Source of the DNA: Anaerohalosphaeraceae bacterium
GTDB lineage: Bacteria; Planctomycetota; Phycisphaerae; Sedimentisphaerales; Anaerohalosphaeraceae
Reading direction: 5' to 3'
Assembly (NCBI GenBank): GCA_050309605.1
Contig: JBNRMN010000033.1
Coordinates: 96,001 to 160,000 of the forward strand
DNA length: 64,000 nt
Part shown: positions 1 to 64,000 of the stretch, in pieces
How positions within the stretch are numbered: the first letter of the stretch is position 1
How the letters are laid out: each line of letters starts with the position of its first letter
Notes under the pieces: model-generated
Seen by the model: only the letters and a program-made list of their open reading frames with translations
Database searches by the model: none
What the model was told of the DNA's origin: nothing
Program-made: the position numbers and the translations under genes

Positions 1-723
1 CGGCGTAACCTCATAATGCTGATAGCCGAACCAGCGTCCCGTCCGTCCCAGACCGGTTTGCACCTCGTCGAGAATCATCAATGCGCCGTATTCGTCGCAT
101 AAATCGCGAATGGTCTGCATATATTCCGGCGTCGCTTCGCGGATGCCGCCTTCGCCCTGAATCGGTTCTATCAGCACCGCCGCCGTTTCCTCACTGAAGG
201 CCTCATGCAGCGCGTCAATGTCGTTGAACGGCACATAGTCAAACCCCGGCAGCATCGGCAAAAAGCCGTCGTGGTATTTCGGCTGTGCGGTGGCTGTTAC
301 CGAGGCAAACGTCCGCCCGTGAAAGCCGCGTTCGGCGGTGATGAATTTATACTTTTGTTTCGGGGTGTGCCGTCGTGCCAGTTTCATCGCCGCCTCATTG
401 GCCTCGGCGCCGCTGTTGCAGAAAAAGCATTTGCCGCCGAAGGCACGCTCGCTGAGCAGTTTGGCCAGTTTTCCCTGCGGAATGTTATAAAACGTGTTGT
501 CCATATGCAGCAGTTGGCCGGCCTGAGCGCGGATTGCCTCGACGACTTTCGGATGGCAGTGCCCGATGCCGCTGACCGCCCAGCCGGGGAACATATCCAG
601 AATCTTGTTGCCGTCCAGGTCCCACAGCCAGTTGCCCTGGCCCTGGGTGATGACCCGCGGCAGCCGGCCGTAATTGCCGATGACATACTCGTCAAACAGT
701 GCGAGAACCTCTTGTGTATTCAT
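1..723 (-). CDS. argD: Acetylornithine aminotransferase (class III PLP aminotransferase); 3' end runs off the window
   Basis: Translated by hand from the ATG at 723: MNTQEVLALFDEYVIGNYGRLP...FFCNSGAEANEAAMKLAR...GFHGRT...EPIQGEGG...ILDEVQTGLGRTG. Lies directly downstream of argB. Absent from the ORF track because it has no stop in the window. Confidence 0.95.
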   Translation of the reverse strand, partial: MNTQEVLALFDEYVIGNYGRLPRVITQGQGNWLWDLDGNKILDMFPGWAVSGIGHCHPKVVEAIRAQAGQLLHMDNTFYNIPQGKLAKLLSERAFGGKCFFCNSGAEANEAAMKLARRHTPKQKYKFITAERGFHGRTFASVTATAQPKYHDGFLPMLPGFDYVPFNDIDALHEAFSEETAAVLIEPIQGEGGIREATPEYMQTIRDLCDEYGALMILDEVQTGLGRTGRWFGYQHYEVTP

Positions 724-766
724 AGCGATTCACCTTTTTTTCGATTATTTATCCTTATCCCGTCAA

Positions 767-801
767 CCAACCAACAACGACAAACGACGAACTATCAACT
801 A
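767..801 (-). repeat. Degenerate 7-bp tandem array starting at the argB stop codon
   Basis: Minus strand reads TAGTTGA TAGTTCG TCGTTTG TCGTTGT TGGTTGG (period 7, TNGTT core). Confidence 0.55.
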
Positions 802-1677
802 TTTGGTAATCTGCGTCCCGATGCCTTTGGACGTGTAGATTTCCAGCAGCAGCGAATGCGGAATACGCCCGTCGATGATGTGGGCCTTGCCGGCGCCGCC
901 GTCCAGAGCGGTCAGGCACGCCTCGACCTTGGGCATCATCCCCGTGGTGATGGTTCCGTTATGAATCATCTCGACGATTTCTGCCTCGCTGAGGCTTGAA
1001 ATCCAGCTTTCCGGGTCGTCAATCTTACGTCGAATGCCGTGCGTGTCGCTGAGGACGACCAGTTTCTCGGCCTGGACGGCTGCGGCAATGTGCCCGGCCA
1101 CGCTGTCGGCATTGACATTGAGTTTGCCTCCGGCGGTTTTGGACCGGGCCACCGGGGCGATGACCGGAATCACGCCGCTCTGGCACAAGGTCGTCAATAA
1201 TTCGCCGTTGACATCGGCCACTTTGCCGACCAGCCCCAAATCCAGCTTTCGGCCGTCGTTGTTTTCAAGACGCAGCGGCTCGGCAAAGACCACGCAACTG
1301 CTCAGCGAGTGCAGCCCCATGGCCTTGCAGCCGAACTCATTAAGCGTCTGGCAGATTGGCTTGTTCAAGGCGTTGACCAGCGTATGTTCGGCGATGGTCA
1401 AGGTGCGTTCATCCGTATAGCGGCGTCCCTGCACCCAGACCGGTTCCAGACCCGCCTCGTTCATCGCCGCGGTGATGGCCTTGCCGCCGCCGTGCACCAA
1501 AATCGGACGCATCCCGACCGTGGACATAAAGACCACATCCTGCAGCAGATTGCGGCGAAGCTGCTGGTCATCCAGGATACTGCCGCCCAGCTTGATGACG
1601 ACCCGTTTGCCCTTAAAGTTCCGGATATACTCCATCGCCTCAATTAGGGCGCGGGCTTTTTCAATTGCCTGTTCCAT
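799..1677 (-). CDS. argB: Acetylglutamate kinase
   Basis: Motifs VVIKLGGS, LVHGGG, NVNAD, GMMPKV, HIIDGRIPHSLLLEIYT..GIGT. Confidence 0.97.
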   Translation of the reverse strand: MEQAIEKARALIEAMEYIRNFKGKRVVIKLGGSILDDQQLRRNLLQDVVFMSTVGMRPILVHGGGKAITAAMNEAGLEPVWVQGRRYTDERTLTIAEHTLVNALNKPICQTLNEFGCKAMGLHSLSSCVVFAEPLRLENNDGRKLDLGLVGKVADVNGELLTTLCQSGVIPVIAPVARSKTAGGKLNVNADSVAGHIAAAVQAEKLVVLSDTHGIRRKIDDPESWISSLSEAEIVEMIHNGTITTGMMPKVEACLTALDGGAGKAHIIDGRIPHSLLLEIYTSKGIGTQITK

Positions 1678-1811
1678 AGCGGACCACTCCGGGGGCTAAC
1701 CCCATAAAAAACAACAACTTAACAAGCTCGCCGCACACTGTGTTCGGGGGAAAAAACCGTCTTTGGCGGCCTGCTGGTTTGACCGGCTGTGTCGAACCTG
1801 AAATACAAAAA

Positions 1812-1883
1812 AGCCAACGAAGGGAATCGAACCCTTAACCGCTGGTTTACAAAACCAGTGCTCTACCGTTGAGCTACGTTGGC
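1812..1883 (-). tRNA. tRNA-Thr (anticodon TGT); CCA not encoded
   Basis: Reverse complement is GCCAACG TA GCTC AACGGTA GAGC A CTGGT TT TGT AA ACCAG CGGTT AAGGG TTCGATT CCCTT CGTTGGC T, a complete cloverleaf. Confidence 0.97.
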
Positions 1884-2159
1884 ATAAGTTTCTATTTTAT
1901 AAAGACTTAAGCGTTTTTCCGTGCAGTGTAAGCAACCGCTCTCTTGTCAAAGAACGCAAACAAAAAAAGTCGGAAAGCCTGTTCCGACCCACCCCCGCTT
2001 ACTTTACATAAAGCAGGCGGAATTTGCAAAAAAAATTGGTCAAATTTCATTATTTTGGCGGCGACAACTACGCGGTCAAGGGCCGCAGCAGAATCGAAAT
2101 AGATTCCTTTGAAAAGGGCTTGCCGGCGGATTCGTCGGCACGTTGTCCGCGACTTGGCG

Positions 2160-3323
2160 CTATGTAGCGCCGAAGCGTTTTCGGTAGGCAAGCGGGGTCA
2201 TTCCCGCGGCCTGCTTAAAGTAGCGGGACAGGTGGTTGGCGCTGAAGTAGCCCAGTTTTGTCGCGATTTGCGAGATCGGCATATCGGTTTTGCGCAGCAT
2301 ATTGGCGATCCGCTCGGTGCGAACGCGTTTGATTTCCTGATGTACGCTGCGGCCGAGAATGCGAATGAATTTTTCGTGCAGCAGCCGCTGACAGCACGTC
2401 ACCTCGTTCATCACATCGGCAATCTGGATCAGTTGGTTGGCCTGCTGACGGATAAACCGCACCGCCGCGGCCACGTCGGCGTCCTCAATTGCCAAACTGT
2501 CCGTCGAGGCCCGCACTTCAATATGAGAAGGCCGAACCGTGATGACGGTATCCTGTGCTGCTTGACCGGCCATCAATTGATCCAGCAGCTCGGCTGCCTC
2601 ATAGCCGGCCGCGTCAAAATCCAGCGCAATACTCGACAGCGGCGGATCGGATAAATCACACACCATATCATCGTTATCGACCCCGATCAGTGCGATGGTT
2701 TCGGGAATCTTGATGTCGGCCATTGTGCAGGCTTCTACGATATGCTGACAGCAGTCATCGGCGCAGGCCATCAATCCGACCGGAGCGGGCAGCGACCGGA
2801 GCCAATCGGTCAGCCGGCGCAGCTCCTTTTGCAAAGCGGTCTTGATCCGCTGCGGATTCAGCTCAAAATACGCCGCCGAATAGCCCCGCCGGCGCAGGGT
2901 CTGCTCAAAACTGTCATAACGCCGAACGGACCAGTAATAATCGCCCATCCCGCAATAGGCAAAATGGGAAAAGCCCAACCCCATCAAATGTTCGGCGGCC
3001 ATAACGCCGATCTGCTGCACATCTCCGACGATCATCGGCGCCGCGTAGCGGTCGGTCTTGAAGGTATGAATCAGTGTCGGCTTTCCCAGCCGCATAATCC
3101 CTTCGATTTTTTCCGTATCCGAGACGATAATCCCGTCCGGATCGAAATCCCTGATTTGGGTGATGGACAGGCCGCCGCGATTGGATTTGAGGTAGAACCT
3201 GGGCTTGCGATAAAACGCCCATGGTCCGTGCAGATGCGCATAGCGGGCCACGCCGCGAAGAAACTCCCGCTCACATGTGCGCGCCGGCTCAAGCAGCAAA
3301 ACGATTTTTTGAATTCGTGCCAT
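2160..3323 (-). CDS. XylR-type transcriptional regulator (periplasmic-binding-protein-like domain plus C-terminal AraC HTH)
   Basis: LRGVARYA, IGVDND...PPLSSI, GYEAAELLD, R.STD, and AraC tail IA..LGY.SANHLSRYFKQ..GMTP..YR. Divergent from a sugar operon. Confidence 0.92.
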   Translation of the reverse strand: MARIQKIVLLLEPARTCEREFLRGVARYAHLHGPWAFYRKPRFYLKSNRGGLSITQIRDFDPDGIIVSDTEKIEGIMRLGKPTLIHTFKTDRYAAPMIVGDVQQIGVMAAEHLMGLGFSHFAYCGMGDYYWSVRRYDSFEQTLRRRGYSAAYFELNPQRIKTALQKELRRLTDWLRSLPAPVGLMACADDCCQHIVEACTMADIKIPETIALIGVDNDDMVCDLSDPPLSSIALDFDAAGYEAAELLDQLMAGQAAQDTVITVRPSHIEVRASTDSLAIEDADVAAAVRFIRQQANQLIQIADVMNEVTCCQRLLHEKFIRILGRSVHQEIKRVRTERIANMLRKTDMPISQIATKLGYFSANHLSRYFKQAAGMTPLAYRKRFGAT

Positions 3324-3386
3324 TTGTTAACCAAAGCGACCTGATTAGTCGAGGCCGGTCAAATTACAACTATGATGTAGTGTATG

Positions 3387-3417
3387 CAAAAAATGGCGAA
3401 AAATAAACAAAAAATGG
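3387..3417 (+). promoter_or_regulatory. Putative XylR/AraC tandem operator
   Basis: CAAAAAATGG at 3387-3396 and 3408-3417 (21-bp period), between the regulator and the divergent operon. Confidence 0.5.
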
Positions 3418-3506
3418 TATTTTTTTCCGAGCTGCTTTCGTTACTATAGGGCGCGTACTGAATACGCCGGACCTCCGTTACTACATAAACTACAGGAGTA
3501 TCGAGA

Positions 3507-4520
3507 ATGCGAATCGCAGTGGTGGGCTTTGGATTTATGGGCAGGATGCACTTTGCCAACTGGAGTCGTTGTGAAGGCATCGAAATCGCGGCGATTTGTG
3601 AGCAAAACCCCGACGTCCTGAACCGTCTGGACAAGCCCGTCGGCAATATCGACGGCCTGCCTGACTCCATCGATCTGAGCCAAATCAAGCGGTACACCGA
3701 TCTATCTGAGATGCTTGCCTCCGAGCGTCTGGACGCGGTATCGATCACGCTGCCGACGCATTTGCACGCCGCCAGTTCCATCCAGGCCCTGGACGCCGGC
3801 GTCCACGTCCTGTGCGAAAAGCCAATGGCCCTGACGCTGGACGAGTGCGACCGCATGATAGCCGCCGCCCGCCGCAGCGGCAAACACTTGATGATCGGCC
3901 ACTGTATCCGCTTCTGGCCCGAATACGTCAAGGCCAAGGAACTGATCGACAGCGGACAGTACGGCGGTGTGTTGGCCGCGTCTTTTCGACGGTTCACTGC
4001 TGCGCCGACCTGGAGCAGCGACAATTGGCTGACTGATGACCGGCGCAGCGGGGGGATGCCGCTGGATTTGCACATTCACGATACGGATTTTATTCATTAT
4101 CTCTTCGGCCTGCCGGCGGCGGTATGCAGCCATGCCGCCCTGAAAGACGGCGGTATCGTCCATATTCAGACGCACTATGACTACGGCGATAAGCGGGCTA
4201 TCGGCGCCGAAGCCAGTTGGCTTGCGACCCCGTCGTTTGGTTTTCAGATGGGCTTTGAACTGTTACTTGAGCAGGCCACTGTTGTGTACGACTGTACGCG
4301 GCAGCCGGCCTTTCGCCTTTGTCCGGCTGACGGACAGCCATTTACCCCGCAGACCGCCGACGGCGACGGCTATGCCCATGAAATCGCCTATTTTGCCGCT
4401 CTGATTCAGGGCAAAACAACCGCACACGTTCTGACCCCGGCCCAGTCGCGCGATTCGGTTCGGCTCATCGAGGCCGAACGCCGTTCAGCAGCCGAAGGCC
4501 GGCGGATCGAAATCCCATAA
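3507..4520 (+). CDS. Gfo/Idh/MocA family NAD(P)-dependent oxidoreductase, cytoplasmic
   Basis: MRIAVVGFGFMG, HVLCEKPMA, GGMPLDLHIHD; AGGAG RBS. Confidence 0.93.
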   Translation: MRIAVVGFGFMGRMHFANWSRCEGIEIAAICEQNPDVLNRLDKPVGNIDGLPDSIDLSQIKRYTDLSEMLASERLDAVSITLPTHLHAASSIQALDAGVHVLCEKPMALTLDECDRMIAAARRSGKHLMIGHCIRFWPEYVKAKELIDSGQYGGVLAASFRRFTAAPTWSSDNWLTDDRRSGGMPLDLHIHDTDFIHYLFGLPAAVCSHAALKDGGIVHIQTHYDYGDKRAIGAEASWLATPSFGFQMGFELLLEQATVVYDCTRQPAFRLCPADGQPFTPQTADGDGYAHEIAYFAALIQGKTTAHVLTPAQSRDSVRLIEAERRSAAEGRRIEIP

Positions 4521-4548
4521 ACGAAAATGATAACGACAAGTTCAGGAG

Positions 4549-5379
4549 ATGGTTATGGCTCAATGCGGACCCTGGCCCATTGGCGTATGCAGTTGGTCGC
4601 TTCAGCGGAATATCCCCGGCGTGGTCGAAGCGATGCACAAACTGGACATTGATCACGTTCATCTGGATGTCGGCCCGGCCTGCGAGGATGACTCCGATTC
4701 GTATATTGATCTGGTTCAGCAGGGCAATTGGACGATCAGCTCGACGATGATCGGCTTTGCTCAGGAAGATTACTCCACGCTCGAGGCCATCAAGCAAACC
4801 GGCGGTATCGTGCCGGACGACTGTTGGGATGTCAACCGTCAACGCTTCCTGAAAGCCATCGAGGTCACCGCGGCTCTGGGCGTGAACTACCTGTCGTCGC
4901 ATTTCGGCTTTCTGGATATGTCCGATCCGGCCTACGCCGACAAGCTGATCCAGCGCGTTGGCCTGCTGGCCGATGCCGCCGCGGCGCACAACGTCGTCTT
5001 GCTGATGGAAACCGGTCAGGAATGCGCCGACGAATTAAAAGCGTTTCTGGAGAAATTGAACCATTCGGCCCTCGGCGTCAACTTTGACCCGGCCAATATG
5101 ATCCTGTATAATATGGGCGACCCGCTGGACGGCGTTCGAACCCTTGCTCCCTGGGTCAAGCACGTTCACATTAAAGACGCGGTTCGAGCCGATCAGCCCG
5201 GCACCTGGGGGCAGGAAGTGGTCTGGGCAGACGGACAGGTCGGTGCTGAACATTTCTTAAAGACGCTGCGGGAAATCAACTACACCGGCGTCTTGGCGAT
5301 TGAACGCGAGGGCGGGCAGGACCGCTTCGGCGACATTAAAACCGCCGTCGGGCGGCTCAAATCCTTTGCCGCAGCCTGA
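4549..5379 (+). CDS. Sugar phosphate isomerase/epimerase family (xylose-isomerase-like TIM barrel)
   Basis: Metal-binding motifs LMETGQE, NFDPAN, HVHIKD, LAIERE. Confidence 0.9.
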   Translation: MVMAQCGPWPIGVCSWSLQRNIPGVVEAMHKLDIDHVHLDVGPACEDDSDSYIDLVQQGNWTISSTMIGFAQEDYSTLEAIKQTGGIVPDDCWDVNRQRFLKAIEVTAALGVNYLSSHFGFLDMSDPAYADKLIQRVGLLADAAAAHNVVLLMETGQECADELKAFLEKLNHSALGVNFDPANMILYNMGDPLDGVRTLAPWVKHVHIKDAVRADQPGTWGQEVVWADGQVGAEHFLKTLREINYTGVLAIEREGGQDRFGDIKTAVGRLKSFAAA

Positions 5380-5437
5380 TATGCTCAATAACAACGGGCA
5401 CACAACCGACAACACAACTTAAAACGGAGATGCAGCG

Positions 5438-6592
5438 ATGGTACAATTAACGGCGTTAATGGGAGCATTCGGCGTGGGGATGTGTTTTTCCTTTTTGGGA
5501 GCGATCAGCGTCAAGCTGATGCCCCGCCTGAATATCGACACCGGCCGGTTCGGCTCACTGGTCTCGGCCCTGATGATTACCGCGGTAATCTCGTCTATTC
5601 TGGTCGGGCTGGGTATTGACACCTGGGGGCACAAGATCTTTGCGATTATCGGGTTTTTAATCACCGGAGCCTCTATCTTGACAGTCGCACGAAGCAAGTC
5701 ATTCAACACCGTCTTTGTGGCCTGTTTGTTTCTCGGCGTCGGTGCGATGTGTATGAGCAATGTCGGCAACACCCTGATGCCCGTGGTGCTCTTTGACGGG
5801 CAAAATCCCGCCGCCGCATTGAACCTCGGCAATGTCGCGTTCGGGCTGGGGTTGTTTTTGACGCCCTTTATCGTCAGTTTTCTGTTCCAGAAGACCAGTT
5901 TTGAAAACGCCGTTTCCGTCTTGGCTGCGATCGCGGTCATTCCGGTGCTGTTTGCCTTTTTGGGCCAAGATTTCCCCAAGGCTCCGCTGGGATTCAGTCT
6001 TTCTGATGCAGCGGGTTTGTTATTGAATCCGGTGGTCATTTTCACCGCCCTGGCGCTGTTTTGCTATATTAGTTTGGAGTCGTCTTTTTCCAATTGGATT
6101 GCGCCTTACGCCAAGCAGGTCATTTCCAAAGACTTTCCCTCGCTGGCGGAAACGACGGTGGACGCTACCAGTCAGCAGATGCTGTCCATTTTTGCGATTG
6201 CGATGATGGTGGGTCGTTTGCTGGCCAGTCAGATCGCAGCCGTGGAACAGCATAGCGCTGTTTCGGTCATCATTCTGGCGGTGGCCGCCGGCGGCGTGGT
6301 GTTCGCAATGACTCGCGGCGGGGCGATGTGGTCGGCGCTGCTGGTGGCCTGTGGCGGACTGACATTCTCGGCCATTTTTCCCACCATCGTAGCGATTGCA
6401 TACAATCGGCACGCGGACAATTTCAGCACGGTCTTCGGAATTATTTTTGCTGTTGGGCTGCTCGGCGCGGTCATCGTCCCCAAAACCATCGGCAATCTCG
6501 CTCGCGGAATGACGGTTCAGAAAAGTCTCCGACTGCTGCTTCCGATTTGTGCGGTGCTGGTGATATTGGCGCTGATTCTCAAAGTGATGTAA
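5438..6592 (+). CDS. MFS transporter (sugar/fucose-permease-like)
   Basis: About 12 hydrophobic segments, G.GID.WGHK loop motif, FCYISLE.SFSNW, GRLL. Confidence 0.9.
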   Translation: MVQLTALMGAFGVGMCFSFLGAISVKLMPRLNIDTGRFGSLVSALMITAVISSILVGLGIDTWGHKIFAIIGFLITGASILTVARSKSFNTVFVACLFLGVGAMCMSNVGNTLMPVVLFDGQNPAAALNLGNVAFGLGLFLTPFIVSFLFQKTSFENAVSVLAAIAVIPVLFAFLGQDFPKAPLGFSLSDAAGLLLNPVVIFTALALFCYISLESSFSNWIAPYAKQVISKDFPSLAETTVDATSQQMLSIFAIAMMVGRLLASQIAAVEQHSAVSVIILAVAAGGVVFAMTRGGAMWSALLVACGGLTFSAIFPTIVAIAYNRHADNFSTVFGIIFAVGLLGAVIVPKTIGNLARGMTVQKSLRLLLPICAVLVILALILKVM

Positions 6593-6621
6593 TCCCTCGT
6601 TCCTGAATGAAAGAGATTCCA

Positions 6622-7890
6622 ATGAGCCATCTGAATCTGACACGACGCGGTTTTTTGCGGGCAGCCGGCGGTGCGGCGACGGCCTTTACGATTGTGCCGC
6701 GTTCGGTTCTGGGCGGCAACGGTATCACGCCGCCCAGTGAGCAATTGACCAAAGCTGTCATCGGTGTCGGCGGGATGGGACAGGGACACCTGACCTATCC
6801 GGGCGCCAAACTGCTGGCGATCTGCGATGTGGATCGAAACCACCTGACACGCACGCTGGCCAAGTGCGGGCCGGATGTCAAAGGCTATCATGATTTTCGC
6901 GAGGTACTCAGCCGCGATGACATTGACATTGTCCACATCGTCACGCCCCCGCACTGGCACGGCCTGATGGCGGTGGCCGCCGCGCAGGCCGGCAAAGACA
7001 TCTGGTGCGAAAAACCCATGACCCGCACCATCGGCGAAGGCGTCAAGGTCGTTCAGGCGGTGCAGCGGCATGGACGCATCTTTCGGCTGAATACCTGGTT
7101 TCGCTTTCAAAGCAACTTTTACGGGTTCGGCCCGACCGTCAGACCCATCAAAAAACTGGTGCAAAGCGGCATGCTCGGCTGGCCGCTGAAGGTCACCGTC
7201 AATGCGGCCACCGGTTTTGACTGGAAGTTTGGCTGGTCCGGTCGGACGAACCTGCCAGAAATGCCCGTCCCCGACGAGTTGGATTATGACCTCTGGCTCG
7301 GGCCGGCCCCGTTCAAGCCCTATCATCCCCACCGTGTTCACAGTTCATTTCGCGGCTACTGGGATTATGACGGCGGCGGTCTGGGCGATATGGGACAGCA
7401 TTATCTCGATCCGGTGCAGTATCTTCTCGACAAAGATCACACCAGCCCCGTCCAGATCGAAGCCGATGCCCCCCCGCAGCACCCCGACGCCGTCGGCAGC
7501 TGGCGTCGAATCCGGATGAAGTACGCCGACGGCTGCGAAATCATCCTCGATGGTGAGAATAAAGACGTCAACGCCGCTTACATCGAAGGCCCCGAAGGCA
7601 AACTCTATCGCGGATTTCGTTCGGATATTCCCAACGTCGAAGCCAAATTAGCCCAATTTCCCGAACCGGCGCCGCAGTTGACCGATTTTGCCCAGGCCGT
7701 CCGACAGCGAAAGCCCTTTGCCCTGAACGAACAGAACGCCCATCGGAGCTGCACCCTGGTCAATCTCGGCAAGATTGCCCTGCGGCTTCAGCGGCCGCTG
7801 CGGTTTGATCCCGACAAGCAGGAATTTATCAACGATCCGCAGGCCAATCGGCTGATCCATCAGCCGATGCGCAGCCCGTGGCGGATATAA
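6622..7890 (+). CDS. Tat-exported Gfo/Idh/MocA family oxidoreductase
   Basis: Twin-arginine signal TRRGFL; IGVGGMG, TPPHWH, CEKP, LDYDLWLGPAP, GDMGQHYLD. Start taken at ATG 6622 (alternative 6607). Confidence 0.92.
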   Translation: MSHLNLTRRGFLRAAGGAATAFTIVPRSVLGGNGITPPSEQLTKAVIGVGGMGQGHLTYPGAKLLAICDVDRNHLTRTLAKCGPDVKGYHDFREVLSRDDIDIVHIVTPPHWHGLMAVAAAQAGKDIWCEKPMTRTIGEGVKVVQAVQRHGRIFRLNTWFRFQSNFYGFGPTVRPIKKLVQSGMLGWPLKVTVNAATGFDWKFGWSGRTNLPEMPVPDELDYDLWLGPAPFKPYHPHRVHSSFRGYWDYDGGGLGDMGQHYLDPVQYLLDKDHTSPVQIEADAPPQHPDAVGSWRRIRMKYADGCEIILDGENKDVNAAYIEGPEGKLYRGFRSDIPNVEAKLAQFPEPAPQLTDFAQAVRQRKPFALNEQNAHRSCTLVNLGKIALRLQRPLRFDPDKQEFINDPQANRLIHQPMRSPWRI

Positions 7891-7904
7891 CGGAGACACG
7901 ATCC

Positions 7905-10900
7905 ATGCATAAGTTACACCTATTCGGTTTGATGTCCTGTCTTGTCGTGTGTACAGGCATATCGGTTAAGGCGTCTTCTGTCGATCAGCGTCTTGAAGAA
8001 CTGCTTACTGCACCTTTACCCCATACGTTTCAGGACGCCCAAGCGCAGTGCGCAGCGCTATTTGAATCGGGGTCAGAGGCGATTGTGTCCTTGTGTCGAA
8101 TGCTCGATGCGGTCGAAGATGACACCCGTCAGCGCACATTGCTGCAGACGGCGGCGGCCTATGTTGGACAAGACGGCCGTCTTGCCGAGCGGACCCTGTT
8201 TATTCAGGCGATTGCCCAAGCGCTGAAACAGACATCGAATAAAGAAACACAGACCTTTTTGATTGAACTGCTGCAATGGGCCGGCGATGACCGCAGCATT
8301 GCGGTGCTGTCGGGTTTTCTGACCGATGGCCGTCTGTGCGGCCCGGCTGCGCGTGCCCTGACGACTCTGGGAACCCCTGCCGCAGCACACGCCTTAACGG
8401 CTGCACTGAACCGGCCGCAAACCGCCGACCGATCCGCCGTGATTTTGGGTCTCGGAATGCTGCGCGCCGAACACGCCGCCGAGACCATCGCGCCGTACAG
8501 CCGGGATGCCGATGCGACTGTGCGGCACAGTGCGCAGTGGGCACTGGCCAACATCGGCTATGAACCGACCGCAACGGCAATCTTCGAGGCGATGACAGCA
8601 GCTTCCGGTTACCCCAAAGCACAAGCCGCATCGCTTTACATTCTGTTGGCTCGACGTCTGGCACAAAAAGGACAGACCGACGCCGCCGCGGCGATGTGCC
8701 GTAAAATCCTGGCGGACCGGGGGGATACCGCAATCGCGGTTTCGATTCAGGCGGATGCACTGGATACGCTGGTCACCGCCGTCGGTGCAGCGGCATTAAC
8801 CGATCTGCTAACCGCCGCCGGCAGTGAGAACCGGTCGCTCCAGGTTGCCGCCGTCAACCTGGCTGACAGGATTGACGGCTCTGGCGCTACGGAACGCTGG
8901 GTCCGTTTGCTGGCCGAAGCCGATGCGTTTTCGGTCGAACATATTGCGGCGATGCTGGGACGGCGCGGCGACCGCTCGGCGCTGCCGTCGGTATTGGGGC
9001 TGCTCTATCACGCTGATGATTCGGTCGCCGCCTCTGCGATGACCGCTGCCGTTCGCTTGGATCAAGAGAAGGCCGTCGAGGCGATCGTGGCGATGCTGCG
9101 TGAAACCGACCGTCCACAGCGCATTGCCGAAGGGGTGGATGTGCTGATGCGCCTGCCGGGCCACGAGGCGCTGCGGGCTGCGGCCCAATCGCTTGCCGCG
9201 ATGCCGCCGGCAAGTCGAATCAAAGTCATGGAAGGGCTGGCCGGCCGCCGTGCCGCTGGATATTCTTCCTTTATTCTCGAACAGGCGGTCGATGCCGACC
9301 CGACCGTCAGACGAGCGGCCATACGGGCGTTGATGTTTTGCGCCGCTGCGGATGATCTGCCTAAGTTGCTCTCGCTGATGCTTGATTCTGACGATCGCGC
9401 CGAGCAGGCCGGTCTTCAGCGGGCTGCGGTGGCGGCGGCCCATCAACACCCCGACACCGAAAAACGAGCCGATCCGATTCTGGAACGTTTGTCGCAGGCC
9501 GACGATTCGGACAAGGCCGTGTTGATTCGAACGGTCGGTCAGGTCGGCGGACCCGAAGCGCTCAGAACGGTGCGCCAGTATGTCAACAGCGACGATTCCG
9601 ACATCAAAGACGCCGCCATCCGTGCCCTGGCTGACTGGCCGGATGTCTCGGCGGTCGAGGGATTGATGGAAGTGGTTCGAACCGAGGAACTCCGCTATCA
9701 GGTCATTGCCCTGCGCAGTGCCTTGCGGCTGGTGCAAAACAGCGAGTTGCCCCCGCGGCGAAAAGTCCAACTGGCAAAACAGGCCCTGGAGGCCGTCTCA
9801 CGTGAGGGCGAAAAACAGCTTATCCTGTCCTTCCTGAGTCAGGTTAAATCCAACAGGGCGCTGACCCTGGCGGCGCATTATCTGGACGACCCTGCGCTGC
9901 GTCCGGCTGCGGCCGCGGCGGTTGCCCGCATTGCGCTGCCCGATGGCGACCATCAGGGACTGGATGGTGTCTATGCGGCCAACGTGCTTACGGAGTCCGT
10001 TGATGCGCTGACGGATGAACAATTACAGCAGCAGGTACGCGATTATCTGAACACGCTGCCGCCGCCGTCGAAGCCTCAAACCAAAACACCGCCCGATGGG
10101 TTTACCGCGTTGTTCAATAACCAGGATTTGACCGGCTGGCAGGGCGTTCTGCTTCCGCCGTATGACAATCCTATCCGGCGGGCACGTCTGAGCGATTCGC
10201 AGCGAGCCGAACTGCAGGCCAAGGCCGATGCTCTAATGCGAAAACACTGGCACGTCAAAGACGGTCTTCTGTATTTTGACGGCGGCGGTTTTAGCCTGTC
10301 AACGACAGAAGACTATCGGGATTTTGAGCTGTATGTGGATTGGAAGATCGCCCCGCACGGCGACAGTGGTATTTATTTGCGCGGCGCGCCGCAGGTGCAG
10401 ATCTGGGACCCGGCCGACTGGCCCGAAGGGTCCGGCGGCCTGTACAACAATCAGAATAATCCATCCAAACCGCTTGTCCGTGCCGATCACCCCATCGGCC
10501 AGTGGAACACATTTTTCATCCGAATGATCGATCAGCACGTTACGGTGTTTCTTAACGACACGCTGATCGTGGACAACGTCGTTCTTGAAAACTATTGGGA
10601 TCGCCGCCGTCCGATTTTCGCCGCCGGCCCGATTGAACTGCAATGCCACGGCGATCCGGTCTGGTTCAACAATATCTTCGTTCGCCGCATCCGGCCGCAG
10701 GAGACCGGCGGGGTATCCCTGTTCAACGGACGCGACCTGACCGGCTGGGTTGGCGATACCGCCGGTTATGTCGTTCAGGACCAAACCCTCATCTGGCGGG
10801 GCGGCGGCAATCTCTATACGGAACAGGAATATGACGATTTCCATTTCAGATGTGAATTTCGCCTTACTCCCGGCGCCAACAACGGCATCGGTATTCGCTC

Positions 10901-11267
10901 GCCGCGGCAGGGCAATCCGGCCTATGACGGGATGGAGATCCAGATTCTCGATGACACCGCCGACCGGTACGCCGACTTGCAGCCGTATCAATATTGCGGC
11001 TCGATTTATGGCGTCGCCCCGGCCCGGCGCGGCCGCCTCAAGCCCGTCGGCCAATGGAATGCAATGGACATCATCGCCGACGGGCCGCGGATCACCGTCA
11101 TCCTCAACGATACAGTCATTGTGGATGCGGACTTGACGCAGGCGATTGAGCAGGGCACGATGGACGGTCGCGACCATCCCGGACTGACCCGAACCGGCGG
11201 CCATATCGTCATCCTCGGCCATGGCACCGAAGTGGCGTTTCGCAATATTCAAATCAAAGAACTGTAA
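7905..11267 (+). CDS. Exported HEAT-repeat protein with two C-terminal DUF1080 (3-keto-disaccharide hydrolase-like) domains
   Basis: Signal peptide; about 700 aa of HEAT-like helical repeats (VR.AAIRAL, AAIRALADWP); two modules LFN..DLTGW...DSGIYLRG/NNGIGIR...WN...LQ.HG/LGHG...F.NI. Confidence 0.88.
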   Translation: MHKLHLFGLMSCLVVCTGISVKASSVDQRLEELLTAPLPHTFQDAQAQCAALFESGSEAIVSLCRMLDAVEDDTRQRTLLQTAAAYVGQDGRLAERTLFIQAIAQALKQTSNKETQTFLIELLQWAGDDRSIAVLSGFLTDGRLCGPAARALTTLGTPAAAHALTAALNRPQTADRSAVILGLGMLRAEHAAETIAPYSRDADATVRHSAQWALANIGYEPTATAIFEAMTAASGYPKAQAASLYILLARRLAQKGQTDAAAAMCRKILADRGDTAIAVSIQADALDTLVTAVGAAALTDLLTAAGSENRSLQVAAVNLADRIDGSGATERWVRLLAEADAFSVEHIAAMLGRRGDRSALPSVLGLLYHADDSVAASAMTAAVRLDQEKAVEAIVAMLRETDRPQRIAEGVDVLMRLPGHEALRAAAQSLAAMPPASRIKVMEGLAGRRAAGYSSFILEQAVDADPTVRRAAIRALMFCAAADDLPKLLSLMLDSDDRAEQAGLQRAAVAAAHQHPDTEKRADPILERLSQADDSDKAVLIRTVGQVGGPEALRTVRQYVNSDDSDIKDAAIRALADWPDVSAVEGLMEVVRTEELRYQVIALRSALRLVQNSELPPRRKVQLAKQALEAVSREGEKQLILSFLSQVKSNRALTLAAHYLDDPALRPAAAAAVARIALPDGDHQGLDGVYAANVLTESVDALTDEQLQQQVRDYLNTLPPPSKPQTKTPPDGFTALFNNQDLTGWQGVLLPPYDNPIRRARLSDSQRAELQAKADALMRKHWHVKDGLLYFDGGGFSLSTTEDYRDFELYVDWKIAPHGDSGIYLRGAPQVQIWDPADWPEGSGGLYNNQNNPSKPLVRADHPIGQWNTFFIRMIDQHVTVFLNDTLIVDNVVLENYWDRRRPIFAAGPIELQCHGDPVWFNNIFVRRIRPQETGGVSLFNGRDLTGWVGDTAGYVVQDQTLIWRGGGNLYTEQEYDDFHFRCEFRLTPGANNGIGIRSPRQGNPAYDGMEIQILDDTADRYADLQPYQYCGSIYGVAPARRGRLKPVGQWNAMDIIADGPRITVILNDTVIVDADLTQAIEQGTMDGRDHPGLTRTGGHIVILGHGTEVAFRNIQIKEL

Positions 11268-11296
11268 AACAGCACGGTACATTCGGATAAAGGAAT

Positions 11297-12235
11297 ATGG
11301 TTATGGATCGAAGAGCATTTTTGACAACCGCTGCGGCGGCCGGATTGTCGATGACCTCCACATCGGCCGCACAAGCGGAATCGTCTTCTCAGAACGGCAG
11401 CCGCCGACCCCATCGCATTGCCGCAGCCACGTATTCATTCTGGCATTTTGACCCCAGCCAGCGGATGCCGATTGATCAGTGCATTCGCCATTCGGCCGAG
11501 TTGGGTTTTGACGGCGTCGATATTCTGCACGCTCAGATGACCGATGAATCCAACGCCTACCTGCAATCGCTCAAGCGGTTGGCCCTGGTCTGCGGCCTGG
11601 ATTTGTGCAATCTGAGCACCCATCAGGGCTTCGTAACGCCCGACGCCGGGCGGCGGCAGCGCAGCGTGGACCACACCCTTCGCTGTATCGACATCGCCTA
11701 CAAGCTGGGCATTCCCTGTATCCGCATCAGCGCCGGACGGTGGGGAACCTCGGCCAATTTTAATGCATTGATGGCCAACAAAGGCATTGAGTCGCCGCTG
11801 GAGGGCTATCGCGATGAGGATGCCTACCCCTGGGTGATCGAGAGTCTTGAAAAATGCCTGCCGATGGCCGAACAATGCGGCGTAACGCTTGCGCTGGAGA
11901 ATCATTGGGGGCTGGCCCGCACGCCCGAAGGTCTGCTGCGAATTGTCAACGCGATTGATTCGGACTGGCTCAAAGTGCTGATGGATACCGGCAATTTTTT
12001 GGACGATCCCTACGATAAGCTTGAAAAAATCGCTGCCCAGACGGTTTTTGTGCAGGCCAAGACCTATTTCGGCGGCGGTGTCTGGTACACCCTGGATCTG
12101 GACTACGACCGCATCGCCGCAATCCTCAGGAAACACAACTATCAAGGTTATATTTGCCTTGAATTCGAGGGTAAAGAAGACTGGCGAACCGCACTGCCCA
12201 AAAGTCTGGCATTATTACGGCGAGCCTTTTCCTGA
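11297..12235 (+). CDS. Tat-exported sugar phosphate isomerase/epimerase family TIM-barrel protein
   Basis: Tat signal DRRAFL; LALENHWG, MDTGNF, QAKTY, CLEFEG. Confidence 0.9.
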   Translation: MVMDRRAFLTTAAAAGLSMTSTSAAQAESSSQNGSRRPHRIAAATYSFWHFDPSQRMPIDQCIRHSAELGFDGVDILHAQMTDESNAYLQSLKRLALVCGLDLCNLSTHQGFVTPDAGRRQRSVDHTLRCIDIAYKLGIPCIRISAGRWGTSANFNALMANKGIESPLEGYRDEDAYPWVIESLEKCLPMAEQCGVTLALENHWGLARTPEGLLRIVNAIDSDWLKVLMDTGNFLDDPYDKLEKIAAQTVFVQAKTYFGGGVWYTLDLDYDRIAAILRKHNYQGYICLEFEGKEDWRTALPKSLALLRRAFS

Positions 12236-12445
12236 GGAATGCTTAAAAACCTCCCGCCGTGTCGCGATGGGCGGCCCTATTGCCCTGGGGGCTTTTTCGC
12301 TTTGAGACCTTCCGCTCAGCAAGTCTGCGCCGATTTTCTGGCATCAAATTCATCGTATTTTTGAAAAAAGAGTGAAAATTTTCCGTTTTTTCCGTCTTAA
12401 ACTTACATACGCGGTACAAAAAGTCCAAACGAAAGAGGTCTTTCA

Positions 12446-13000
12446 TTGCATCACAAATCGTCAGAAAACGGCAAAGCGGATCGGTATGAGCGGTTTCTGG
12501 AACTTTATTCGGTCAACCAGAAGCGGGTATTTGTGTACATTTTGAGCCTTGTTCCGAATCGCCAGGACGCCGAAGATCTGCTTCAGCAAACGATGATGGA
12601 GATGTGGAAACTGTTTGACCGGTTTGAGCCGGGGACCGATTTTGTATCGTGGGGGCGGGCCATCGCCCGATTTCAGGTGTTGAAGTTTCGCGAAAAACAG
12701 CAAAAAGAAAAAGGCGTCTTGTTTCTCAACGATGAGGCGTTTCAGGTGATTCTGCGGGAATCAAGCCGCCTTCAGGATGATTCGAATGATCGTTTGGCGG
12801 CGCTGGGCGGCTGTCTGGGCAAGCTCAGGGATCGGGATAAATATATGCTCAGTCTTCGTTATGAAGAGGGATTGACCTATCATCAGATTGCCGAAAAGCT
12901 GGGCCGTTCGATGACCATGGTTTATAAAATGATGACGGCCATTCACACGGCGTTGCTGCACTGCATTCATCAGACCCTGTCTTTGTGGGATGCGCAATAA
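12446..13000 (+). CDS. ECF sigma-70 factor (Planctomycete/Verrucomicrobia type)
   Basis: YILSLVPNRQDAEDLLQQT..W, GTDF..W..IA, CL.KL...LRYEEG.TY..IA. TTG start after AAGAGG; TAATG overlap with the next gene. Confidence 0.92.
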   Translation: MHHKSSENGKADRYERFLELYSVNQKRVFVYILSLVPNRQDAEDLLQQTMMEMWKLFDRFEPGTDFVSWGRAIARFQVLKFREKQQKEKGVLFLNDEAFQVILRESSRLQDDSNDRLAALGGCLGKLRDRDKYMLSLRYEEGLTYHQIAEKLGRSMTMVYKMMTAIHTALLHCIHQTLSLWDAQ

Positions 13001-14694
13001 TGGACCGCGACGAGAAAACGCGATTTGAGGAGTTGGTTTTGGTCGCTCTTGAAGGCGAGCTTTCGGAGCGTCAGCGTCAGAGGCTGAATCAACGGCTCAT
13101 TGAAGATCCCGACGCGGTCGGGCGGTATCTGGAGTTGATCCGCTTATATGCGGAATTGTCGCCGTACGGGGATGCCGGGCGAATTTGTACCCTGTCTGAA
13201 ACATCGGACAGTTCAGCGACGGAATATGACAGACTGCTGCATTTTCTGGCCGAGGATGAACATACAGCGCCCGCACTGATCTGCGAGGTGAACAAACACG
13301 AATCGCCCCGCGAACAGATCCCCAAAGTTGAGAAGGTCCAGCGTCAGAAGATAGAATATAAGATGTCCCGCTCGTCGCGGTTGATGCTGGCCGCGGCGGT
13401 CGCGGCGTCGTTGTTTATTGTCTTGTTTCTGCGGATGTCCACGCCGGCGGCGGTGGACGTGGCGACCGTTGTGGATAGTATGAACGCGGCGTATGCCGGC
13501 AATCGTGAGATTCCGATTGGGAAACGACTGGCCAGCCGACGGGATTCGCTGTGGCTGCAAAAAGGGATTGTCAAAATTGCGTTTGATTACGGTGCGGAAG
13601 TGGTCATCGAGGCGCCGGCCGAGTTTACGCTGAAGACCGCCGATGATATGACGCTGCATTCAGGGCGTGTGTTTGTTCATGTGCCGAGCCGATCCAAAGG
13701 ATTTCGGGTGGATACGCCCAGCGCGACAGTCATCGACCTGGGCACGGAGTTTGCCATCAAGGTCGATCATGACGGTTCAAGCGATGTTCATTTGCTCAGA
13801 GGCAGTGCGTCGCTGATCCCCGGCGTCAAGGGTCAGACCGGCCCCGGACAGATCCTGCTGGCCGGCCAGGCCCGACAAGTCGATCCGTCCGGGCGAGTGG
13901 AAGCAATTGCGGTCACACGTGAGGCGTTTGTGCATGACATCAATTCCGGAGCCGGTGTTGTCTGGCGCGGACAGCGTCGGATCAGCCTGGCGGATGTGGT
14001 CTGCGGAGGCGTCGGTTTCGGAACGGGCGATCCTGACCGTGTGATTGACCCGACCGATGGACATGTGGCCGCTTATGTGGATCGCGGTCAAAGCGTCGGC
14101 TTTGGCTCAGGCACATTCCATCGGGTGGAGGCCTTGAACTATATTGACGGCGTCTTTGTTCCGGATGGCGGCGACGGCCCGATTCAAATCAGTTCCGAAG
14201 GAACATTGTTTGCCGATTGTCCGCCCACATCGGGACGATTTCGAAAAGCCATTACCGTCCTGAACAAGGTGTACGATTCAGAAGGGGGGACGCTGGCGAT
14301 CGGCGATACAGCGTACGGTTATCCGCATCAGCCGGCGATCTCCATGCACGCCAATATGGGTATTACCTTTGATCTGGACGCGATACGAAACGACCTGCGG
14401 CGCGTGGACATCGCGTATTTTGAGGCGCTGTGTGCCATTGCCGCTCAAGGGGAAAATGAGCCGTCGCAAACCGGCAGGGCGGATTTTTGGATATTGCTCG
14501 ACGGTCAGGTGCGCAAACGGATTATCGGCGCTGCGACGGGATTTTCGGACACCGTTCGTATTCCGATTGGGCCGACCGACCGTTTTTTGACTCTGGTTAC
14601 GACGGATCATCAGCAAGCCGGAGAAAGCGACCCCATTCATTCGGATCGATGTTTTTTCGGCAATCCTGTTTTAGGTCTTGAAGCGCACCCGTAG
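13000..14694 (+). CDS. FecR-family anti-sigma factor with C-terminal NPCBM/NEW2-like domain
   Basis: Cytoplasmic N-terminus, one TM segment, FecR core (GAEVVIEAPA, GF.V.TP...VIDLGTEF), C-terminal MHANMGITFDL...F.ILLDG...RFLTLVTTD. Confidence 0.85.
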   Translation: MDRDEKTRFEELVLVALEGELSERQRQRLNQRLIEDPDAVGRYLELIRLYAELSPYGDAGRICTLSETSDSSATEYDRLLHFLAEDEHTAPALICEVNKHESPREQIPKVEKVQRQKIEYKMSRSSRLMLAAAVAASLFIVLFLRMSTPAAVDVATVVDSMNAAYAGNREIPIGKRLASRRDSLWLQKGIVKIAFDYGAEVVIEAPAEFTLKTADDMTLHSGRVFVHVPSRSKGFRVDTPSATVIDLGTEFAIKVDHDGSSDVHLLRGSASLIPGVKGQTGPGQILLAGQARQVDPSGRVEAIAVTREAFVHDINSGAGVVWRGQRRISLADVVCGGVGFGTGDPDRVIDPTDGHVAAYVDRGQSVGFGSGTFHRVEALNYIDGVFVPDGGDGPIQISSEGTLFADCPPTSGRFRKAITVLNKVYDSEGGTLAIGDTAYGYPHQPAISMHANMGITFDLDAIRNDLRRVDIAYFEALCAIAAQGENEPSQTGRADFWILLDGQVRKRIIGAATGFSDTVRIPIGPTDRFLTLVTTDHQQAGESDPIHSDRCFFGNPVLGLEAHP

Positions 14695-14740
14695 GTGTAT
14701 GAAAAGAAAGTGATGAACATTTTTTTTCGGAGGTACGATT

Positions 14741-16885
14741 ATGAAACACACTATTATGTTGCTGACCATTGCGTTTGTTTCTGTGTGGAGCCAGGCGCAG
14801 CCGGTATCGTTGGTTCAGAACGGCGACTTTGAACAGTGGACCGGCGGCCTGCCGGACAACTGGCTCAAAGGCAGCCCGGTGACGCTGGCCTCGTCGTCGC
14901 TGCTGAACGGGTCGGCTTCCGTGCTGCTGAACGCGGTTTCCGGGGACTCCAATAACCAGTACTTCAGGCAGGGTTTTTCAAGCTCGGTTGCTGACGGGAG
15001 TTATTTTTACGTTGCTTTTGACATCGCTTTTCAAACCGCCGCCAGCGGACGCGACTGGAATCTCAATATGACGGCGGGGGGCACGACATCGGTCTTTAAT
15101 ATGTATTACCGAACGGATACGCTGTATATCTACAACGGCTCGGCGTGGGTTCCCATCGACTCCACCGGTGTGATGACGGCGAGCCATTTTTCCGCTGAAG
15201 TAGTTCATCCCTATCGGATCATCATCGAGGGAATCTGGCTCGGCTCGTATGCGCTGACTATCATTGATCTGGATACAGAGACCGTGCTGCTGAACCAAAC
15301 GGGGTTGAGCCATTATCAACGCCAGGAGAATGCATCGTTCATCAATTTCGATCTCAGTCGCGGGGTCAATCAGATTCTGATTGATAATGTGGCGGTTTAT
15401 CCTCAGAATCCCGATTTGCCGGTCGTGGATGCAGGGTTGAACACCACCGTCGAGCTGCCTGACAACAGTGTGACGCTGATGCCCGCAGTCAGCAACACCG
15501 ACACCCCCGATGAAGCGCTGAGTGTCCAGTGGTCTCAAGTCAGCGGGCCGGCGCTTTCGTTCAGCACGCAGTCCGGCGAAACGGCCGCTGACCTGAATGC
15601 GAGGGCGATTTTTGACGGCGGTCGCGGCCAGTACGTCCTCAAACTGACGGTAACCGACGAGCGGGGATTGACCGGTGAAGACACGATCAACATCCGCGTG
15701 AAGGACCCGGCGATCGATGATGTCCTGCTGGGGCATTGGGGATTTGAGGCATTGTCCGGCGTCGTGGCGGCGGATGCGCTGGATGCGGCCGCGGGCAATG
15801 TGGTGGCCGATGACGGCTTTCTTGCCGGTGTGACCGACCCGAATCTGCCTCAGTGGACTTCCGGCTGGGTTGGCGACGGCGCGCTGGAATTTTTCGGAGG
15901 CCAGCTTGTCGATGTGAACGACGTGGCCGCGCAGGATCCGAATACCAAGTCGCTGCGGTGGGAGATGACGGTGGCCGGATGGATCAAGCCCGATCCGGAA
16001 AGCGGAGGCTATCGAACGCTTGTCGGTCGATTTTCGCCGTTTAATTGGGTTCTGCGAAAAGCGGAAACCAGCCCGTATGCGGAATTGGTGCTGCAGATGG
16101 ACGATACGCAGGTCTGGCTGACCGGTACAACCGATATTCTGGATGGTTATTGGCATCACCTGGCCGGAACGTTCGACGGTCGCCGCGCCGTGCTCTACGT
16201 GGACGGTCTCGAAGAGGCTGCCGTCGAGCTGGGGCGCGACTTGATCCAGGTAAGCCTTGAGTCCGATTTGGCAATCGGCGGACGGCGCGACCGAAATCAT
16301 TTCCTGGCGGGTTTGGCCGACGATGTGCGGCTGTATAGCTACGCTCTCGGAGCCGATCAGATTCTTGAACTGGTACAATTGGGAGTCAATGTTCCGCCGC
16401 GCGTTCAGATTGATCCCGATATTCCCACGTATCTGGTCAAGCAGTTTAACGATACCGTTGAACTGACCGCGGAGATTATTGAGCCAAACCCCGATGATGT
16501 GATTGCGGCGATGTGGTCGGTTGTCGAACCGGAACTGGCTGCGTTTGTCAGCTTCGGCGACCAAACGGCCGTCAATACCACCGCCACCTTTGCGCAGGCC
16601 GGCGTCTATACCCTGCGGCTGACTGTCAATGACGGCCTCGCCGGGCTGGAAGACGATATTTTTGACGACATCGTCATTACCGTCAATGAACCGGTCTGTG
16701 AGGATTTGCTGGTCTATAACGAAGACCTCGGACGCTACATCAACCCCTATCTCAGCGCCGACATCAGCGGGCCGGACGGCAGACCGGATTGCTATATCGA
16801 TCTTCACGATGTGGCGATGATGGCGTCGAACTGGCTGTTGTGCAACGATCCTGAAGGCGAAGGTTGTATCCTGCCGCTGGACTAA
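14741..16885 (+). CDS. Secreted modular protein: CBM-like N-terminus, PKD-like domains, LamG jelly-roll, dockerin-like C-terminus
   Basis: Signal peptide; VQNGDFE; W.QVSGP...G.Y.L.LTV.D repeated twice; WHHLAGTFDG..LYVDG...DDVRLY; ADISGPDGRPDCYIDLHD...WL. Confidence 0.85.
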   Translation: MKHTIMLLTIAFVSVWSQAQPVSLVQNGDFEQWTGGLPDNWLKGSPVTLASSSLLNGSASVLLNAVSGDSNNQYFRQGFSSSVADGSYFYVAFDIAFQTAASGRDWNLNMTAGGTTSVFNMYYRTDTLYIYNGSAWVPIDSTGVMTASHFSAEVVHPYRIIIEGIWLGSYALTIIDLDTETVLLNQTGLSHYQRQENASFINFDLSRGVNQILIDNVAVYPQNPDLPVVDAGLNTTVELPDNSVTLMPAVSNTDTPDEALSVQWSQVSGPALSFSTQSGETAADLNARAIFDGGRGQYVLKLTVTDERGLTGEDTINIRVKDPAIDDVLLGHWGFEALSGVVAADALDAAAGNVVADDGFLAGVTDPNLPQWTSGWVGDGALEFFGGQLVDVNDVAAQDPNTKSLRWEMTVAGWIKPDPESGGYRTLVGRFSPFNWVLRKAETSPYAELVLQMDDTQVWLTGTTDILDGYWHHLAGTFDGRRAVLYVDGLEEAAVELGRDLIQVSLESDLAIGGRRDRNHFLAGLADDVRLYSYALGADQILELVQLGVNVPPRVQIDPDIPTYLVKQFNDTVELTAEIIEPNPDDVIAAMWSVVEPELAAFVSFGDQTAVNTTATFAQAGVYTLRLTVNDGLAGLEDDIFDDIVITVNEPVCEDLLVYNEDLGRYINPYLSADISGPDGRPDCYIDLHDVAMMASNWLLCNDPEGEGCILPLD

Positions 16886-16927
16886 GGCATCGTAAAGAAA
16901 TCAAACGACTGAATGACGAATCATCAA

Positions 16928-17007
16928 ACCACGAAAGGCACGAAGAAACACGAAGATTTGAGTGAGCTTAAAAGGGTGTTCTTCGTGATCTTCGTGTTCT
17001 TCGTGGT
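16928..17007. repeat. Inverted pair of 9-10-bp tandem arrays (CACGAA x3 / TTCGTG x3)
   Basis: ACCACGAAA GGCACGAAG AAACACGAAG ... TTCTTCGTG ATCTTCGTG TTCTTCGTG GT. Confidence 0.8.
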
Positions 17008-17103
17008 AAAAAAACAGTCAAATTATTTTTTACGGCTTATGAGACCAAGCGTAGATTGACGGTTCGAAGCGATGAAATAAATGACGGCAAGAAAGGTGAA
17101 TTT

Positions 17104-19449
17104 ATGCGCGTATGGGGTGTGCTGCGAAAGAGTGTCTTGAGTTTGTTATCGATTGTTGTGATGGGAGGTGTGACCGGTTCATCGGTTCAAGCCGAGGGGC
17201 TGCTTCGCTATTATTTTCCTCCCGAAGAATCGCTTGACAAGGTGATTACAACACAGGTATGCATTTACGGCGGCACCTCGGCCGGCGTCGTGGCGGCGCT
17301 GGAATTAAAACGGCTGGGGATCGATTCGGTCATCGTCCATCCCGGCGTGCGGATCGGCGGGCTGACCGCAAGCGGGCTGGGCTGGACGGATTTCGGGACT
17401 CAGGACGCGGTTCAGGGCATCGCCCGGGAATTTTACGAACGTCTCGGCGCCGCATATGATATGTCCATACGCTGGACGTTTGAGCCGTCGGTCGCGCTGG
17501 CGGTGTTTGAGGAGATGGTCGCCGAGGCCGGCGTTGAGGTCTATGACAAGGCGTTTCTGGATCGTGCGGCCGGCGTGAAGATGGAACATAATCGCATCGT
17601 GAGCCTCACGACGGAAAACGGGCTGACGGTGCGGGCGGCGTATTTCATCGACGCCACATATGAGGGCGATTTAATGGCCGCGGCCGGGGTGTCCTATACC
17701 ACCGGACGCGAAAGCAATTCCGTTTACGACGAGACCTACAACGGACGGCAGGTCCGCCAAAAGCATCAGTTTCTTCGGGATGTCAGCCCGTATATCGTCG
17801 AAGGCGATCCGTCCAGCGGCCTGCTTGCCGGCATCGAAACCGAGATCCCCGTTCAGGGGCAGGGCGATCACCGTATCCAGGCGTACAATTTCCGGATTTG
17901 TATGACCGATCAACCAGACAATCGTGTGCCGTTCCCCAAACCGGCCAACTATGACCGGTCGTGGTATATTTTGCTGGAACGTTACTTTGCCGCTGGTTTC
18001 GGGACGGAAGTCGATAACTTTTTCCAAAAATTTGATCGTATCCCGAACGGCAAAACCGATACGAACAATCACGGCGGGATATCGACCGATTTCATCGGAC
18101 AGAACTATGATTGGCCGACGGGCAGTTATCAAACCCGTGAGCAAATCTACCAGCAGCATGTTGGCTATATCCAGGGCTACTGGTGGTTTGTCGCCAATGA
18201 TCCGGCCGTCGGAAAGGTGGCCCCGACCATTCAGGCTCGGCTGCAAAACTGGGGTCTGGCGGCCGATGAATTTGTTGAGTACGGCCACTGGCCCCCCCAA
18301 TTGTATGTTCGCGAGGCGCGTCGGATGGTCTCGGATTATGTCATCACTGAGCACGACTTTTTCGGGCGAACGCGCGTGTCCGATTCGGTGGGGCTGGCGT
18401 CGTATGGGATGGATTCGCATAATTGTGCGCGGTTTGTGACCGCCGAGGGCTATGTGAAAAACGAAGGCGATGTGCAGATCGGCGGAGTTCAGCCTTATCG
18501 GCTGTCGTATCGGGCGATTGTGCCGCGCCGCGGTGAGTGTGGCAATCTGGCGGTTCCGGTGTGCGTGTCGGCCTCGCATATCGCCTATGGCTCCGTGCGG
18601 ATGGAGCCGGTGTTTATGATTCTGGCGCAGTCTTCAGCGGCGGCGATCGCACAAGCCATTGAAGCCGACGGCATAGACTTGCAGTCGGTCGATATCAAAC
18701 AACTTCAGCACACACTTGAGCAGCGCGGCCAGCGGCTGGTGTGGGGTACTTATCTGGACGATGTGGACGGTACGATCATCGATTCGGAGCAGTCTTCTCA
18801 GGTCATCGTCATCGGGGATTGGCTTGCCAGCGGCAGCGTCGCCGGTTTTATCGGCGAACATTATCTGCACGACGACAATACCGGCAAAGGCGAAAAATCG
18901 GTCGTTTTTCAGCTTCATGTTCCCGCGTCCGGATCGTATGACGTGTATCTGTGCTGGACTGAACACGTCAACCGCGCGACCCATGTGCCGGTGTCGGTCC
19001 ATCATGACGGCGGACAGTCGCAGCATACCGTCAATCAACGCGTCAATGGAGGGCGGTGGAACAAGCTGGGCCGTTATGTCTTTGCCGAGGGGAGCGGTTC
19101 GGTTGTCATTTCCAACGCCGGCACGGACGGCTATGTCGTGGCCGATGCGGTTTTAATCAGCCAACAAGTCAGTACGTGCGACGATCTGATCCGGGCTGGA
19201 CACATTATGCCCGGCGATATCAGCGGACCCGAGGGCAAGCCGGATTGTTATGTCAATATATACGATCTGGCCGAGATGGCGCGTCAGTGGCTTTTTTTTT
19301 GGAATAAACAGAAGGACGATCCGTCATGCAGCGATTCGGTGTACAGTTACCGGATGATGAACAAAGAGTGTTTCTTCAGCTCGCGCGCCAGTGTCTTCGC
19401 ATCGCAGCCGCAGAGACGATTCAGCTCGACCCAGAAGGCCCGGCTGTGA
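17104..19449 (+). CDS. Secreted FAD-dependent oxidoreductase with a xanthan-lyase/golvesin-type CBM-like domain and a dockerin-like tail
   Basis: IYGGTSAGVVAA, GGLTASGLG, FIDATYEGDL, QAYNFR, LYVREARRM, DSH, GSVRMEP. C-terminal G.Y.VY..W...NQR.NGG.W..LG...VVADAV, then GDISGPEGKPDC. The 3' end overlaps the convergent gene by 103 bp. Confidence 0.85.
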   Translation: MRVWGVLRKSVLSLLSIVVMGGVTGSSVQAEGLLRYYFPPEESLDKVITTQVCIYGGTSAGVVAALELKRLGIDSVIVHPGVRIGGLTASGLGWTDFGTQDAVQGIAREFYERLGAAYDMSIRWTFEPSVALAVFEEMVAEAGVEVYDKAFLDRAAGVKMEHNRIVSLTTENGLTVRAAYFIDATYEGDLMAAAGVSYTTGRESNSVYDETYNGRQVRQKHQFLRDVSPYIVEGDPSSGLLAGIETEIPVQGQGDHRIQAYNFRICMTDQPDNRVPFPKPANYDRSWYILLERYFAAGFGTEVDNFFQKFDRIPNGKTDTNNHGGISTDFIGQNYDWPTGSYQTREQIYQQHVGYIQGYWWFVANDPAVGKVAPTIQARLQNWGLAADEFVEYGHWPPQLYVREARRMVSDYVITEHDFFGRTRVSDSVGLASYGMDSHNCARFVTAEGYVKNEGDVQIGGVQPYRLSYRAIVPRRGECGNLAVPVCVSASHIAYGSVRMEPVFMILAQSSAAAIAQAIEADGIDLQSVDIKQLQHTLEQRGQRLVWGTYLDDVDGTIIDSEQSSQVIVIGDWLASGSVAGFIGEHYLHDDNTGKGEKSVVFQLHVPASGSYDVYLCWTEHVNRATHVPVSVHHDGGQSQHTVNQRVNGGRWNKLGRYVFAEGSGSVVISNAGTDGYVVADAVLISQQVSTCDDLIRAGHIMPGDISGPEGKPDCYVNIYDLAEMARQWLFFWNKQKDDPSCSDSVYSYRMMNKECFFSSRASVFASQPQRRFSSTQKARL

Positions 19450-19910
19450 TTTTTGTGGCGGATATGCGCCAATTCATGCAGCAGAAGATAATCCTGAAGC
19501 CGGCGCGGCAGAAAGACCATATTGATATTCAGACTGATGTTGTTCCGCGATGAGCAACTGCCCCATCGGGTCTTCTGGCAGCGAAACGTCGCGCGGTTGT
19601 AGGGCAGACGATGCTGTTTTGAAAATGCCTTAAGTCGGTCGAACAACGCTTGTTGTGCCTTGAGCAAGTCCTCCTTTGACAGCGCCGGCGGGGGCGCTTG
19701 GTGTTGCTGCTGCTGAGCGAACCGCCGCAGGTGTTTTTCGATCCACTCCTGTTTGGCTGCAACAAACTGCTGTGCCTCTGACAGGGCCATCCGGTGCGGC
19801 AGGGTAACGCGGACTTCCGGCTCCGGTCGAATCGCGATTCGAAGCCGTTTGGCGCGTGTGGAACGCACATAGCGAATGGGGGCATCGATGTTCACGGCCT
19901 GCGGCGTCAT
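19347..19910 (-). CDS. YgjP/DUF45-like zinc metallohydrolase (often annotated M48 family)
   Basis: RS.RAKRLRI, QKTRWGSCS, DYLLLHELAH...NHS..FW. Confidence 0.88.
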   Translation of the reverse strand: MTPQAVNIDAPIRYVRSTRAKRLRIAIRPEPEVRVTLPHRMALSEAQQFVAAKQEWIEKHLRRFAQQQQHQAPPPALSKEDLLKAQQALFDRLKAFSKQHRLPYNRATFRCQKTRWGSCSSRNNISLNINMVFLPRRLQDYLLLHELAHIRHKNHSRAFWVELNRLCGCDAKTLARELKKHSLFIIR

Positions 19911-19913
19911 CTG

Positions 19914-20696
19914 TCAAAGCCTTACCTCTGTCGAAGCCGATTTCAGCGGGGCGGCGGTCAGGGCAAACGGCATCCGGCGCCCGGCCCGCTGAAACGCCTG
20001 TGTCGTTTCCTGTACGGCCAGTCGAGGTGTATTGCGCTGGCTGCTCAGATGGCCGAGCATCACGTGTTTCGGCGGTGTTTTACTTTCTTCGACCACGGCC
20101 ATCAGCAGCTCGGCGGTCTGCGGGTTGGGCAGGTGGTAACGGCTGTTTGGGTTGAAGTTTTGCCGAAGCAGCGCCAGGTCGTGATTGGATTCGATAAAAA
20201 TAAAGTCCGCCTCCACAAAATGACCGAGCCGATTCTGCCATTCGCACAAGTCGGTGGCAATGACTATTTTCCTGTCCTGATGGAGGATTTCAAACCCGAA
20301 CGTTGCACACCACGGCTGATGGGCCACCTCGAACGGGCGAATCCGAAAATCGCCTACATCAAACACGTCATCGGCAAACGGCGCCAGCTTCAGCGCGCTA
20401 AACCGACGACCGTTGTAATGCTTGTCTTTCAACTGGCCCACACTGGCTTCGTGCAGTCGAATCGGCAGTGCCATCTGTTCGAGTGCCCGCAGCGGATAAT
20501 AAGCAATATGGTCGCTGTGCGTATGCGTCAGCAATACAGCCGAGACGGGAACGCTGTCATGCAGGGCCGCCAGCGTTTCACGGGTCCGCCGCATAGACGA
20601 CAGCCCGCAGTCAATCACCAGACGGGTGGATTCACTGTTCAGGGTGATGCAGTTTCCTGCACTGCTGCTGCAAAGAGTTTGGAAAAAAACTGCCAT
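19914..20696 (-). CDS. MBL-fold metallo-hydrolase (YycJ/WalJ-like)
   Basis: SSSAGNC, IDCG, THTHSDH, IESNHD, HL, LGHLS..RN.P. Confidence 0.88.
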   Translation of the reverse strand: MAVFFQTLCSSSAGNCITLNSESTRLVIDCGLSSMRRTRETLAALHDSVPVSAVLLTHTHSDHIAYYPLRALEQMALPIRLHEASVGQLKDKHYNGRRFSALKLAPFADDVFDVGDFRIRPFEVAHQPWCATFGFEILHQDRKIVIATDLCEWQNRLGHFVEADFIFIESNHDLALLRQNFNPNSRYHLPNPQTAELLMAVVEESKTPPKHVMLGHLSSQRNTPRLAVQETTQAFQRAGRRMPFALTAAPLKSASTEVRL

Positions 20697-20763
20697 TCCA
20701 TCCCTGGAAATCAAAAGGGGAAAGTGTCAATTCAAACGGTCTGGGCTGCGTTGTATTAACAGC

Positions 20764-21204
20764 CTATCTGTTGAACGGTCTGTTGTTGAAACGCCGTTTG
20801 TGTTTCGCATTTTTGGGCGGTACATCCTTGATTTTCCGTCGGGCCTTGGGTGTGGGCGGCGTCGGTTTCTTTTTTTTGCGTTTGGGTTTGTGCTCCATCA
20901 GATACAGCGACTTGGCGCAGGCCTCTCGCGTCACCTCGTCGGCGCTTTCGCGACCTTGCCGGAGCACCTCGACAGCCATTTTTTTCATTCGGCCTTTCAT
21001 ATTGCGCAGGCCGTACGCGGCGGCTTTTTTGGCGGTTTTGGGGTAATCGCCGAACAGCGCCTCTTTGAGCAGGGTCAACCCGTCCTCCTGCAGCCACGAA
21101 AGATTATAAGCCGCCACACGGGCAACCGAAATATTTTCGGAAAGCAGTTTGTCCCGCAGGTTTTTGAGCAACTCAATCGTTGCCGGATCGCGTTCTCGTT
21201 CCAT
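20764..21204 (-). CDS. Hypothetical protein: HEAT-like helical core with a Lys/Arg-rich tail
   Basis: 146-aa ORF with GGAGG RBS; AR.AAYNL and AKKAAAYGL helical repeats. Confidence 0.7.
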   Translation of the reverse strand: MERERDPATIELLKNLRDKLLSENISVARVAAYNLSWLQEDGLTLLKEALFGDYPKTAKKAAAYGLRNMKGRMKKMAVEVLRQGRESADEVTREACAKSLYLMEHKPKRKKKKPTPPTPKARRKIKDVPPKNAKHKRRFNNRPFNR

Positions 21205-21460
21205 AACAGCCCTCCCGTTCTGATATCCTTTCAGTTCCCGTTCACAATTTCCATAACTTTTGCATTTTCACAAAAATTGACCACAAATGCAAGTCCCAAT
21301 CCGCCTCAATCCGTCCAATTGCACACAATTGTTAAAATAACTCTGAATGGTGAGCGGGTCAACCTGAAACAGGATATGTTACAGTCAAAATAAATACATT
21401 TTGGACGAGGCAAACCATAACAATAGACAGCGACGCCTATCTTGACGTTTTGGGTTTTTT

Positions 21461-22300
21461 TTACAGTGGATTTATGTCATTCGATTGCCCTGTGCGGACG
21501 ATGCTCGTATGGGGCGCGGCAAAGGTGCGGATGGCCCCGGCGTCCAACTGGACAATCAGGCCGTCGGCCGGATCGATCCCCCGGCAAAAGCCGCTGAAGG
21601 TGCGGTTGTCGCATTCGACGGTGATGTGTTGTCCGAGCAGCGTGCTGAGCTGCGCCCAGCGTTCAATGACCGGATTGACCGGGCTGGCCAGCCCCGCCAA
21701 CGCTCGGTCGAGCCATTCTTCCAGTGCCGCCATGAGCGTGCACGTCAGAGCCGTGCGGTCAACAAGGGTGCCGGTTTCGATGCGAAGACTGGTCGCCGGT
21801 GAGCGAAGGCGGCCATCGGCCAATGCCTGGGCGGTTTGATTGCAATTGATGCCAATGCCGACGACAAAACACACCCGCCTTCCGATGGTGCGTTTTTCTA
21901 CCAGGATCCCGGCCAGTTTGTTGCCTTTAACGAGGATGTCGTTGGGCCATTTGATGCCGGCGTTCACCCCGCAGAACGAACAAACCGCCTCCGCAGTCGC
22001 CACCGCAGCGGCCAGGGTCAGCAGCTCCGCTTCGATCGGCGTATCAATCAGCAAAACCGAACAAAGGAGACTTTCGCCCGGCCGGCTGTGCCAGAGGCGT
22101 CCGCGGCGCCCGCGTCCGGCGGTCTGCTGCTCGGCCAGTACGCACAGCCCGTGATGCGCCGAATTGCCCGCATATGCCCACGCAATATCGTTCGTCGAGG
22201 CGGTCGTCTTAAACACCACCACCTTGCCCCCCACAACGCACCCCTCACGCGCCGCCTCAATCCGATCAACATCCAGTCCCGCCGCATTCACAATCGTCAT
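21461..22300 (-). CDS. birA: Biotin--[acetyl-CoA carboxylase] ligase (no N-terminal HTH)
   Basis: STND, AEQQTAGRGRRGR.W, IKWPNDI, KLAGIL.E, VGIGIN. Start taken at ATG 22300 after AAGGA. Confidence 0.93.
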   Translation of the reverse strand: MTIVNAAGLDVDRIEAAREGCVVGGKVVVFKTTASTNDIAWAYAGNSAHHGLCVLAEQQTAGRGRRGRLWHSRPGESLLCSVLLIDTPIEAELLTLAAAVATAEAVCSFCGVNAGIKWPNDILVKGNKLAGILVEKRTIGRRVCFVVGIGINCNQTAQALADGRLRSPATSLRIETGTLVDRTALTCTLMAALEEWLDRALAGLASPVNPVIERWAQLSTLLGQHITVECDNRTFSGFCRGIDPADGLIVQLDAGAIRTFAAPHTSIVRTGQSNDINPL

Positions 22301-22569
22301 TCGTCCTTGTCTGTCCATAAAAAAGAGGGGCACCTTCGACAAAGAATACGTCTTGACGGTGATGACCCCGCTGTGTAATATGATGTGGAACATCCGGTAT
22401 CGCAACGTTTGCTGTTCCCGGCATAAGCGCCGATTATGTCGGCCAATGTGAGCCTGTCAAGGAGAAAAATAGTGGCTGTTCGGGGCGTTACTCTTAATCG
22501 ACTCGATTATTTAAATAACTCCGAGCAAAAAGTGAAGATGTTTTAGAGAAATAATAAGGAGTGATCAAG

Positions 22570-23199
22570 ATGGAAAACACAAGTCCGAAAAGAGCCATGC
22601 TGTTCATAAATTTTTGCATTATTCTCAGTTGTTTAATGCTCATCTTGACTTACTTTTTGCCTGTAGAAGCGCAATGGAAACCCTTTGATGCATGGAAAGG
22701 ATATTGGGAGCCGGGCACAGGTCGCGTTATTCAAAGTACATTGATCAGCTTGTTCGCAATATTTCCATATGGTGTTGGCCTTATTGTTTTACTCGGTTTG
22801 GTATTTCGTCAATTCCCTAAAGCCTGTATGCTAAAATCACTTCTCTATTTCATTGGGTGGGTGTCGGTCGGCGTTTATAGAATTCATGAAATTGCCAAAG
22901 ACGAACTTTATAATCATCCGAAACTATGGGGGTTTCTCGGAACCATAATCATTTTGTCCCTGACTTCAGTTTTTTTCTGTGTTGGACGTAAGTTTTCAAA
23001 AATGAAAGCATGTCAAATATACTTGATACTTCTCGCCTTGGGTAGCCTGCTTCAACAAATGTGTGAAATTGCTTGGTATCTTTTAGAAGATGGATTGTTG
23101 TTAAATATTGGTTCGGTCACAGGCATTACCTCAGCAACAACTCTGTTAATTTGCTTAGTTACAAAAAGTCTCGTGATTTCCGATATCAAAGAAAGGTAA
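22570..23199 (+). CDS. Hypothetical multi-pass membrane protein, AT-rich
   Basis: About 6 hydrophobic segments; AAGGAG RBS 8 nt upstream of ATG 22570; visibly lower GC than the flanks. Confidence 0.7.
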   Translation: MENTSPKRAMLFINFCIILSCLMLILTYFLPVEAQWKPFDAWKGYWEPGTGRVIQSTLISLFAIFPYGVGLIVLLGLVFRQFPKACMLKSLLYFIGWVSVGVYRIHEIAKDELYNHPKLWGFLGTIIILSLTSVFFCVGRKFSKMKACQIYLILLALGSLLQQMCEIAWYLLEDGLLLNIGSVTGITSATTLLICLVTKSLVISDIKER

Positions 23200-23250
23200 C
23201 CGTTTCCATTTAAATCCTACCTGTCCAGTCCGATATCGACGGCCACGAAT

Positions 23251-23628
23251 TAAATAGGGACAGTGGGGCTGTTGAAGAGGTCCGTTAAACCAAGATAAAT
23301 TTTCATGCCGCAATTTTTCGCGGAATTATTTTTACTTTTCCCCTAATTTCTTCTCTGGCAGCACTACGGAATTCCCTAAAGCGTTTTGTCACAAAATGTC
23401 GGCCTGCAAATCGCAAAAAACACAATAATACGGCGGCCAGCTGCTTGAGAATATGATCGTCGGGTATGAGGGTGGATAACGGCCCGGCAACGAACAAATC
23501 CTCCTGCCAGCGATCCTGTTTACCAATCACAATCAAACCTCCATGATTGAAATTATTACGGGGCTAACCTATAATGATAGTATAAGGGATGCAGGGGGCT
23601 TTTTCAACAGCCCCACTGTCCCTATTTA
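23251..23628. mobile_element. Internally deleted IS (IS1182/IS5-like) bounded by a perfect 26-bp inverted repeat
   Basis: TAAATAGGGACAGTGGGGCTGTTGAA at 23251-23276 and its exact reverse complement at 23603-23628, enclosing a transposase N-terminal fragment. Confidence 0.75.
23303..23530 (-). pseudogene. Transposase remnant (DUF772-like N-terminus only)
   Basis: GGAGG RBS, then (V)IGKQDRWQEDLFVAGPLSTLIPDDHILKQ; resemblance to a transposase is lost after that and there is no DDE domain. Confidence 0.7.
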
Positions 23629-23781
23629 TCCCATTTATTCTCATTTATCCTTCTAAAAAGGCAAAAATTACCCTCTTTGTTCTCATTATTAAAAAATTTT
23701 TGATTTTATTCGGTAATTTTTACCGTTCTAAGGTCTTATATCATAGGATAATTTCTATACAAGGGTTTTTGAGAATAACAG

Positions 23782-24330
23782 ATGGGTGAACTGGGTGCAC
23801 AATCTGCTGGCTCTGATCAAAACAGAGAATTTGTAGAACTTTTTACAAAACACCAGAAGCAAATCTTTTTCTTTATTTTGAATTTGGTATCCAATCATAC
23901 CGATGCAGAAGACCTCCTTCAGCAGACGGCCGTGGATATGTGGAAGATGTTCGGACGTTATGTGCAGAAGACAAACTTTCTAAACTGGTCTCTTGCCATC
24001 GCAAAATTCAGGGTGTTGAAGTTTCGTCGGGAACAGAACAAAAAAACTCGGATTCTCAATGACATTCTATTTCAAAAACTCGCTGACGACCTTCTGAAGC
24101 GACAAGACACAGGCGATGAACAAGTTGCCTTAGAGGGTTGTCTCAAGCGTCTCGATAATTCGGAGCGGGACCTGCTGCGTCTTCACTATGAAGACGGGTT
24201 GACCTACAGGGCGATTGCAGAGAAGTGTCATTGTGCAGAGCGAAGAATGTATACAATCATGTCTCGGATTCATTTGGCACTGCACGACTGTATCCTGAAG
24301 ACCCTGGTTCTATGGAAGGGTGACGTATGA
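23782..24330 (+). CDS. ECF sigma-70 factor, paralogue of 12446-13000
   Basis: FILNLVSNHTDAEDLLQQT..MW, TNF..W..IAKF, CL.RL...YEDGLTY..IA; ATGA overlap with the next gene. Confidence 0.92.
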   Translation: MGELGAQSAGSDQNREFVELFTKHQKQIFFFILNLVSNHTDAEDLLQQTAVDMWKMFGRYVQKTNFLNWSLAIAKFRVLKFRREQNKKTRILNDILFQKLADDLLKRQDTGDEQVALEGCLKRLDNSERDLLRLHYEDGLTYRAIAEKCHCAERRMYTIMSRIHLALHDCILKTLVLWKGDV

Positions 24331-26015
24331 GCAGCAAACAGGAGCTTGAATTTGCTCAGTTGGTGCTGTCCGCCCTGGAAGGTGATATCTCCGGAGAGCA
24401 GAGCAGGGTTCTGACGAATACCCTGAACCGCGATCCGAAAGCATTGCCCCTTTATGTCAGCCTCATGAAAATCTATACGGAATTATCGCCTTTCGGCAGT
24501 GTTCGTATTCCTCCGATTTCAGAGCCGCAGTCAGACAACCAGGCGGAAAACCTCAATGAACTGCTCAATATCCTGGCTGCCGAAGAGAATAACGCTCCGA
24601 TTGTGAACGTTCCCAAACCGGTCGAACCCAAACCGATCTCTAAACCGGATGAAATGCCGGTTCCGGTACGGAAAGTCAGCACACTTAACTTATGGATACT
24701 TGGTCTGTCTATGGCGGCCCTGCTGGTGATTGTCACCTTTCTGAAGATTGTTCCCTATTTCGAAACGGTTCCGGTCGCCACCCTAAGCGATTCTATCCAT
24801 GCGGAATATATCGACGAAACATTTCCGGCCGGAAGCCGGCTGACCAATCGGAAAGAACCCTATCGCCTGCAAAAGGGAGTCGCCAGGATAGCGTTTGACT
24901 CCGGGGCCAGCGTCGTCATTGAAGCGCCTGCGGAATTCCAGATTAACACCCGCAATACGATGGTTCTGCATTCGGGCCGGCTTTTTGCCGTCGTGCCCGA
25001 ACAGGCAACCGGATTTACCGTCAAGACAGCGACTTCGACCGTGATTGACCTGGGAACGGAATTCGGTTTGCATGTGGCGGCTTCTCAGGAAACAGAGCTG
25101 CATGTCTTCTCGGGAAAAACAAAGCTCTATGTTTCCCTGTTTAACCAGCCCCAGATAACCACCGGCCAGGCCAGAAGCGTGGACGCCGTCACCGGCGCGA
25201 TTAAAACAATCCCTTTTGAAAAGTACCGCTTCATTCGCCGCATTGACTCCGGCGCCAATATCATCAGCCGGGGGCGAGATATGATCAGTCTTGCGGACTT
25301 GGTTAAGGGCGGCAATGGATACGGAACTTCATGGAAAACGTCCGAAATCTATTCGGTCGATACGGGCCAAAAAATCATCGACCGCAACGACGGGTATCGA
25401 ACCCTCGATAATACGTACCGGAAGGTGGCGGCCAACCCCTTCATCGACGGGATTTTTGTTCCGAACGGGAATCATCAGACGGTCAGTTCCGATGGGCATG
25501 TTTTTGCGGATTGCCCCGAAACGTCCGGTTTATTTTTTTCTGATTTGCGTTTTAGCAACTCCTGGGAATACGCCCCTCCCGCCGCGCGGCTGTATCAAAC
25601 GCAGCGAAACCTGAATTTTGCTCCCGCTGTTGTGTTGATGCACTCCAATATCGGCGTCACATTTGACCTGGATGCTGTCCGCAGACAGTTTCCCGGTCGG
25701 TCGATCCGCCGTTTTCTGACCTCGGCAGGCAATTTATTCGTGTTTGAAGGCATCCCGGTTGCCGGAGCGGAAGAATATTCCCCGGGGAGTACGGAATTTG
25801 ATGTATGGATCGTTGTTGACGGGCAACTCCGATCGAAGGCCCCAAGGGTACGATGGGACAGCTTGATCGCTCTGGAGGCGCCGATTAGGGCGGGAGACCG
25901 TTTTTTGTCCATTCTGGTTACTGACGGGGGGATCGTGTATGAGGGCGACAATGCCAATCATTACGATTCATGCGGCCTGGCGGATATGCGGTTAGAAATT
26001 GAATTGATCGAATAA
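24327..26015 (+). CDS. FecR-family anti-sigma factor with C-terminal NPCBM/NEW2-like domain
   Basis: TM segment, GASVVIEAPA, GFTV.T...VIDLGTEFG, ISLADLV.GG.G.GT, IDGIFVP, MHSNIGVTFDL, RFLSILVTDGG. Confidence 0.85.
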   Translation: MSSKQELEFAQLVLSALEGDISGEQSRVLTNTLNRDPKALPLYVSLMKIYTELSPFGSVRIPPISEPQSDNQAENLNELLNILAAEENNAPIVNVPKPVEPKPISKPDEMPVPVRKVSTLNLWILGLSMAALLVIVTFLKIVPYFETVPVATLSDSIHAEYIDETFPAGSRLTNRKEPYRLQKGVARIAFDSGASVVIEAPAEFQINTRNTMVLHSGRLFAVVPEQATGFTVKTATSTVIDLGTEFGLHVAASQETELHVFSGKTKLYVSLFNQPQITTGQARSVDAVTGAIKTIPFEKYRFIRRIDSGANIISRGRDMISLADLVKGGNGYGTSWKTSEIYSVDTGQKIIDRNDGYRTLDNTYRKVAANPFIDGIFVPNGNHQTVSSDGHVFADCPETSGLFFSDLRFSNSWEYAPPAARLYQTQRNLNFAPAVVLMHSNIGVTFDLDAVRRQFPGRSIRRFLTSAGNLFVFEGIPVAGAEEYSPGSTEFDVWIVVDGQLRSKAPRVRWDSLIALEAPIRAGDRFLSILVTDGGIVYEGDNANHYDSCGLADMRLEIELIE

Positions 26016-26103
26016 CATTTCCCTGCGGCGCGCAGCGCCGGGGGCTGTGATATCGGGCTTGGTGAAAAACATGATCTAACTTTATTTGTGAAAGGGTAAT
26101 GAG

Positions 26104-28320
26104 ATGAAAAGAGTAGCAGGATTCGTTTGCATGATGCTTGCAGCGGGAGTGGTTTCCAGCAGCTTTGCGATGTCCCCCATCCTGATGGGTGATTTTGAAA
26201 GCGGTTCGGTCATACATAGTTCGCAAGACATTCGCTGGGACGGCTGGATGGTCAACCTTAACAGTTCGGCCGTCACTGTTCCTGCGGTGGCGGCAACGCG
26301 CGGCACTCACTCACTGAAATGGGTTGATCTTGACGGCGGCGACTGGCTTGCTGATAGTATCACTTATCCCTTCGGCGCTACATTGGATGAAAGGCTGGAG
26401 GCGTGGCTGAATCCCGGCTCCGCTATTACCGTTGATGTAACCGCCATCCCGGACGAAGTAACCGGCGGTTGGGCAGCGCTGGGTCTTTTCTTCAATGCTG
26501 CCGGCGGCTGGGGATTTGATGATACAACCTGGCAGGATATCATTGTCGATGGAACCCCGCACACCTATGTGTTCTATGTGACTGAACGGGTCAGAGAGGT
26601 GATTTTGGACTCCATCGGCGGTTGGGGATGTAATCTCGGCTTTGGGATGAGGACAGCGGCCGGAGAAGCGATAACGCTTTACCTCGACAATATCTGGATC
26701 TATCCGGACGGCCCGACTGCTCACTTGTTTCCTCATGCTCCGAGTTATGATGAGGTGATCAGTCTGGACCCGGATTATTCGGACATTACTTTGAAGTGGA
26801 AAGCGCCCGCCGATCCGGGTGATCCGAATCGCCTTCCGGATCCGAATGTGATCTATGCAGTTCATCCGGATATTGTCGATCAATACGTTTTCATGGCAGA
26901 GTTAGGCTCTCCTGATCCGAATCTGTATTATGTCGGCAATACGGGTATAGATCCGGGGACAGACGATCCGGATTCTGAGTTTGGCATACTCACCCTGCCT
27001 GTCAACAGCGCTTATCGCTGGGCTGTTGTGTCGGTGCTGGATGGGTATGAGCAGGTCTTAACGCCCACTGTCAGCCGCCTGATTGATGTGGATACGCGCA
27101 ATATCATCGGCCCGGTTTGGACTCTGCAGACGCGGATGACCACTCCGCAGATCCACACCCAACCAGTCAGTACGCGCTTCGGCGTAAACGATGCAGAGGC
27201 ACAGTTCACGGTGGGTGTAGATATGGGTTATGCACCGTCTTATCAGTGGTATTATTCTCTGGATGCAGTGATTGATGACGGAGATGTTCCGATCTCCCAA
27301 GCCATCGGCGGGAATACCGATACGATGACAATTTCCGCTCGTAATAAAGCGTATCAGGCCTATTATTACTGCCGGGTTTGGAATGATTCCACCGTTTCCG
27401 GCGGCGGTACACAGCCGGACGTCTATTCCGATATCGTTTCACTGGTCGTGGAGCGCAAGGTGGCGGAATACCTGTTTGATGGGAACTTCAATGACACCAG
27501 CACCATGGCATTCCACGGCGCCGGCGTCGGCTCGCCGACCTTCGTATCCGGTGTGGGCGACAGCGGCCAGGCCTTGTCTCTGGACGGTTCCACGCAGTAT
27601 GTGGTACTCGGCGATCCGGCCGACCCCAACACGTTTAATAAGGCTTTCCCGCGTGCCGACCTGCTTGCCGAGGGCGGCATAGGCGGCGGTCTGGATGTCG
27701 GAAGTATCACGTGCTGGATTAAATTGAACCCCACCGCAGCCGATCAGATATCGCCGATCATGTTCAATGCCAATGGCGGCTGGCCGCATACGGAATTCCG
27801 GTTTGAGATTCCTACGGATTCTGCGGCGGCGAATACCAATCTGCGGTCCTACATTTGGGGCGATACCGGCGACCTGCTCTTCTGGATGGATGTCAACCCG
27901 GTGTGGGCCGACCCCTTCAATATGGGCGGTGACGGCCAGTGGCATATGCTTGCGTTAACCTGGGACATGAATGGAACCGTAAAGTCCTATGTGAACGGCA
28001 ATTTGCTGGCTTCCTGGAACGCCGGTCCGAGTGTGTTCTCTGCGTGGAACAACGCCCCGATGCGGATTGGCTTTGACGGCGACAATTACTTTGGCGGACT
28101 GATTGACAACCTGAGAGTCTATAACTATGAAATTACAGCGGAAGAGATTGTCGAGGAATACTACAGTGTGACAGGCCAACCCGGATGTATTTATGACTTT
28201 GCCGGCAGTGCCTTGAATGTGAACCAGTTGGGATCCTCGTACTGTCGGCTTGATCTGGCTGATTTAGCCGCATTTGCGGCCTACTGGCTCAATGACGGGT
28301 TTTATACCCCGGTTCCATAA
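26104..28320 (+). CDS. Secreted modular protein: CBM-like N-domain, Ig-like domain, LamG, dockerin-like C-terminus
   Basis: Signal peptide; GDFE..; I.TQP...YQWY...YYCRV; WHMLALTWD..YVNG...IDNLRVYN; CRLDLADLAAFAAYWL. Confidence 0.85.
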   Translation: MKRVAGFVCMMLAAGVVSSSFAMSPILMGDFESGSVIHSSQDIRWDGWMVNLNSSAVTVPAVAATRGTHSLKWVDLDGGDWLADSITYPFGATLDERLEAWLNPGSAITVDVTAIPDEVTGGWAALGLFFNAAGGWGFDDTTWQDIIVDGTPHTYVFYVTERVREVILDSIGGWGCNLGFGMRTAAGEAITLYLDNIWIYPDGPTAHLFPHAPSYDEVISLDPDYSDITLKWKAPADPGDPNRLPDPNVIYAVHPDIVDQYVFMAELGSPDPNLYYVGNTGIDPGTDDPDSEFGILTLPVNSAYRWAVVSVLDGYEQVLTPTVSRLIDVDTRNIIGPVWTLQTRMTTPQIHTQPVSTRFGVNDAEAQFTVGVDMGYAPSYQWYYSLDAVIDDGDVPISQAIGGNTDTMTISARNKAYQAYYYCRVWNDSTVSGGGTQPDVYSDIVSLVVERKVAEYLFDGNFNDTSTMAFHGAGVGSPTFVSGVGDSGQALSLDGSTQYVVLGDPADPNTFNKAFPRADLLAEGGIGGGLDVGSITCWIKLNPTAADQISPIMFNANGGWPHTEFRFEIPTDSAAANTNLRSYIWGDTGDLLFWMDVNPVWADPFNMGGDGQWHMLALTWDMNGTVKSYVNGNLLASWNAGPSVFSAWNNAPMRIGFDGDNYFGGLIDNLRVYNYEITAEEIVEEYYSVTGQPGCIYDFAGSALNVNQLGSSYCRLDLADLAAFAAYWLNDGFYTPVP

Positions 28321-28545
28321 ATCGTGTTGGTTTCGGGTGTGATGCGGTATAACCAGTATATCATCATCTTTCCGCGAGCGGGCGGTGCGGGGCCGCCCGC
28401 TAACAACCTTGTGCGGGAATGATGCGTCAGCATGCGAATAAAAGGATTACCAGGCAAAGTGACGGAGCATGAGTGAAAGGTAAACAATGCAAGTCGTTGT
28501 CATGTGCGGTTGAAATGTAAACTTAATGTTGCGGAGGATTAAACG

Positions 28546-29190
28546 ATGAAAAATGCAGTGATGTTAATGTGTGTGTTGTCAATGGCGTCTCTTGGTTTGG
28601 GGGCCGTGGAAATCCTGGCTTACGATTTTGAAGGTTTAGACCCTTGGGGGTGGGGCGGCGGTACTGTTGTCGAAGGCATCGGTGCAACTTCAGGCGCCCA
28701 TTCTTTGATGACCGAAGGCGGAGGCTGGGGTGTACGTTGGGAAATGTATCTCAACGGTACGCCGGCAAAAGACGCCCTGGGCCAAGGCGGTTTTGTTATC
28801 GTTGATGTTACAACCTTTGCGGAAGATTTCCCCGACGCTTGGGGATCGATGGGCCTGATGATCAATGCAGGTGGCGAAAATAGCAGTACTTGGGATACTT
28901 ATGACTGGCAAGGCCTTGCGCTTGGTACGACTCAAACCCTTATATTCCAGTTTCCTGAAGAGGTGGCGGCGGCGATCTCAGGTTACGATTGGTGGTTCAA
29001 TGTTGGTTTTGCCACCAGCGCACCTGACGCGGTCCCTGCTGAATATGATCCGATTACAGGTGAACTCATTACGCCTGCGATTACCCCGACGTTCTATTTT
29101 GACAATGTCCGTATCGTTGTTCCGGAACCTGCAACACTTTCTCTGCTGGGGGTTGGCGCTCTGGCGATGCGGAAACGTCGCATCGCGTAA
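28546..29190 (+). CDS. PEP-CTERM sorting-domain protein with a CBM-like domain
   Basis: Signal peptide; C-terminal VPEPATLSLLGVGALAMRKRR; GGAGG RBS. Confidence 0.92.
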   Translation: MKNAVMLMCVLSMASLGLGAVEILAYDFEGLDPWGWGGGTVVEGIGATSGAHSLMTEGGGWGVRWEMYLNGTPAKDALGQGGFVIVDVTTFAEDFPDAWGSMGLMINAGGENSSTWDTYDWQGLALGTTQTLIFQFPEEVAAAISGYDWWFNVGFATSAPDAVPAEYDPITGELITPAITPTFYFDNVRIVVPEPATLSLLGVGALAMRKRRIA

Positions 29191-29310
29191 GTTGACTCAG
29201 AAATGGTCAGTTTCGGCGGGCCGGCATGAAAGTGTCGGCTCGCATTCTAAACAGCAATTCTTCAGATACGGCACGATGACGATGATGATTCTCTGTTCGG
29301 GGATAGAAAG

Positions 29311-32277
29311 ATGAGATTTTCTGAACCGTATGCACCGGCACGTAAAGGCTTTGTTGTTTGCGTGTTTGTCCTGCTTCTGTTGTCAATCCCTTTGCACGCC
29401 GCCGGTGTGATGCTCGGCGACTTTGAAGGCAGTATGGACGGCTGGACGGCAGGCAGCGGCGTTACCACGGACTTTTCGACTCAAGGCGTTACGCATGGCG
29501 CCGGTTCTCTCCAGGTGACGTTTTCGAGCGGCTGGAGGAGTCTCATGACCAAAAGCATGGTCTCGCAATTGAGCGTGCTGCAAACCATGACCTCGGTCAG
29601 TATGGATGTAACGACGCGAAATGACGGAGGGCAAATCCCCGGCTGGCTGGATTTCCTGTTCATTATCAACAGCGGCTCAACCGGCTGGCAGCAATTTGAC
29701 CTGGCCTATCCCGGGGTGCCTGTAAATCCGAGAACAGATACCCTGACAGTAACAATCCCCCAGAGCATTCGAGATGCTTTTCAGAACGGCACCGGAGGTT
29801 ATGCAGACTTTATTCTGATCGCCAATTCCGGCAGCGGCGGCACCGCCTGGTTTGACAATATCACCGCGACACTTCCCGGATCAGACAATGTGACGATCCA
29901 GGTCAACGCCGAGGCGCCGATTCGGACTATTCCGATGACGATGTACGGGGCGAATTTACAGGCATGGGACGGCGCCCAGGCCGGAACCAACTCGGCGTAT
30001 AACAATTTGCAGAAAGCCACCGGCCGCAAGTATTTTCGTATGCCCGGCGGCTCGTGGGCCAATGGCCATCTCTGGAGCGACATCAAAGAGATCCACAGCC
30101 CCTACGGATCGGCGACATGGAAGGTCGGTTACAGCGAAACGCTCAATCTTATGAGTGCCCTCAGTCGGCCGGGCGAAACCATTCCTCCGACAATACAGCC
30201 CATCGTCAATTTCCCCGGGGGCTGGTACGGCTATACGGACGCCAACGACAACTATGTTACCATTCTGCACGGCCATCAGGCCGCCGTCGATGCGGCGGTT
30301 GCCTGGGTTCAGGATCAAACGGCCAGACCCGTCTGTGCGGAATACTGGGAAATCGGCAACGAAATCGGCGGACCGTGGGAAGTCGGGTGGTTTGAAGGCA
30401 TCAGCGGAACGTATTACGGTGACAAGTTTGCCGATTTCTACCTGGCGATGAAAGCAGTCAATCCGAATATCAAGATCGGCGCCGTTGCCGAACCGAAACA
30501 CGAGCTTCAGCCCTGGGGGTGGTACGAGGGGTACTGGACCTATGATACTCTTTCAGCGTCCGCGGCGAAAAATGTGATTCCTGATTTTCTGATTATTCAT
30601 GCGTATCCCGGTACCGGCCAACCGGCGTCGTACAATCCAACGCTTTTAAGCTCGGATATCAACGATATCGGGAATTTTACCGCAAATCTGGATTCCATTG
30701 TCGCCAACGCGCTCGGGCAGCAATATGTCGGTCAGGTTCGGTATGCCATGACCGAATGGGATGCCGGAGGGCACACCAACTATAGTCGCGTAACCTGTTA
30801 TGTCAATGCGCTGTTTCATGCTCAATATATCCTGGAGATGGCCAGGCATCACTGGGATGTGTCCAACCCCTGGATTCCGGAGTACGGCAGTAATTTCAGG
30901 GTCTATCCGGTATGGTATGTCAATCCGCTGCTGGTTCATTATTTCGGGCGGGACATGGTGCAGGCGTCCAGTTCCGATTCGCCTCTGGTTCGTGCGTATG
31001 CCGCGAAGGATACCGAAGGGAATCTGACCGTCTTCATTGCGAATAATTCTCCAACGTCAAGTATAACCGCCGATGTTAATATTTCGGGTTTTACGGCGGG
31101 CAGCGGCGGGCAGCGTTGGCTCCTGGAACCGGCCGGTTCGATGATCGCCGGCGGGGTCAATATCCAGGACAAGGATGACATCAGCATCAACGGTGTGGTC
31201 CGTCCGGACCCGCTGACGGCCCCGTCTCTGCCGTCTCAGCCGTTTGCCGCCGGCAATCAGTTCAGTGTAACGCTTCCGGCAAGCGGTATGCTGCTGCTGA
31301 AAGTCCCCGCTGCTACGGGCGACACCACGCCGCCGGCGCCGCCGACTGGTCTTGCGGCAACGCTCAGCGTCATCGATACGCATGTGGACTGGGACGACAA
31401 TACGGAATCGGATCTGGCCGGCTATAATGTTTATCGTTCTGAAACATCCGGCGCCGGCTACTTGAAGCTCAACGGCACATTACTCATTGAATCTGAATAT
31501 GCTGATAACAGCACGGCCGATGGACAGACTTATTATTATGTCATCAAGGCGGTGGATACGTCCTGGAATGAATCGGGCGCTTCCGGTGAGTTGGCCGTCA
31601 CAATCCCCAGGACAGCGATTGGTTTGATCCTCCGCGAATGGTGGACCGGCATCAGCGGCGCCGCGGTCAGCCAGTTAACCTCCAACATACACTATCCGAA
31701 CAATCCTTCGGGACGACAGCTTATCACGAGTCTCGAAGGCCCGGTCAATTGGGCCGAAAACTACGGAACGCGCATCCGCGGCTATCTCTATCCGCCGACA
31801 ACCGGCAGTTATACCTTCTGGATCGCCGGCGATGATAACAGCCAGTTGTGGCTCAGCACGGATGGCTCACCTGCTCATAGATCTCTCATCGCACAGGTCA
31901 CCGGCTGGACGGATTCCCGCGAGTGGAACAAGTTTTCCTCACAGCGGTCCTCTCCGCGCATCCTGACGGCCGGGCAAAAATATTACATCGAAGTGCTGCA
32001 CAAAGAACACACAGGCGGCGACAACATCGCCGTCGCCTGGGAAGGCCCCGGCATCGCACAGGAGGTGATTCCCGGCAGGTATCTGTCCCCCTGGTTCATC
32101 GGCCTTTACGGCGACTTTGATGACAGCAGCACAGTGTCGATTGACGATCTGGCCGAATTTGCAGGCATGTGGCTCGATGAGGACTGTGCCCGGACGTCCC
32201 GAATGGATCTGAATGGCGACTGTGCCGTGAACTTTTATGAGTTTTCACGATTTGCAGAAAACTGGTTGCATCAATGA
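29311..32277 (+). CDS. Secreted clan GH-A glycoside hydrolase (GH51/GH44/GH79-like) with CBM-like, FN3, PA14 and dockerin-like domains
   Basis: RMPGGS, VNF, YWEIGNE, IHAY, MTEW; FN3 (W.DN.E.DLAGYNVYRS); PA14 (NYGTRIRGYL.PP.TGSYTFWIAGDD); two EF-hand-like D.D repeats ending in WL. Confidence 0.85.
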   Translation: MRFSEPYAPARKGFVVCVFVLLLLSIPLHAAGVMLGDFEGSMDGWTAGSGVTTDFSTQGVTHGAGSLQVTFSSGWRSLMTKSMVSQLSVLQTMTSVSMDVTTRNDGGQIPGWLDFLFIINSGSTGWQQFDLAYPGVPVNPRTDTLTVTIPQSIRDAFQNGTGGYADFILIANSGSGGTAWFDNITATLPGSDNVTIQVNAEAPIRTIPMTMYGANLQAWDGAQAGTNSAYNNLQKATGRKYFRMPGGSWANGHLWSDIKEIHSPYGSATWKVGYSETLNLMSALSRPGETIPPTIQPIVNFPGGWYGYTDANDNYVTILHGHQAAVDAAVAWVQDQTARPVCAEYWEIGNEIGGPWEVGWFEGISGTYYGDKFADFYLAMKAVNPNIKIGAVAEPKHELQPWGWYEGYWTYDTLSASAAKNVIPDFLIIHAYPGTGQPASYNPTLLSSDINDIGNFTANLDSIVANALGQQYVGQVRYAMTEWDAGGHTNYSRVTCYVNALFHAQYILEMARHHWDVSNPWIPEYGSNFRVYPVWYVNPLLVHYFGRDMVQASSSDSPLVRAYAAKDTEGNLTVFIANNSPTSSITADVNISGFTAGSGGQRWLLEPAGSMIAGGVNIQDKDDISINGVVRPDPLTAPSLPSQPFAAGNQFSVTLPASGMLLLKVPAATGDTTPPAPPTGLAATLSVIDTHVDWDDNTESDLAGYNVYRSETSGAGYLKLNGTLLIESEYADNSTADGQTYYYVIKAVDTSWNESGASGELAVTIPRTAIGLILREWWTGISGAAVSQLTSNIHYPNNPSGRQLITSLEGPVNWAENYGTRIRGYLYPPTTGSYTFWIAGDDNSQLWLSTDGSPAHRSLIAQVTGWTDSREWNKFSSQRSSPRILTAGQKYYIEVLHKEHTGGDNIAVAWEGPGIAQEVIPGRYLSPWFIGLYGDFDDSSTVSIDDLAEFAGMWLDEDCARTSRMDLNGDCAVNFYEFSRFAENWLHQ

Positions 32278-32506
32278 GCCGGCAAATACATCCTCTTGGA
32301 CCGAACACGAAGCAGAAGATAATTCCACTATCATGTTCACGGATTTCAAGCGTACATACACAACTGAAATCAACGAGAATGTCTCTGTTGTCTTAGAAAA
32401 TTGATTGAAAAATCGTGCGGTTATGGTACTGTTTGCCGCAAACGGCATTCGCTGTGTTCCCGGCTTCGGGACTTCCGGACAATTACGGATAATAAGGAAT
32501 CTTGAC

Positions 32507-34354
32507 ATGGAACAGTCGGTAAAGTTGTATGCTCGCAGGTTGGTCTTACTGTGCGTTCTGTCGGTGTTGTGCTCAGGGTGCCGGTCCGGCAGCGTCCCCT
32601 CCAAACCGTTGACGGCCTATGATGCGCAGGCCAAAGCCCTGCTGGCCCGGATGACGCTGGACGAAAAAATCGGCCAGATGATTCAGGCTGAAAGCGACGG
32701 TTTGGTCGATCCGGCGGATGTGCAAACCTATTATCTCGGCTCGATTCTCAGCGGGGGCAACGCCGATCCGAAGGAAGGCAACAGCCTTCAGGCGTGGACG
32801 GATATGTACGACAGCTTTCAGGCCCGAGCGATGTCAACCCGACTGGCAATTCCTATCTTATACGGCATCGATGCGGTGCACGGCCATAACAACGTCCTCG
32901 GCGCGGTAATTTTCCCCCACAACATCGGCCTGGGCTGTACCCGGGATGCAAAACTGGTTGAGGAAATTGCGCGTATTACCGCCAAAGAAGTCCGTGCGAC
33001 GGGCATTCAATGGACGTTTGCTCCCTGCATCACTGTTCCGCGGGACGAGCGATGGGGCCGCACGTACGAAGGATTTTCGGAAGACCCGACGCTGGTATCG
33101 CTTCTTGGTGCGGCGTCCGTTCGCGGGTTTCAGGGGACGGACCTGAGCGATCCGCTGGCGCTGCTGGCATGCGCCAAACATTACGTCGGCGACGGCGGCA
33201 CATTGCCGGGAACCGGCGACAAAGGAGGCTGGGATCAGGGCGATACCCGGCTGGACGAAGCCGAACTGCGACGGATTCATTTGGCGCCGTATATTCCTGC
33301 GATTAAGGCAGGCGTCGGCTCCATCATGCCCTCGTACAGCAGTTGGAACGGCGTAAAATCCTCCGGGAGCAAATACCTCCTGACCACGGTACTCAAGGAA
33401 GAACTGGGATTCGATGGTTTTCTGATCTCCGACTATAACGCGATTAAACAGGTTCATCCGGACTTCAAAACCGCCATCGGGATATCGATCAACGCCGGAA
33501 TGGATATGGCGATGGAACCGACGCAGTATCGTACCTTCTTTAGGCACTTAAAGGCGCTGGTCGAAGAAGGGACTGTTTCCATGTTGCGAATCGACGACGC
33601 CGTAACTCGGATTCTCCGGGTCAAATTCGCAATGGGGCTGATGGACCCAGACCGGCCGCAACTGGCCGACAGGAGCCTGCACGCATCCTTCGGCTCGGAC
33701 GAACACCGACAAGTCGCGCGCCGGGCGGTACGCAAATCGCTGGTGCTGCTCAAAAACGACCGCAGCACACTGCCGCTGTCAAAAACCGCCCGGAGGATAC
33801 ATCTGGCCGGCAAGAGCGCCGATGACATCGGCAATCAATGCGGCGGCTGGACGATTGCCTGGCAGGGCAAGAGCGGCACAGTCACCCCGGGCGGCACGAC
33901 CATCCTGCAGGCCGTCAGGAATACCGTCTCAAAAGATACACAAGTAACGTTCAGCGAAGACGGCTCCGGCGTCGCGGGGGCCAACGCCGCCGTGGTGGTC
34001 ATCGGTGAGAAACCGTACGCGGAAATGGACGGCGACACCGGCGATTTGTCGTTGTCAGAAAAAGACCGTGAGGTGATCCGCACGGTTCGACAGGCGGGGA
34101 TTCCTACGGTGGTCATTCTGATCTCAGGACGCCCGATGATACTGGGCGATGCGCTGGAGCAGGCCGATGCCTTTATCGCCGCCTGGCTGCCGGGGACAGA
34201 AGGGCAAGGGATTGCCGACATCCTCTTCGGCGACGATAAGCCGACCGGCAAGCTCTCGTTTACCTGGCCGCGTTCCAATTCGCAAATTCCCATCAACGTC
34301 GGCGACGCGGACTATGACCCGCTGTTTCCTTTTGGATTCGGTCTGACATATTGA
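32507..34354 (+). CDS. GH3 beta-glucosidase / beta-glucan exohydrolase, probable lipoprotein
   Basis: [52 protein letters not shown]; lipobox-like LCSGC; AAGGA RBS. Confidence 0.93.
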
Positions 34355-34425
34355 ACGCTTCAAAGTGACCACCGGTCAGGCCAATGAAGGCAAACAGCCG
34401 GCGGATCAGTTGGGACGCTCACCCC

Positions 34426-34443
34426 CCCCACTGTCCCTATTTA
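34426..34443 (+). repeat. 18-bp copy of the IS-flanking repeat
   Basis: CCCCACTGTCCCTATTTA, identical to 23611-23628. Confidence 0.8.
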
Positions 34444-34449
34444 AGAGTG

Positions 34450-35400
34450 TCAATAATCGATGGTGTCTCGGTCCAGGCCGATGTCGGCAGCGACGGCCGA
34501 GTGGGTGATCGCGCCGATGGCGATGCGGTCCACGCCGCAACTGGCGACGGTCAGGACGTTGTTGAGCGTAATGCCGCCGCTGGCTTCGAGCAGGGGGCGC
34601 TTGCCGCACATCTCATTGCGCATCTCGACGGCGTGCTTGAGCTGCCACTGGCCCATATTGTCCAGCAAAATCACATCGATGCCCGGAATCTTGAGCACGC
34701 GATCCAACTGGTTGTCCACGTGATCGACCTCAACAACGACCCAATTGACGCCGTGCTGTTCGCGGGCTTCTTTGATCATCCGCGACAGTCGCGGCACAAA
34801 GCGCCGCCCCAGCTCGGCGATATGGTTGTCCTTGAACATCACCGCCTCGCCCAGATTCATCCGATGGTTGTAGCCGCCGCCGCAGCGGACGGCGTATTTT
34901 TCCAGCTCGCGCCAGCCGGGGATGGTCTTGCGTGTGTCGTATATTTTCGCCCTGGTGCCGCGGGTGGCGCTGACAAATTTCCATGTCATCGTGCTGATGC
35001 CGCACAGCCGCTGCAGAAAATTCAGCACGACCCGCTCGGCGCTGAGCATGGGGCGCAGCGGCCCTTCAATCACCCCCAGCCGCTGGGCGACGCTGGCGCG
35101 GCAGCCGTCTTCAACAAAGGGCTTGAGCGTGAGCCTTGGATCGTAGCGTTTGAAAATTTCAGCGGCGATCTCCATCCCGCAGACGACGATTTCTTCGCGC
35201 GACACCAGCGACGCCCTGGCGAATTCGTTGGCGCCGACGGTGATCTCGCTGGTCGGGTCGCCTTTGCCGAAATCTTCACGGATCGCCAGCTCGATCAGCG
35301 GCGTGACGTGTTTCATATCCGGTTTTTTGAGCCGTCCGGTATAGACAGCATCAAGTCGTTTTGTTTTTTTTCTTGCCGTTTTCTTTCGGGTCTTTTTCAT
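34450..35400 (-). CDS. nadC: Nicotinate-nucleotide diphosphorylase (carboxylating), QAPRTase
   Basis: ED...[53 protein letters not shown]. Confidence 0.96.
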
Positions 35401-37454
35401 TGCGGTCTGCTTTTTCGGTTTTTGCCGCGGCGGTCGCTTGCGGCGTTTGCCGTGTTGTTCTTGTTTTGGGCGTTTTCCAGTTGCGGCATTGCCTTCAGTT
35501 CGGCCAGCCGGTCGCGCAGCGCCGCGGCCTTTTCAAACTCCAATGCCTCGGCCGCGGCCAGCATCGCCTTTTCCAGCTCGGCCATCAGTTCCGTGCGGTC
35601 AAATTCCGTCTCGTCCAACTGAATCGCTTCCTGAGCACGTTTGCGGGCTTTGAAGGTATCGGACAGACCCCGCTGAATCTCCTTGCGGACAGTTTGCGGG
35701 GTGATGCCGTGCCGGGCGTTATACGCCAATTGAATTGTACGCCGTCGATTCGTTTCGTCAATGGTATTTTTGATGGCCTCTGTCATTCGGTCGGCGTACA
35801 GAATCACCTTGGCGTTGACATTGCGAGCGGTCCGCCCGATGGTCTGAATCAGCGACGTTTCGCTTCGCAAAAAGCCCTCCTTGTCGGCGTCCAGGATCGC
35901 CACCAGCGACACTTCCGGCAAATCCAGCCCCTCGCGCAGCAGGTTAATGCCCACCAGCACGTCAAACTCCCCCTCGCGAAGATTCCGGAGGATATCGACC
36001 CGCTGAAGCGTCTCGATTTCGCTGTGCAGATAACGGCAGCGAATGCCTTTGCTCGTCAGGTAGCCGGACAAATCCTCGGCCAGCCGCTTGGTCAGCGTGG
36101 TCACCAGCACCCGCTCGCCGGCGGCAATACGCTGCTGGATTTCGTCCATCAGGTGCGGAATCTGCTCGGAGGCCGGGTGCACGAAGATTTCCGGATCGAC
36201 CAGGCCGGTTGGGCGGATAATCTGCTCAACGACCTCGCCGTCGCACAAGTCCAGTTCGAACGGGCCGGGTGTGGCCGAGACAAAGATGACTTGTTTCCAG
36301 CGCTGCTGAAATTCTTCAAACCGCAGCGGGCGGTTATCCAGTGCACTGGGCAAGCGAAAGCCGTGTTCGACCAGCACTTCCTTACGCCGCCGGTCGCCGG
36401 CCCACATCGCCCGAAGCTGCGGAATTGTCACATGCGATTCATCGATAAACAGCAAAAAATCATCGGGAAAGTAGTCAATCAGCGTAAACGGCCGCGCGCC
36501 GGGCTTGAGGCCGGCCATATGGCGGGCGTAGTTTTCAATCCCGCTGCAATAGCCCACTTCGCGAATCATCTCCAGATCGTACCGCGTGCGGGCCTCCAGC
36601 CGCTGGGCCTCGAGCAGCTTGCCTTCGTGGCGAAGCTGAAGCAGCCTTTCTTCCAGTTCCTGTTCGATGCCCGTACAGGCCGATTCGATGCGATCGGCCG
36701 GCAGGATGTAATGTTTGGCCGGATAGATGAAGACCTGTTCTTCTTCGGCCAGCACCTCACCGCTGACCGGATGGATGTAGGCGATGGCCTCGATCTCGTC
36801 GCCGAAGAACGAAAACCGCACGGCAAAACTCTCATAGGACGGCCACAGCTCCACCACATCACCCCGCACGCGAAATGTGCCGCGGGCAAAGTCGATGTCG
36901 TTGCGGTCGTACTGCAGGTCGGCAAATCGCCCCAGCAGTTCGTTGCGATCCGTCTGGTCGCCCACGCGCACGCCGATGACGCTGGCCTCATAGTCTTCCG
37001 GACTGCCCAGCCCGAAGATGCACGACACGCTGGCCACGACCACCGCATCGCGTCGGCTCAGCAGGCTGGTCGTGGTCGAAAGCCGCAGCCGATCCAGCTC
37101 GTCGTTGCGCGAGGCGTCTTTTTCGATGTAGATGTCCCGCTGGGGGATGTATGCTTCGGGCTGGTAGTAGTCGTAGTAGCTGACAAAATATTCGACGGCG
37201 TTTTGTGGAAACAATTCGCGAAATTCCTCGAAAAGCTGGGCCGCCAGTGTCTTGTTGTGCGAGATGACCAGTGCGGGCTTGCCCACCCGCGCAATGACAT
37301 TGGCCATCGTAAACGTCTTGCCGCTGCCGGTGACCCCCAGCAGCGTCTGATACCGCCTGCCATGCACAACGCCCGATGTCAGCTTCTCTATCGCCGCCGG
37401 CTGATCGCCCCGCGGCTGGAACGCACTGTGTATTGTAAACTCGGATTTGCCCAT
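35397..37454 (-). CDS. uvrB: Excinuclease ABC subunit B
   Basis: [58 protein letters not shown]-terminal UVR domain. Start at ATG 37454. Confidence 0.98.
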
Positions 37455-37463
37455 AAGCAACTT

Positions 37464-37492
37464 ATCATACCACGACTGGTCGCTGGTTTCAA
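37464..37492 (-). promoter_or_regulatory. Sigma70-type promoter for uvrB (near-leaderless transcript)
   Basis: TTGAAA-17 nt-TATGAT with extended TG; the -10 lies 9 nt before the ATG and there is no SD. Confidence 0.6.
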
Positions 37493-37548
37493 CTGGCAGC
37501 TTCAAAAGCCAGACGTACCGAGTCTTGTTTTTCGTGCAAAAAAACGGC

Positions 37549-37577
37549 TTTACGGTTGCGGCGTCGTCTGCTATACT
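37549..37577 (+). promoter_or_regulatory. Sigma70-type promoter for greA
   Basis: TTTACG-17 nt-TATACT with extended TG. Confidence 0.55.
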
Positions 37578-37617
37578 CCCGCGAAACAATAAAGCACGAC
37601 AATTCGGAGAGTTTCGA

Positions 37618-38100
37618 ATGCATGACATTATGCCGATTTCACAGACCGGTTATGACAAGCTGAAAGAAGAACTGAGCGAACTGGAAAAGGAGGCCGTCCA
37701 GGTGCGCCAGCGCGTCGCCGAGGCCCGCGAGCAGGGCGACTTGAAAGAAAACGGCGAATACATTTACGGCCGCCAGCAGCTCGGCTTTATCGAGGGGCGA
37801 CTGGCCGAGATCCGCGGCAAGCTCAACTTTTCCAAGGTGGTCGATTGCAGGCAGGTCTCCTGTGATCGGGCCGATTTCGGTACGACGGTTACGCTGCGCA
37901 ATCTGGACAATCAACAGACGGTGGTCTATCACCTGCTCGGGCCGTATGACGCTGATGTTGTTGACAACGGTATCTCCATCAAATCCCCCGTCGGCGAGTC
38001 GCTGCTCGGCCTGACCCCCGGCGAAAAAGTCGAAGTCAATGTTCCCCGCGGCCTGATTCAGTTTGAACTGCTTGACGTCAAAACAGCCGATTTTAGCTGA
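37618..38100 (+). CDS. greA: Transcription elongation factor GreA/GreB family
   Basis: GY.KL..EL, AR.QGDLKEN.EY, FG..V.L, IS..SP.G..LLG. Confidence 0.92.
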
Positions 38101-38235
38101 CCCGGCCGCCGGCGGGTCTCTTGCCGCGTGCCAAAGGGGTGTTGATTGTGGCCCCGATTGCCGTTACGCTGGCCGAACGCGATGATCATAACGGGCAAGT
38201 GAGTCATACAAGACAGGAAAGGGCAGTATCATAAA

Positions 38236-38973
38236 ATGAAAAGCACGGCAGTGATCATTTGTGCGGCCGGGGCGGGCACGCGGTTCGGCGGCGACCGAAA
38301 AAAGCCGTTTATCGAGGTCAGCGGGCGGGCGGCGTTTCTGCGGAGCGTCGAGTTTTTTTCCGACCGCGACGAGGTCAAACAGATTCTGCTGGCCATCAGC
38401 CCGGACGACGAAGAGCTGGTTACCGTCAAATGGGGGGCGATGCTCGGCTTTCACGGCGTCAAGCTGTGTTTCGGCGGCAGGGAACGCTTCGAGACCGTTG
38501 CCAATGCGCTCGAGAAAATCGGCGACGAGATCGAACTCATTGCCGTGCACGATGCGGTGCGGTGCTGTCTGACGAATGAGTGGGTGGACGCGGTGTTTGC
38601 CAAAGCCGCCGAGACGGGGGCGGCGATTCTGGCCTGTCCGGTGGTCGCAACGCTCAAACAAGTCCAAGACGGCAACATCGTCAAAACCGTCCGGCGCGAC
38701 AATCTCTACGAGGCCCAGACGCCGCAGGTGTTCGAGGCCGCACTGCTTCGACGGGCGTACGCCAATCTGAAGCACCTTGACCGCGCCGCGGTGACCGACG
38801 ATGCCCAGTTGGTTGAGGCACTGGGCCGGCCGGTGGCGATTGTCGAAACCGACCACTCCAACCTGAAGATCACTCGAAAAAACGATGTGCCCGTTGCCGA
38901 GGCCATCATCAAAAGCCGTCCCAAACCCAAACCCGACGGCCCTATCGGCCCCTATTTCGAGGCGCAGTGGTAA
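38236..38973 (+). CDS. ispD: 2-C-methyl-D-erythritol 4-phosphate cytidylyltransferase
   Basis: AAGAGTRF, GG.ER..TV.N.L, VHDAVR, AQTPQ.F, TDDA.LVE, N.KIT. Confidence 0.92.
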   Translation: MKSTAVIICAAGAGTRFGGDRKKPFIEVSGRAAFLRSVEFFSDRDEVKQILLAISPDDEELVTVKWGAMLGFHGVKLCFGGRERFETVANALEKIGDEIELIAVHDAVRCCLTNEWVDAVFAKAAETGAAILACPVVATLKQVQDGNIVKTVRRDNLYEAQTPQVFEAALLRRAYANLKHLDRAAVTDDAQLVEALGRPVAIVETDHSNLKITRKNDVPVAEAIIKSRPKPKPDGPIGPYFEAQW

Positions 38974-39043
38974 CCGGACGGCCGCATCAAATTTTGCGCC
39001 CAAATGTTGACAAAAATGATGGCCTCCCGGTCTGCGGCAAGGC

Positions 39044-40183
39044 CTAAAAACCGGCGCCTTCAGCCGGCTGAGCCTGAGGCTCTTTTTCTTCCGGTGCGTC
39101 CAGCTCTTGTTCAATCTCCGGCGTTGACTGAACCGGCTCAAGGCCAAGCAGACTGACCATTGCGTTCTGTTTGAATTGGAACATCACCGGCCTCATCCCG
39201 TCGGGAACTTTGAAGGCCACATCCACCCACAGCATCCGTTCCCGCATTCCCAGTGTATCGTCAGGCTCGATCACGTCGTCCAGCCCCTTTGCGACGAACT
39301 GCTTGCCTTCCGTCGGGCGATTCGGATTTCGGTATTGCAGCAATCCGGCCGGCAGGATCGCCTCGCCGACGCCCCGCAGATGATCCGCTTCGCCTGTCGG
39401 TTTACAGATCAGTCGAAGCTGAGCCATCCCGAATTTGATTTGGCCGGCGGCGTTGTTGGCGCCGCCGTCCGGGATGCTTTTGGAGACGATGCCGATCCGC
39501 ACGACCGTATAGTTTCCTTTTTCCGGAACGGACCAGAGGCGTATCGGCTTTTTGTCTCGGGGCGGCAGCGACAGACATTTGCGCGAGGCAATGGATTGCA
39601 CATCTTTCTGGATATAATATCGATTGAGGTGGATTTTGTTCAAAAAGTCAGTCTGTACCACGGCAAAACTGGTATCAGACGCCAGTGCACCCCGACTAAG
39701 CCAACTGAACAGCCCAGTAACAAAACCGTCGGCGTTCACGACCGGCAACTGGGGATTGGTCAGAATAATTTGCCGGTCGGCCGGAAATCGGCTGTAAATG
39801 ACTTTGTGCTGAACCGGCATTAACCCCATCGATACCAGAAGATTGCCCGCGATGATCACGCCGGTGATCAGTCCGCAGATCAGCGATGCGGCGACGCGCG
39901 CGTGTTTGCCCAGGTCGATGCTGCTTCCGACCAGCAAATCCGCCAACGCGCGAAACAGGGCCGAGCCGAGAATAAAGGCCAACACATAGCAGCCGGACAG
40001 CGCCCAATCCGCGCCATAGCCGCGCGAGATGAACAAATCCGCCATCGCTTCGTGATAGCTGAACGCAATCACGGTGGCAAAGATCGCCGCAACCAATGTG
40101 GAAAACGAGGTCATCAGCGAACACTTCAGATAAAAATGAATCACCGTCAGAACAATAATCAGCAGTATAATGGCCGTGGTCAT
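39044..40183 (-). CDS. Membrane protein with CvpA-like N-terminal TM bundle and a soluble C-terminal domain
   Basis: Four N-terminal hydrophobic helices (IAFSY.E.MA), co-oriented with the pilus-type ATPase genes. Confidence 0.65.
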   Translation of the reverse strand: MTTAIILLIIVLTVIHFYLKCSLMTSFSTLVAAIFATVIAFSYHEAMADLFISRGYGADWALSGCYVLAFILGSALFRALADLLVGSSIDLGKHARVAASLICGLITGVIIAGNLLVSMGLMPVQHKVIYSRFPADRQIILTNPQLPVVNADGFVTGLFSWLSRGALASDTSFAVVQTDFLNKIHLNRYYIQKDVQSIASRKCLSLPPRDKKPIRLWSVPEKGNYTVVRIGIVSKSIPDGGANNAAGQIKFGMAQLRLICKPTGEADHLRGVGEAILPAGLLQYRNPNRPTEGKQFVAKGLDDVIEPDDTLGMRERMLWVDVAFKVPDGMRPVMFQFKQNAMVSLLGLEPVQSTPEIEQELDAPEEKEPQAQPAEGAGF

Positions 40184-40207
40184 TGAACACCCCTTGAACC
40201 GTCAGGA

Positions 40208-41848
40208 TTAAGATTTTGTCGAAAAATTCCGAATGACTTCGTTGATGGACGTGACTCCCATCGTCACCTTCTTAATGGATTGCTCCTGCATATAGAGCAT
40301 GCCCGCCTTGCGGAAGGCGGTGGCAATTTCCTGGGGCGACTTGGCGTTTTTAATCACCTCGCGCAAGTCATCGGTGATGCGAATGGTCTCAAACATCCCC
40401 GTGCGTCCGAAAAAGCCGGTGCCCTGGCATTTTTCGCAGACAATCGGTTTTCCGTGTTTGTCGTATTCGATTTCGCCGGGACGATAAAACATTCCCACTT
40501 CGTTGGCGGGTATATTGAATTTTTTGAACAGGGCCTGATTGGGCTGATAGGGTTGACGGCAGTCCGGACACAGGGTGCGCACCAGCCGCTGATTGAGGAT
40601 GGCCGTCAGCGTCTCGGCCACGAGGGCCTTGTCGCCGACCAGCTTCAGCCATTTTTCAATGGTTTGACTGACGCTTGACGCATCCAGTGTGGCGTAAACG
40701 ATGCGTCCGTCTTTGGCCGCGGCGCACGCCAGTTTGGCGCACTGGGCGTCCTCGCATTCTTCAATACCGACGATGTCAGGACCTCGCCGAAGCAATGTCT
40801 GAAACCGGCGGGAATACGTCGTGGTGCCGGTGTCGGTCATGGTAAAGACATTTTGCGTAATATTCTGCAGCTCGGCCGCGGGTGTTTTTTCAAGGGTATT
40901 GATGTTGTTCAGAAACGGGTCATGGTTGCCCAGCAGCGTATAAAGGGTGGTGGTTTTTCCGCTTTTGGGTGTCCCCGAAACAATGATGAGGCCGCCGCCT
41001 TCCAAGTCGCGCAGCGAACGAATCGATTCAAACTGATTTTCGTTGAGTCCCAGATCGTCGAGTTTGCGTGAAACCAACTCGGAAATCCGCTCCAGTCGGA
41101 CTTGTTCGCCGGCGGTTGACCCGGAGGTATTGACCTGCCATTCGGTCTTTAATTCTTTGTCTTTGATGGCTTTGAAACGGCCCTGCTGGGGTTTGCGTTT
41201 TTCTTCCACTTCCAGGCCGGCAAGCTGTTTGACGTAGTAAATAAAATTGTCTATTTCCTCTTTGGTTCGAGCCGGCTGCTTCATCGGAATGCCGTCGATC
41301 AGATAGACCACTGCATACTCGTCTTTCTGAGGGATGAGGCTGATCTCATCGGCGCGCCGCCAGATGGCATCGTCGAGAATCTCGCAGGTCAGCACGAACC
41401 CTTCCGCTTCGCGTGTTTTCGGCGCGGGCAGCGGCACTTCATTTTTATTGCCGGTCACAAAGGATATTCCCTGACTGAGTTTTTCGAGTTTTTTAGTCTC
41501 GTCAACCAGAAGTCCTTTGAGGTGTTCGGGTGTCAGTACCCGCTCAAAATCCGAGACGCGGGCGTTTCGGTGCACCACATACGCCACGGTGACCGACCCG
41601 ACACTGAGCAGATACAGCAGGAATCCGATAAGGAACGCCGGAATCAGCATCCATACCAGCAATGCGATGGCGCCGATGGCTGCGATGCCCGCCGTCCAGG
41701 CCTGTTTGTTGGTCCGCACGGCCTGTGAGTCGGTATGTACCCAGTTGACCAGCGGCATCCATCCGAAAAACGCCGCGGCCATCAGCACGCCTTTCCATGC
41801 TTCGATATACCCTCCGATATCCGAACCTGTTGCCAGCATACCACTCAT
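40208..41848 (-). CDS. PilB/GspE-like ATPase homologue with N-terminal TM helices and degenerate catalytic motifs
   Basis: EKRKPQ.GRF, GKTTTLY, QRLVR.LC..C, C..C.GTGF.GRTG.FE, G.TS..EV.R. Confidence 0.85.
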   Translation of the reverse strand: MSGMLATGSDIGGYIEAWKGVLMAAAFFGWMPLVNWVHTDSQAVRTNKQAWTAGIAAIGAIALLVWMLIPAFLIGFLLYLLSVGSVTVAYVVHRNARVSDFERVLTPEHLKGLLVDETKKLEKLSQGISFVTGNKNEVPLPAPKTREAEGFVLTCEILDDAIWRRADEISLIPQKDEYAVVYLIDGIPMKQPARTKEEIDNFIYYVKQLAGLEVEEKRKPQQGRFKAIKDKELKTEWQVNTSGSTAGEQVRLERISELVSRKLDDLGLNENQFESIRSLRDLEGGGLIIVSGTPKSGKTTTLYTLLGNHDPFLNNINTLEKTPAAELQNITQNVFTMTDTGTTTYSRRFQTLLRRGPDIVGIEECEDAQCAKLACAAAKDGRIVYATLDASSVSQTIEKWLKLVGDKALVAETLTAILNQRLVRTLCPDCRQPYQPNQALFKKFNIPANEVGMFYRPGEIEYDKHGKPIVCEKCQGTGFFGRTGMFETIRITDDLREVIKNAKSPQEIATAFRKAGMLYMQEQSIKKVTMGVTSINEVIRNFSTKS

Positions 41849-41968
41849 CGTCTTGACTCCAAAACCTTATCTTGCATTTGTTTTGCCTGCGGCTGTATTG
41901 ATTGTTGACATGGGATGCGTACTCCGGTCGAGGCCGATAATGGGGCGATGCCCCGCCGCGTCTGAGCG

Positions 41969-43099
41969 TTACAGAATTCCGCTTGCACCGGAACGAATCC
42001 CTTTCATTGCCATCTTCAATTCTTCGACATTCGGTGCATATTCCAGCGCCTTTTTCAAATCGATGTATTCTTCTTCGACAAGGCGGCGCAGGCTTTCGGT
42101 AAAGTCCTGCATCCCTTCGCCTTCGCCGGCGCGAATCGCCGCCGGAAGGTCGGACTCACGCTCTTCGCGAATCAGCTTACGCACAATCGGCGTGTTAATC
42201 ATAATTTCCACCGCCGGAACCCGCGGCACATCGGGGCGGATGCCCGGCAGAAGCTGCTGGCTAATGACTGCACGAATGGTCAGCGCAAAGGTCTGACGCG
42301 CCAAGTCTCGCTCTTCCTGCGGGAACATGTCCAAAACACGCTGTATTGTCTGCGAACAATTGTTGGAGTGAAGTGTTCCGAACACCAAGTGTCCGGTTTC
42401 AGCCGCCCGCATCGCAGCGGTCAGGGTCTCGTTGTCTCGGATCTCACCCACCAGTACCACATCCGGGTCCTGACGCATCATACTGCGAAGCGCCTCATCA
42501 AAATTCGGTACGTCAATGCCGATTTCACGCTGGGAGACGATGGATTTTTTGTCCACGTGCAGAAATTCAAGCGGGTCTTCAATCGTTACAATGTGAGCGG
42601 CCGTGGTGCTGTTGATGTGGTCAATCATTGAGGCAATGGTGGTACTCTTGCCCGATCCGGTCGGCCCGGTTACAAGAATCATTCCGTCGTGGCTTTCGGC
42701 GATTTTTTCCACAACGGGCGGGACATGCAGCGTTTCGAACGGAGGAATGCGCCCGCTGATCCGCCGGGCGGCCATGCTCACAAAACTGCGCTGACGAAAG
42801 GCGTTGATACGAAACCGATCCATTTCGCCTACCTGATAGGCAAAATCCAGCGCCCCGTGTTCGAGAAAGTACTGCTTCTGAGCCGGACTCAAAATCTCAA
42901 AGACAAGCTGCTCAATACGTTCCTCGGTCATTACTTCGCCGGTGGTACTTTTCAGTTTGCTGTGGATACGAAGTTTGGGAGGCATTCCGACTTTCAGGTG
43001 GAGGTCACTGGCGTCCGCTTTGATGGCCGCGCGAAACAGCTTTTCGATCTCCGGCGCCTTGTCGGCATGAACATGCGTATCCAGAGGTTGGTTTTTCAT
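41969..43099 (-). CDS. pilT: Type IV pilus retraction ATPase PilT/PilU family
   Basis: ASDLHL, RFRIN.F, VTGPTGSGKSTT, TIEDP.E, RQDPDV.LVGEIRD, ETGHLVFGTLH, GMQ; AGGAG RBS. Confidence 0.88.
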   Translation of the reverse strand: MKNQPLDTHVHADKAPEIEKLFRAAIKADASDLHLKVGMPPKLRIHSKLKSTTGEVMTEERIEQLVFEILSPAQKQYFLEHGALDFAYQVGEMDRFRINAFRQRSFVSMAARRISGRIPPFETLHVPPVVEKIAESHDGMILVTGPTGSGKSTTIASMIDHINSTTAAHIVTIEDPLEFLHVDKKSIVSQREIGIDVPNFDEALRSMMRQDPDVVLVGEIRDNETLTAAMRAAETGHLVFGTLHSNNCSQTIQRVLDMFPQEERDLARQTFALTIRAVISQQLLPGIRPDVPRVPAVEIMINTPIVRKLIREERESDLPAAIRAGEGEGMQDFTESLRRLVEEEYIDLKKALEYAPNVEELKMAMKGIRSGASGIL

Positions 43100-43374
43100 A
43101 TCGACTCTCCTGACGGCTGACAATTTTACAGATAACAGATGTATTAAGCCTTATATATAGTGCTGTTGCAATCAGCCCCTGTTTTTTCAAAGGCAATTGA
43201 CAGGCCAAAACCTTTATTATGCAATGACAGCCTTGTTCTGTCAATGCAGCAATCCGGATTTATTGGAAAAGAGGATGTTTCTTTTCGTTATAAAATCCTT
43301 TACCGTCGGAGCGAATTGGGGTAAAATACAGGTGAAAAGGCAGATTTGTTGTGATACTGGATAAGGAATAGTCA

Positions 43375-44019
43375 ATGAAAAGGCAGATAACGGTTCTGAT
43401 GATCGGGTTAATGGGGCTTTCGGCTGTTGGGGATGCGGCTTTTCCCACACCGGCGATTGTTCAAAAGCCGACTGAATGGACGCTTTCCGTCCAGTTTGAA
43501 CATCCCCGTCAAATAACGCTGCGTGTACCGGGGCGTCAGGGGCCGGAGCGTTTTTGGTACCTCATTCTGTCGCTGACCAACGACAGCGTCCATGCGGATG
43601 TGCCGTTTGTCCCGACCTGCGAGCTGGTCACGGATAATTTTGAGATTATCCCCGCCGGGTTTGGCATTCCCAAAGGTGTCTTTGAGACGATCAAGCTCAG
43701 ACACCAGGGCAGCTATCCGTTTCTTGAATCGCTGGATTTTAAGGATAACCGGATTCGTCGCGGGGCGGACAACACGCGGGATTTTGTCGTTATCTGGAAA
43801 GATTTTAACCTCAAAGCCAGCGAAGTCAGTTTTTTTATAGCAGGGTTGAGCAATGAAACGACAGCGATTTTGCATCCGACTCGGACCGACGAAGAAGGCA
43901 GCCCCGTTAAGGTGTTTCTGCAAAAGACTCTTCAACTCCGCTATAATGTCGGCGCCGACGCCGCCCGGCGCGATCGGGCTTCTCTTGAATTGATCGGGCG
44001 GGAATGGGTCATGCGGTAA
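43375..44019 (+). CDS. Hypothetical exported protein
   Basis: Signal peptide, AAGGA RBS, 214 aa predicted beta-rich. Confidence 0.7.
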   Translation: MKRQITVLMIGLMGLSAVGDAAFPTPAIVQKPTEWTLSVQFEHPRQITLRVPGRQGPERFWYLILSLTNDSVHADVPFVPTCELVTDNFEIIPAGFGIPKGVFETIKLRHQGSYPFLESLDFKDNRIRRGADNTRDFVVIWKDFNLKASEVSFFIAGLSNETTAILHPTRTDEEGSPVKVFLQKTLQLRYNVGADAARRDRASLELIGREWVMR

Positions 44020-44025
44020 ATTGTC

Positions 44026-44067
44026 TCGGAGGTCAGAAGCCAGAAGCCAGAAGACAGAAGTAAGAAT
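44026..44067 (+). repeat. 7-bp tandem array (NCAGAAG) just after a stop codon
   Basis: TCGGAGG TCAGAAG CCAGAAG CCAGAAG ACAGAAG TAAGAAT; a decayed complementary unit ATTTCTG at 44081. Confidence 0.75.
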
Positions 44068-44104
44068 GGCGGCATCGGTCATTTCTGAAATTCAATCGTC
44101 CGGC

Positions 44105-45310
44105 TCAGGCGTTGTGGGTGCGTTTGCAGCGGGGACAGCGGACGGTTCGGTCTTTGTAATCCGGCGGCAGTTTAAGCCGCAACCCGCAGGTACAGGGGAT
44201 GAAGGTAAAGCCGTTGACCTTGCGCATAATATCGCCGACTTGGCGCTGTGAATGTTTCGGAGAAACGGGCTGAGCGGAGGCGTCGCCTTGACGCAGGCCG
44301 ACTTCTTCATCGGGTTTGACTGCTGAGGGGGGGATAACGCTGCCCCGATGGGTCACCTGTTCGAATGCCTGGTTATAATCTCGATACCCGGCCCCGTGAG
44401 CCATAGTGTGCAAAATCCGAATGCGTTCTTCGATAGGCGGGTGTGTACTGAACAGATTCATTGCCTTTTTGCCGCGGAAGGGGTTGGCGATATACATCGG
44501 CGCGGTAGCTTTGTTGGCCGATTCCATTGAAATGTTGGTTCCGGCGATCTTTTCCAGCGCCCCGGCCAGCCCGTGCGGATACCGGGTCAGCCGGACCGCC
44601 CCGGCATCGGCCAGATACTCCCGTTTGCGCGACAGACTGAAATACAAAATCTGGGCAAACAGCGGCGCCAAAATGGCCGCGACAATCGCCAATACCATGA
44701 TCAGCGCCTGCGCTCCGCCGCCGCCACGCGACCGTGAGGAATAGCGTCGCCCGCCCAACGCACTGTAAAACATCCCGCGCAAAAAAACCTGGCTCAGCAG
44801 CACAATCGCTCCGAGCATCACGCCGGCCACCGTGACATACAAGATGTCGCGATGAAGGATATGGCTGATTTCGTGGGCGATGACACCCTGCAATTCGTCG
44901 CGGTTGAGTTTGCCCAGCAGTCCGGCGGTCACCGCCACCGAGGCGTTTTCGGGGTTGCGGCCGGTGGCGAAGGCGTTCGGGGCCGGGTCATTGATGATGT
45001 ATATTTTCGGCATCTTCGGCAGATTGGCCGCGATGGTCATCTCTTCAACGATGTTAAACAGTTGCGGATGGACTTCTTCGGTGACCCGCTGCGCCCGACT
45101 GGAAGCCAGCAGAATCTGATCGCCGCCATACAGACTGACCAGCATCATCACCAGCCAGACGCAGGTGGCAATGAAAATGCCGATCCAGCCGGCATCCGGA
45201 CCGCCCCCGAAGGCGAATCCGAGCATAAACCCCAGTCCGCACAGCACCACCCCCATCAGGCCGAGCAGTATGACCGAATTCCGTTTATTGACGCGAATTT
45301 GTTCCCACAT
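44105..45310 (-). CDS. htpX: HtpX-like M48 membrane zinc metalloprotease with a C-terminal Zn-ribbon extension
   Basis: PNAFATG, V.VT.GLL, HEISH, SR.REY.AD, STHPP..ERI; tail CTCG...CPRC. Confidence 0.9.
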   Translation of the reverse strand: MWEQIRVNKRNSVILLGLMGVVLCGLGFMLGFAFGGGPDAGWIGIFIATCVWLVMMLVSLYGGDQILLASSRAQRVTEEVHPQLFNIVEEMTIAANLPKMPKIYIINDPAPNAFATGRNPENASVAVTAGLLGKLNRDELQGVIAHEISHILHRDILYVTVAGVMLGAIVLLSQVFLRGMFYSALGGRRYSSRSRGGGGAQALIMVLAIVAAILAPLFAQILYFSLSRKREYLADAGAVRLTRYPHGLAGALEKIAGTNISMESANKATAPMYIANPFRGKKAMNLFSTHPPIEERIRILHTMAHGAGYRDYNQAFEQVTHRGSVIPPSAVKPDEEVGLRQGDASAQPVSPKHSQRQVGDIMRKVNGFTFIPCTCGLRLKLPPDYKDRTVRCPRCKRTHNA

Positions 45311-45351
45311 AGTATTAGTTTTAAGTTTTAAGTTTTGAGTTTTGAGTTGTT
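45311..45351 (+). repeat. 7-bp tandem array (AGTTTTN x5), left arm of an inverted pair
   Basis: AGTATT AGTTTTA AGTTTTA AGTTTTG AGTTTTG AGTTGTT, abutting the htpX start codon. Confidence 0.85.
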
Positions 45352-45701
45352 GTATTGCCTGTTTTTACGATGCTGGTCAACATTTTTATCAATTCTTTGC
45401 GCTCATTAAGCAGAGAGGTTGACTGTTTGTCGGTCAGAATATCACAATCCGTTAATAATCTTATCCAATAATGCGTTTCTCTGGCCTCCTTCGATGCGAT
45501 TGCCATTTTGTAAAAAATTTCTTTTCGACTGTGGCTGGCGGCGGCCTCTTCGACATTCGCGCCGATGCCGGTTCACGAACGGATCAATTGTCCTGAAAGT
45601 TCATAATGCTGTTTGTCTTTTAACCATAAGCTGAGTTTCACAATGCGAACTGCAAAATGATAACTTTTTTCACGCACCGTATGCCCTGCCTGTACAGTCA
45701 T
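45321..45701 (-). pseudogene. Four-helix-bundle protein (23S rRNA IVS protein / TIGR02436-like) with an in-frame nonsense codon
   Basis: Hand translation: MTVQAGHTVREKSYHFAVRIVKL...ELSGQLIRS*TGIGANVEEA...KMAIASKEARETHYWIRLL...KELIKMLTSIVKT. TGA at 45573-45575 (codon 43) sits where the family motif QL.RSGTSIGANV.EA has Gly. Confidence 0.88.
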
Positions 45702-45718
45702 TTATCCGACTCAGCACA

Positions 45719-45774
45719 AAAACTAAAAACTAAAAACTAAACACTAAAAACTAAAAACTAAAAACTAAGAACTA
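45719..45774 (+). repeat. 7-bp tandem array (AAAACTA x8), right arm of an inverted pair
   Basis: AAAACTA x3, AACACTA, AAAACTA x3, AGAACTA; the last CTA is the lemA stop codon. Confidence 0.92.
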
Positions 45775-46326
45775 AAATTTAACCTGCGGCACGCTGCGTT
45801 CCGCTTCGTTTTCAATTTCAAAGTAATCGCGTTTGGTGAAATTGAACATCCCGGCAACCAGATTCGACGGGAACATCTGGATTTTATTGTTATAGAACAG
45901 CACCTGGTCGTTGTAGCCCTGGCGTGCGAAGGCGATTTTGTTTTCGGTACTGGTCAGGGTTTCCTGCAGCGACAGGAAATTCTGATTGGCCTTCAGGTCG
46001 GGATAGTTTTCCACGACCAGCATGAACTTGCTCAGCGCCTCGGTCAGTTGCCCCTCGGCCTTGGAGGCCTCGGCAACGCTGTGCGCCCCCATGGCTTTGC
46101 TGCGGGCCTCGGTGATTTTCTCAAACGTCTCCCGCTCGTGTGTCATATAGCCTTTGGCGGTTTCGACCAGATTGGGGATCAAATCGTGTCGCCGCTTGAG
46201 CTGGACGTCGATCTGCGACCAGGCGTTGTCCACCTGATTGCGCAGCCGGACAAGAGCATTGTAAATACCGATAAACAACACCACCAAAAGAACAAGAACA
46301 ATCAGCGCGGTAATTATGCCTGCCAT
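45772..46326 (-). CDS. lemA: LemA family protein
   Basis: N-terminal TM, YN.LV.LRN.V.NAWSQIDVQLKRR.DLIPNLVE, ENYPDLKA, ENKIAFARQ.YN, FPSN. Confidence 0.95.
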   Translation of the reverse strand: MAGIITALIVLVLLVVLFIGIYNALVRLRNQVDNAWSQIDVQLKRRHDLIPNLVETAKGYMTHERETFEKITEARSKAMGAHSVAEASKAEGQLTEALSKFMLVVENYPDLKANQNFLSLQETLTSTENKIAFARQGYNDQVLFYNNKIQMFPSNLVAGMFNFTKRDYFEIENEAERSVPQVKF

Positions 46327-46419
46327 TTCTTCAGCTCCTGAAAAAGTGAACATTTGGGTTTCGGCTTATGCTTTACAGATGAAAAACGGTGCACTCTGTT
46401 GCACTTGTGTTGCGGAAAT

Positions 46420-46809
46420 TCAGTCTTCCGGCGGGTACATTTCGCGCAACAGATTAGCCACCTTGCCTTCCGGATCAAACGACCCCTGTTCAAGCACGTC
46501 AATCAATTCGCCTCGGTCAAACCACAGGCCGTGTGATTTGGGGCAGCGATCGATCAGCACGGCCTTTTCACCATGTCCGATGAGCACTTTCTGCATCGAT
46601 TTTCGACAGATAGGGCACGGCCGCAGCGTTTCATCGGTATCGGCCGGCTGAAAGGAGCCCAGCAAACGCCGTGTCCGCTCGGCATCTTCCAATAGGATTT
46701 CAAGTTCTCCGGCGTCCAGCCAAATCCCTTGACATTCCGTGCAATAATCCGTTTCGACCTCATCCAGCTCGAAAACGATCATCGGCGTTCGGCAAACAGG
46801 GCACTCCAT
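46420..46809 (-). CDS. Double zf-TFIIB-type zinc-ribbon protein
   Basis: CPVC...DYC..C.GIWLD.GEL, repeated as CPIC...DRCP..HGLWFD.GEL. Confidence 0.88.
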   Translation of the reverse strand: MECPVCRTPMIVFELDEVETDYCTECQGIWLDAGELEILLEDAERTRRLLGSFQPADTDETLRPCPICRKSMQKVLIGHGEKAVLIDRCPKSHGLWFDRGELIDVLEQGSFDPEGKVANLLREMYPPED

Positions 46810-46842
46810 AGCGGTTATCCTTATAACTAACGTTAATACCCT

Positions 46843-46870
46843 ATCTTAGCGAGGCATTTCGACCTGTCAA
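46843..46870 (-). promoter_or_regulatory. Sigma70-type promoter for the Zn-ribbon/lemA/htpX operon
   Basis: TTGACA-16 nt-TAAGAT. Confidence 0.55.
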
Positions 46871-46924
46871 GCAAATCCCGCCGCCCGTGCCGAAGAAATT
46901 TTTACAAATTATTCCTTCAAACTA

Positions 46925-46953
46925 TTGACAATTTTTGTCGATTGTGGTATAGA
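46925..46953 (+). promoter_or_regulatory. Sigma70-type promoter upstream of the long ilvB leader
   Basis: TTGACA-17 nt-TATAGA with extended TG. Confidence 0.65.
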
Positions 46954-47186
46954 ACAAGGATTGTGACAAAGTCGTATCGACGAAACAACGACGCGGCTTT
47001 GGCCTGAGACACGACAATTAAAGAGTGTGGTTTTGGTTCTGCGGTCGGGGCAATTGAACCCGTCCGGATCAGTTTGTTCGCTCGGAGCGAGCAAGCGGGT
47101 CGGTCGGTCAACGCTCATTACCCCGCGGACACTGGAATAACGAAATGTTTATCAGGAATAGGGACAATTTAGTTTCTCCACGACGG

Positions 47187-47215
47187 ATCCGTCTTATCGG
47201 AGACGGGTGTTTTTT
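47187..47215 (+). terminator. Intrinsic terminator (candidate attenuator) in the ilvB leader
   Basis: ATCCGTCT-tatcgg-AGACGGGT followed by GTTTTTT, 170 nt upstream of ilvB. Confidence 0.6.
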
Positions 47216-47384
47216 GCCTTTCCACTATCCCATTCCCGAACAATTGCTGCGCCCGCTGTGCGGCTTGTGCGGCCTCTTTCCTGTGCGGCGTTCCGCGCCG
47301 CCTGCCTTGCTCAAATCGATTGAACGAATGTGGTATCTATAATGTGAATTATTTTTGAAATTCACCTTTTTTGCGGAGAATAAT

Positions 47385-49103
47385 ATGATTAAAAACAAAA
47401 CAACCCCTCAAGACGGCATCGTCTATAAACCCGGAAGCCAGGTGATGGTCGATATGCTTTTGGAGCAAGGCGTCGAAGTGATGTTCGGCTATCTGGGCGG
47501 GGTGGTGCTGCCGTTTTTTGATAAGCTGTATGATGCGCCGATCAAGTTCATCATCCCCCGCCATGAGCAGGGCGGCTGTCATATGGCTGATGCGTATGCC
47601 CGCGCGACGGGCAAGGTCGGCGTGGTGGTGGCCACCTCCGGCCCGGGCGCGACCAATCTGACGACGGGGCTGGCCACGGCGATGATGGACTCGGTGCCCC
47701 TGGTCGCCATCACGGGGCAGGTGCGGACCGACCTGATCGGAAACGACGCCTTTCAGGAGGCCGATACCACCGGCATCACCCGACCGGTGACCAAGCATAA
47801 TGTCATCGTCAAAGATCCCAACGAGCTGGCCCAGGCGATCCGTGAGGCGTTCTATATTGCTCAAACCGGACGTCCGGGGCCGGTTTTAGTGGATGTGCCG
47901 GTCAATATGCAGATTGCGCAATGTCCGATCCCGCCCAAAAGCGAAATTGAACTGCCGGGGTACAAAGTGCGCTATCAGGGACATTCCCGTCAGATCGCCA
48001 ACGCGGCCCGGGCCATCAATGAATCCAAAAAGCCGGTGCTGTATATCGGCGGCGGGGTCATTCTCTCCGGTGCGTCCGACGCCCTGCGGCAGTTTGCCCA
48101 AAAGGCCAATATCCCCGTTACGATGACGCTGATGGGGCTGGGCGCCTACGATCAGGCGCGGCCTGAATCGCTGGATATGCTGGGCATGCACGGCTCGGCG
48201 TACGCCAATTATGCGGTGCAGAATTGCGATTTGCTGATTTCGGTCGGGGCGCGGTTTGATGACCGTGTGACCGGTTCGCTGAAGACCTTTGCGCCGCATG
48301 CCAAAATCATTCATATTGACATGGATCCGGCCAGTATATCCAAAAACGTGAATGTGGATATTCCGGTCGTCGGCGACGCCCGCGAGGTACTCGAAGCCAT
48401 GATGACCATGGTGGAGTATCGGCCGCGCAAAGAGTGGTTCGAGCAGATCGCCTCCTGGAAGGCCAAGCACCCGTTCCGTTACGATCGCAGCGCCGAGGTC
48501 ATCAAACCGCAGTATGTGATTGAAGAGCTGCACCGTCAAACGCAGGGCAACGCCGTGATCTGCACCGGCGTCGGCCAGCACCAGATGTGGGCGGCGCAGT
48601 TCTACAAATTCAACCATCCGCGGCAGTTGATCACGTCCGGCGGACTGGGGACAATGGGCTTTGGTCTGCCGGCGGCCATCGGCGCCAAATTGGGCTGCCC
48701 CGACCAGACGGTCATCGACATTGACGGCGACAGCAGCTTTAATATGACGCTGACCGAGCTTTCCACGGCCGTCATGTACGACCTGCCGATCAAGGTCTGC
48801 CTGCTCAATAACGGCTTTATGGGGATGGTGCGCCAGTGGCAGGAGCTGTTTTACGGCCGGCGCTATTCGCAGAGCTGCCTTCAGAATCCGGATTTTGCAC
48901 GACTGGCCGAGGCGTTCGGGGTTGTCGGCATCACCGTCGATAAAAAAGACCAGGTGCCTGCGGCAATCGAAAAGATGCTCGAAGAAACCCGTCCGGTCGT
49001 GGTTGATTTTCATGTGGATCCGGAAGAAAACGTCTGGCCGATGGTCCCGGCCGGCAAGAGTCTGCACGAAATGGACGGGCTGGACATTTTTGAAATGGCG
49101 TAA
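47385..49103 (+). CDS. ilvB: Acetolactate synthase large subunit
   Basis: RHEQG..HMADAYAR.TGK, TSGPGATN, DAFQE.D, LGMHG, GARFDDRVTG, SGGLGTMGFGLPAAIGA, DGD.SF, GMVRQWQ. Confidence 0.97.
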   Translation: MIKNKTTPQDGIVYKPGSQVMVDMLLEQGVEVMFGYLGGVVLPFFDKLYDAPIKFIIPRHEQGGCHMADAYARATGKVGVVVATSGPGATNLTTGLATAMMDSVPLVAITGQVRTDLIGNDAFQEADTTGITRPVTKHNVIVKDPNELAQAIREAFYIAQTGRPGPVLVDVPVNMQIAQCPIPPKSEIELPGYKVRYQGHSRQIANAARAINESKKPVLYIGGGVILSGASDALRQFAQKANIPVTMTLMGLGAYDQARPESLDMLGMHGSAYANYAVQNCDLLISVGARFDDRVTGSLKTFAPHAKIIHIDMDPASISKNVNVDIPVVGDAREVLEAMMTMVEYRPRKEWFEQIASWKAKHPFRYDRSAEVIKPQYVIEELHRQTQGNAVICTGVGQHQMWAAQFYKFNHPRQLITSGGLGTMGFGLPAAIGAKLGCPDQTVIDIDGDSSFNMTLTELSTAVMYDLPIKVCLLNNGFMGMVRQWQELFYGRRYSQSCLQNPDFARLAEAFGVVGITVDKKDQVPAAIEKMLEETRPVVVDFHVDPEENVWPMVPAGKSLHEMDGLDIFEMA

Positions 49104-49110
49104 GAAAAAA

Positions 49111-49197
49111 TCAAAGATCAAAAAGCAAAAATAAAAAATAAGGAAGTCCGGCCCAAAGGGCCGTCCGCTATGTTGATTTTTAACGTTTGATATTTTA
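49111..49197. repeat. Inverted pair of 7-bp tandem arrays around a small GC hairpin
   Basis: TCAAAGA TCAAAAA GCAAAAA TAAAAAA TAAGGAA / CGGCCC-AAA-GGGCCG / ATGTTGA TTTTTAA CGTTTGA TATTTTA. Confidence 0.7.
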
Positions 49198-49210
49198 TCT
49201 GGAGTAGAAT

Positions 49211-49705
49211 ATGAAGCATATACTGAGTGCATTGGTGTTAAACAAGCCCGGCGTTCTGGCACACGTGGCGGGGATGTTTGCCGCACGGGCTTTTAATATT
49301 GATTCGCTGGCGGTCGGCCGCACCGACGATCCGACCCTGAGCCGAATGACCATCGTGGTCATTGGCGATGACAAAGTCGTCGAGCAGGTTCGCAAACAAT
49401 TGGCCAAAATCGTGCCGGTGGTCAAGGTGCAGGACTTTATCGGCCAGGATGTCGTCGCGCGCGACCTGATGCTGATCAGTGTGACGTGTCCACCTGAAAA
49501 AAGGCCGGAAATGATGGCTTTAATTGAGATGTTTAACGGAAAAGTTGTGGATATTGCCCAAAAAATCGTTATGGTAGAAATTGCCGGTCCGGAAAGTAAG
49601 ATCGAGGCCTTTATCGACGCCTGCCGACCCTACGGCATCAAAAGTATGGTTCGCACCGGCACCGTCGCCATGGCCCGCCAGACACGGACCAAAACCGAGG
49701 AATAG
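49211..49705 (+). CDS. ilvN: Acetolactate synthase small (regulatory) subunit
   Basis: LV.NKPGVL..VAGMF..R.FNIDSL.VG, SRMTI, EQV.KQL.K, RTG.VAM.R. Confidence 0.96.
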   Translation: MKHILSALVLNKPGVLAHVAGMFAARAFNIDSLAVGRTDDPTLSRMTIVVIGDDKVVEQVRKQLAKIVPVVKVQDFIGQDVVARDLMLISVTCPPEKRPEMMALIEMFNGKVVDIAQKIVMVEIAGPESKIEAFIDACRPYGIKSMVRTGTVAMARQTRTKTEE

Positions 49706-49812
49706 CCATATAACAGATTAGCGAAATTTTCTGAGTTAATTTTATAAAATATCGAGAGATTTATGATATAGTCAAAAGTGAATAATCTGAAAGTCTGCTG
49801 GACTTAGGCGTT

Positions 49813-49914
49813 GCAACCGAAACCTGCAAATTTTAAACCGCAAACGTCAAGCCAGTGCCCCAAACAGGGGCGCTGTCGGCGTGTTGCGGTAAGGCCTTGC
49901 AGGGCCTCGGTTGC
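49813..49914 (+). ncRNA. Putative structured RNA (rod-like hairpin of five nested helices), family unknown
   Basis: GCAACCGA/TCGGTTGC, CCTGCAA/TTGCAGG, ACCGCAA/TTGCGGT, ACGTC/GGCGT, CAGTGCCCC/GGGGCGCTG. The two wobble pairs are G-U only on the + strand. Confidence 0.5.
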
Positions 49915-50005
49915 GCATGTTTCGGCGGTGCCTCTTTTTTACGGGGATGGCTCGTGAAAGGAGGGTCAAAATAGGAAAAATCTATTTTGAAAGGAGAGCA
50001 GAAAA

Positions 50006-52816
50006 ATGAAAGAAAGAGTTATTTTTGCATCAAAACATAGTTTCTCTTTGTTAGTTTGGGGCATCTTTTACTTTTGCGGAACGGCGTCTGCTGAATACGA
50101 CTTAGTGCTGACAGGTGTGAATCAGTTTTCAGGTACAGTTTCATACTCTAACAAACTAATTTACATCCCCGAAGATGCATTTGTTCAATATGAAACTTTA
50201 GTGTTGGACAATTGCATTGTTGATGTGGATGGTTTTCTTGAGATCAATACGTTTTTAGATATGCACAACTCCGTTTTCTTTGTTTACGGAAGCTTTAGAG
50301 TAAAACAGGGTGCAACTATCTACAAAACAGGCACATCAAGTATCATCATAACAGGAGACTCTGTACGGTCAGGACATATTTTTATGAAAGGCGGTTTGTA
50401 TGATCCGATCGTCATTGAATCAGACTACACGTCGACAGAATTTATTGTTATTGAGGAAGCTTCCTCGGCGAACTCCGTTTTGCAGTTCATTGATTTTTTC
50501 GGTGGATGGTGCAATATACAGATATATAATAATCGCTTGAATAATGCGATAACCAACTGTCGATTCATTGAATCTGACTACCCAGTTTATCAAGAATCAT
50601 ACGATAAAATAACAGGTGTGCGATTCTGTTTCTTTTTTTGGAATATCATCTCGGTTTATGCCCAAGTGAATGATACCGCTCAAGAGGAAATCGCTTTTAA
50701 GTTTGACAATTTGACAATTGATAACAACTTTGAACCGTCATCATACGGTGTGGTATTGTCTTGTTTGCAAAATCCGGCCTATATTGATTTGGTAGGGATT
50801 ACCAATAACATCCTCACAAACAGTTATTGTGGCTGGTATATTGGTGATGGGGGGTTTTATCCGCCTATAATGTCGAATCTTGCTTACTACGGCAATTACT
50901 TCGATTGCAACTTGGCCGATCCAAATTTTCAGTCTAATCCAATGTATTTAATTGAAAACCCATTCGAAACACCCACAGACCCAAACGATTGGCCGTATTA
51001 TGTTGACCCGAACAGCCCGGTTGCCACCGCAGAGTTAAGAGAAAGCATTTTGCAAAGTCCACAACAAATGCTGACTTCAATATTCAGCGCACCTGTTCCA
51101 CGAGGAAACTTTGGGATTGGATATGGCGTTGCATTGCCTCAAGATTATTATTCAGAAATCGCCGTTGAGATGAGGGGGGATTTTGATAACAATGGAATCG
51201 TTAATTTTGACGATTACTTGATACTCTCGATGGATTGGCTGGCTGAACGAGAATCTCAAGAAAACCCTGTCAATTTTCCGGATCCGAATGGTTACTCTTT
51301 TGCAGACTTTGATTTAGATGGCATTGTGGATGTTAACGACCTCAATCTTTTTGCCAAGAATTGGCTCTGTACTGGAGCCAGGCAAATACGACTGCATGTC
51401 GAAGATACGCCGAATCGTCTGGTTGTTACCTGTAAAGATCCGAATCTTGTGGATGTTGATCATTTTGCCATCTTCTTGGATGAGGAACATGTGGCGACCA
51501 GAGAACCGCAAGACAATGCTGTTTTTATTATTGACAAAAGAAACTTTAAAAATGGAGACCACCAACTCAGAGCTGTTGCTCTCGGTCAGGATGGGAACGC
51601 CTCCGCCACAGCACCGGTTACCTATTCATTTAGCACCCCACTGAGCAACATCACATACGAAAAGTTTCCTGACCCTTCAAAGCCCTTTATTATCAGGGGA
51701 AACATTGCAGAAGGAAACACCGCATTTTTATCTATAAAAGATATTGACGAACAAGTTCAATGGTCTAAAGATTACACCGAGGATTTTGTGACAATCATTG
51801 ATCCCAATGATATATTTGGCAACAATGATGTGAATCTGGAACTTACATACTCTTGCGTACCAACACTTCTGGTAGAATTGAGCCAGGAATCTCCATTCGA
51901 TGAAGTCTTCGAAGAACTGATTAACGCATCATCGGGAAGCTCATCCATTTTAGCACTCGGAGGTAAACCCATAAATGCCGTAGCAGGCCTAGTTATTTGT
52001 ATGTTGGCGGATGGGGCAACACAAGGTGCAAACTATACAGACACAGGAACCGCCAGATTTGCATGGCAAACAATGAAAAACAAAGGCATACAGGTCATAG
52101 CACTTAAGGGATATGGCGAACATAATCAAGTATCATACGATATAATTCACAGTGTCCGAAGAAAGTTTCCAAATATTCGATACCTGCATATCAACGCACA
52201 TGGGCATTACAGGGCAAGAAAAGCATGGTCGTTGTTGAGAACTCCGCGAACTCGCGTTTTATTTAATGATGGGATTTGGGTATCTCACAATTCCAGAAGG
52301 TGGCTTGACCGAAATCGATCTGTACCAGAAGGCTATCAATATCTATCACGTTCTTTAGAAAAGGCTTATACATTTGATCACTTTGGATTTCGTCCCGGAG
52401 ACATTCGAATACTGGTGCTTGAATCCTGTTACGGCCTTCGCAATGTGGCAACAATGAATGCTGAATTGATCGTTGACTATGTAGACGGGGCTTATGATTA
52501 TGAAAAAAGTTTTAATCCGCCTCTTAATTTTCACCCACATTACTATTTTACCGATGTATTATTTGCTTTCAGAATGGTCGAAGATTATCAAGTGGCCGTT
52601 GGTTCAGCAAATTTGGTTGTTAAAGGATTGTTTACTCATTATGCAAATTTTTTCAATATGTTGTATCAAAATCTTGAGACTAAGAATTTCTATAATGCTT
52701 ATAGTGATACCGTATACCACATAACCAATCAAGAGGTAAAGAGTGAACATAGAGTACGCGGATTAGGCTTAAATCCGCAAAGCAATGTCTGGCTTAGCAA
52801 CAACCCAACCCCCTGA
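50006..52816 (+). CDS. Secreted multidomain protein: beta-helix-like N-region, dockerin-like double EF-hand, Ig-like region, C-terminal caspase/CHAT-fold domain
   Basis: AAGGAG RBS; signal peptide; GDFDNNGIVNFDDY...WL and ADFDLDGIVDVNDL...WL; YLHINAHG (His732) and ILVLESC (Cys808); AT-rich. Confidence 0.75.
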   Translation: MKERVIFASKHSFSLLVWGIFYFCGTASAEYDLVLTGVNQFSGTVSYSNKLIYIPEDAFVQYETLVLDNCIVDVDGFLEINTFLDMHNSVFFVYGSFRVKQGATIYKTGTSSIIITGDSVRSGHIFMKGGLYDPIVIESDYTSTEFIVIEEASSANSVLQFIDFFGGWCNIQIYNNRLNNAITNCRFIESDYPVYQESYDKITGVRFCFFFWNIISVYAQVNDTAQEEIAFKFDNLTIDNNFEPSSYGVVLSCLQNPAYIDLVGITNNILTNSYCGWYIGDGGFYPPIMSNLAYYGNYFDCNLADPNFQSNPMYLIENPFETPTDPNDWPYYVDPNSPVATAELRESILQSPQQMLTSIFSAPVPRGNFGIGYGVALPQDYYSEIAVEMRGDFDNNGIVNFDDYLILSMDWLAERESQENPVNFPDPNGYSFADFDLDGIVDVNDLNLFAKNWLCTGARQIRLHVEDTPNRLVVTCKDPNLVDVDHFAIFLDEEHVATREPQDNAVFIIDKRNFKNGDHQLRAVALGQDGNASATAPVTYSFSTPLSNITYEKFPDPSKPFIIRGNIAEGNTAFLSIKDIDEQVQWSKDYTEDFVTIIDPNDIFGNNDVNLELTYSCVPTLLVELSQESPFDEVFEELINASSGSSSILALGGKPINAVAGLVICMLADGATQGANYTDTGTARFAWQTMKNKGIQVIALKGYGEHNQVSYDIIHSVRRKFPNIRYLHINAHGHYRARKAWSLLRTPRTRVLFNDGIWVSHNSRRWLDRNRSVPEGYQYLSRSLEKAYTFDHFGFRPGDIRILVLESCYGLRNVATMNAELIVDYVDGAYDYEKSFNPPLNFHPHYYFTDVLFAFRMVEDYQVAVGSANLVVKGLFTHYANFFNMLYQNLETKNFYNAYSDTVYHITNQEVKSEHRVRGLGLNPQSNVWLSNNPTP

Positions 52817-52831
52817 TCAGGAGATTGTGAA

Positions 52832-53689
52832 ATGAGACAATTTCAGGTCATTTTGCTATCATTGATATTGGTCACAACAGGCTGTTCGCGTGAACCTGAA
52901 TCGACAGGGCTGACTCGTGAAGTCCTCCTAACGCTGAATACTTCGAACGTGAGCAAGATTTGCATCACCTCCTTAAGCGAACGAGGGTTTCCATACCACT
53001 ATCATTTTTTAATTGATGCCCCCGAAAAGGTTGATATTTTCCTTCGCTGCATGCAGGAAGCGATACAAATAACTGACAACCGCCCCCCTGAAAAACCAAT
53101 ACGGGCAATCGCTTTCCATACGCAAAATGTGATATACCACACAGTAATTGGATGGGATGAGGATGTGGTTTATGGGCATTGGCACTGGCCGACGTACAGC
53201 GGCCGATGGGAATCGGCACAGTTGCGAGAGTATTTTCGACAATGGGATATTCAGCAAGCAATTGCAGACGCCGACCCGAATTATCCCTTTAGAGACCCGA
53301 GAGAGAGTCCTCATACCATGGTTCCATGGATCAGGATTAATGAACTGTTAATGGAACCTGCTGTGGAATTCACAAAAGAGACATTTTTGGTCTTGGATTT
53401 CTCAAAAGTACGGGAGGTGTGTTTTGTAGTCAATCAATCAAAACCAGATATGCAGGTCTTTCCCATCGAGAATGCTGAAAAAATAAAGGTGTTTTTAAGC
53501 TGTATAGAAAACGCTGAGTCAGTGAACCACGATAAGGAAAAGACCACCGATAAGGTCTATTTTGTCATTCAAGACACGCTCTTTTTTACCGGCATAGGCT
53601 GGAATGAGGAAACGGTCTATGGTGACTGGTGGAAATCGACAAAACTTTGGCATTATTTACGAGAATGGAAAGTGGTGCCGGAGAAATGA
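52832..53689 (+). CDS. Lipoprotein with two copies of an uncharacterised ~120-aa domain
   Basis: Lipobox VTTGC; motif IGW.E..VYG.W...W.S..L..Y.R.W occurs twice. Confidence 0.8.
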   Translation: MRQFQVILLSLILVTTGCSREPESTGLTREVLLTLNTSNVSKICITSLSERGFPYHYHFLIDAPEKVDIFLRCMQEAIQITDNRPPEKPIRAIAFHTQNVIYHTVIGWDEDVVYGHWHWPTYSGRWESAQLREYFRQWDIQQAIADADPNYPFRDPRESPHTMVPWIRINELLMEPAVEFTKETFLVLDFSKVREVCFVVNQSKPDMQVFPIENAEKIKVFLSCIENAESVNHDKEKTTDKVYFVIQDTLFFTGIGWNEETVYGDWWKSTKLWHYLREWKVVPEK

Positions 53690-53772
53690 ACAAGCTGCTG
53701 ATACCACTGCTGATTCCATTTGGCGATGATGATCTGTTCACGCAAACCTAAGAAACAGACTTGACGCCGTAA
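53686..53772 (+). pseudogene. Frameshifted N-terminal remnant of a further paralogous lipoprotein
   Basis: ATGA-coupled start MNKLLIPLLIP, then after shifts LAMMICSRKPK and TDLT, resembling LVTTGCSREPESTGLT of the upstream lipoprotein. Confidence 0.5.
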
Positions 53773-53834
53773 TCAAATTTACACAGTATAAGACTTACCA
53801 AGTTGGACAATTAATACAAGAAAGGAGTCATAAA

Positions 53835-54398
53835 ATGTATAAGATAACGATCTGCTTAACGATGTTAATGATTACGGGTTCTGGATGTAGGGAAACGCCC
53901 CCTGAAATCGGGATAACGAGAGACAATTTTTCCTATATAAAAAAATCCAGTATAGGTGAAATCGAAATACTCTCGGCGGCGTTTACGCCCGGCGGTATGC
54001 CGTACCATTACCGGTTTTCAATTTTTGATCCGCGAAAGATCCGCCTTATTCTTGAATGTATGCAAAACGCAAAACCGATAGACGAAAATGAACAGCTTGA
54101 TGCCGATTTGAAAAAGAACAACAGATTGCTCATTGTTAAGACTCAAAGGGCACATTACTCGACTAAGATCACTTGGAATGATGATTTCGTGTACGGGACT
54201 TGGGATATGTTGGCCGTTGAAAATTGGTCGTGGAAATCATCAGAGATGAGGGAGTATTTTAGAAAATGGAATCTTATCGAAGAAATTTCCGCTGCCGATC
54301 CCCAATGGCCTGATCCTGATTGGATGACCACACCGCCGCCGGATTCAGATTCAAGTCTGCCTCCCCTTGACTTTCAAAACATAGAGTCAAAACGCTAA
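53835..54398 (+). CDS. Lipoprotein, paralogue of 52832-53689 (one domain copy)
   Basis: Lipobox GSGC; G.PYHY.F.I..P.K...L.CMQ.A, WNDDFVYGTW, WKS.EMREYFRKW, ADP; AAGGAG RBS. Confidence 0.8.
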   Translation: MYKITICLTMLMITGSGCRETPPEIGITRDNFSYIKKSSIGEIEILSAAFTPGGMPYHYRFSIFDPRKIRLILECMQNAKPIDENEQLDADLKKNNRLLIVKTQRAHYSTKITWNDDFVYGTWDMLAVENWSWKSSEMREYFRKWNLIEEISAADPQWPDPDWMTTPPPDSDSSLPPLDFQNIESKR

Positions 54399-54644
54399 AC
54401 GCCGAGCAAAAGAGCAAACAGACAAGAAATTGAGGCATTCTACCACGGCATAGCGAGTATGTCTATCCGATTTTGTAATTTTTGTCGATACGGGGGAAAA
54501 TCCGAGTGTTTTATTATCGTCTGTTTTTTTGCATCCTTCGGCATTTAAGAAAATAAAAGTTGATAACTCCTCTTTTTTGTTGTATCGTACAATATAAGCA
54601 AGAAAGAGAACATAATTGATATTTAATGCAAGGAAATTTGTAAG

Positions 54645-55646
54645 ATGGCAACACTTTTTTATGAACAGGATGCTCCGCTTGATGCGCTGAAAGGCAAGAA
54701 GGTTTGTGTGATTGGCTACGGCAGCCAGGGACATGCTCACAGTCAGAATCTGCGCGACAGCGGCATCGAGGTGGCGGTGGCCGAGCTGGAAGGCACGGCC
54801 AACTACAAGTTGGCTCAGGAACACGGTTTTTCGCCGACCCTTATTGCTCAAGCGATGGATGGGGCGACGCTGATCATTATCACCCTGCCCGATGAGGTTC
54901 AGGCCAAGGTGTACGAATCGGACATCAAGCCCAACCTCAAGCCCGGCCAGGTGCTGGGATTTTGCCACGGCTTTAACGTGCATTTCGGGTATATCAAGCC
55001 GCCCGAAGGCGTCGGTGTGGTGATGATTGCGCCCAAGGGGCCGGGGCATCTGGTCCGCAGCGAATACGAAAAAGGCGGCGGCGTGCCCTGTCTGGTGGCG
55101 GTGCACACCGACGGCGACGGCAACGCCAAGCCGGTCGCACTGGCCTGGGCCAATGGCATCGGCGGCGCACGGGCCGGCATCATTGAGACGACCTTCAAGG
55201 AAGAGACCGAAACCGATCTGTTCGGCGAACAGGTCGTTTTGTGCGGCGGGCTGACCGCGCTGATCAAGGCCGGCTTTGAAACGCTCGTCGAGGCCGGCTA
55301 CCAGCCGGAGATCGCGTATTTCGAATGTATGCACGAGGTCAAACTCATCGTCGATCTGATGTATCAGGGCGGTATGAGTTATATGAGATACAGCATCTCC
55401 AATACAGCCGAATACGGCGATCTGACCCGCGGGACGCGGATCATCACCGAACAGACCAAAGCCGAGATGAAAAAAATCCTCAGCGAGATTACCAGCGGCC
55501 AGTTTGCCAAAGAATGGGTCGCCGAATATCAAAGCGGATTAAAGAATTTTAACGCGCTGTACGATAAAGATCACGGCTGTCAGCTTGAGGTGGTCGGACG
55601 CAAGCTGCGCAAAATGATGAAGTGGATCAACGCCAAGGAAGTCTAA
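54645..55646 (+). CDS. ilvC: Ketol-acid reductoisomerase
   Basis: [64 protein letters not shown]. Confidence 0.98.
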
Positions 55647-55735
55647 AAACGGAGACTGCCGGGGCTGCCGACGACGGGCGGCCGTGGCGGTTTAATCAAT
55701 GTGGGTTAATTTGAGGCTAATTCAGGAGCCTGACC

Positions 55736-56470
55736 ATGAACACGAAGATTGCGTGTGGAATTTTTGCCGCGGCGGCCATGATGCTGGCCGGTTGTGCTCG
55801 TCCGCTGACCACGTATGAACACGTTTATGAGCGGTACTACGCCACCACCATCGGCCTGAGCACCTCGGCCGATGTGCTGGAGATTCTCAACAATCGAGGC
55901 CACGAACTGCTCAGCCAGAGCGAAAGCGTTGTCGCGGCCTGGGGCAAGGAAGGCCAGCGCGACCGGACGCACTGGTTCAATATGGTGGCCTTTGATCAGA
56001 ACAGCGCGGTGGCCGTGCGCAAGTACGGCTTTATTCTGGAAGAAACGGCCGTCGGGCCGAATCGTCAGCCGCGACCGGGACTGCGTTTTGACGCCGAGCT
56101 GGTTCTGGACCCTGAAACGCTCAATGAACCGTATGCCAACGCCAACGAAATGCGGATCGCGGTGCTGCGCGCGATTGCCGCGCATTTCAGCCGCGACAGC
56201 CAGGAAGTCCGCCATGACAGCGCCACCCTGCGCAACAGCAGCGCGATGGTCAATCAGGCCTTGAACAATGCACTGATCAAACTCGTCCAGTCCCCGGCCG
56301 AAGCCGCACAGCTCGGCAATCCGGAAGGGATGATGTTTGACCATATGACGCTCGGTCAAAGCCATATTCGCATGCTGATTCAGGGGGATCTGGTCAAGCT
56401 CAAGATCAAGGCCGGCAAGCCCTGGTTCAATGTGCCGTTTGAAGAGCATCCCGATGTGATTTATATGTAA
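55736..56470 (+). CDS. Hypothetical lipoprotein
   Basis: Lipobox LAGC; AGGAG RBS; codon usage like the core genes. Confidence 0.75.
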   Translation: MNTKIACGIFAAAAMMLAGCARPLTTYEHVYERYYATTIGLSTSADVLEILNNRGHELLSQSESVVAAWGKEGQRDRTHWFNMVAFDQNSAVAVRKYGFILEETAVGPNRQPRPGLRFDAELVLDPETLNEPYANANEMRIAVLRAIAAHFSRDSQEVRHDSATLRNSSAMVNQALNNALIKLVQSPAEAAQLGNPEGMMFDHMTLGQSHIRMLIQGDLVKLKIKAGKPWFNVPFEEHPDVIYM

Positions 56471-56496
56471 TCAGTTTTTTTATCAATCCGTGCAAT

Positions 56497-56526
56497 AAGA
56501 CTGGCCGTGCGTCAGTCTTTTTTTTT
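56497..56526 (+). terminator. Intrinsic terminator
   Basis: AAGACTGGC-cgtgc-GTCAGTCTT followed by a T run. Confidence 0.75.
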
Positions 56527-56682
56527 GGATGCTTTTCGTGAATTCCGGATTTTCTGGTTAATATTTCGCGTTTCGGCGTTATCTGTATAAAAATCGCTTT
56601 ATTGGCCCGGCCCTTTTCGGGGTGTGCGGCAGCGGTAAGTACCTCTTTTTCAAACGCGACTTCTTAATGGAAAGGAATCACG

Positions 56683-58920
56683 ATGAAACACGTGAGTTAT
56701 GTTGTCTGTTTGCTGGTCTTTCTGGGCAGTCTCTGTTCGGCGCAATGGAAACCGGTGGAAGGAAAAATTATGACCCGCTGGGCCGCGGAGGTTTCACCCG
56801 ATAACGCGCTGACGGACTATCCGCGTCCGATGATGGTGCGGCCGGACTGGTTGAATCTGAACGGTCTGTGGGATTATGCGATTCGTCCGCGCACCGAGAC
56901 CGTTCCGCAGGGTTTTGACGGACACATACTCGTGCCGTATCCGGTTGAATCGGCGTTGTCCGGCGTGGGCAAAACCGTCGGCGCGGCCAACCGGCTTTGG
57001 TATCGCCGCACCGTTCAGATTCCGGCTGATTGGGGCGATCAACGCGTCATCCTGCATTTCGGTGCGGTGGACTGGGATACCGACGTCTGGGTCAATGGCC
57101 AGTACATCGGCAACCACAAGGGCGGCTATGATCCGTTCAGTTTCGATATTACCGGCGCTCTGAAAGGCGCCGGTACACAGGAAATCATTGTCTCAGCCTG
57201 GGATCCGACCGACGGCGGGTTTCAGCCGCGCGGCAAGCAAATCAACAACCCGCACGGCATCTGGTACACGCCGGTAACGGGCATCTGGCAGACGGTCTGG
57301 CTGGAGCCGGTTCCGCAGGCCTCGATTGCCGATCTGAAGCTGACGCCGGATGTGGACAACAATCGCATCAAAATCGAAGTGGCCACACGCGGCGACAGAG
57401 GCGGCCTGACACTCTCGGCGATGGCGTCGGGAGCGGGATTTTCCGGCGCGGCGTCCTCAACGGATCAGGCCATGAGTCTGGTCGTGGCTAACCCGCGACT
57501 ATGGTCGCCGGACGATCCGTTCTTGTATGATCTGACCGTTCAGCTTAAAGACGGCGCAACAGTGGTCGATGAGGTCAAAAGCTACTTCGGAATGCGCAAG
57601 ATCGAAGTTAAAAAGGACGACAAAGGCATCAACCGACTGTTTTTGAACAATGAACCGCTGTTCCATTACGGCCTGCTGGATCAGGGGTGGTGGCCGGACG
57701 GACTTTATACTGCACCGACCGATGAGGCGCTGCGGTATGATGTGGAAGTGACCAAACAACTCGGCTTCAATATGCTTCGCAAGCACGTCAAGGTCGAACC
57801 CCAGCGGCTGTACTACTGGTGCGACAAGCTCGGCGTGCTGGTCTGGCAGGATATGCCCAACGGCGACGGCCACATCCACGGCGATATGCCTGACCTGAGG
57901 CGCAATCCGCATTCGGCGACCCAGTATGAACGGGAATATCAGGCGATGATCGAGGCGTTTTACAACCATCCGAGTATCGTGATGTGGGTGCCGTTCAATG
58001 AAGGCTGGGGTCAGTTCGACACCGCCCGAATCACTGCCTGGACCAAAGCACTTGATCCCACACGCCTGGTCAACAGTGCCAGCGGCTGGACCGATCGCGG
58101 CGTGGGCGATGTACACGACATTCACGCCTACCCCGGCCCGGCCGTGCCGCCGGTGGAAGACAACCGCGCCGTGGTGCTGGGTGAATTCGGCGGGCTGGGA
58201 CTGCCGCTCAAAGGGCATACCTGGCAGGATGAAAGAAACTGGGGTTATCGCAGCTATACCACGGTTGAGGATTTGAATAAGGCGTATGTCAATCTGATCC
58301 ATCGTCTGCGGCTGCTGATCGGCGACGGGCTGGCCGCGGCGGTCTATACCCAGACCACCGATGTCGAAGTTGAGGTCAACGGGATTTTGACGTATGACCG
58401 GGCGGTGATTAAGATGGATGCCGATACGATTGTTCCGCTGCACAAGAAATTGTATCAAAAACCGCCGACCGTCAAGGTACTTGTCCCCAACGCGCGTCAG
58501 GGCCGGTATGACTGGAAGTACACCACCGACCGGCCGGGACGCAACTGGTTTGCCCCGACGTTTGACGACAGCGGCTGGAAGACCGGCCCCGGCGGTTTCG
58601 GCACGGCGGGCACGCCGGGTATCATTCTCGGCACGGTCTGGAATACCGACGCCATCTGGCTGCGCCGCACGGTGCGAATCGAACAGACGGATTTGGACGA
58701 GGTCATGCTGTCCATCCTTCACGACGAGGATGCGGTGGTCTATATCAACGGCGTCAAGGCCGCCGAGACCAGCGGATACATCGGCAGTTATGCCATCATT
58801 CCGATATCGGAAGAGGCTCGCAAGGCAATCCGACAAGGCGATAATCTCATCGCCGTTTCCTGCCGCAACACCACCGGCGGCCAGTCCATCGATGTCGGCC
58901 TGGTCGAATTGGCCGACTGA
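56683..58920 (+). CDS. Exported GH2-family glycoside hydrolase with a C-terminal beta-sandwich
   Basis: YPRP.MVR..W.NLNGLWDY, HFGAVDW, GIWQTVWLE, LDQGWWPDG, FNMLRKH.K, WVPFNEGWGQ, GEFGG, YTQTTDVE.E.NG. Confidence 0.92.
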   Translation: MKHVSYVVCLLVFLGSLCSAQWKPVEGKIMTRWAAEVSPDNALTDYPRPMMVRPDWLNLNGLWDYAIRPRTETVPQGFDGHILVPYPVESALSGVGKTVGAANRLWYRRTVQIPADWGDQRVILHFGAVDWDTDVWVNGQYIGNHKGGYDPFSFDITGALKGAGTQEIIVSAWDPTDGGFQPRGKQINNPHGIWYTPVTGIWQTVWLEPVPQASIADLKLTPDVDNNRIKIEVATRGDRGGLTLSAMASGAGFSGAASSTDQAMSLVVANPRLWSPDDPFLYDLTVQLKDGATVVDEVKSYFGMRKIEVKKDDKGINRLFLNNEPLFHYGLLDQGWWPDGLYTAPTDEALRYDVEVTKQLGFNMLRKHVKVEPQRLYYWCDKLGVLVWQDMPNGDGHIHGDMPDLRRNPHSATQYEREYQAMIEAFYNHPSIVMWVPFNEGWGQFDTARITAWTKALDPTRLVNSASGWTDRGVGDVHDIHAYPGPAVPPVEDNRAVVLGEFGGLGLPLKGHTWQDERNWGYRSYTTVEDLNKAYVNLIHRLRLLIGDGLAAAVYTQTTDVEVEVNGILTYDRAVIKMDADTIVPLHKKLYQKPPTVKVLVPNARQGRYDWKYTTDRPGRNWFAPTFDDSGWKTGPGGFGTAGTPGIILGTVWNTDAIWLRRTVRIEQTDLDEVMLSILHDEDAVVYINGVKAAETSGYIGSYAIIPISEEARKAIRQGDNLIAVSCRNTTGGQSIDVGLVELAD

Positions 58921-58947
58921 TTACCATCTTATCATTCAACCTGTCCC

Positions 58948-58980
58948 AAGCCCCTGCGACGCGCTCGCAGGGGCTTTTTT
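58948..58980 (+). terminator. Intrinsic terminator
   Basis: AAGCCCCTGCGA-cgcgc-TCGCAGGGGCTT followed by TTTT. Confidence 0.85.
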
Positions 58981-58998
58981 ATCGACAGGCGGAAAATG

Positions 58999-59808
58999 TT
59001 ACGTGCTCTCAAGCAGCTTGAGAATGATGTGTTCGTCGAGAAGGTTCAAATCCTGTTGCCGCGCAAGGAAGGGACGTACATCATCGGCGATCTTTTTCCA
59101 GTCTAACTGCTGCACGCGCGAGACGAGATACCGTCGCCAGTTTTTCGGCGTCATTGCCGGTTCTTGCCAGCCGGTCTGGCGCAGGGCGTTATTTAATAAT
59201 GTGATGTTTGGTTCCGGCCAGGTACGATCGGAAAGATACCACACCAGATCGTACACATCACGGCCTTTGACATAATCGCGGGCCAGCAGTGCATGGAGTT
59301 TTCCGGCCAGCAAGGAGGGCTTGTCATAGTGCAGCAGATTAAGCAGTATATGGCGCCGGATTACGCCGGTTTCCACATTCGCCCCGGCCGGCGGATTCGT
59401 GTCCATTTCCACTTTAATAGAAATGGTTTCTGCTCGATGTGGTGACAAACCGAGTTCAAACAGCAGGCCTACAAATTTGATGAAAGCGTGCTGAACAGTT
59501 TTTTCGGTTTTTGCCTTGATCGAAACAGCATAAGCTTCTCGTTCAAAGACCGACTTTGCCTTTTTCAAATACTGTTCAAATCGAATATCGGCTCCCGGTC
59601 GAATCAATGAAAAATCAAGGTCTTCGGAAAATCGAGGCATGGCGTATAAGAATCGCAGTGCTGTGCCCCCCACAAAAGCCCACGTCTCAAAGGCCCCGGT
59701 GTCTTGCAGACATTCGAGCAGCCGGGCCTGGAGATACTCCCGCACCATACAGCGGGCCAGATTGTTATTGTCGATTGCTGCGATTTGCTGTCTGAGATAA
59801 TCAATCAT
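58999..59808 (-). CDS. AbiEii/AbiGii nucleotidyltransferase toxin (type IV TA)
   Basis: REYLQ, F.GGTALR..Y..PRFSEDLDF, K.E.D..PP, K..ALL.R...KGRD.YD. Confidence 0.9.
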   Translation of the reverse strand: MIDYLRQQIAAIDNNNLARCMVREYLQARLLECLQDTGAFETWAFVGGTALRFLYAMPRFSEDLDFSLIRPGADIRFEQYLKKAKSVFEREAYAVSIKAKTEKTVQHAFIKFVGLLFELGLSPHRAETISIKVEMDTNPPAGANVETGVIRRHILLNLLHYDKPSLLAGKLHALLARDYVKGRDVYDLVWYLSDRTWPEPNITLLNNALRQTGWQEPAMTPKNWRRYLVSRVQQLDWKKIADDVRPFLARQQDLNLLDEHIILKLLEST

Positions 59809-60437
59809 AACCGCGTCCCTTCGTCCCGTTCGATTCGCTTAATCATCAATGCCGCGGCGCGTTTGAGTTTGGGACTATGGGATTTTTGCGCAAGATTATT
59901 CAGCGTCCGTGGATTGATCCGCTCGGTATCCTGCAATCGCAATTCCTTCAGCCACGCTTCACTGTCGGACCCCGGCGTCAGATAAAGCAAATCAAGCAGG
60001 GCTTTTTCCGGCTTGGCGATGAAGGCTTGGCAGCCCGGTGCTGTCTCAGTTTGGTCATAACCGAAGAACAGAGTTTGCTTTAGATGCCGAAATTCAAAAC
60101 GTCCCAATGGTGTTTGAATGATACGCGGCCGACCGGTGGTCACGCTCAACACCGTCGGCACGTATTCCGGAATCAGCCCATAGTATGCCAGAGCCGATTG
60201 AAGACTGACATAAGAAGGAGATTGGATTTGATTGGAGATAAAATAGACATCTATTTTACATTTTCGATACGGTTCTGCCAGGATGTACAGTCCCTTGCAG
60301 ATTCGAATGACTCGGCCGTCTTTTACCCAGCGAGCCAGTTGAAGACTGACTTGCTCTTTTTTTTGGCCGGCTGTTAAAAAGCCGGTGGTAAAACACGGAA
60401 TATCCGCGGCGATTTTGACCAATTTATCAAATTTCAT
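59805..60437 (-). CDS. AbiEi-type antitoxin / transcriptional regulator
   Basis: L.RW.K.G.VIR..KGLY, PSYVSL.SAL.YYGLIPE, A.PEKALLD.LY; ATGA overlap with the toxin gene. Confidence 0.88.
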   Translation of the reverse strand: MKFDKLVKIAADIPCFTTGFLTAGQKKEQVSLQLARWVKDGRVIRICKGLYILAEPYRKCKIDVYFISNQIQSPSYVSLQSALAYYGLIPEYVPTVLSVTTGRPRIIQTPLGRFEFRHLKQTLFFGYDQTETAPGCQAFIAKPEKALLDLLYLTPGSDSEAWLKELRLQDTERINPRTLNNLAQKSHSPKLKRAAALMIKRIERDEGTRL

Positions 60438-60476
60438 TGCATTATTATATCCTATTTGATATTTATCTGCAATGAA
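60433..60476 (-). promoter_or_regulatory. AbiE promoter (leaderless) overlapped by an inverted repeat
   Basis: TTGCAG-17 nt-TATAAT-6 nt-ATG on the minus strand; inverted repeat TTCATTGCA...ATATC / GATAT...TGCAATGAA. Confidence 0.65.
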
Positions 60477-60500
60477 TATCGTCAGAAGATGGGGTTTTCT

Positions 60501-61175
60501 TTAATTCCCTTTCTTCAGTGCCGTGACCTGCCTGTGGGCCAGGCGGGTTGGTTCGGGCAGGCGATAGCGGGTGGTCAGGCGGAGCGTCCATTCGATGGCG
60601 TCTTGAAGTGTGCATAGGTGGCCGCAGGAGACAAAGAGCGGTTTGACGCCGGTGCGGGTGCGAACGACGGCCCCGATGATGTCGGTGCCGTCGAGCAACG
60701 GGGTATGGCTGCCTTTTTCCTGTTTCGGCGGGTCGTATGTGCCGATGAGCCGGCTCTTGGCGCAGCCAATGGTCGGACGGTCCAGAAACAGCCCCAGATG
60801 CGCCGCCAGGCCGAGCCGCCGCGGATGGGCGATGCCCTGGCCGTCGATCAGGAACAGATCGGGGGTCGTTTGGAGTTTTTCTACCGCCGTCAGACAGGCC
60901 GGTGCCTCGCGAAAGCTCAGCAGGCCGGGGATGTAGGGAAATGTCAGATCAGCCCCGGCCGAGGCGGTTTCAATCACGTCCAATTCCGGAAACGAGAGTA
61001 CCACCACCGCTGCCAGCGCCTTGCCGTTGGGTTTGTCAAAGGCGCAGTCCAACCCGGCCGCCGTGCGAACGGCCGTGCGAAGCGGATGCCGCCGAACGCG
61101 CTCAGCCAGCCGCATCTGAAGCCGCCGCGCGTCGGCATACGTCAAACCCCATGAATGTAAGTCCTTTATTTCCAT
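60501..61175 (-). CDS. nfi: Endonuclease V (deoxyinosine 3'-endonuclease)
   Basis: AGLD, FPYIPGLLSFRE, DGQGIAHPRRLGLAAH.G, TIGCAKS.L, VS.GH, RLPEPTR.AH. Confidence 0.96.
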   Translation of the reverse strand: MEIKDLHSWGLTYADARRLQMRLAERVRRHPLRTAVRTAAGLDCAFDKPNGKALAAVVVLSFPELDVIETASAGADLTFPYIPGLLSFREAPACLTAVEKLQTTPDLFLIDGQGIAHPRRLGLAAHLGLFLDRPTIGCAKSRLIGTYDPPKQEKGSHTPLLDGTDIIGAVVRTRTGVKPLFVSCGHLCTLQDAIEWTLRLTTRYRLPEPTRLAHRQVTALKKGN

Positions 61176-61243
61176 GACGTTAAGAGCCACTTAGCCGCGG
61201 CGCAGCGCACGTTGTCTGACGCGGTGTTTGACCTGTCGCGGCG

Positions 61244-61315
61244 TTATCCGGTCGCTTGCGCGACTCGGCTGTTGGGTCGTTGTATTATCCGGTCGCTTGC
61301 GCGACTGGGCTATTG
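61244..61315. repeat. Two tandem 31-bp REP-like palindromic units
   Basis: TTATCCGGTCGCTTGCGCGACTCGGCTGTTG (61244-61274) and TTATCCGGTCGCTTGCGCGACTGGGCTATTG (61285-61315); core hairpin GTCGC-TTGC-GCGAC. Confidence 0.8.
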
Positions 61316-61341
61316 TAATGTCCCGCAGGGTATGCTACAAT
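61313..61341 (+). promoter_or_regulatory. Sigma70-type promoter for uvrA
   Basis: TTGTAA-17 nt-TACAAT with extended TG. Confidence 0.55.
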
Positions 61342-61411
61342 GATCGGTTTGCGGAATTGTTGAAAATCCGGGCAGGTTTATCCGGCAGTTAAATACGGAG
61401 ACAAAGCAGAC

Positions 61412-64000
61412 GTGAGTGAGCCGAAAGTCATTCGCATTACCGGTGCGGCTGAGCATAATCTCAAGGCGATTGATGTCCAAGTCCCGCGCGATCAAATGGT
61501 CGTCATTACCGGTATCAGCGGCTCAGGCAAGAGCAGCCTGGCCTTTGATACGATCTATGCCGAGGGACAACGCAAATACGTCGAGTCGCTCAGCGCCTAT
61601 GCCCGCCAGTTTCTGGAGCAGATGCAAAAACCGCAACTTGAGCATATCGAAGGCCTGCCGCCGACGATTGCCATCGAGCAGCGCAGCGCCTCGAGCAATC
61701 CGCGCTCGACCGTGGCAACGACCACCGAAATTTACGACTATTGCCGATTGCTGTTTGCCCGCGCCGGCACGCCGCACTGCTGGATCTGCGGGCGCGAGAT
61801 TACCAGCCAGCACACCACCCAGATCGTCAACGCCGTTATGGCGCATCCGGAAGAGACTCGACTGCAAATCTGTGCGCCGCTGATTCGCGGCCAGAAGGGC
61901 GAGCATCGCGACATCTTCGTGCGAATTCAGCGCGAAGGGTTTGTCCGCGTCCGCATTGACGGCGTGGTGTATGACATTAAAAATATCCCCAAACTGGACA
62001 AAAACAAAAAGCATGAGATCGCCGCTGTGGTGGATCGTCTGATTATCAAAGACAGCGTGCGCGTGCGTCTGGCCGACTCGATTGAAACGGCCCTGAAGAT
62101 CGGCGACGGGGTGGTCATCCTGATGCTTCAGGAACCTGATGACAACAAAAACAACGGCAGCAACGGCCATTGGCAGGATGTGCTCTTCAGCGAAAAATAT
62201 GCCTGTCCCGATCATCCGGAGGCGTCGCTGGCTGAACTGAGTCCGCGGCTGTTCAGCTTTAACAGCCCCTACGGGGCGTGTCCGGCCTGCGACGGACTGG
62301 GGACTATTTTGGAGTTTGACCCCGATTTGATTGTACCGGACAAGAGCATCTCGCTTGAAAACGGCGCCGTCGAGGCGTGGCGCAAAGGCGGCAAACGAAT
62401 GAATATCTATTACAATCGCCTCATCAAGCGGTTCTGCCGCAGTTTCGGTGTCAGCAAAAGCGGCCCCTACAGCGAACTGCCGGCGGCCATTCGCAAGATT
62501 CTGCTGTACGGTACGACCGATGAAGAGCAAGATACTTACGGCGCGTCGTTTGAAGGGGTCATTCCCAATCTCAAACGGCGCTGGGAGACCACCACCAGCG
62601 AATATGTCAAGGCGCGCCTGCATGGGTATCTGTCCGAGCAGCCGTGCAAAAGCTGCGGCGGCGCGCGGCTGCGTCCGGAAGCGATTGCCGTAACCGTCGG
62701 CGGAAAAAGCATCTGCGATGTGGTCACGATGAGCATTGAAGAAGCCGAACAGTTTTTCGATGCGCTGAAACTGGACGAAGAACAAACCCTGATCGCCGCC
62801 CAGCCGCTCAAAGAAATCCGCGCCCGCCTGAAATTTCTGATCGACGTGGGGCTGGGCTATCTGACGCTGGATCGGACCAGCCGCACGCTGTCCGGCGGTG
62901 AGGCCCAGCGCATTCGTCTGGCGACTCAGGTTGGCAGCGGACTGGTCGGCTGCTGCTATGTGCTGGACGAGCCGACGATCGGCCTGCACCGTCGTGATAA
63001 CACACGCCTGCTGAACCTGCTTCGCAAGCTGTGCGACATCGGCAATACCGTAATTGTGGTCGAGCACGACGACGATGTCATTCGCGCGGCCGACTATCTC
63101 ATCGACATCGGCCCGGCGGCGGGCAAACACGGCGGCGAGGTGGTCGCTGCCGGTTCTCTGGACGATATCTGCCGCCAGCCGCGGTCGCTGACGGGACAGT
63201 ATATCAGCGGCGCCAAACGCATTGAGATGCCCGAACGCCGCCGCAAGGTCGTGATGAGCAACAGCATCGAAATCCGCGGCGCCCGGGAGAACAATCTAAA
63301 AAATATCAACGTCAAATTTCCGCTGGGCGTTCTGACCTGTGTCACGGGCGTGTCCGGTTCGGGCAAGAGCACGCTGGTCACCGAAATTCTGCTCAAGGGA
63401 TTGATGCGCCGTCTGTACGGCTCGCGCGAAAAGCCCGGCCAACACAAAAACATCCTCGGCCTGAGCCGTATTGACAAGGTCATTCAGATCGATCAATCGC
63501 CCATTGGCCGTACCCCGCGCAGCAACCCGGCCACTTATACCGGCGTCTTTGACCAGATTCGGGCGTTGTTTGCGATGACCCGCGAGGCCAAGATTCGCGG
63601 CTATAAACCCGGGCGATTCAGCTTCAACGTGAAAGGCGGCCGCTGTGAATACTGTCAGGGGCAGGGCACCAAAAAGATCGAGATGCATTTTCTGCCCGAT
63701 GTGTTTGTGGTTTGTCAGGAGTGCAAGGGCAGCCGCTATAATCCCGAAACGCTGCAAATCACCTATAAGGGCAAGAACATCGCCGATGTGCTGGATATGC
63801 GCATCGAAGAGGCCAGGACGTTCTTTGGCAACTTTCCTAAGATTGTCCGGCTCATCAAGGCGCTAAACGATGTGGGGCTGGGGTATATGACGCTGGGCCA
63901 ATCCAGCACGACGCTGTCCGGCGGCGAAGCCCAGCGGGTCAAGCTGGCCTCGGAACTGGGCAAACCCGGCACCGGCCATACCCTGTACGTGCTGGATGAA
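61412..64000 (+). CDS. uvrA: Excinuclease ABC subunit A; 3' end runs off the window
   Basis: Hand translation from GTG 61412: ..IRITGAAEHNLK..TGISGSGKSSLAFDTIYAEGQRKYVESLSAYARQFL, FSFNSPYGACP.C, TLSGGEAQRIRLA, GVSGSGKST, TPRSNPATY, TLSGGEAQRVKLA. Confidence 0.97.
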   Translation, partial: MSEPKVIRITGAAEHNLKAIDVQVPRDQMVVITGISGSGKSSLAFDTIYAEGQRKYVESLSAYARQFLEQMQKPQLEHIEGLPPTIAIEQRSASSNPRSTVATTTEIYDYCRLLFARAGTPHCWICGREITSQHTTQIVNAVMAHPEETRLQICAPLIRGQKGEHRDIFVRIQREGFVRVRIDGVVYDIKNIPKLDKNKKHEIAAVVDRLIIKDSVRVRLADSIETALKIGDGVVILMLQEPDDNKNNGSNGHWQDVLFSEKYACPDHPEASLAELSPRLFSFNSPYGACPACDGLGTILEFDPDLIVPDKSISLENGAVEAWRKGGKRMNIYYNRLIKRFCRSFGVSKSGPYSELPAAIRKILLYGTTDEEQDTYGASFEGVIPNLKRRWETTTSEYVKARLHGYLSEQPCKSCGGARLRPEAIAVTVGGKSICDVVTMSIEEAEQFFDALKLDEEQTLIAAQPLKEIRARLKFLIDVGLGYLTLDRTSRTLSGGEAQRIRLATQVGSGLVGCCYVLDEPTIGLHRRDNTRLLNLLRKLCDIGNTVIVVEHDDDVIRAADYLIDIGPAAGKHGGEVVAAGSLDDICRQPRSLTGQYISGAKRIEMPERRRKVVMSNSIEIRGARENNLKNINVKFPLGVLTCVTGVSGSGKSTLVTEILLKGLMRRLYGSREKPGQHKNILGLSRIDKVIQIDQSPIGRTPRSNPATYTGVFDQIRALFAMTREAKIRGYKPGRFSFNVKGGRCEYCQGQGTKKIEMHFLPDVFVVCQECKGSRYNPETLQITYKGKNIADVLDMRIEEARTFFGNFPKIVRLIKALNDVGLGYMTLGQSSTTLSGGEAQRVKLASELGKPGTGHTLYVLDE

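Follow-up and report, generated by a model that had tools for sequence, protein, structure and literature searches.

The lemA-htpX junction of this Anaerohalosphaeraceae genome (G000) raises the question of why a small four-helix-bundle (4HB) gene should lie there between two inverted arrays of tandem heptamers, and of whether these arrays act in the DNA or in the RNA. We know of no function assigned to its family, PF05635/TIGR02436, which is very large; the tandem heptamer arrays of bacteria have been known as a curiosity for decades, and how the intervening sequences (IVS) of rRNA arose is unsettled. The answer that we favour, with moderate confidence, is that the unit belongs to a class of intergenic cassettes in which a promoterless 4HB gene is enclosed by inverted arrays that would form a stem at the transcript level, as the counterpart of an IVS in a protein-coding operon.

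Anatomy of the junction

The window, that is the whole stretch of DNA analysed, is 64 kb long, and the features of the junction on its minus strand are collected in Table 1. The first-pass annotation had described a 126-codon 4HB gene between lemA and htpX, preceded by eight TAGTTTT-like units of which the first begins with the lemA stop codon. Both gene and array were confirmed, the gene by sequence and HMM and the array by TRF: the lemA stop is the opening triplet of the 5′ arm, and the arm includes the variant units TAGTTCT and TAGTGTT. The description of the 3′ arm as five units plus AATACT held for its position and its ending and failed for the number of clean units, since the arm (45353-45311) reads ACAACAACT CAAAACT CAAAACT TAAAACT TAAAACT AATACT. 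The arms are unequal, with eight units on the 5′ side and about five on the 3′ side, and the 3′ arm overlaps the final 11 codons of the 4HB gene. Directly abutting this arm, 10 nt past the 4HB stop, is the htpX ATG at 45310, for which a motif search upstream found no Shine-Dalgarno (SD)-like motif, as had been claimed. A motif search of the 17-nt spacer detected no AGGA, GGAG or GAGG within 18 nt of the 4HB ATG, and a scan of the gene strand within the junction, which counts as weak evidence, returned neither a promoter-like nor a terminator-like site.

Table 1. Features of the lemA-htpX junction, in window coordinates
Feature	Coordinates	Strand	Evidence and remarks
lemA (LemA family)	45772..46326	-	PF04011, 219.1 bits; stop TAG 45774-45772
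5′ arm: 8 tandem TAGTTTT-type heptamers	45719..45774	-	TRF 8.6 copies, 92% matches, score 106
Spacer from 5′ arm to 4HB start, 17 nt	45702..45718	-	Sequence
4HB gene (PF05635 / TIGR02436), 126 codons + TAA	45321..45701	-	TIGR02436 94.6 bits, PF05635 84.7 bits; ATG at 45701, TAA at 45323-45321
In-frame TGA, codon 43 of 4HB gene	45573..45575	-	Sequence; GGA (Gly) elsewhere
3′ arm: four clean (C/T)AAAACT units, degenerate unit at each end	45311..45353	-	TRF 4.6 copies
htpX (M48 zinc protease)	44105..45310	-	NF003425 321 bits (below cut-off 355); PF01435 119.9 bits

For HMM scoring, Gly, the residue of the orthologues, was put in place of the in-frame TGA, and the read-through translation exceeded the cut-offs of both TIGR02436 (24 bits; model positions 1-107 of 109 aligned) and PF05635 (33.8 bits). 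A profile of the orthologues matched PDB entries 2RLD (E = 2.9e-43) and 2GSC (E = 1.5e-4), of five chains each, and the protein is basic, with a pI of 9.45.

The first-pass annotation had also pointed to a nonsense codon in a passenger whose arms stay regular; the codon is present in this assembly, and a decay of the passenger is not borne out at this locus. On the plus strand, position 45575 is C in contigs from two DNA metagenomes of two other studies (X4 and X6), which gives the codon GGA, the orthologues in G006 and G004 carry Gly at this position, and the frame is uninterrupted in G006, G004, G028 and both metagenome contigs. The TGA is thus confined to this assembly, as an error of the consensus or as a mutation of very recent date. 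Recoding of TGA as Gly or Sec was rejected: it is unlikely because the neighbouring zinc-ribbon gene uses TGA as its stop, and the other populations have GGA. Between orthologues, dN/dS was 0.05-0.11 for the 4HB gene, 0.065-0.087 for lemA and 0.09-0.117 for htpX, values which indicate that purifying selection maintains the 4HB gene at this junction as it does lemA and htpX, and that the gene is not decaying.

These results bear on the proposal of a non-autonomous element with a dying passenger, in which selection keeps only the arms. It can point to gene-less arm pairs, to the ORF of the Coxiella burnetii IVS, decaying according to PMC4990558, and to three of the seven 4HB copies of this genome, which are damaged with their arms kept (the lemA-htpX copy by its TGA, C96 by a stop within the match that leaves an open frame of 88 aa, and C67, of which only the C-terminal half is present). 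However, neither orthologue and neither of the other two metagenome populations has the TGA, the dN/dS at this locus is low, and among some 150 matches in 41 genomes about 140 are free of internal stops, so that we consider a dying passenger highly improbable. The term non-autonomous also found no support; if anything, it is the gene-bearing cassette that resembles a complete form, the gene-less array hairpins resembling a reduced one.

The arms had been said to be complementary in 6-bp blocks separated by pyrimidine-pyrimidine mismatches, and an inverted-repeat search recovered just this arrangement over 39 nt with 85% complementarity, five of the six mismatches of the best pairing being pyrimidine-pyrimidine. 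The arm-arm duplex has a predicted energy of -24.8 kcal/mol, which none of 1000 mononucleotide shuffles attained (mean -12.9), and complementary termini able to form a long stem around a 4HB ORF are a feature shared with the IVS. The folding proposed for the junction region stood in part: long-range pairing of the arms is predicted in both the MFE and the centroid fold, but the 495-nt region as a whole folds no better than its shuffles (z = -1.13, with 14 of 100 shuffles as good). Because the A/U-rich arms contribute little energy, this whole-region fold is uninformative, and the arm-arm duplex was used instead.

From this anatomy we infer a mechanism in which the cassette would be transcribed from the host operon promoter as lemA-4HB-htpX and its arms would pair in the transcript into a long, regularly mismatched stem. 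By analogy with the IVS, such a stem would be a likely substrate of RNase III, whose gene is present in this genome, and would separate the 4HB message from those on either side. As first proposed, about 370 nt would thereby be extruded or excised and the translation of htpX would be preserved. As htpX appears to have no ribosome-binding site of its own and its start would lie at the foot of the stem, it may be translated by coupling, with the stem opened by ribosomes that finish translating lemA or the 4HB frame. The basic 4HB protein would be the nucleic-acid-binding factor of the cassette itself. In the RNA-type runs X18 and X20 we found short scraps, and the heptamer matches there came from other organisms.

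The mismatches between arms speak to the partner in this pairing. No excess of the G-U-compatible over the A-C type was found (60 versus 51, made up of 24:19 and 36:32); therefore, sense RNA is not singled out as the selected pairing partner, and a DNA-level cause fits the mismatch spectrum equally well. The arms may accordingly be regarded as ends of a mobile element that act as DNA, by forming hairpins or cruciforms, by being prone to slippage and by serving as substrates for insertion, excision or gene conversion, with mRNA pairing as a by-product. We consider this a live rival, less probable on the present evidence and distinctly possible, and a role at the DNA level may well coexist with one at the RNA level.

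Gene and arms among the relatives

The suggestion that the unit is a discrete inserted cassette was examined at the same junction in relatives, where 30 lemA loci were collected, the 21 with htpX were compared and the nine without htpX in the locus were left out. One of the nine (G018) carries a frameshifted 4HB gene directly after lemA. The suggestion proved right, as loaded, empty, remnant, arms-only and passenger-swapped alleles were all found. A 4HB gene is present in four of the 21 junctions, those of G000, G006, G004 and G028, the last from another family, and every relative with the gene at this place also has the arms. Two junctions hold remnants: G002 a decayed one of 291 nt, and G003 both arms with the first ~17 4HB codons, which run into a stop, and behind them a 164-aa ORF that is unrelated and has no Pfam match. 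Arrays without a gene occupy four more, as a 94-nt hairpin of a different heptamer (G009), as arrays of the same heptamer type as in the congener G028 (G034), as a single array (G023) and as two units (G001). The remaining junctions are short empty spacers of 10-42 nt (7/21) or contain other inserts (4/21; G007, G026, G029 and G037). Where the gene is lost, the arms outlast it, and a cassette or a derivative occupies this junction in all six members of the genus that were found. It is possible that this distribution reflects long vertical descent with many losses, or else repeated insertion at the same site. The swap of passenger between intact arms in G003 and the gene-less hairpins at junctions are both what ends acting at the DNA level would be expected to produce.

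The same holds for the number of units, which varies between strains. The 5′ arm at this junction has four units in G006 and eight here, and the X4 metagenome contig differs by 21 nt in length across 45402-46225, a span that holds the 5′ arm. At greater distance the heptamer itself changes: G028 and G000, which are 60% identical in the 4HB protein, 66% in LemA and 65% in HtpX, have AATTTT/AAAATT and AGTTTT/AAAACT arms, respectively, a compensatory change that runs through both arrays. The lemA-4HB-htpX arrangement with AGTTTT-type arms was also seen in two Planctomycetota records, L068 and L086, the latter labelled Pirellulales.

Further evidence on mobility was obtained by comparing this genome with its sister genome G006 (LemA 99% identical), with which it shares cassette sites at lemA, C96, C3 and two places in the leu operon. 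G006 has a cassette with GATGGAC/GTCCATC arms at a site matching C52:52207-52286 of this genome, where ~80 nt contain neither gene nor arrays; arms included, this cassette is 76% identical over 415 nt to the C3 cassette of this genome. G003 is loaded at this site as well, G002, G004 and G001 are not, and in G005 the flank was not found. A second site holds a cassette with TTGAATA-type arms in G006 and a gene-less hairpin of another heptamer in this genome (C67:127217-127277). As judged by these site comparisons, arms and 4HB gene move together as a unit.

Presence or absence of the whole unit between close genomes, and a paralogous copy with the same heptamers, again favour ends that work as DNA. 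Compared with a MITE or an IS, the cassette has the inverted ends; however, no transposase, recombinase or reverse transcriptase was found in or near it, a profile search for the reverse transcriptase family PF00078 found nothing in this 99.73%-complete assembly, and a target-site duplication could not be defined between the loaded and the empty C52-type site. Co-orientation with the host genes and tight abutment of stop and start codons, considered below, would be unexpected for an insertion that is blind to strand.

Arrays with and without the gene

The expectation that other 4HB genes of this genome would carry inverted period-7 arrays was borne out: all seven TIGR02436 matches sit within such arrays, each with copy-specific heptamers, among them GATGGAC/GTCCATC, TAGAATT/AATTCTC and the GGTCAGA type. 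In six of the seven loci the complementarity of the arms exceeds the 95th percentile of the values between loci, and three copies occupy the consecutive junctions of leuA-leuC-leuD-leuB. Within the same order, where the family is found in 34 of 41 genomes, the 95th percentile is surpassed at 20 of 33 loci and the 99th at 12, as measured by ungapped complementarity between loci, a matrix from RNA.duplexfold having been dropped as noisy (7/33 loci below the 1st percentile). The best period was 7 in 23 of the 33 5′ flanks and in 24 of the 33 3′ flanks, and 8 in a few. Thirteen of the 33 loci are not above the 95th percentile, for example L010, L021 and L034, in which no arrays can be seen by eye.

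To cover other phyla we used species genomes with 578 relatives of this protein subfamily, of which the best 80 were taken and 76 were usable; the sample is limited to the subfamily through a narrower alignment, the broad alignment being too diverse. According to the record titles, these loci come from Planctomycetota, Verrucomicrobiota, Bacteroidota, Chloroflexota, Proteobacteria and others, and among these best matches period 7 was found in 46 of 76 5′ flanks and 56 of 76 3′ flanks. The anatomy of the arms was followed in 104 loci, 79 of which have arms scoring at least 12. In 66 of these 79 a gene on the same strand lies upstream, and its stop is within 10 nt of the arm in 48; in 54 of the 79 a same-strand gene lies downstream, starting between -8 and +15 nt of the arm end in 41. 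An SD-like motif precedes 10 of these 54 downstream starts, a low figure that is partly general, because only 17 of the 79 4HB starts have one either, and use of SD is thus low in many of these phyla. In L072, L074, L077 and L079 the downstream gene is one that we take to be NifU-like. The cassette anatomy, its recurrence around the 4HB family and its embedding in same-strand junctions are thereby demonstrated.

Not all of these junctions are between protein genes. One copy lies between tRNA-Met and tRNA-Glu (L012), one 34 nt past the RNase P RNA (L036) and one just ahead of tRNA-Glu (L091), and no rRNA match was found in the 4HB loci of 15 relatives that were scanned. Together with the location inside rRNA known from the literature, such copies point to transcribed and processed spacers, which argues for pairing in the transcript and against arms that matter only as DNA.

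Within this 4HB subfamily the type of heptamer follows the clade of the protein. Clade A has AGTTTTT, AATTTTT or AGTTTTG in 13 of 16 loci, and clade B mostly AATTACG or AATTAGG, the clades being those of a quick tree in which many forks are open. Common descent alone could explain this correlation.

Heptamer arrays are also found away from the 4HB genes. Counting arrays of at least 2.9 copies, we obtained 140 period-7 arrays in this genome; an inverted partner (16/21 or better, no more than 1.5 kb away) exists for only 21 of them. A same-strand stop-to-start junction is filled by 33 of the 140, compared with 58 of 1400 random windows; placement was ORF-based, spurious antisense ORFs inflate the class inside long ORFs (the window arrays at 44034 and 49106 were both misfiled in this way), and what we use is the comparison with random windows alone. 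In the window itself, a gene-less heptamer hairpin fills the ilvB-ilvN junction (49106-49205); it is conserved in four genomes of the genus, and a 4HB gene was found at this junction in none of 30 relatives.

These observations raise the alternative that the host uses the arrays to regulate its gene junctions, through translation or mRNA stability and independently of the 4HB gene, which would merely tend to land or survive in such hairpins. The scarcity of inverted partners, the enrichment in junctions, the ilvB-ilvN hairpin kept without a 4HB gene, and the C67 junction, gene-less here and loaded in G006 with different heptamers, are all in line with it, as are TAACTGA arrays, which PMC4679880 describes as mostly stopping 1 nt before start codons without SD. 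Nevertheless, an origin as host elements leaves unexplained that all seven 4HB genes lie inside arrays, that heptamer type follows protein clade across phyla, and that the paralogous cassette brought its own heptamers to a new site, and the array-free lemA-htpX junctions of seven relatives work as they are. We therefore hold this alternative to be quite unlikely.

A connection between cassettes and lone arrays is suggested by their vocabulary. Of 132 arrays that do not adjoin a 4HB gene, 24 contain an exact cassette heptamer in any rotation or strand (shuffles: mean 3.6, maximum 11), and 81 are within one mismatch of one (22.7 +/- 3.8 in shuffles). Sharing of this kind would also be expected if the arms spread as DNA. 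The largest array families of the genome (GGTCAGA-type, AAAAATC and AACTACG) have a broken cognate cassette or none.

Relation to known elements

The closest described relative of the lemA-htpX cassette is the ORF-bearing IVS of 23S rRNA. According to PMC4990558, the IVS of Coxiella burnetii has a 28-bp stem of terminal inverted repeats, an S23p ORF, which seems to be unexpressed, and tandem GACAGAT heptamers, two or three depending on the strain; RNase III cuts it at the first repeat. By the same account, IVS with an ORF occur also in Leptospira, Brucella and Xanthomonas and are regarded as selfish and possibly mobile (PMC4990558). Both elements carry a PF05635/S23p-type 4HB ORF looped between terminal inverted repeats, with tandem heptamers in the arm that vary in copy number between strains, and the IVS lies within a host transcript, as the cassette would. 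In contrast to the IVS, the cassette lies in the junction of protein genes, or elsewhere in tRNA and RNase P spacers, and not in helix 45 of 23S rRNA, both of its arms are long arrays, and they adjoin a stop and a start codon. Its gene is under purifying selection, to judge from dN/dS, whereas the Coxiella ORF is described as decaying, and processing by RNase III, described there for the Coxiella stem, would apply to the cassette by analogy. Because the defining location in 23S rRNA is lacking, the cassette is not classed as an IVS.

A second likeness is to dispersed heptamer arrays, of which the cyanobacterial STRR are an example. TAACTGA arrays are reported from Beggiatoaceae, cyanobacteria and Bacteroidetes in PMC4679880, and 70-75 convergent (inverted) pairs of GGGAATC repeats from Xanthomonas in PMC4692102. 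Text searches within these two papers found no mention that would connect such arrays with a 4HB gene or an IVS. Like these elements, the arrays here are intergenic tandem heptamers of variable copy number, some in inverted pairs, that often terminate just before a start codon without SD, and the 3′ arm, an array of intergenic heptamers running up to the SD-less htpX start, has this feature. Unlike them, the 3′ arm comes with a gene and an inverted partner array, and the arrays of this genome share their vocabulary with resident 4HB cassettes. In the literature outside subscription-only journals, we found no paper linking 4HB genes outside rRNA to inverted heptamer arrays.

In the REPIN-RAYT system, a gene stands between inverted copies of one short repeat that is also dispersed as gene-less intergenic hairpins, and each variant of the gene is paired with its own type of repeat; the RAYT is an HUH transposase, and the REPs are single palindromic units. 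The cassettes resemble this system in the flanking inverted repeats, the dispersed gene-less hairpins and the repeat type specific to a gene variant, but differ from it in that no catalytic motif is known in the 4HB protein, the repeats are tandem heptamers and any mobilisation is hypothetical. A similar partnership can be imagined: arrays of a given heptamer would be the trans targets of the 4HB paralogue that belongs with it, gene-bearing cassettes would be the complete members, the more than 100 gene-less arrays and hairpins at gene junctions would be dependants or relics, and STRR, TAACTGA, GGGAATC and the 23S IVS would be footprints of one system in transcribed spacers. We offer this as a tentative idea that is fairly unlikely to hold; it is supported because heptamer tracks clade, lone arrays share the cassette vocabulary and every 4HB gene of the genome is inside arrays, and it is weakened because the largest array families have only a broken cognate cassette or none and because the correlation could stem from common descent.

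The 4HB protein also has a homologue in Avd, the accessory protein of diversity-generating retroelements (DGR), described in PMC10053308 as a small basic four-helix bundle like itself. The cassette differs in having no template or variable repeats and in its neighbours, lemA and htpX. An Avd/DGR role for the 4HB protein was rejected on the result of the PF00078 search given above.

In summary, the cassettes form a widespread class, of which the lemA-htpX copy is a real and well-formed member. What is new here is the series of alleles at the junction, the paralogous cassette at a new site, the purifying selection indicated for the gene, the private nature of the TGA and the vocabulary shared by arrays. 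The natural allelic series at a single junction makes pairing and cutting of the arms, coupling of htpX and binding of the protein to the repeats directly testable. Thus, the lemA-htpX locus and its relatives tie the 4HB family, the heptamer arrays and the rRNA IVS into one physical unit.

Presence and absence of cassettes within the genus

Comparison of genomes within the genus revealed that a whole cassette, that is, a four-helix-bundle (4HB) gene together with the inverted heptamer arrays (arms) that enclose it, can be polymorphic. At a site on contig C52 of the genome of the window (G000), a cassette with GATGGAC arms is present in the sister genome G006 (L181) and in G003 (L185), whereas neither the gene nor the arrays occur in G000, G001, G002 or G004. 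A junction on contig C67 of G000 contains a gene-less hairpin built of an AATTTCC-type heptamer, whereas the corresponding junction of G006 (L182) holds a loaded cassette whose arms are of a different, TTGAATA type.

Another gene-less hairpin, located at the ilvB-ilvN junction of the window, consists of AAAAATC-type and GATTTTT-type arms with a small GC-rich hairpin at its centre. It is kept in G000, G003, G004 and G006, decayed in G002 and absent from G001, in which the spacer is 27 nt. We found a 4HB gene at this junction in none of 30 relatives, and in other genera (G008, G036) the junction holds hairpins built of other heptamers.

Coordinates of cassettes, hairpins, remnants and lone arrays
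Feature	Location	Strand	Remarks
Polymorphic cassette site	G000:C52:52207-52286		
Junction with gene-less hairpin	G000:C67:127217-127277		
Gene-less hairpin, inverted heptamer arrays	window 49106-49205	+	occupies whole ilvB-ilvN junction
Damaged 4HB copy, arms kept	G000:C96:51317-51583		stop inside match, open frame 88 aa
Damaged 4HB copy, arms kept	G000:C67:162100-162279		C-terminal half only
Altered lemA-htpX junction of G003	L042 738-1501		arms and first ~17 codons of 4HB frame remain
Lone array, ~4 CTTCTGG-type heptamers	window 44034-44066		between convergent ends of htpX and plus-strand ORF 43375-44019
Array, AATTTTG x 4.4	G000:C34:209592-209622		in frame within long minus-strand ORF
Three 4HB cassettes (L003, L005, L006)	G000:C33:73331-76322		outside window

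Damaged genes and lone arrays

Arms also persist around damaged 4HB genes (Table). In G003, the residual 4HB frame between lemA and htpX runs into a stop, and the place of the remaining gene is taken by a 164-aa ORF that has a hydrophobic stretch at its N terminus and gave no Pfam match.

For the lone CTTCTGG-type array of the window no inverted partner was found, the best match being 13/21. The AATTTTG array on C34 lies inside an ORF, and therefore heptamer arrays are not limited to intergenic DNA. This array codes for an ...NSKFKIQN... stretch of its host ORF, judged by eye to be a putative glycosyltransferase.

Cassettes at other junctions

In the leu operon of G000, cassettes fill three successive junctions, those between leuA, the large dehydratase subunit, leuD and leuB (flanking genes identified with NCBIfam), and their heptamer arms differ, each copy having its own. 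Stable-RNA genes are neighbours of other cassettes, which lie between tRNA-Met and tRNA-Glu (L012, genome G015), 34 nt downstream of RNase P RNA (L036, genome G014) and immediately upstream of tRNA-Glu (L091).

A sister group of Planctomycetota cassettes (L072, L074, L076, L077, L079) carries AGTTTT-type arms at a different junction, upstream of a gene that we take to be NifU-like. This downstream gene starts with ATGTGGGA (MWEYTDK...), as does htpX (MWEQ...), and the common start may reflect either chance or a target preference.
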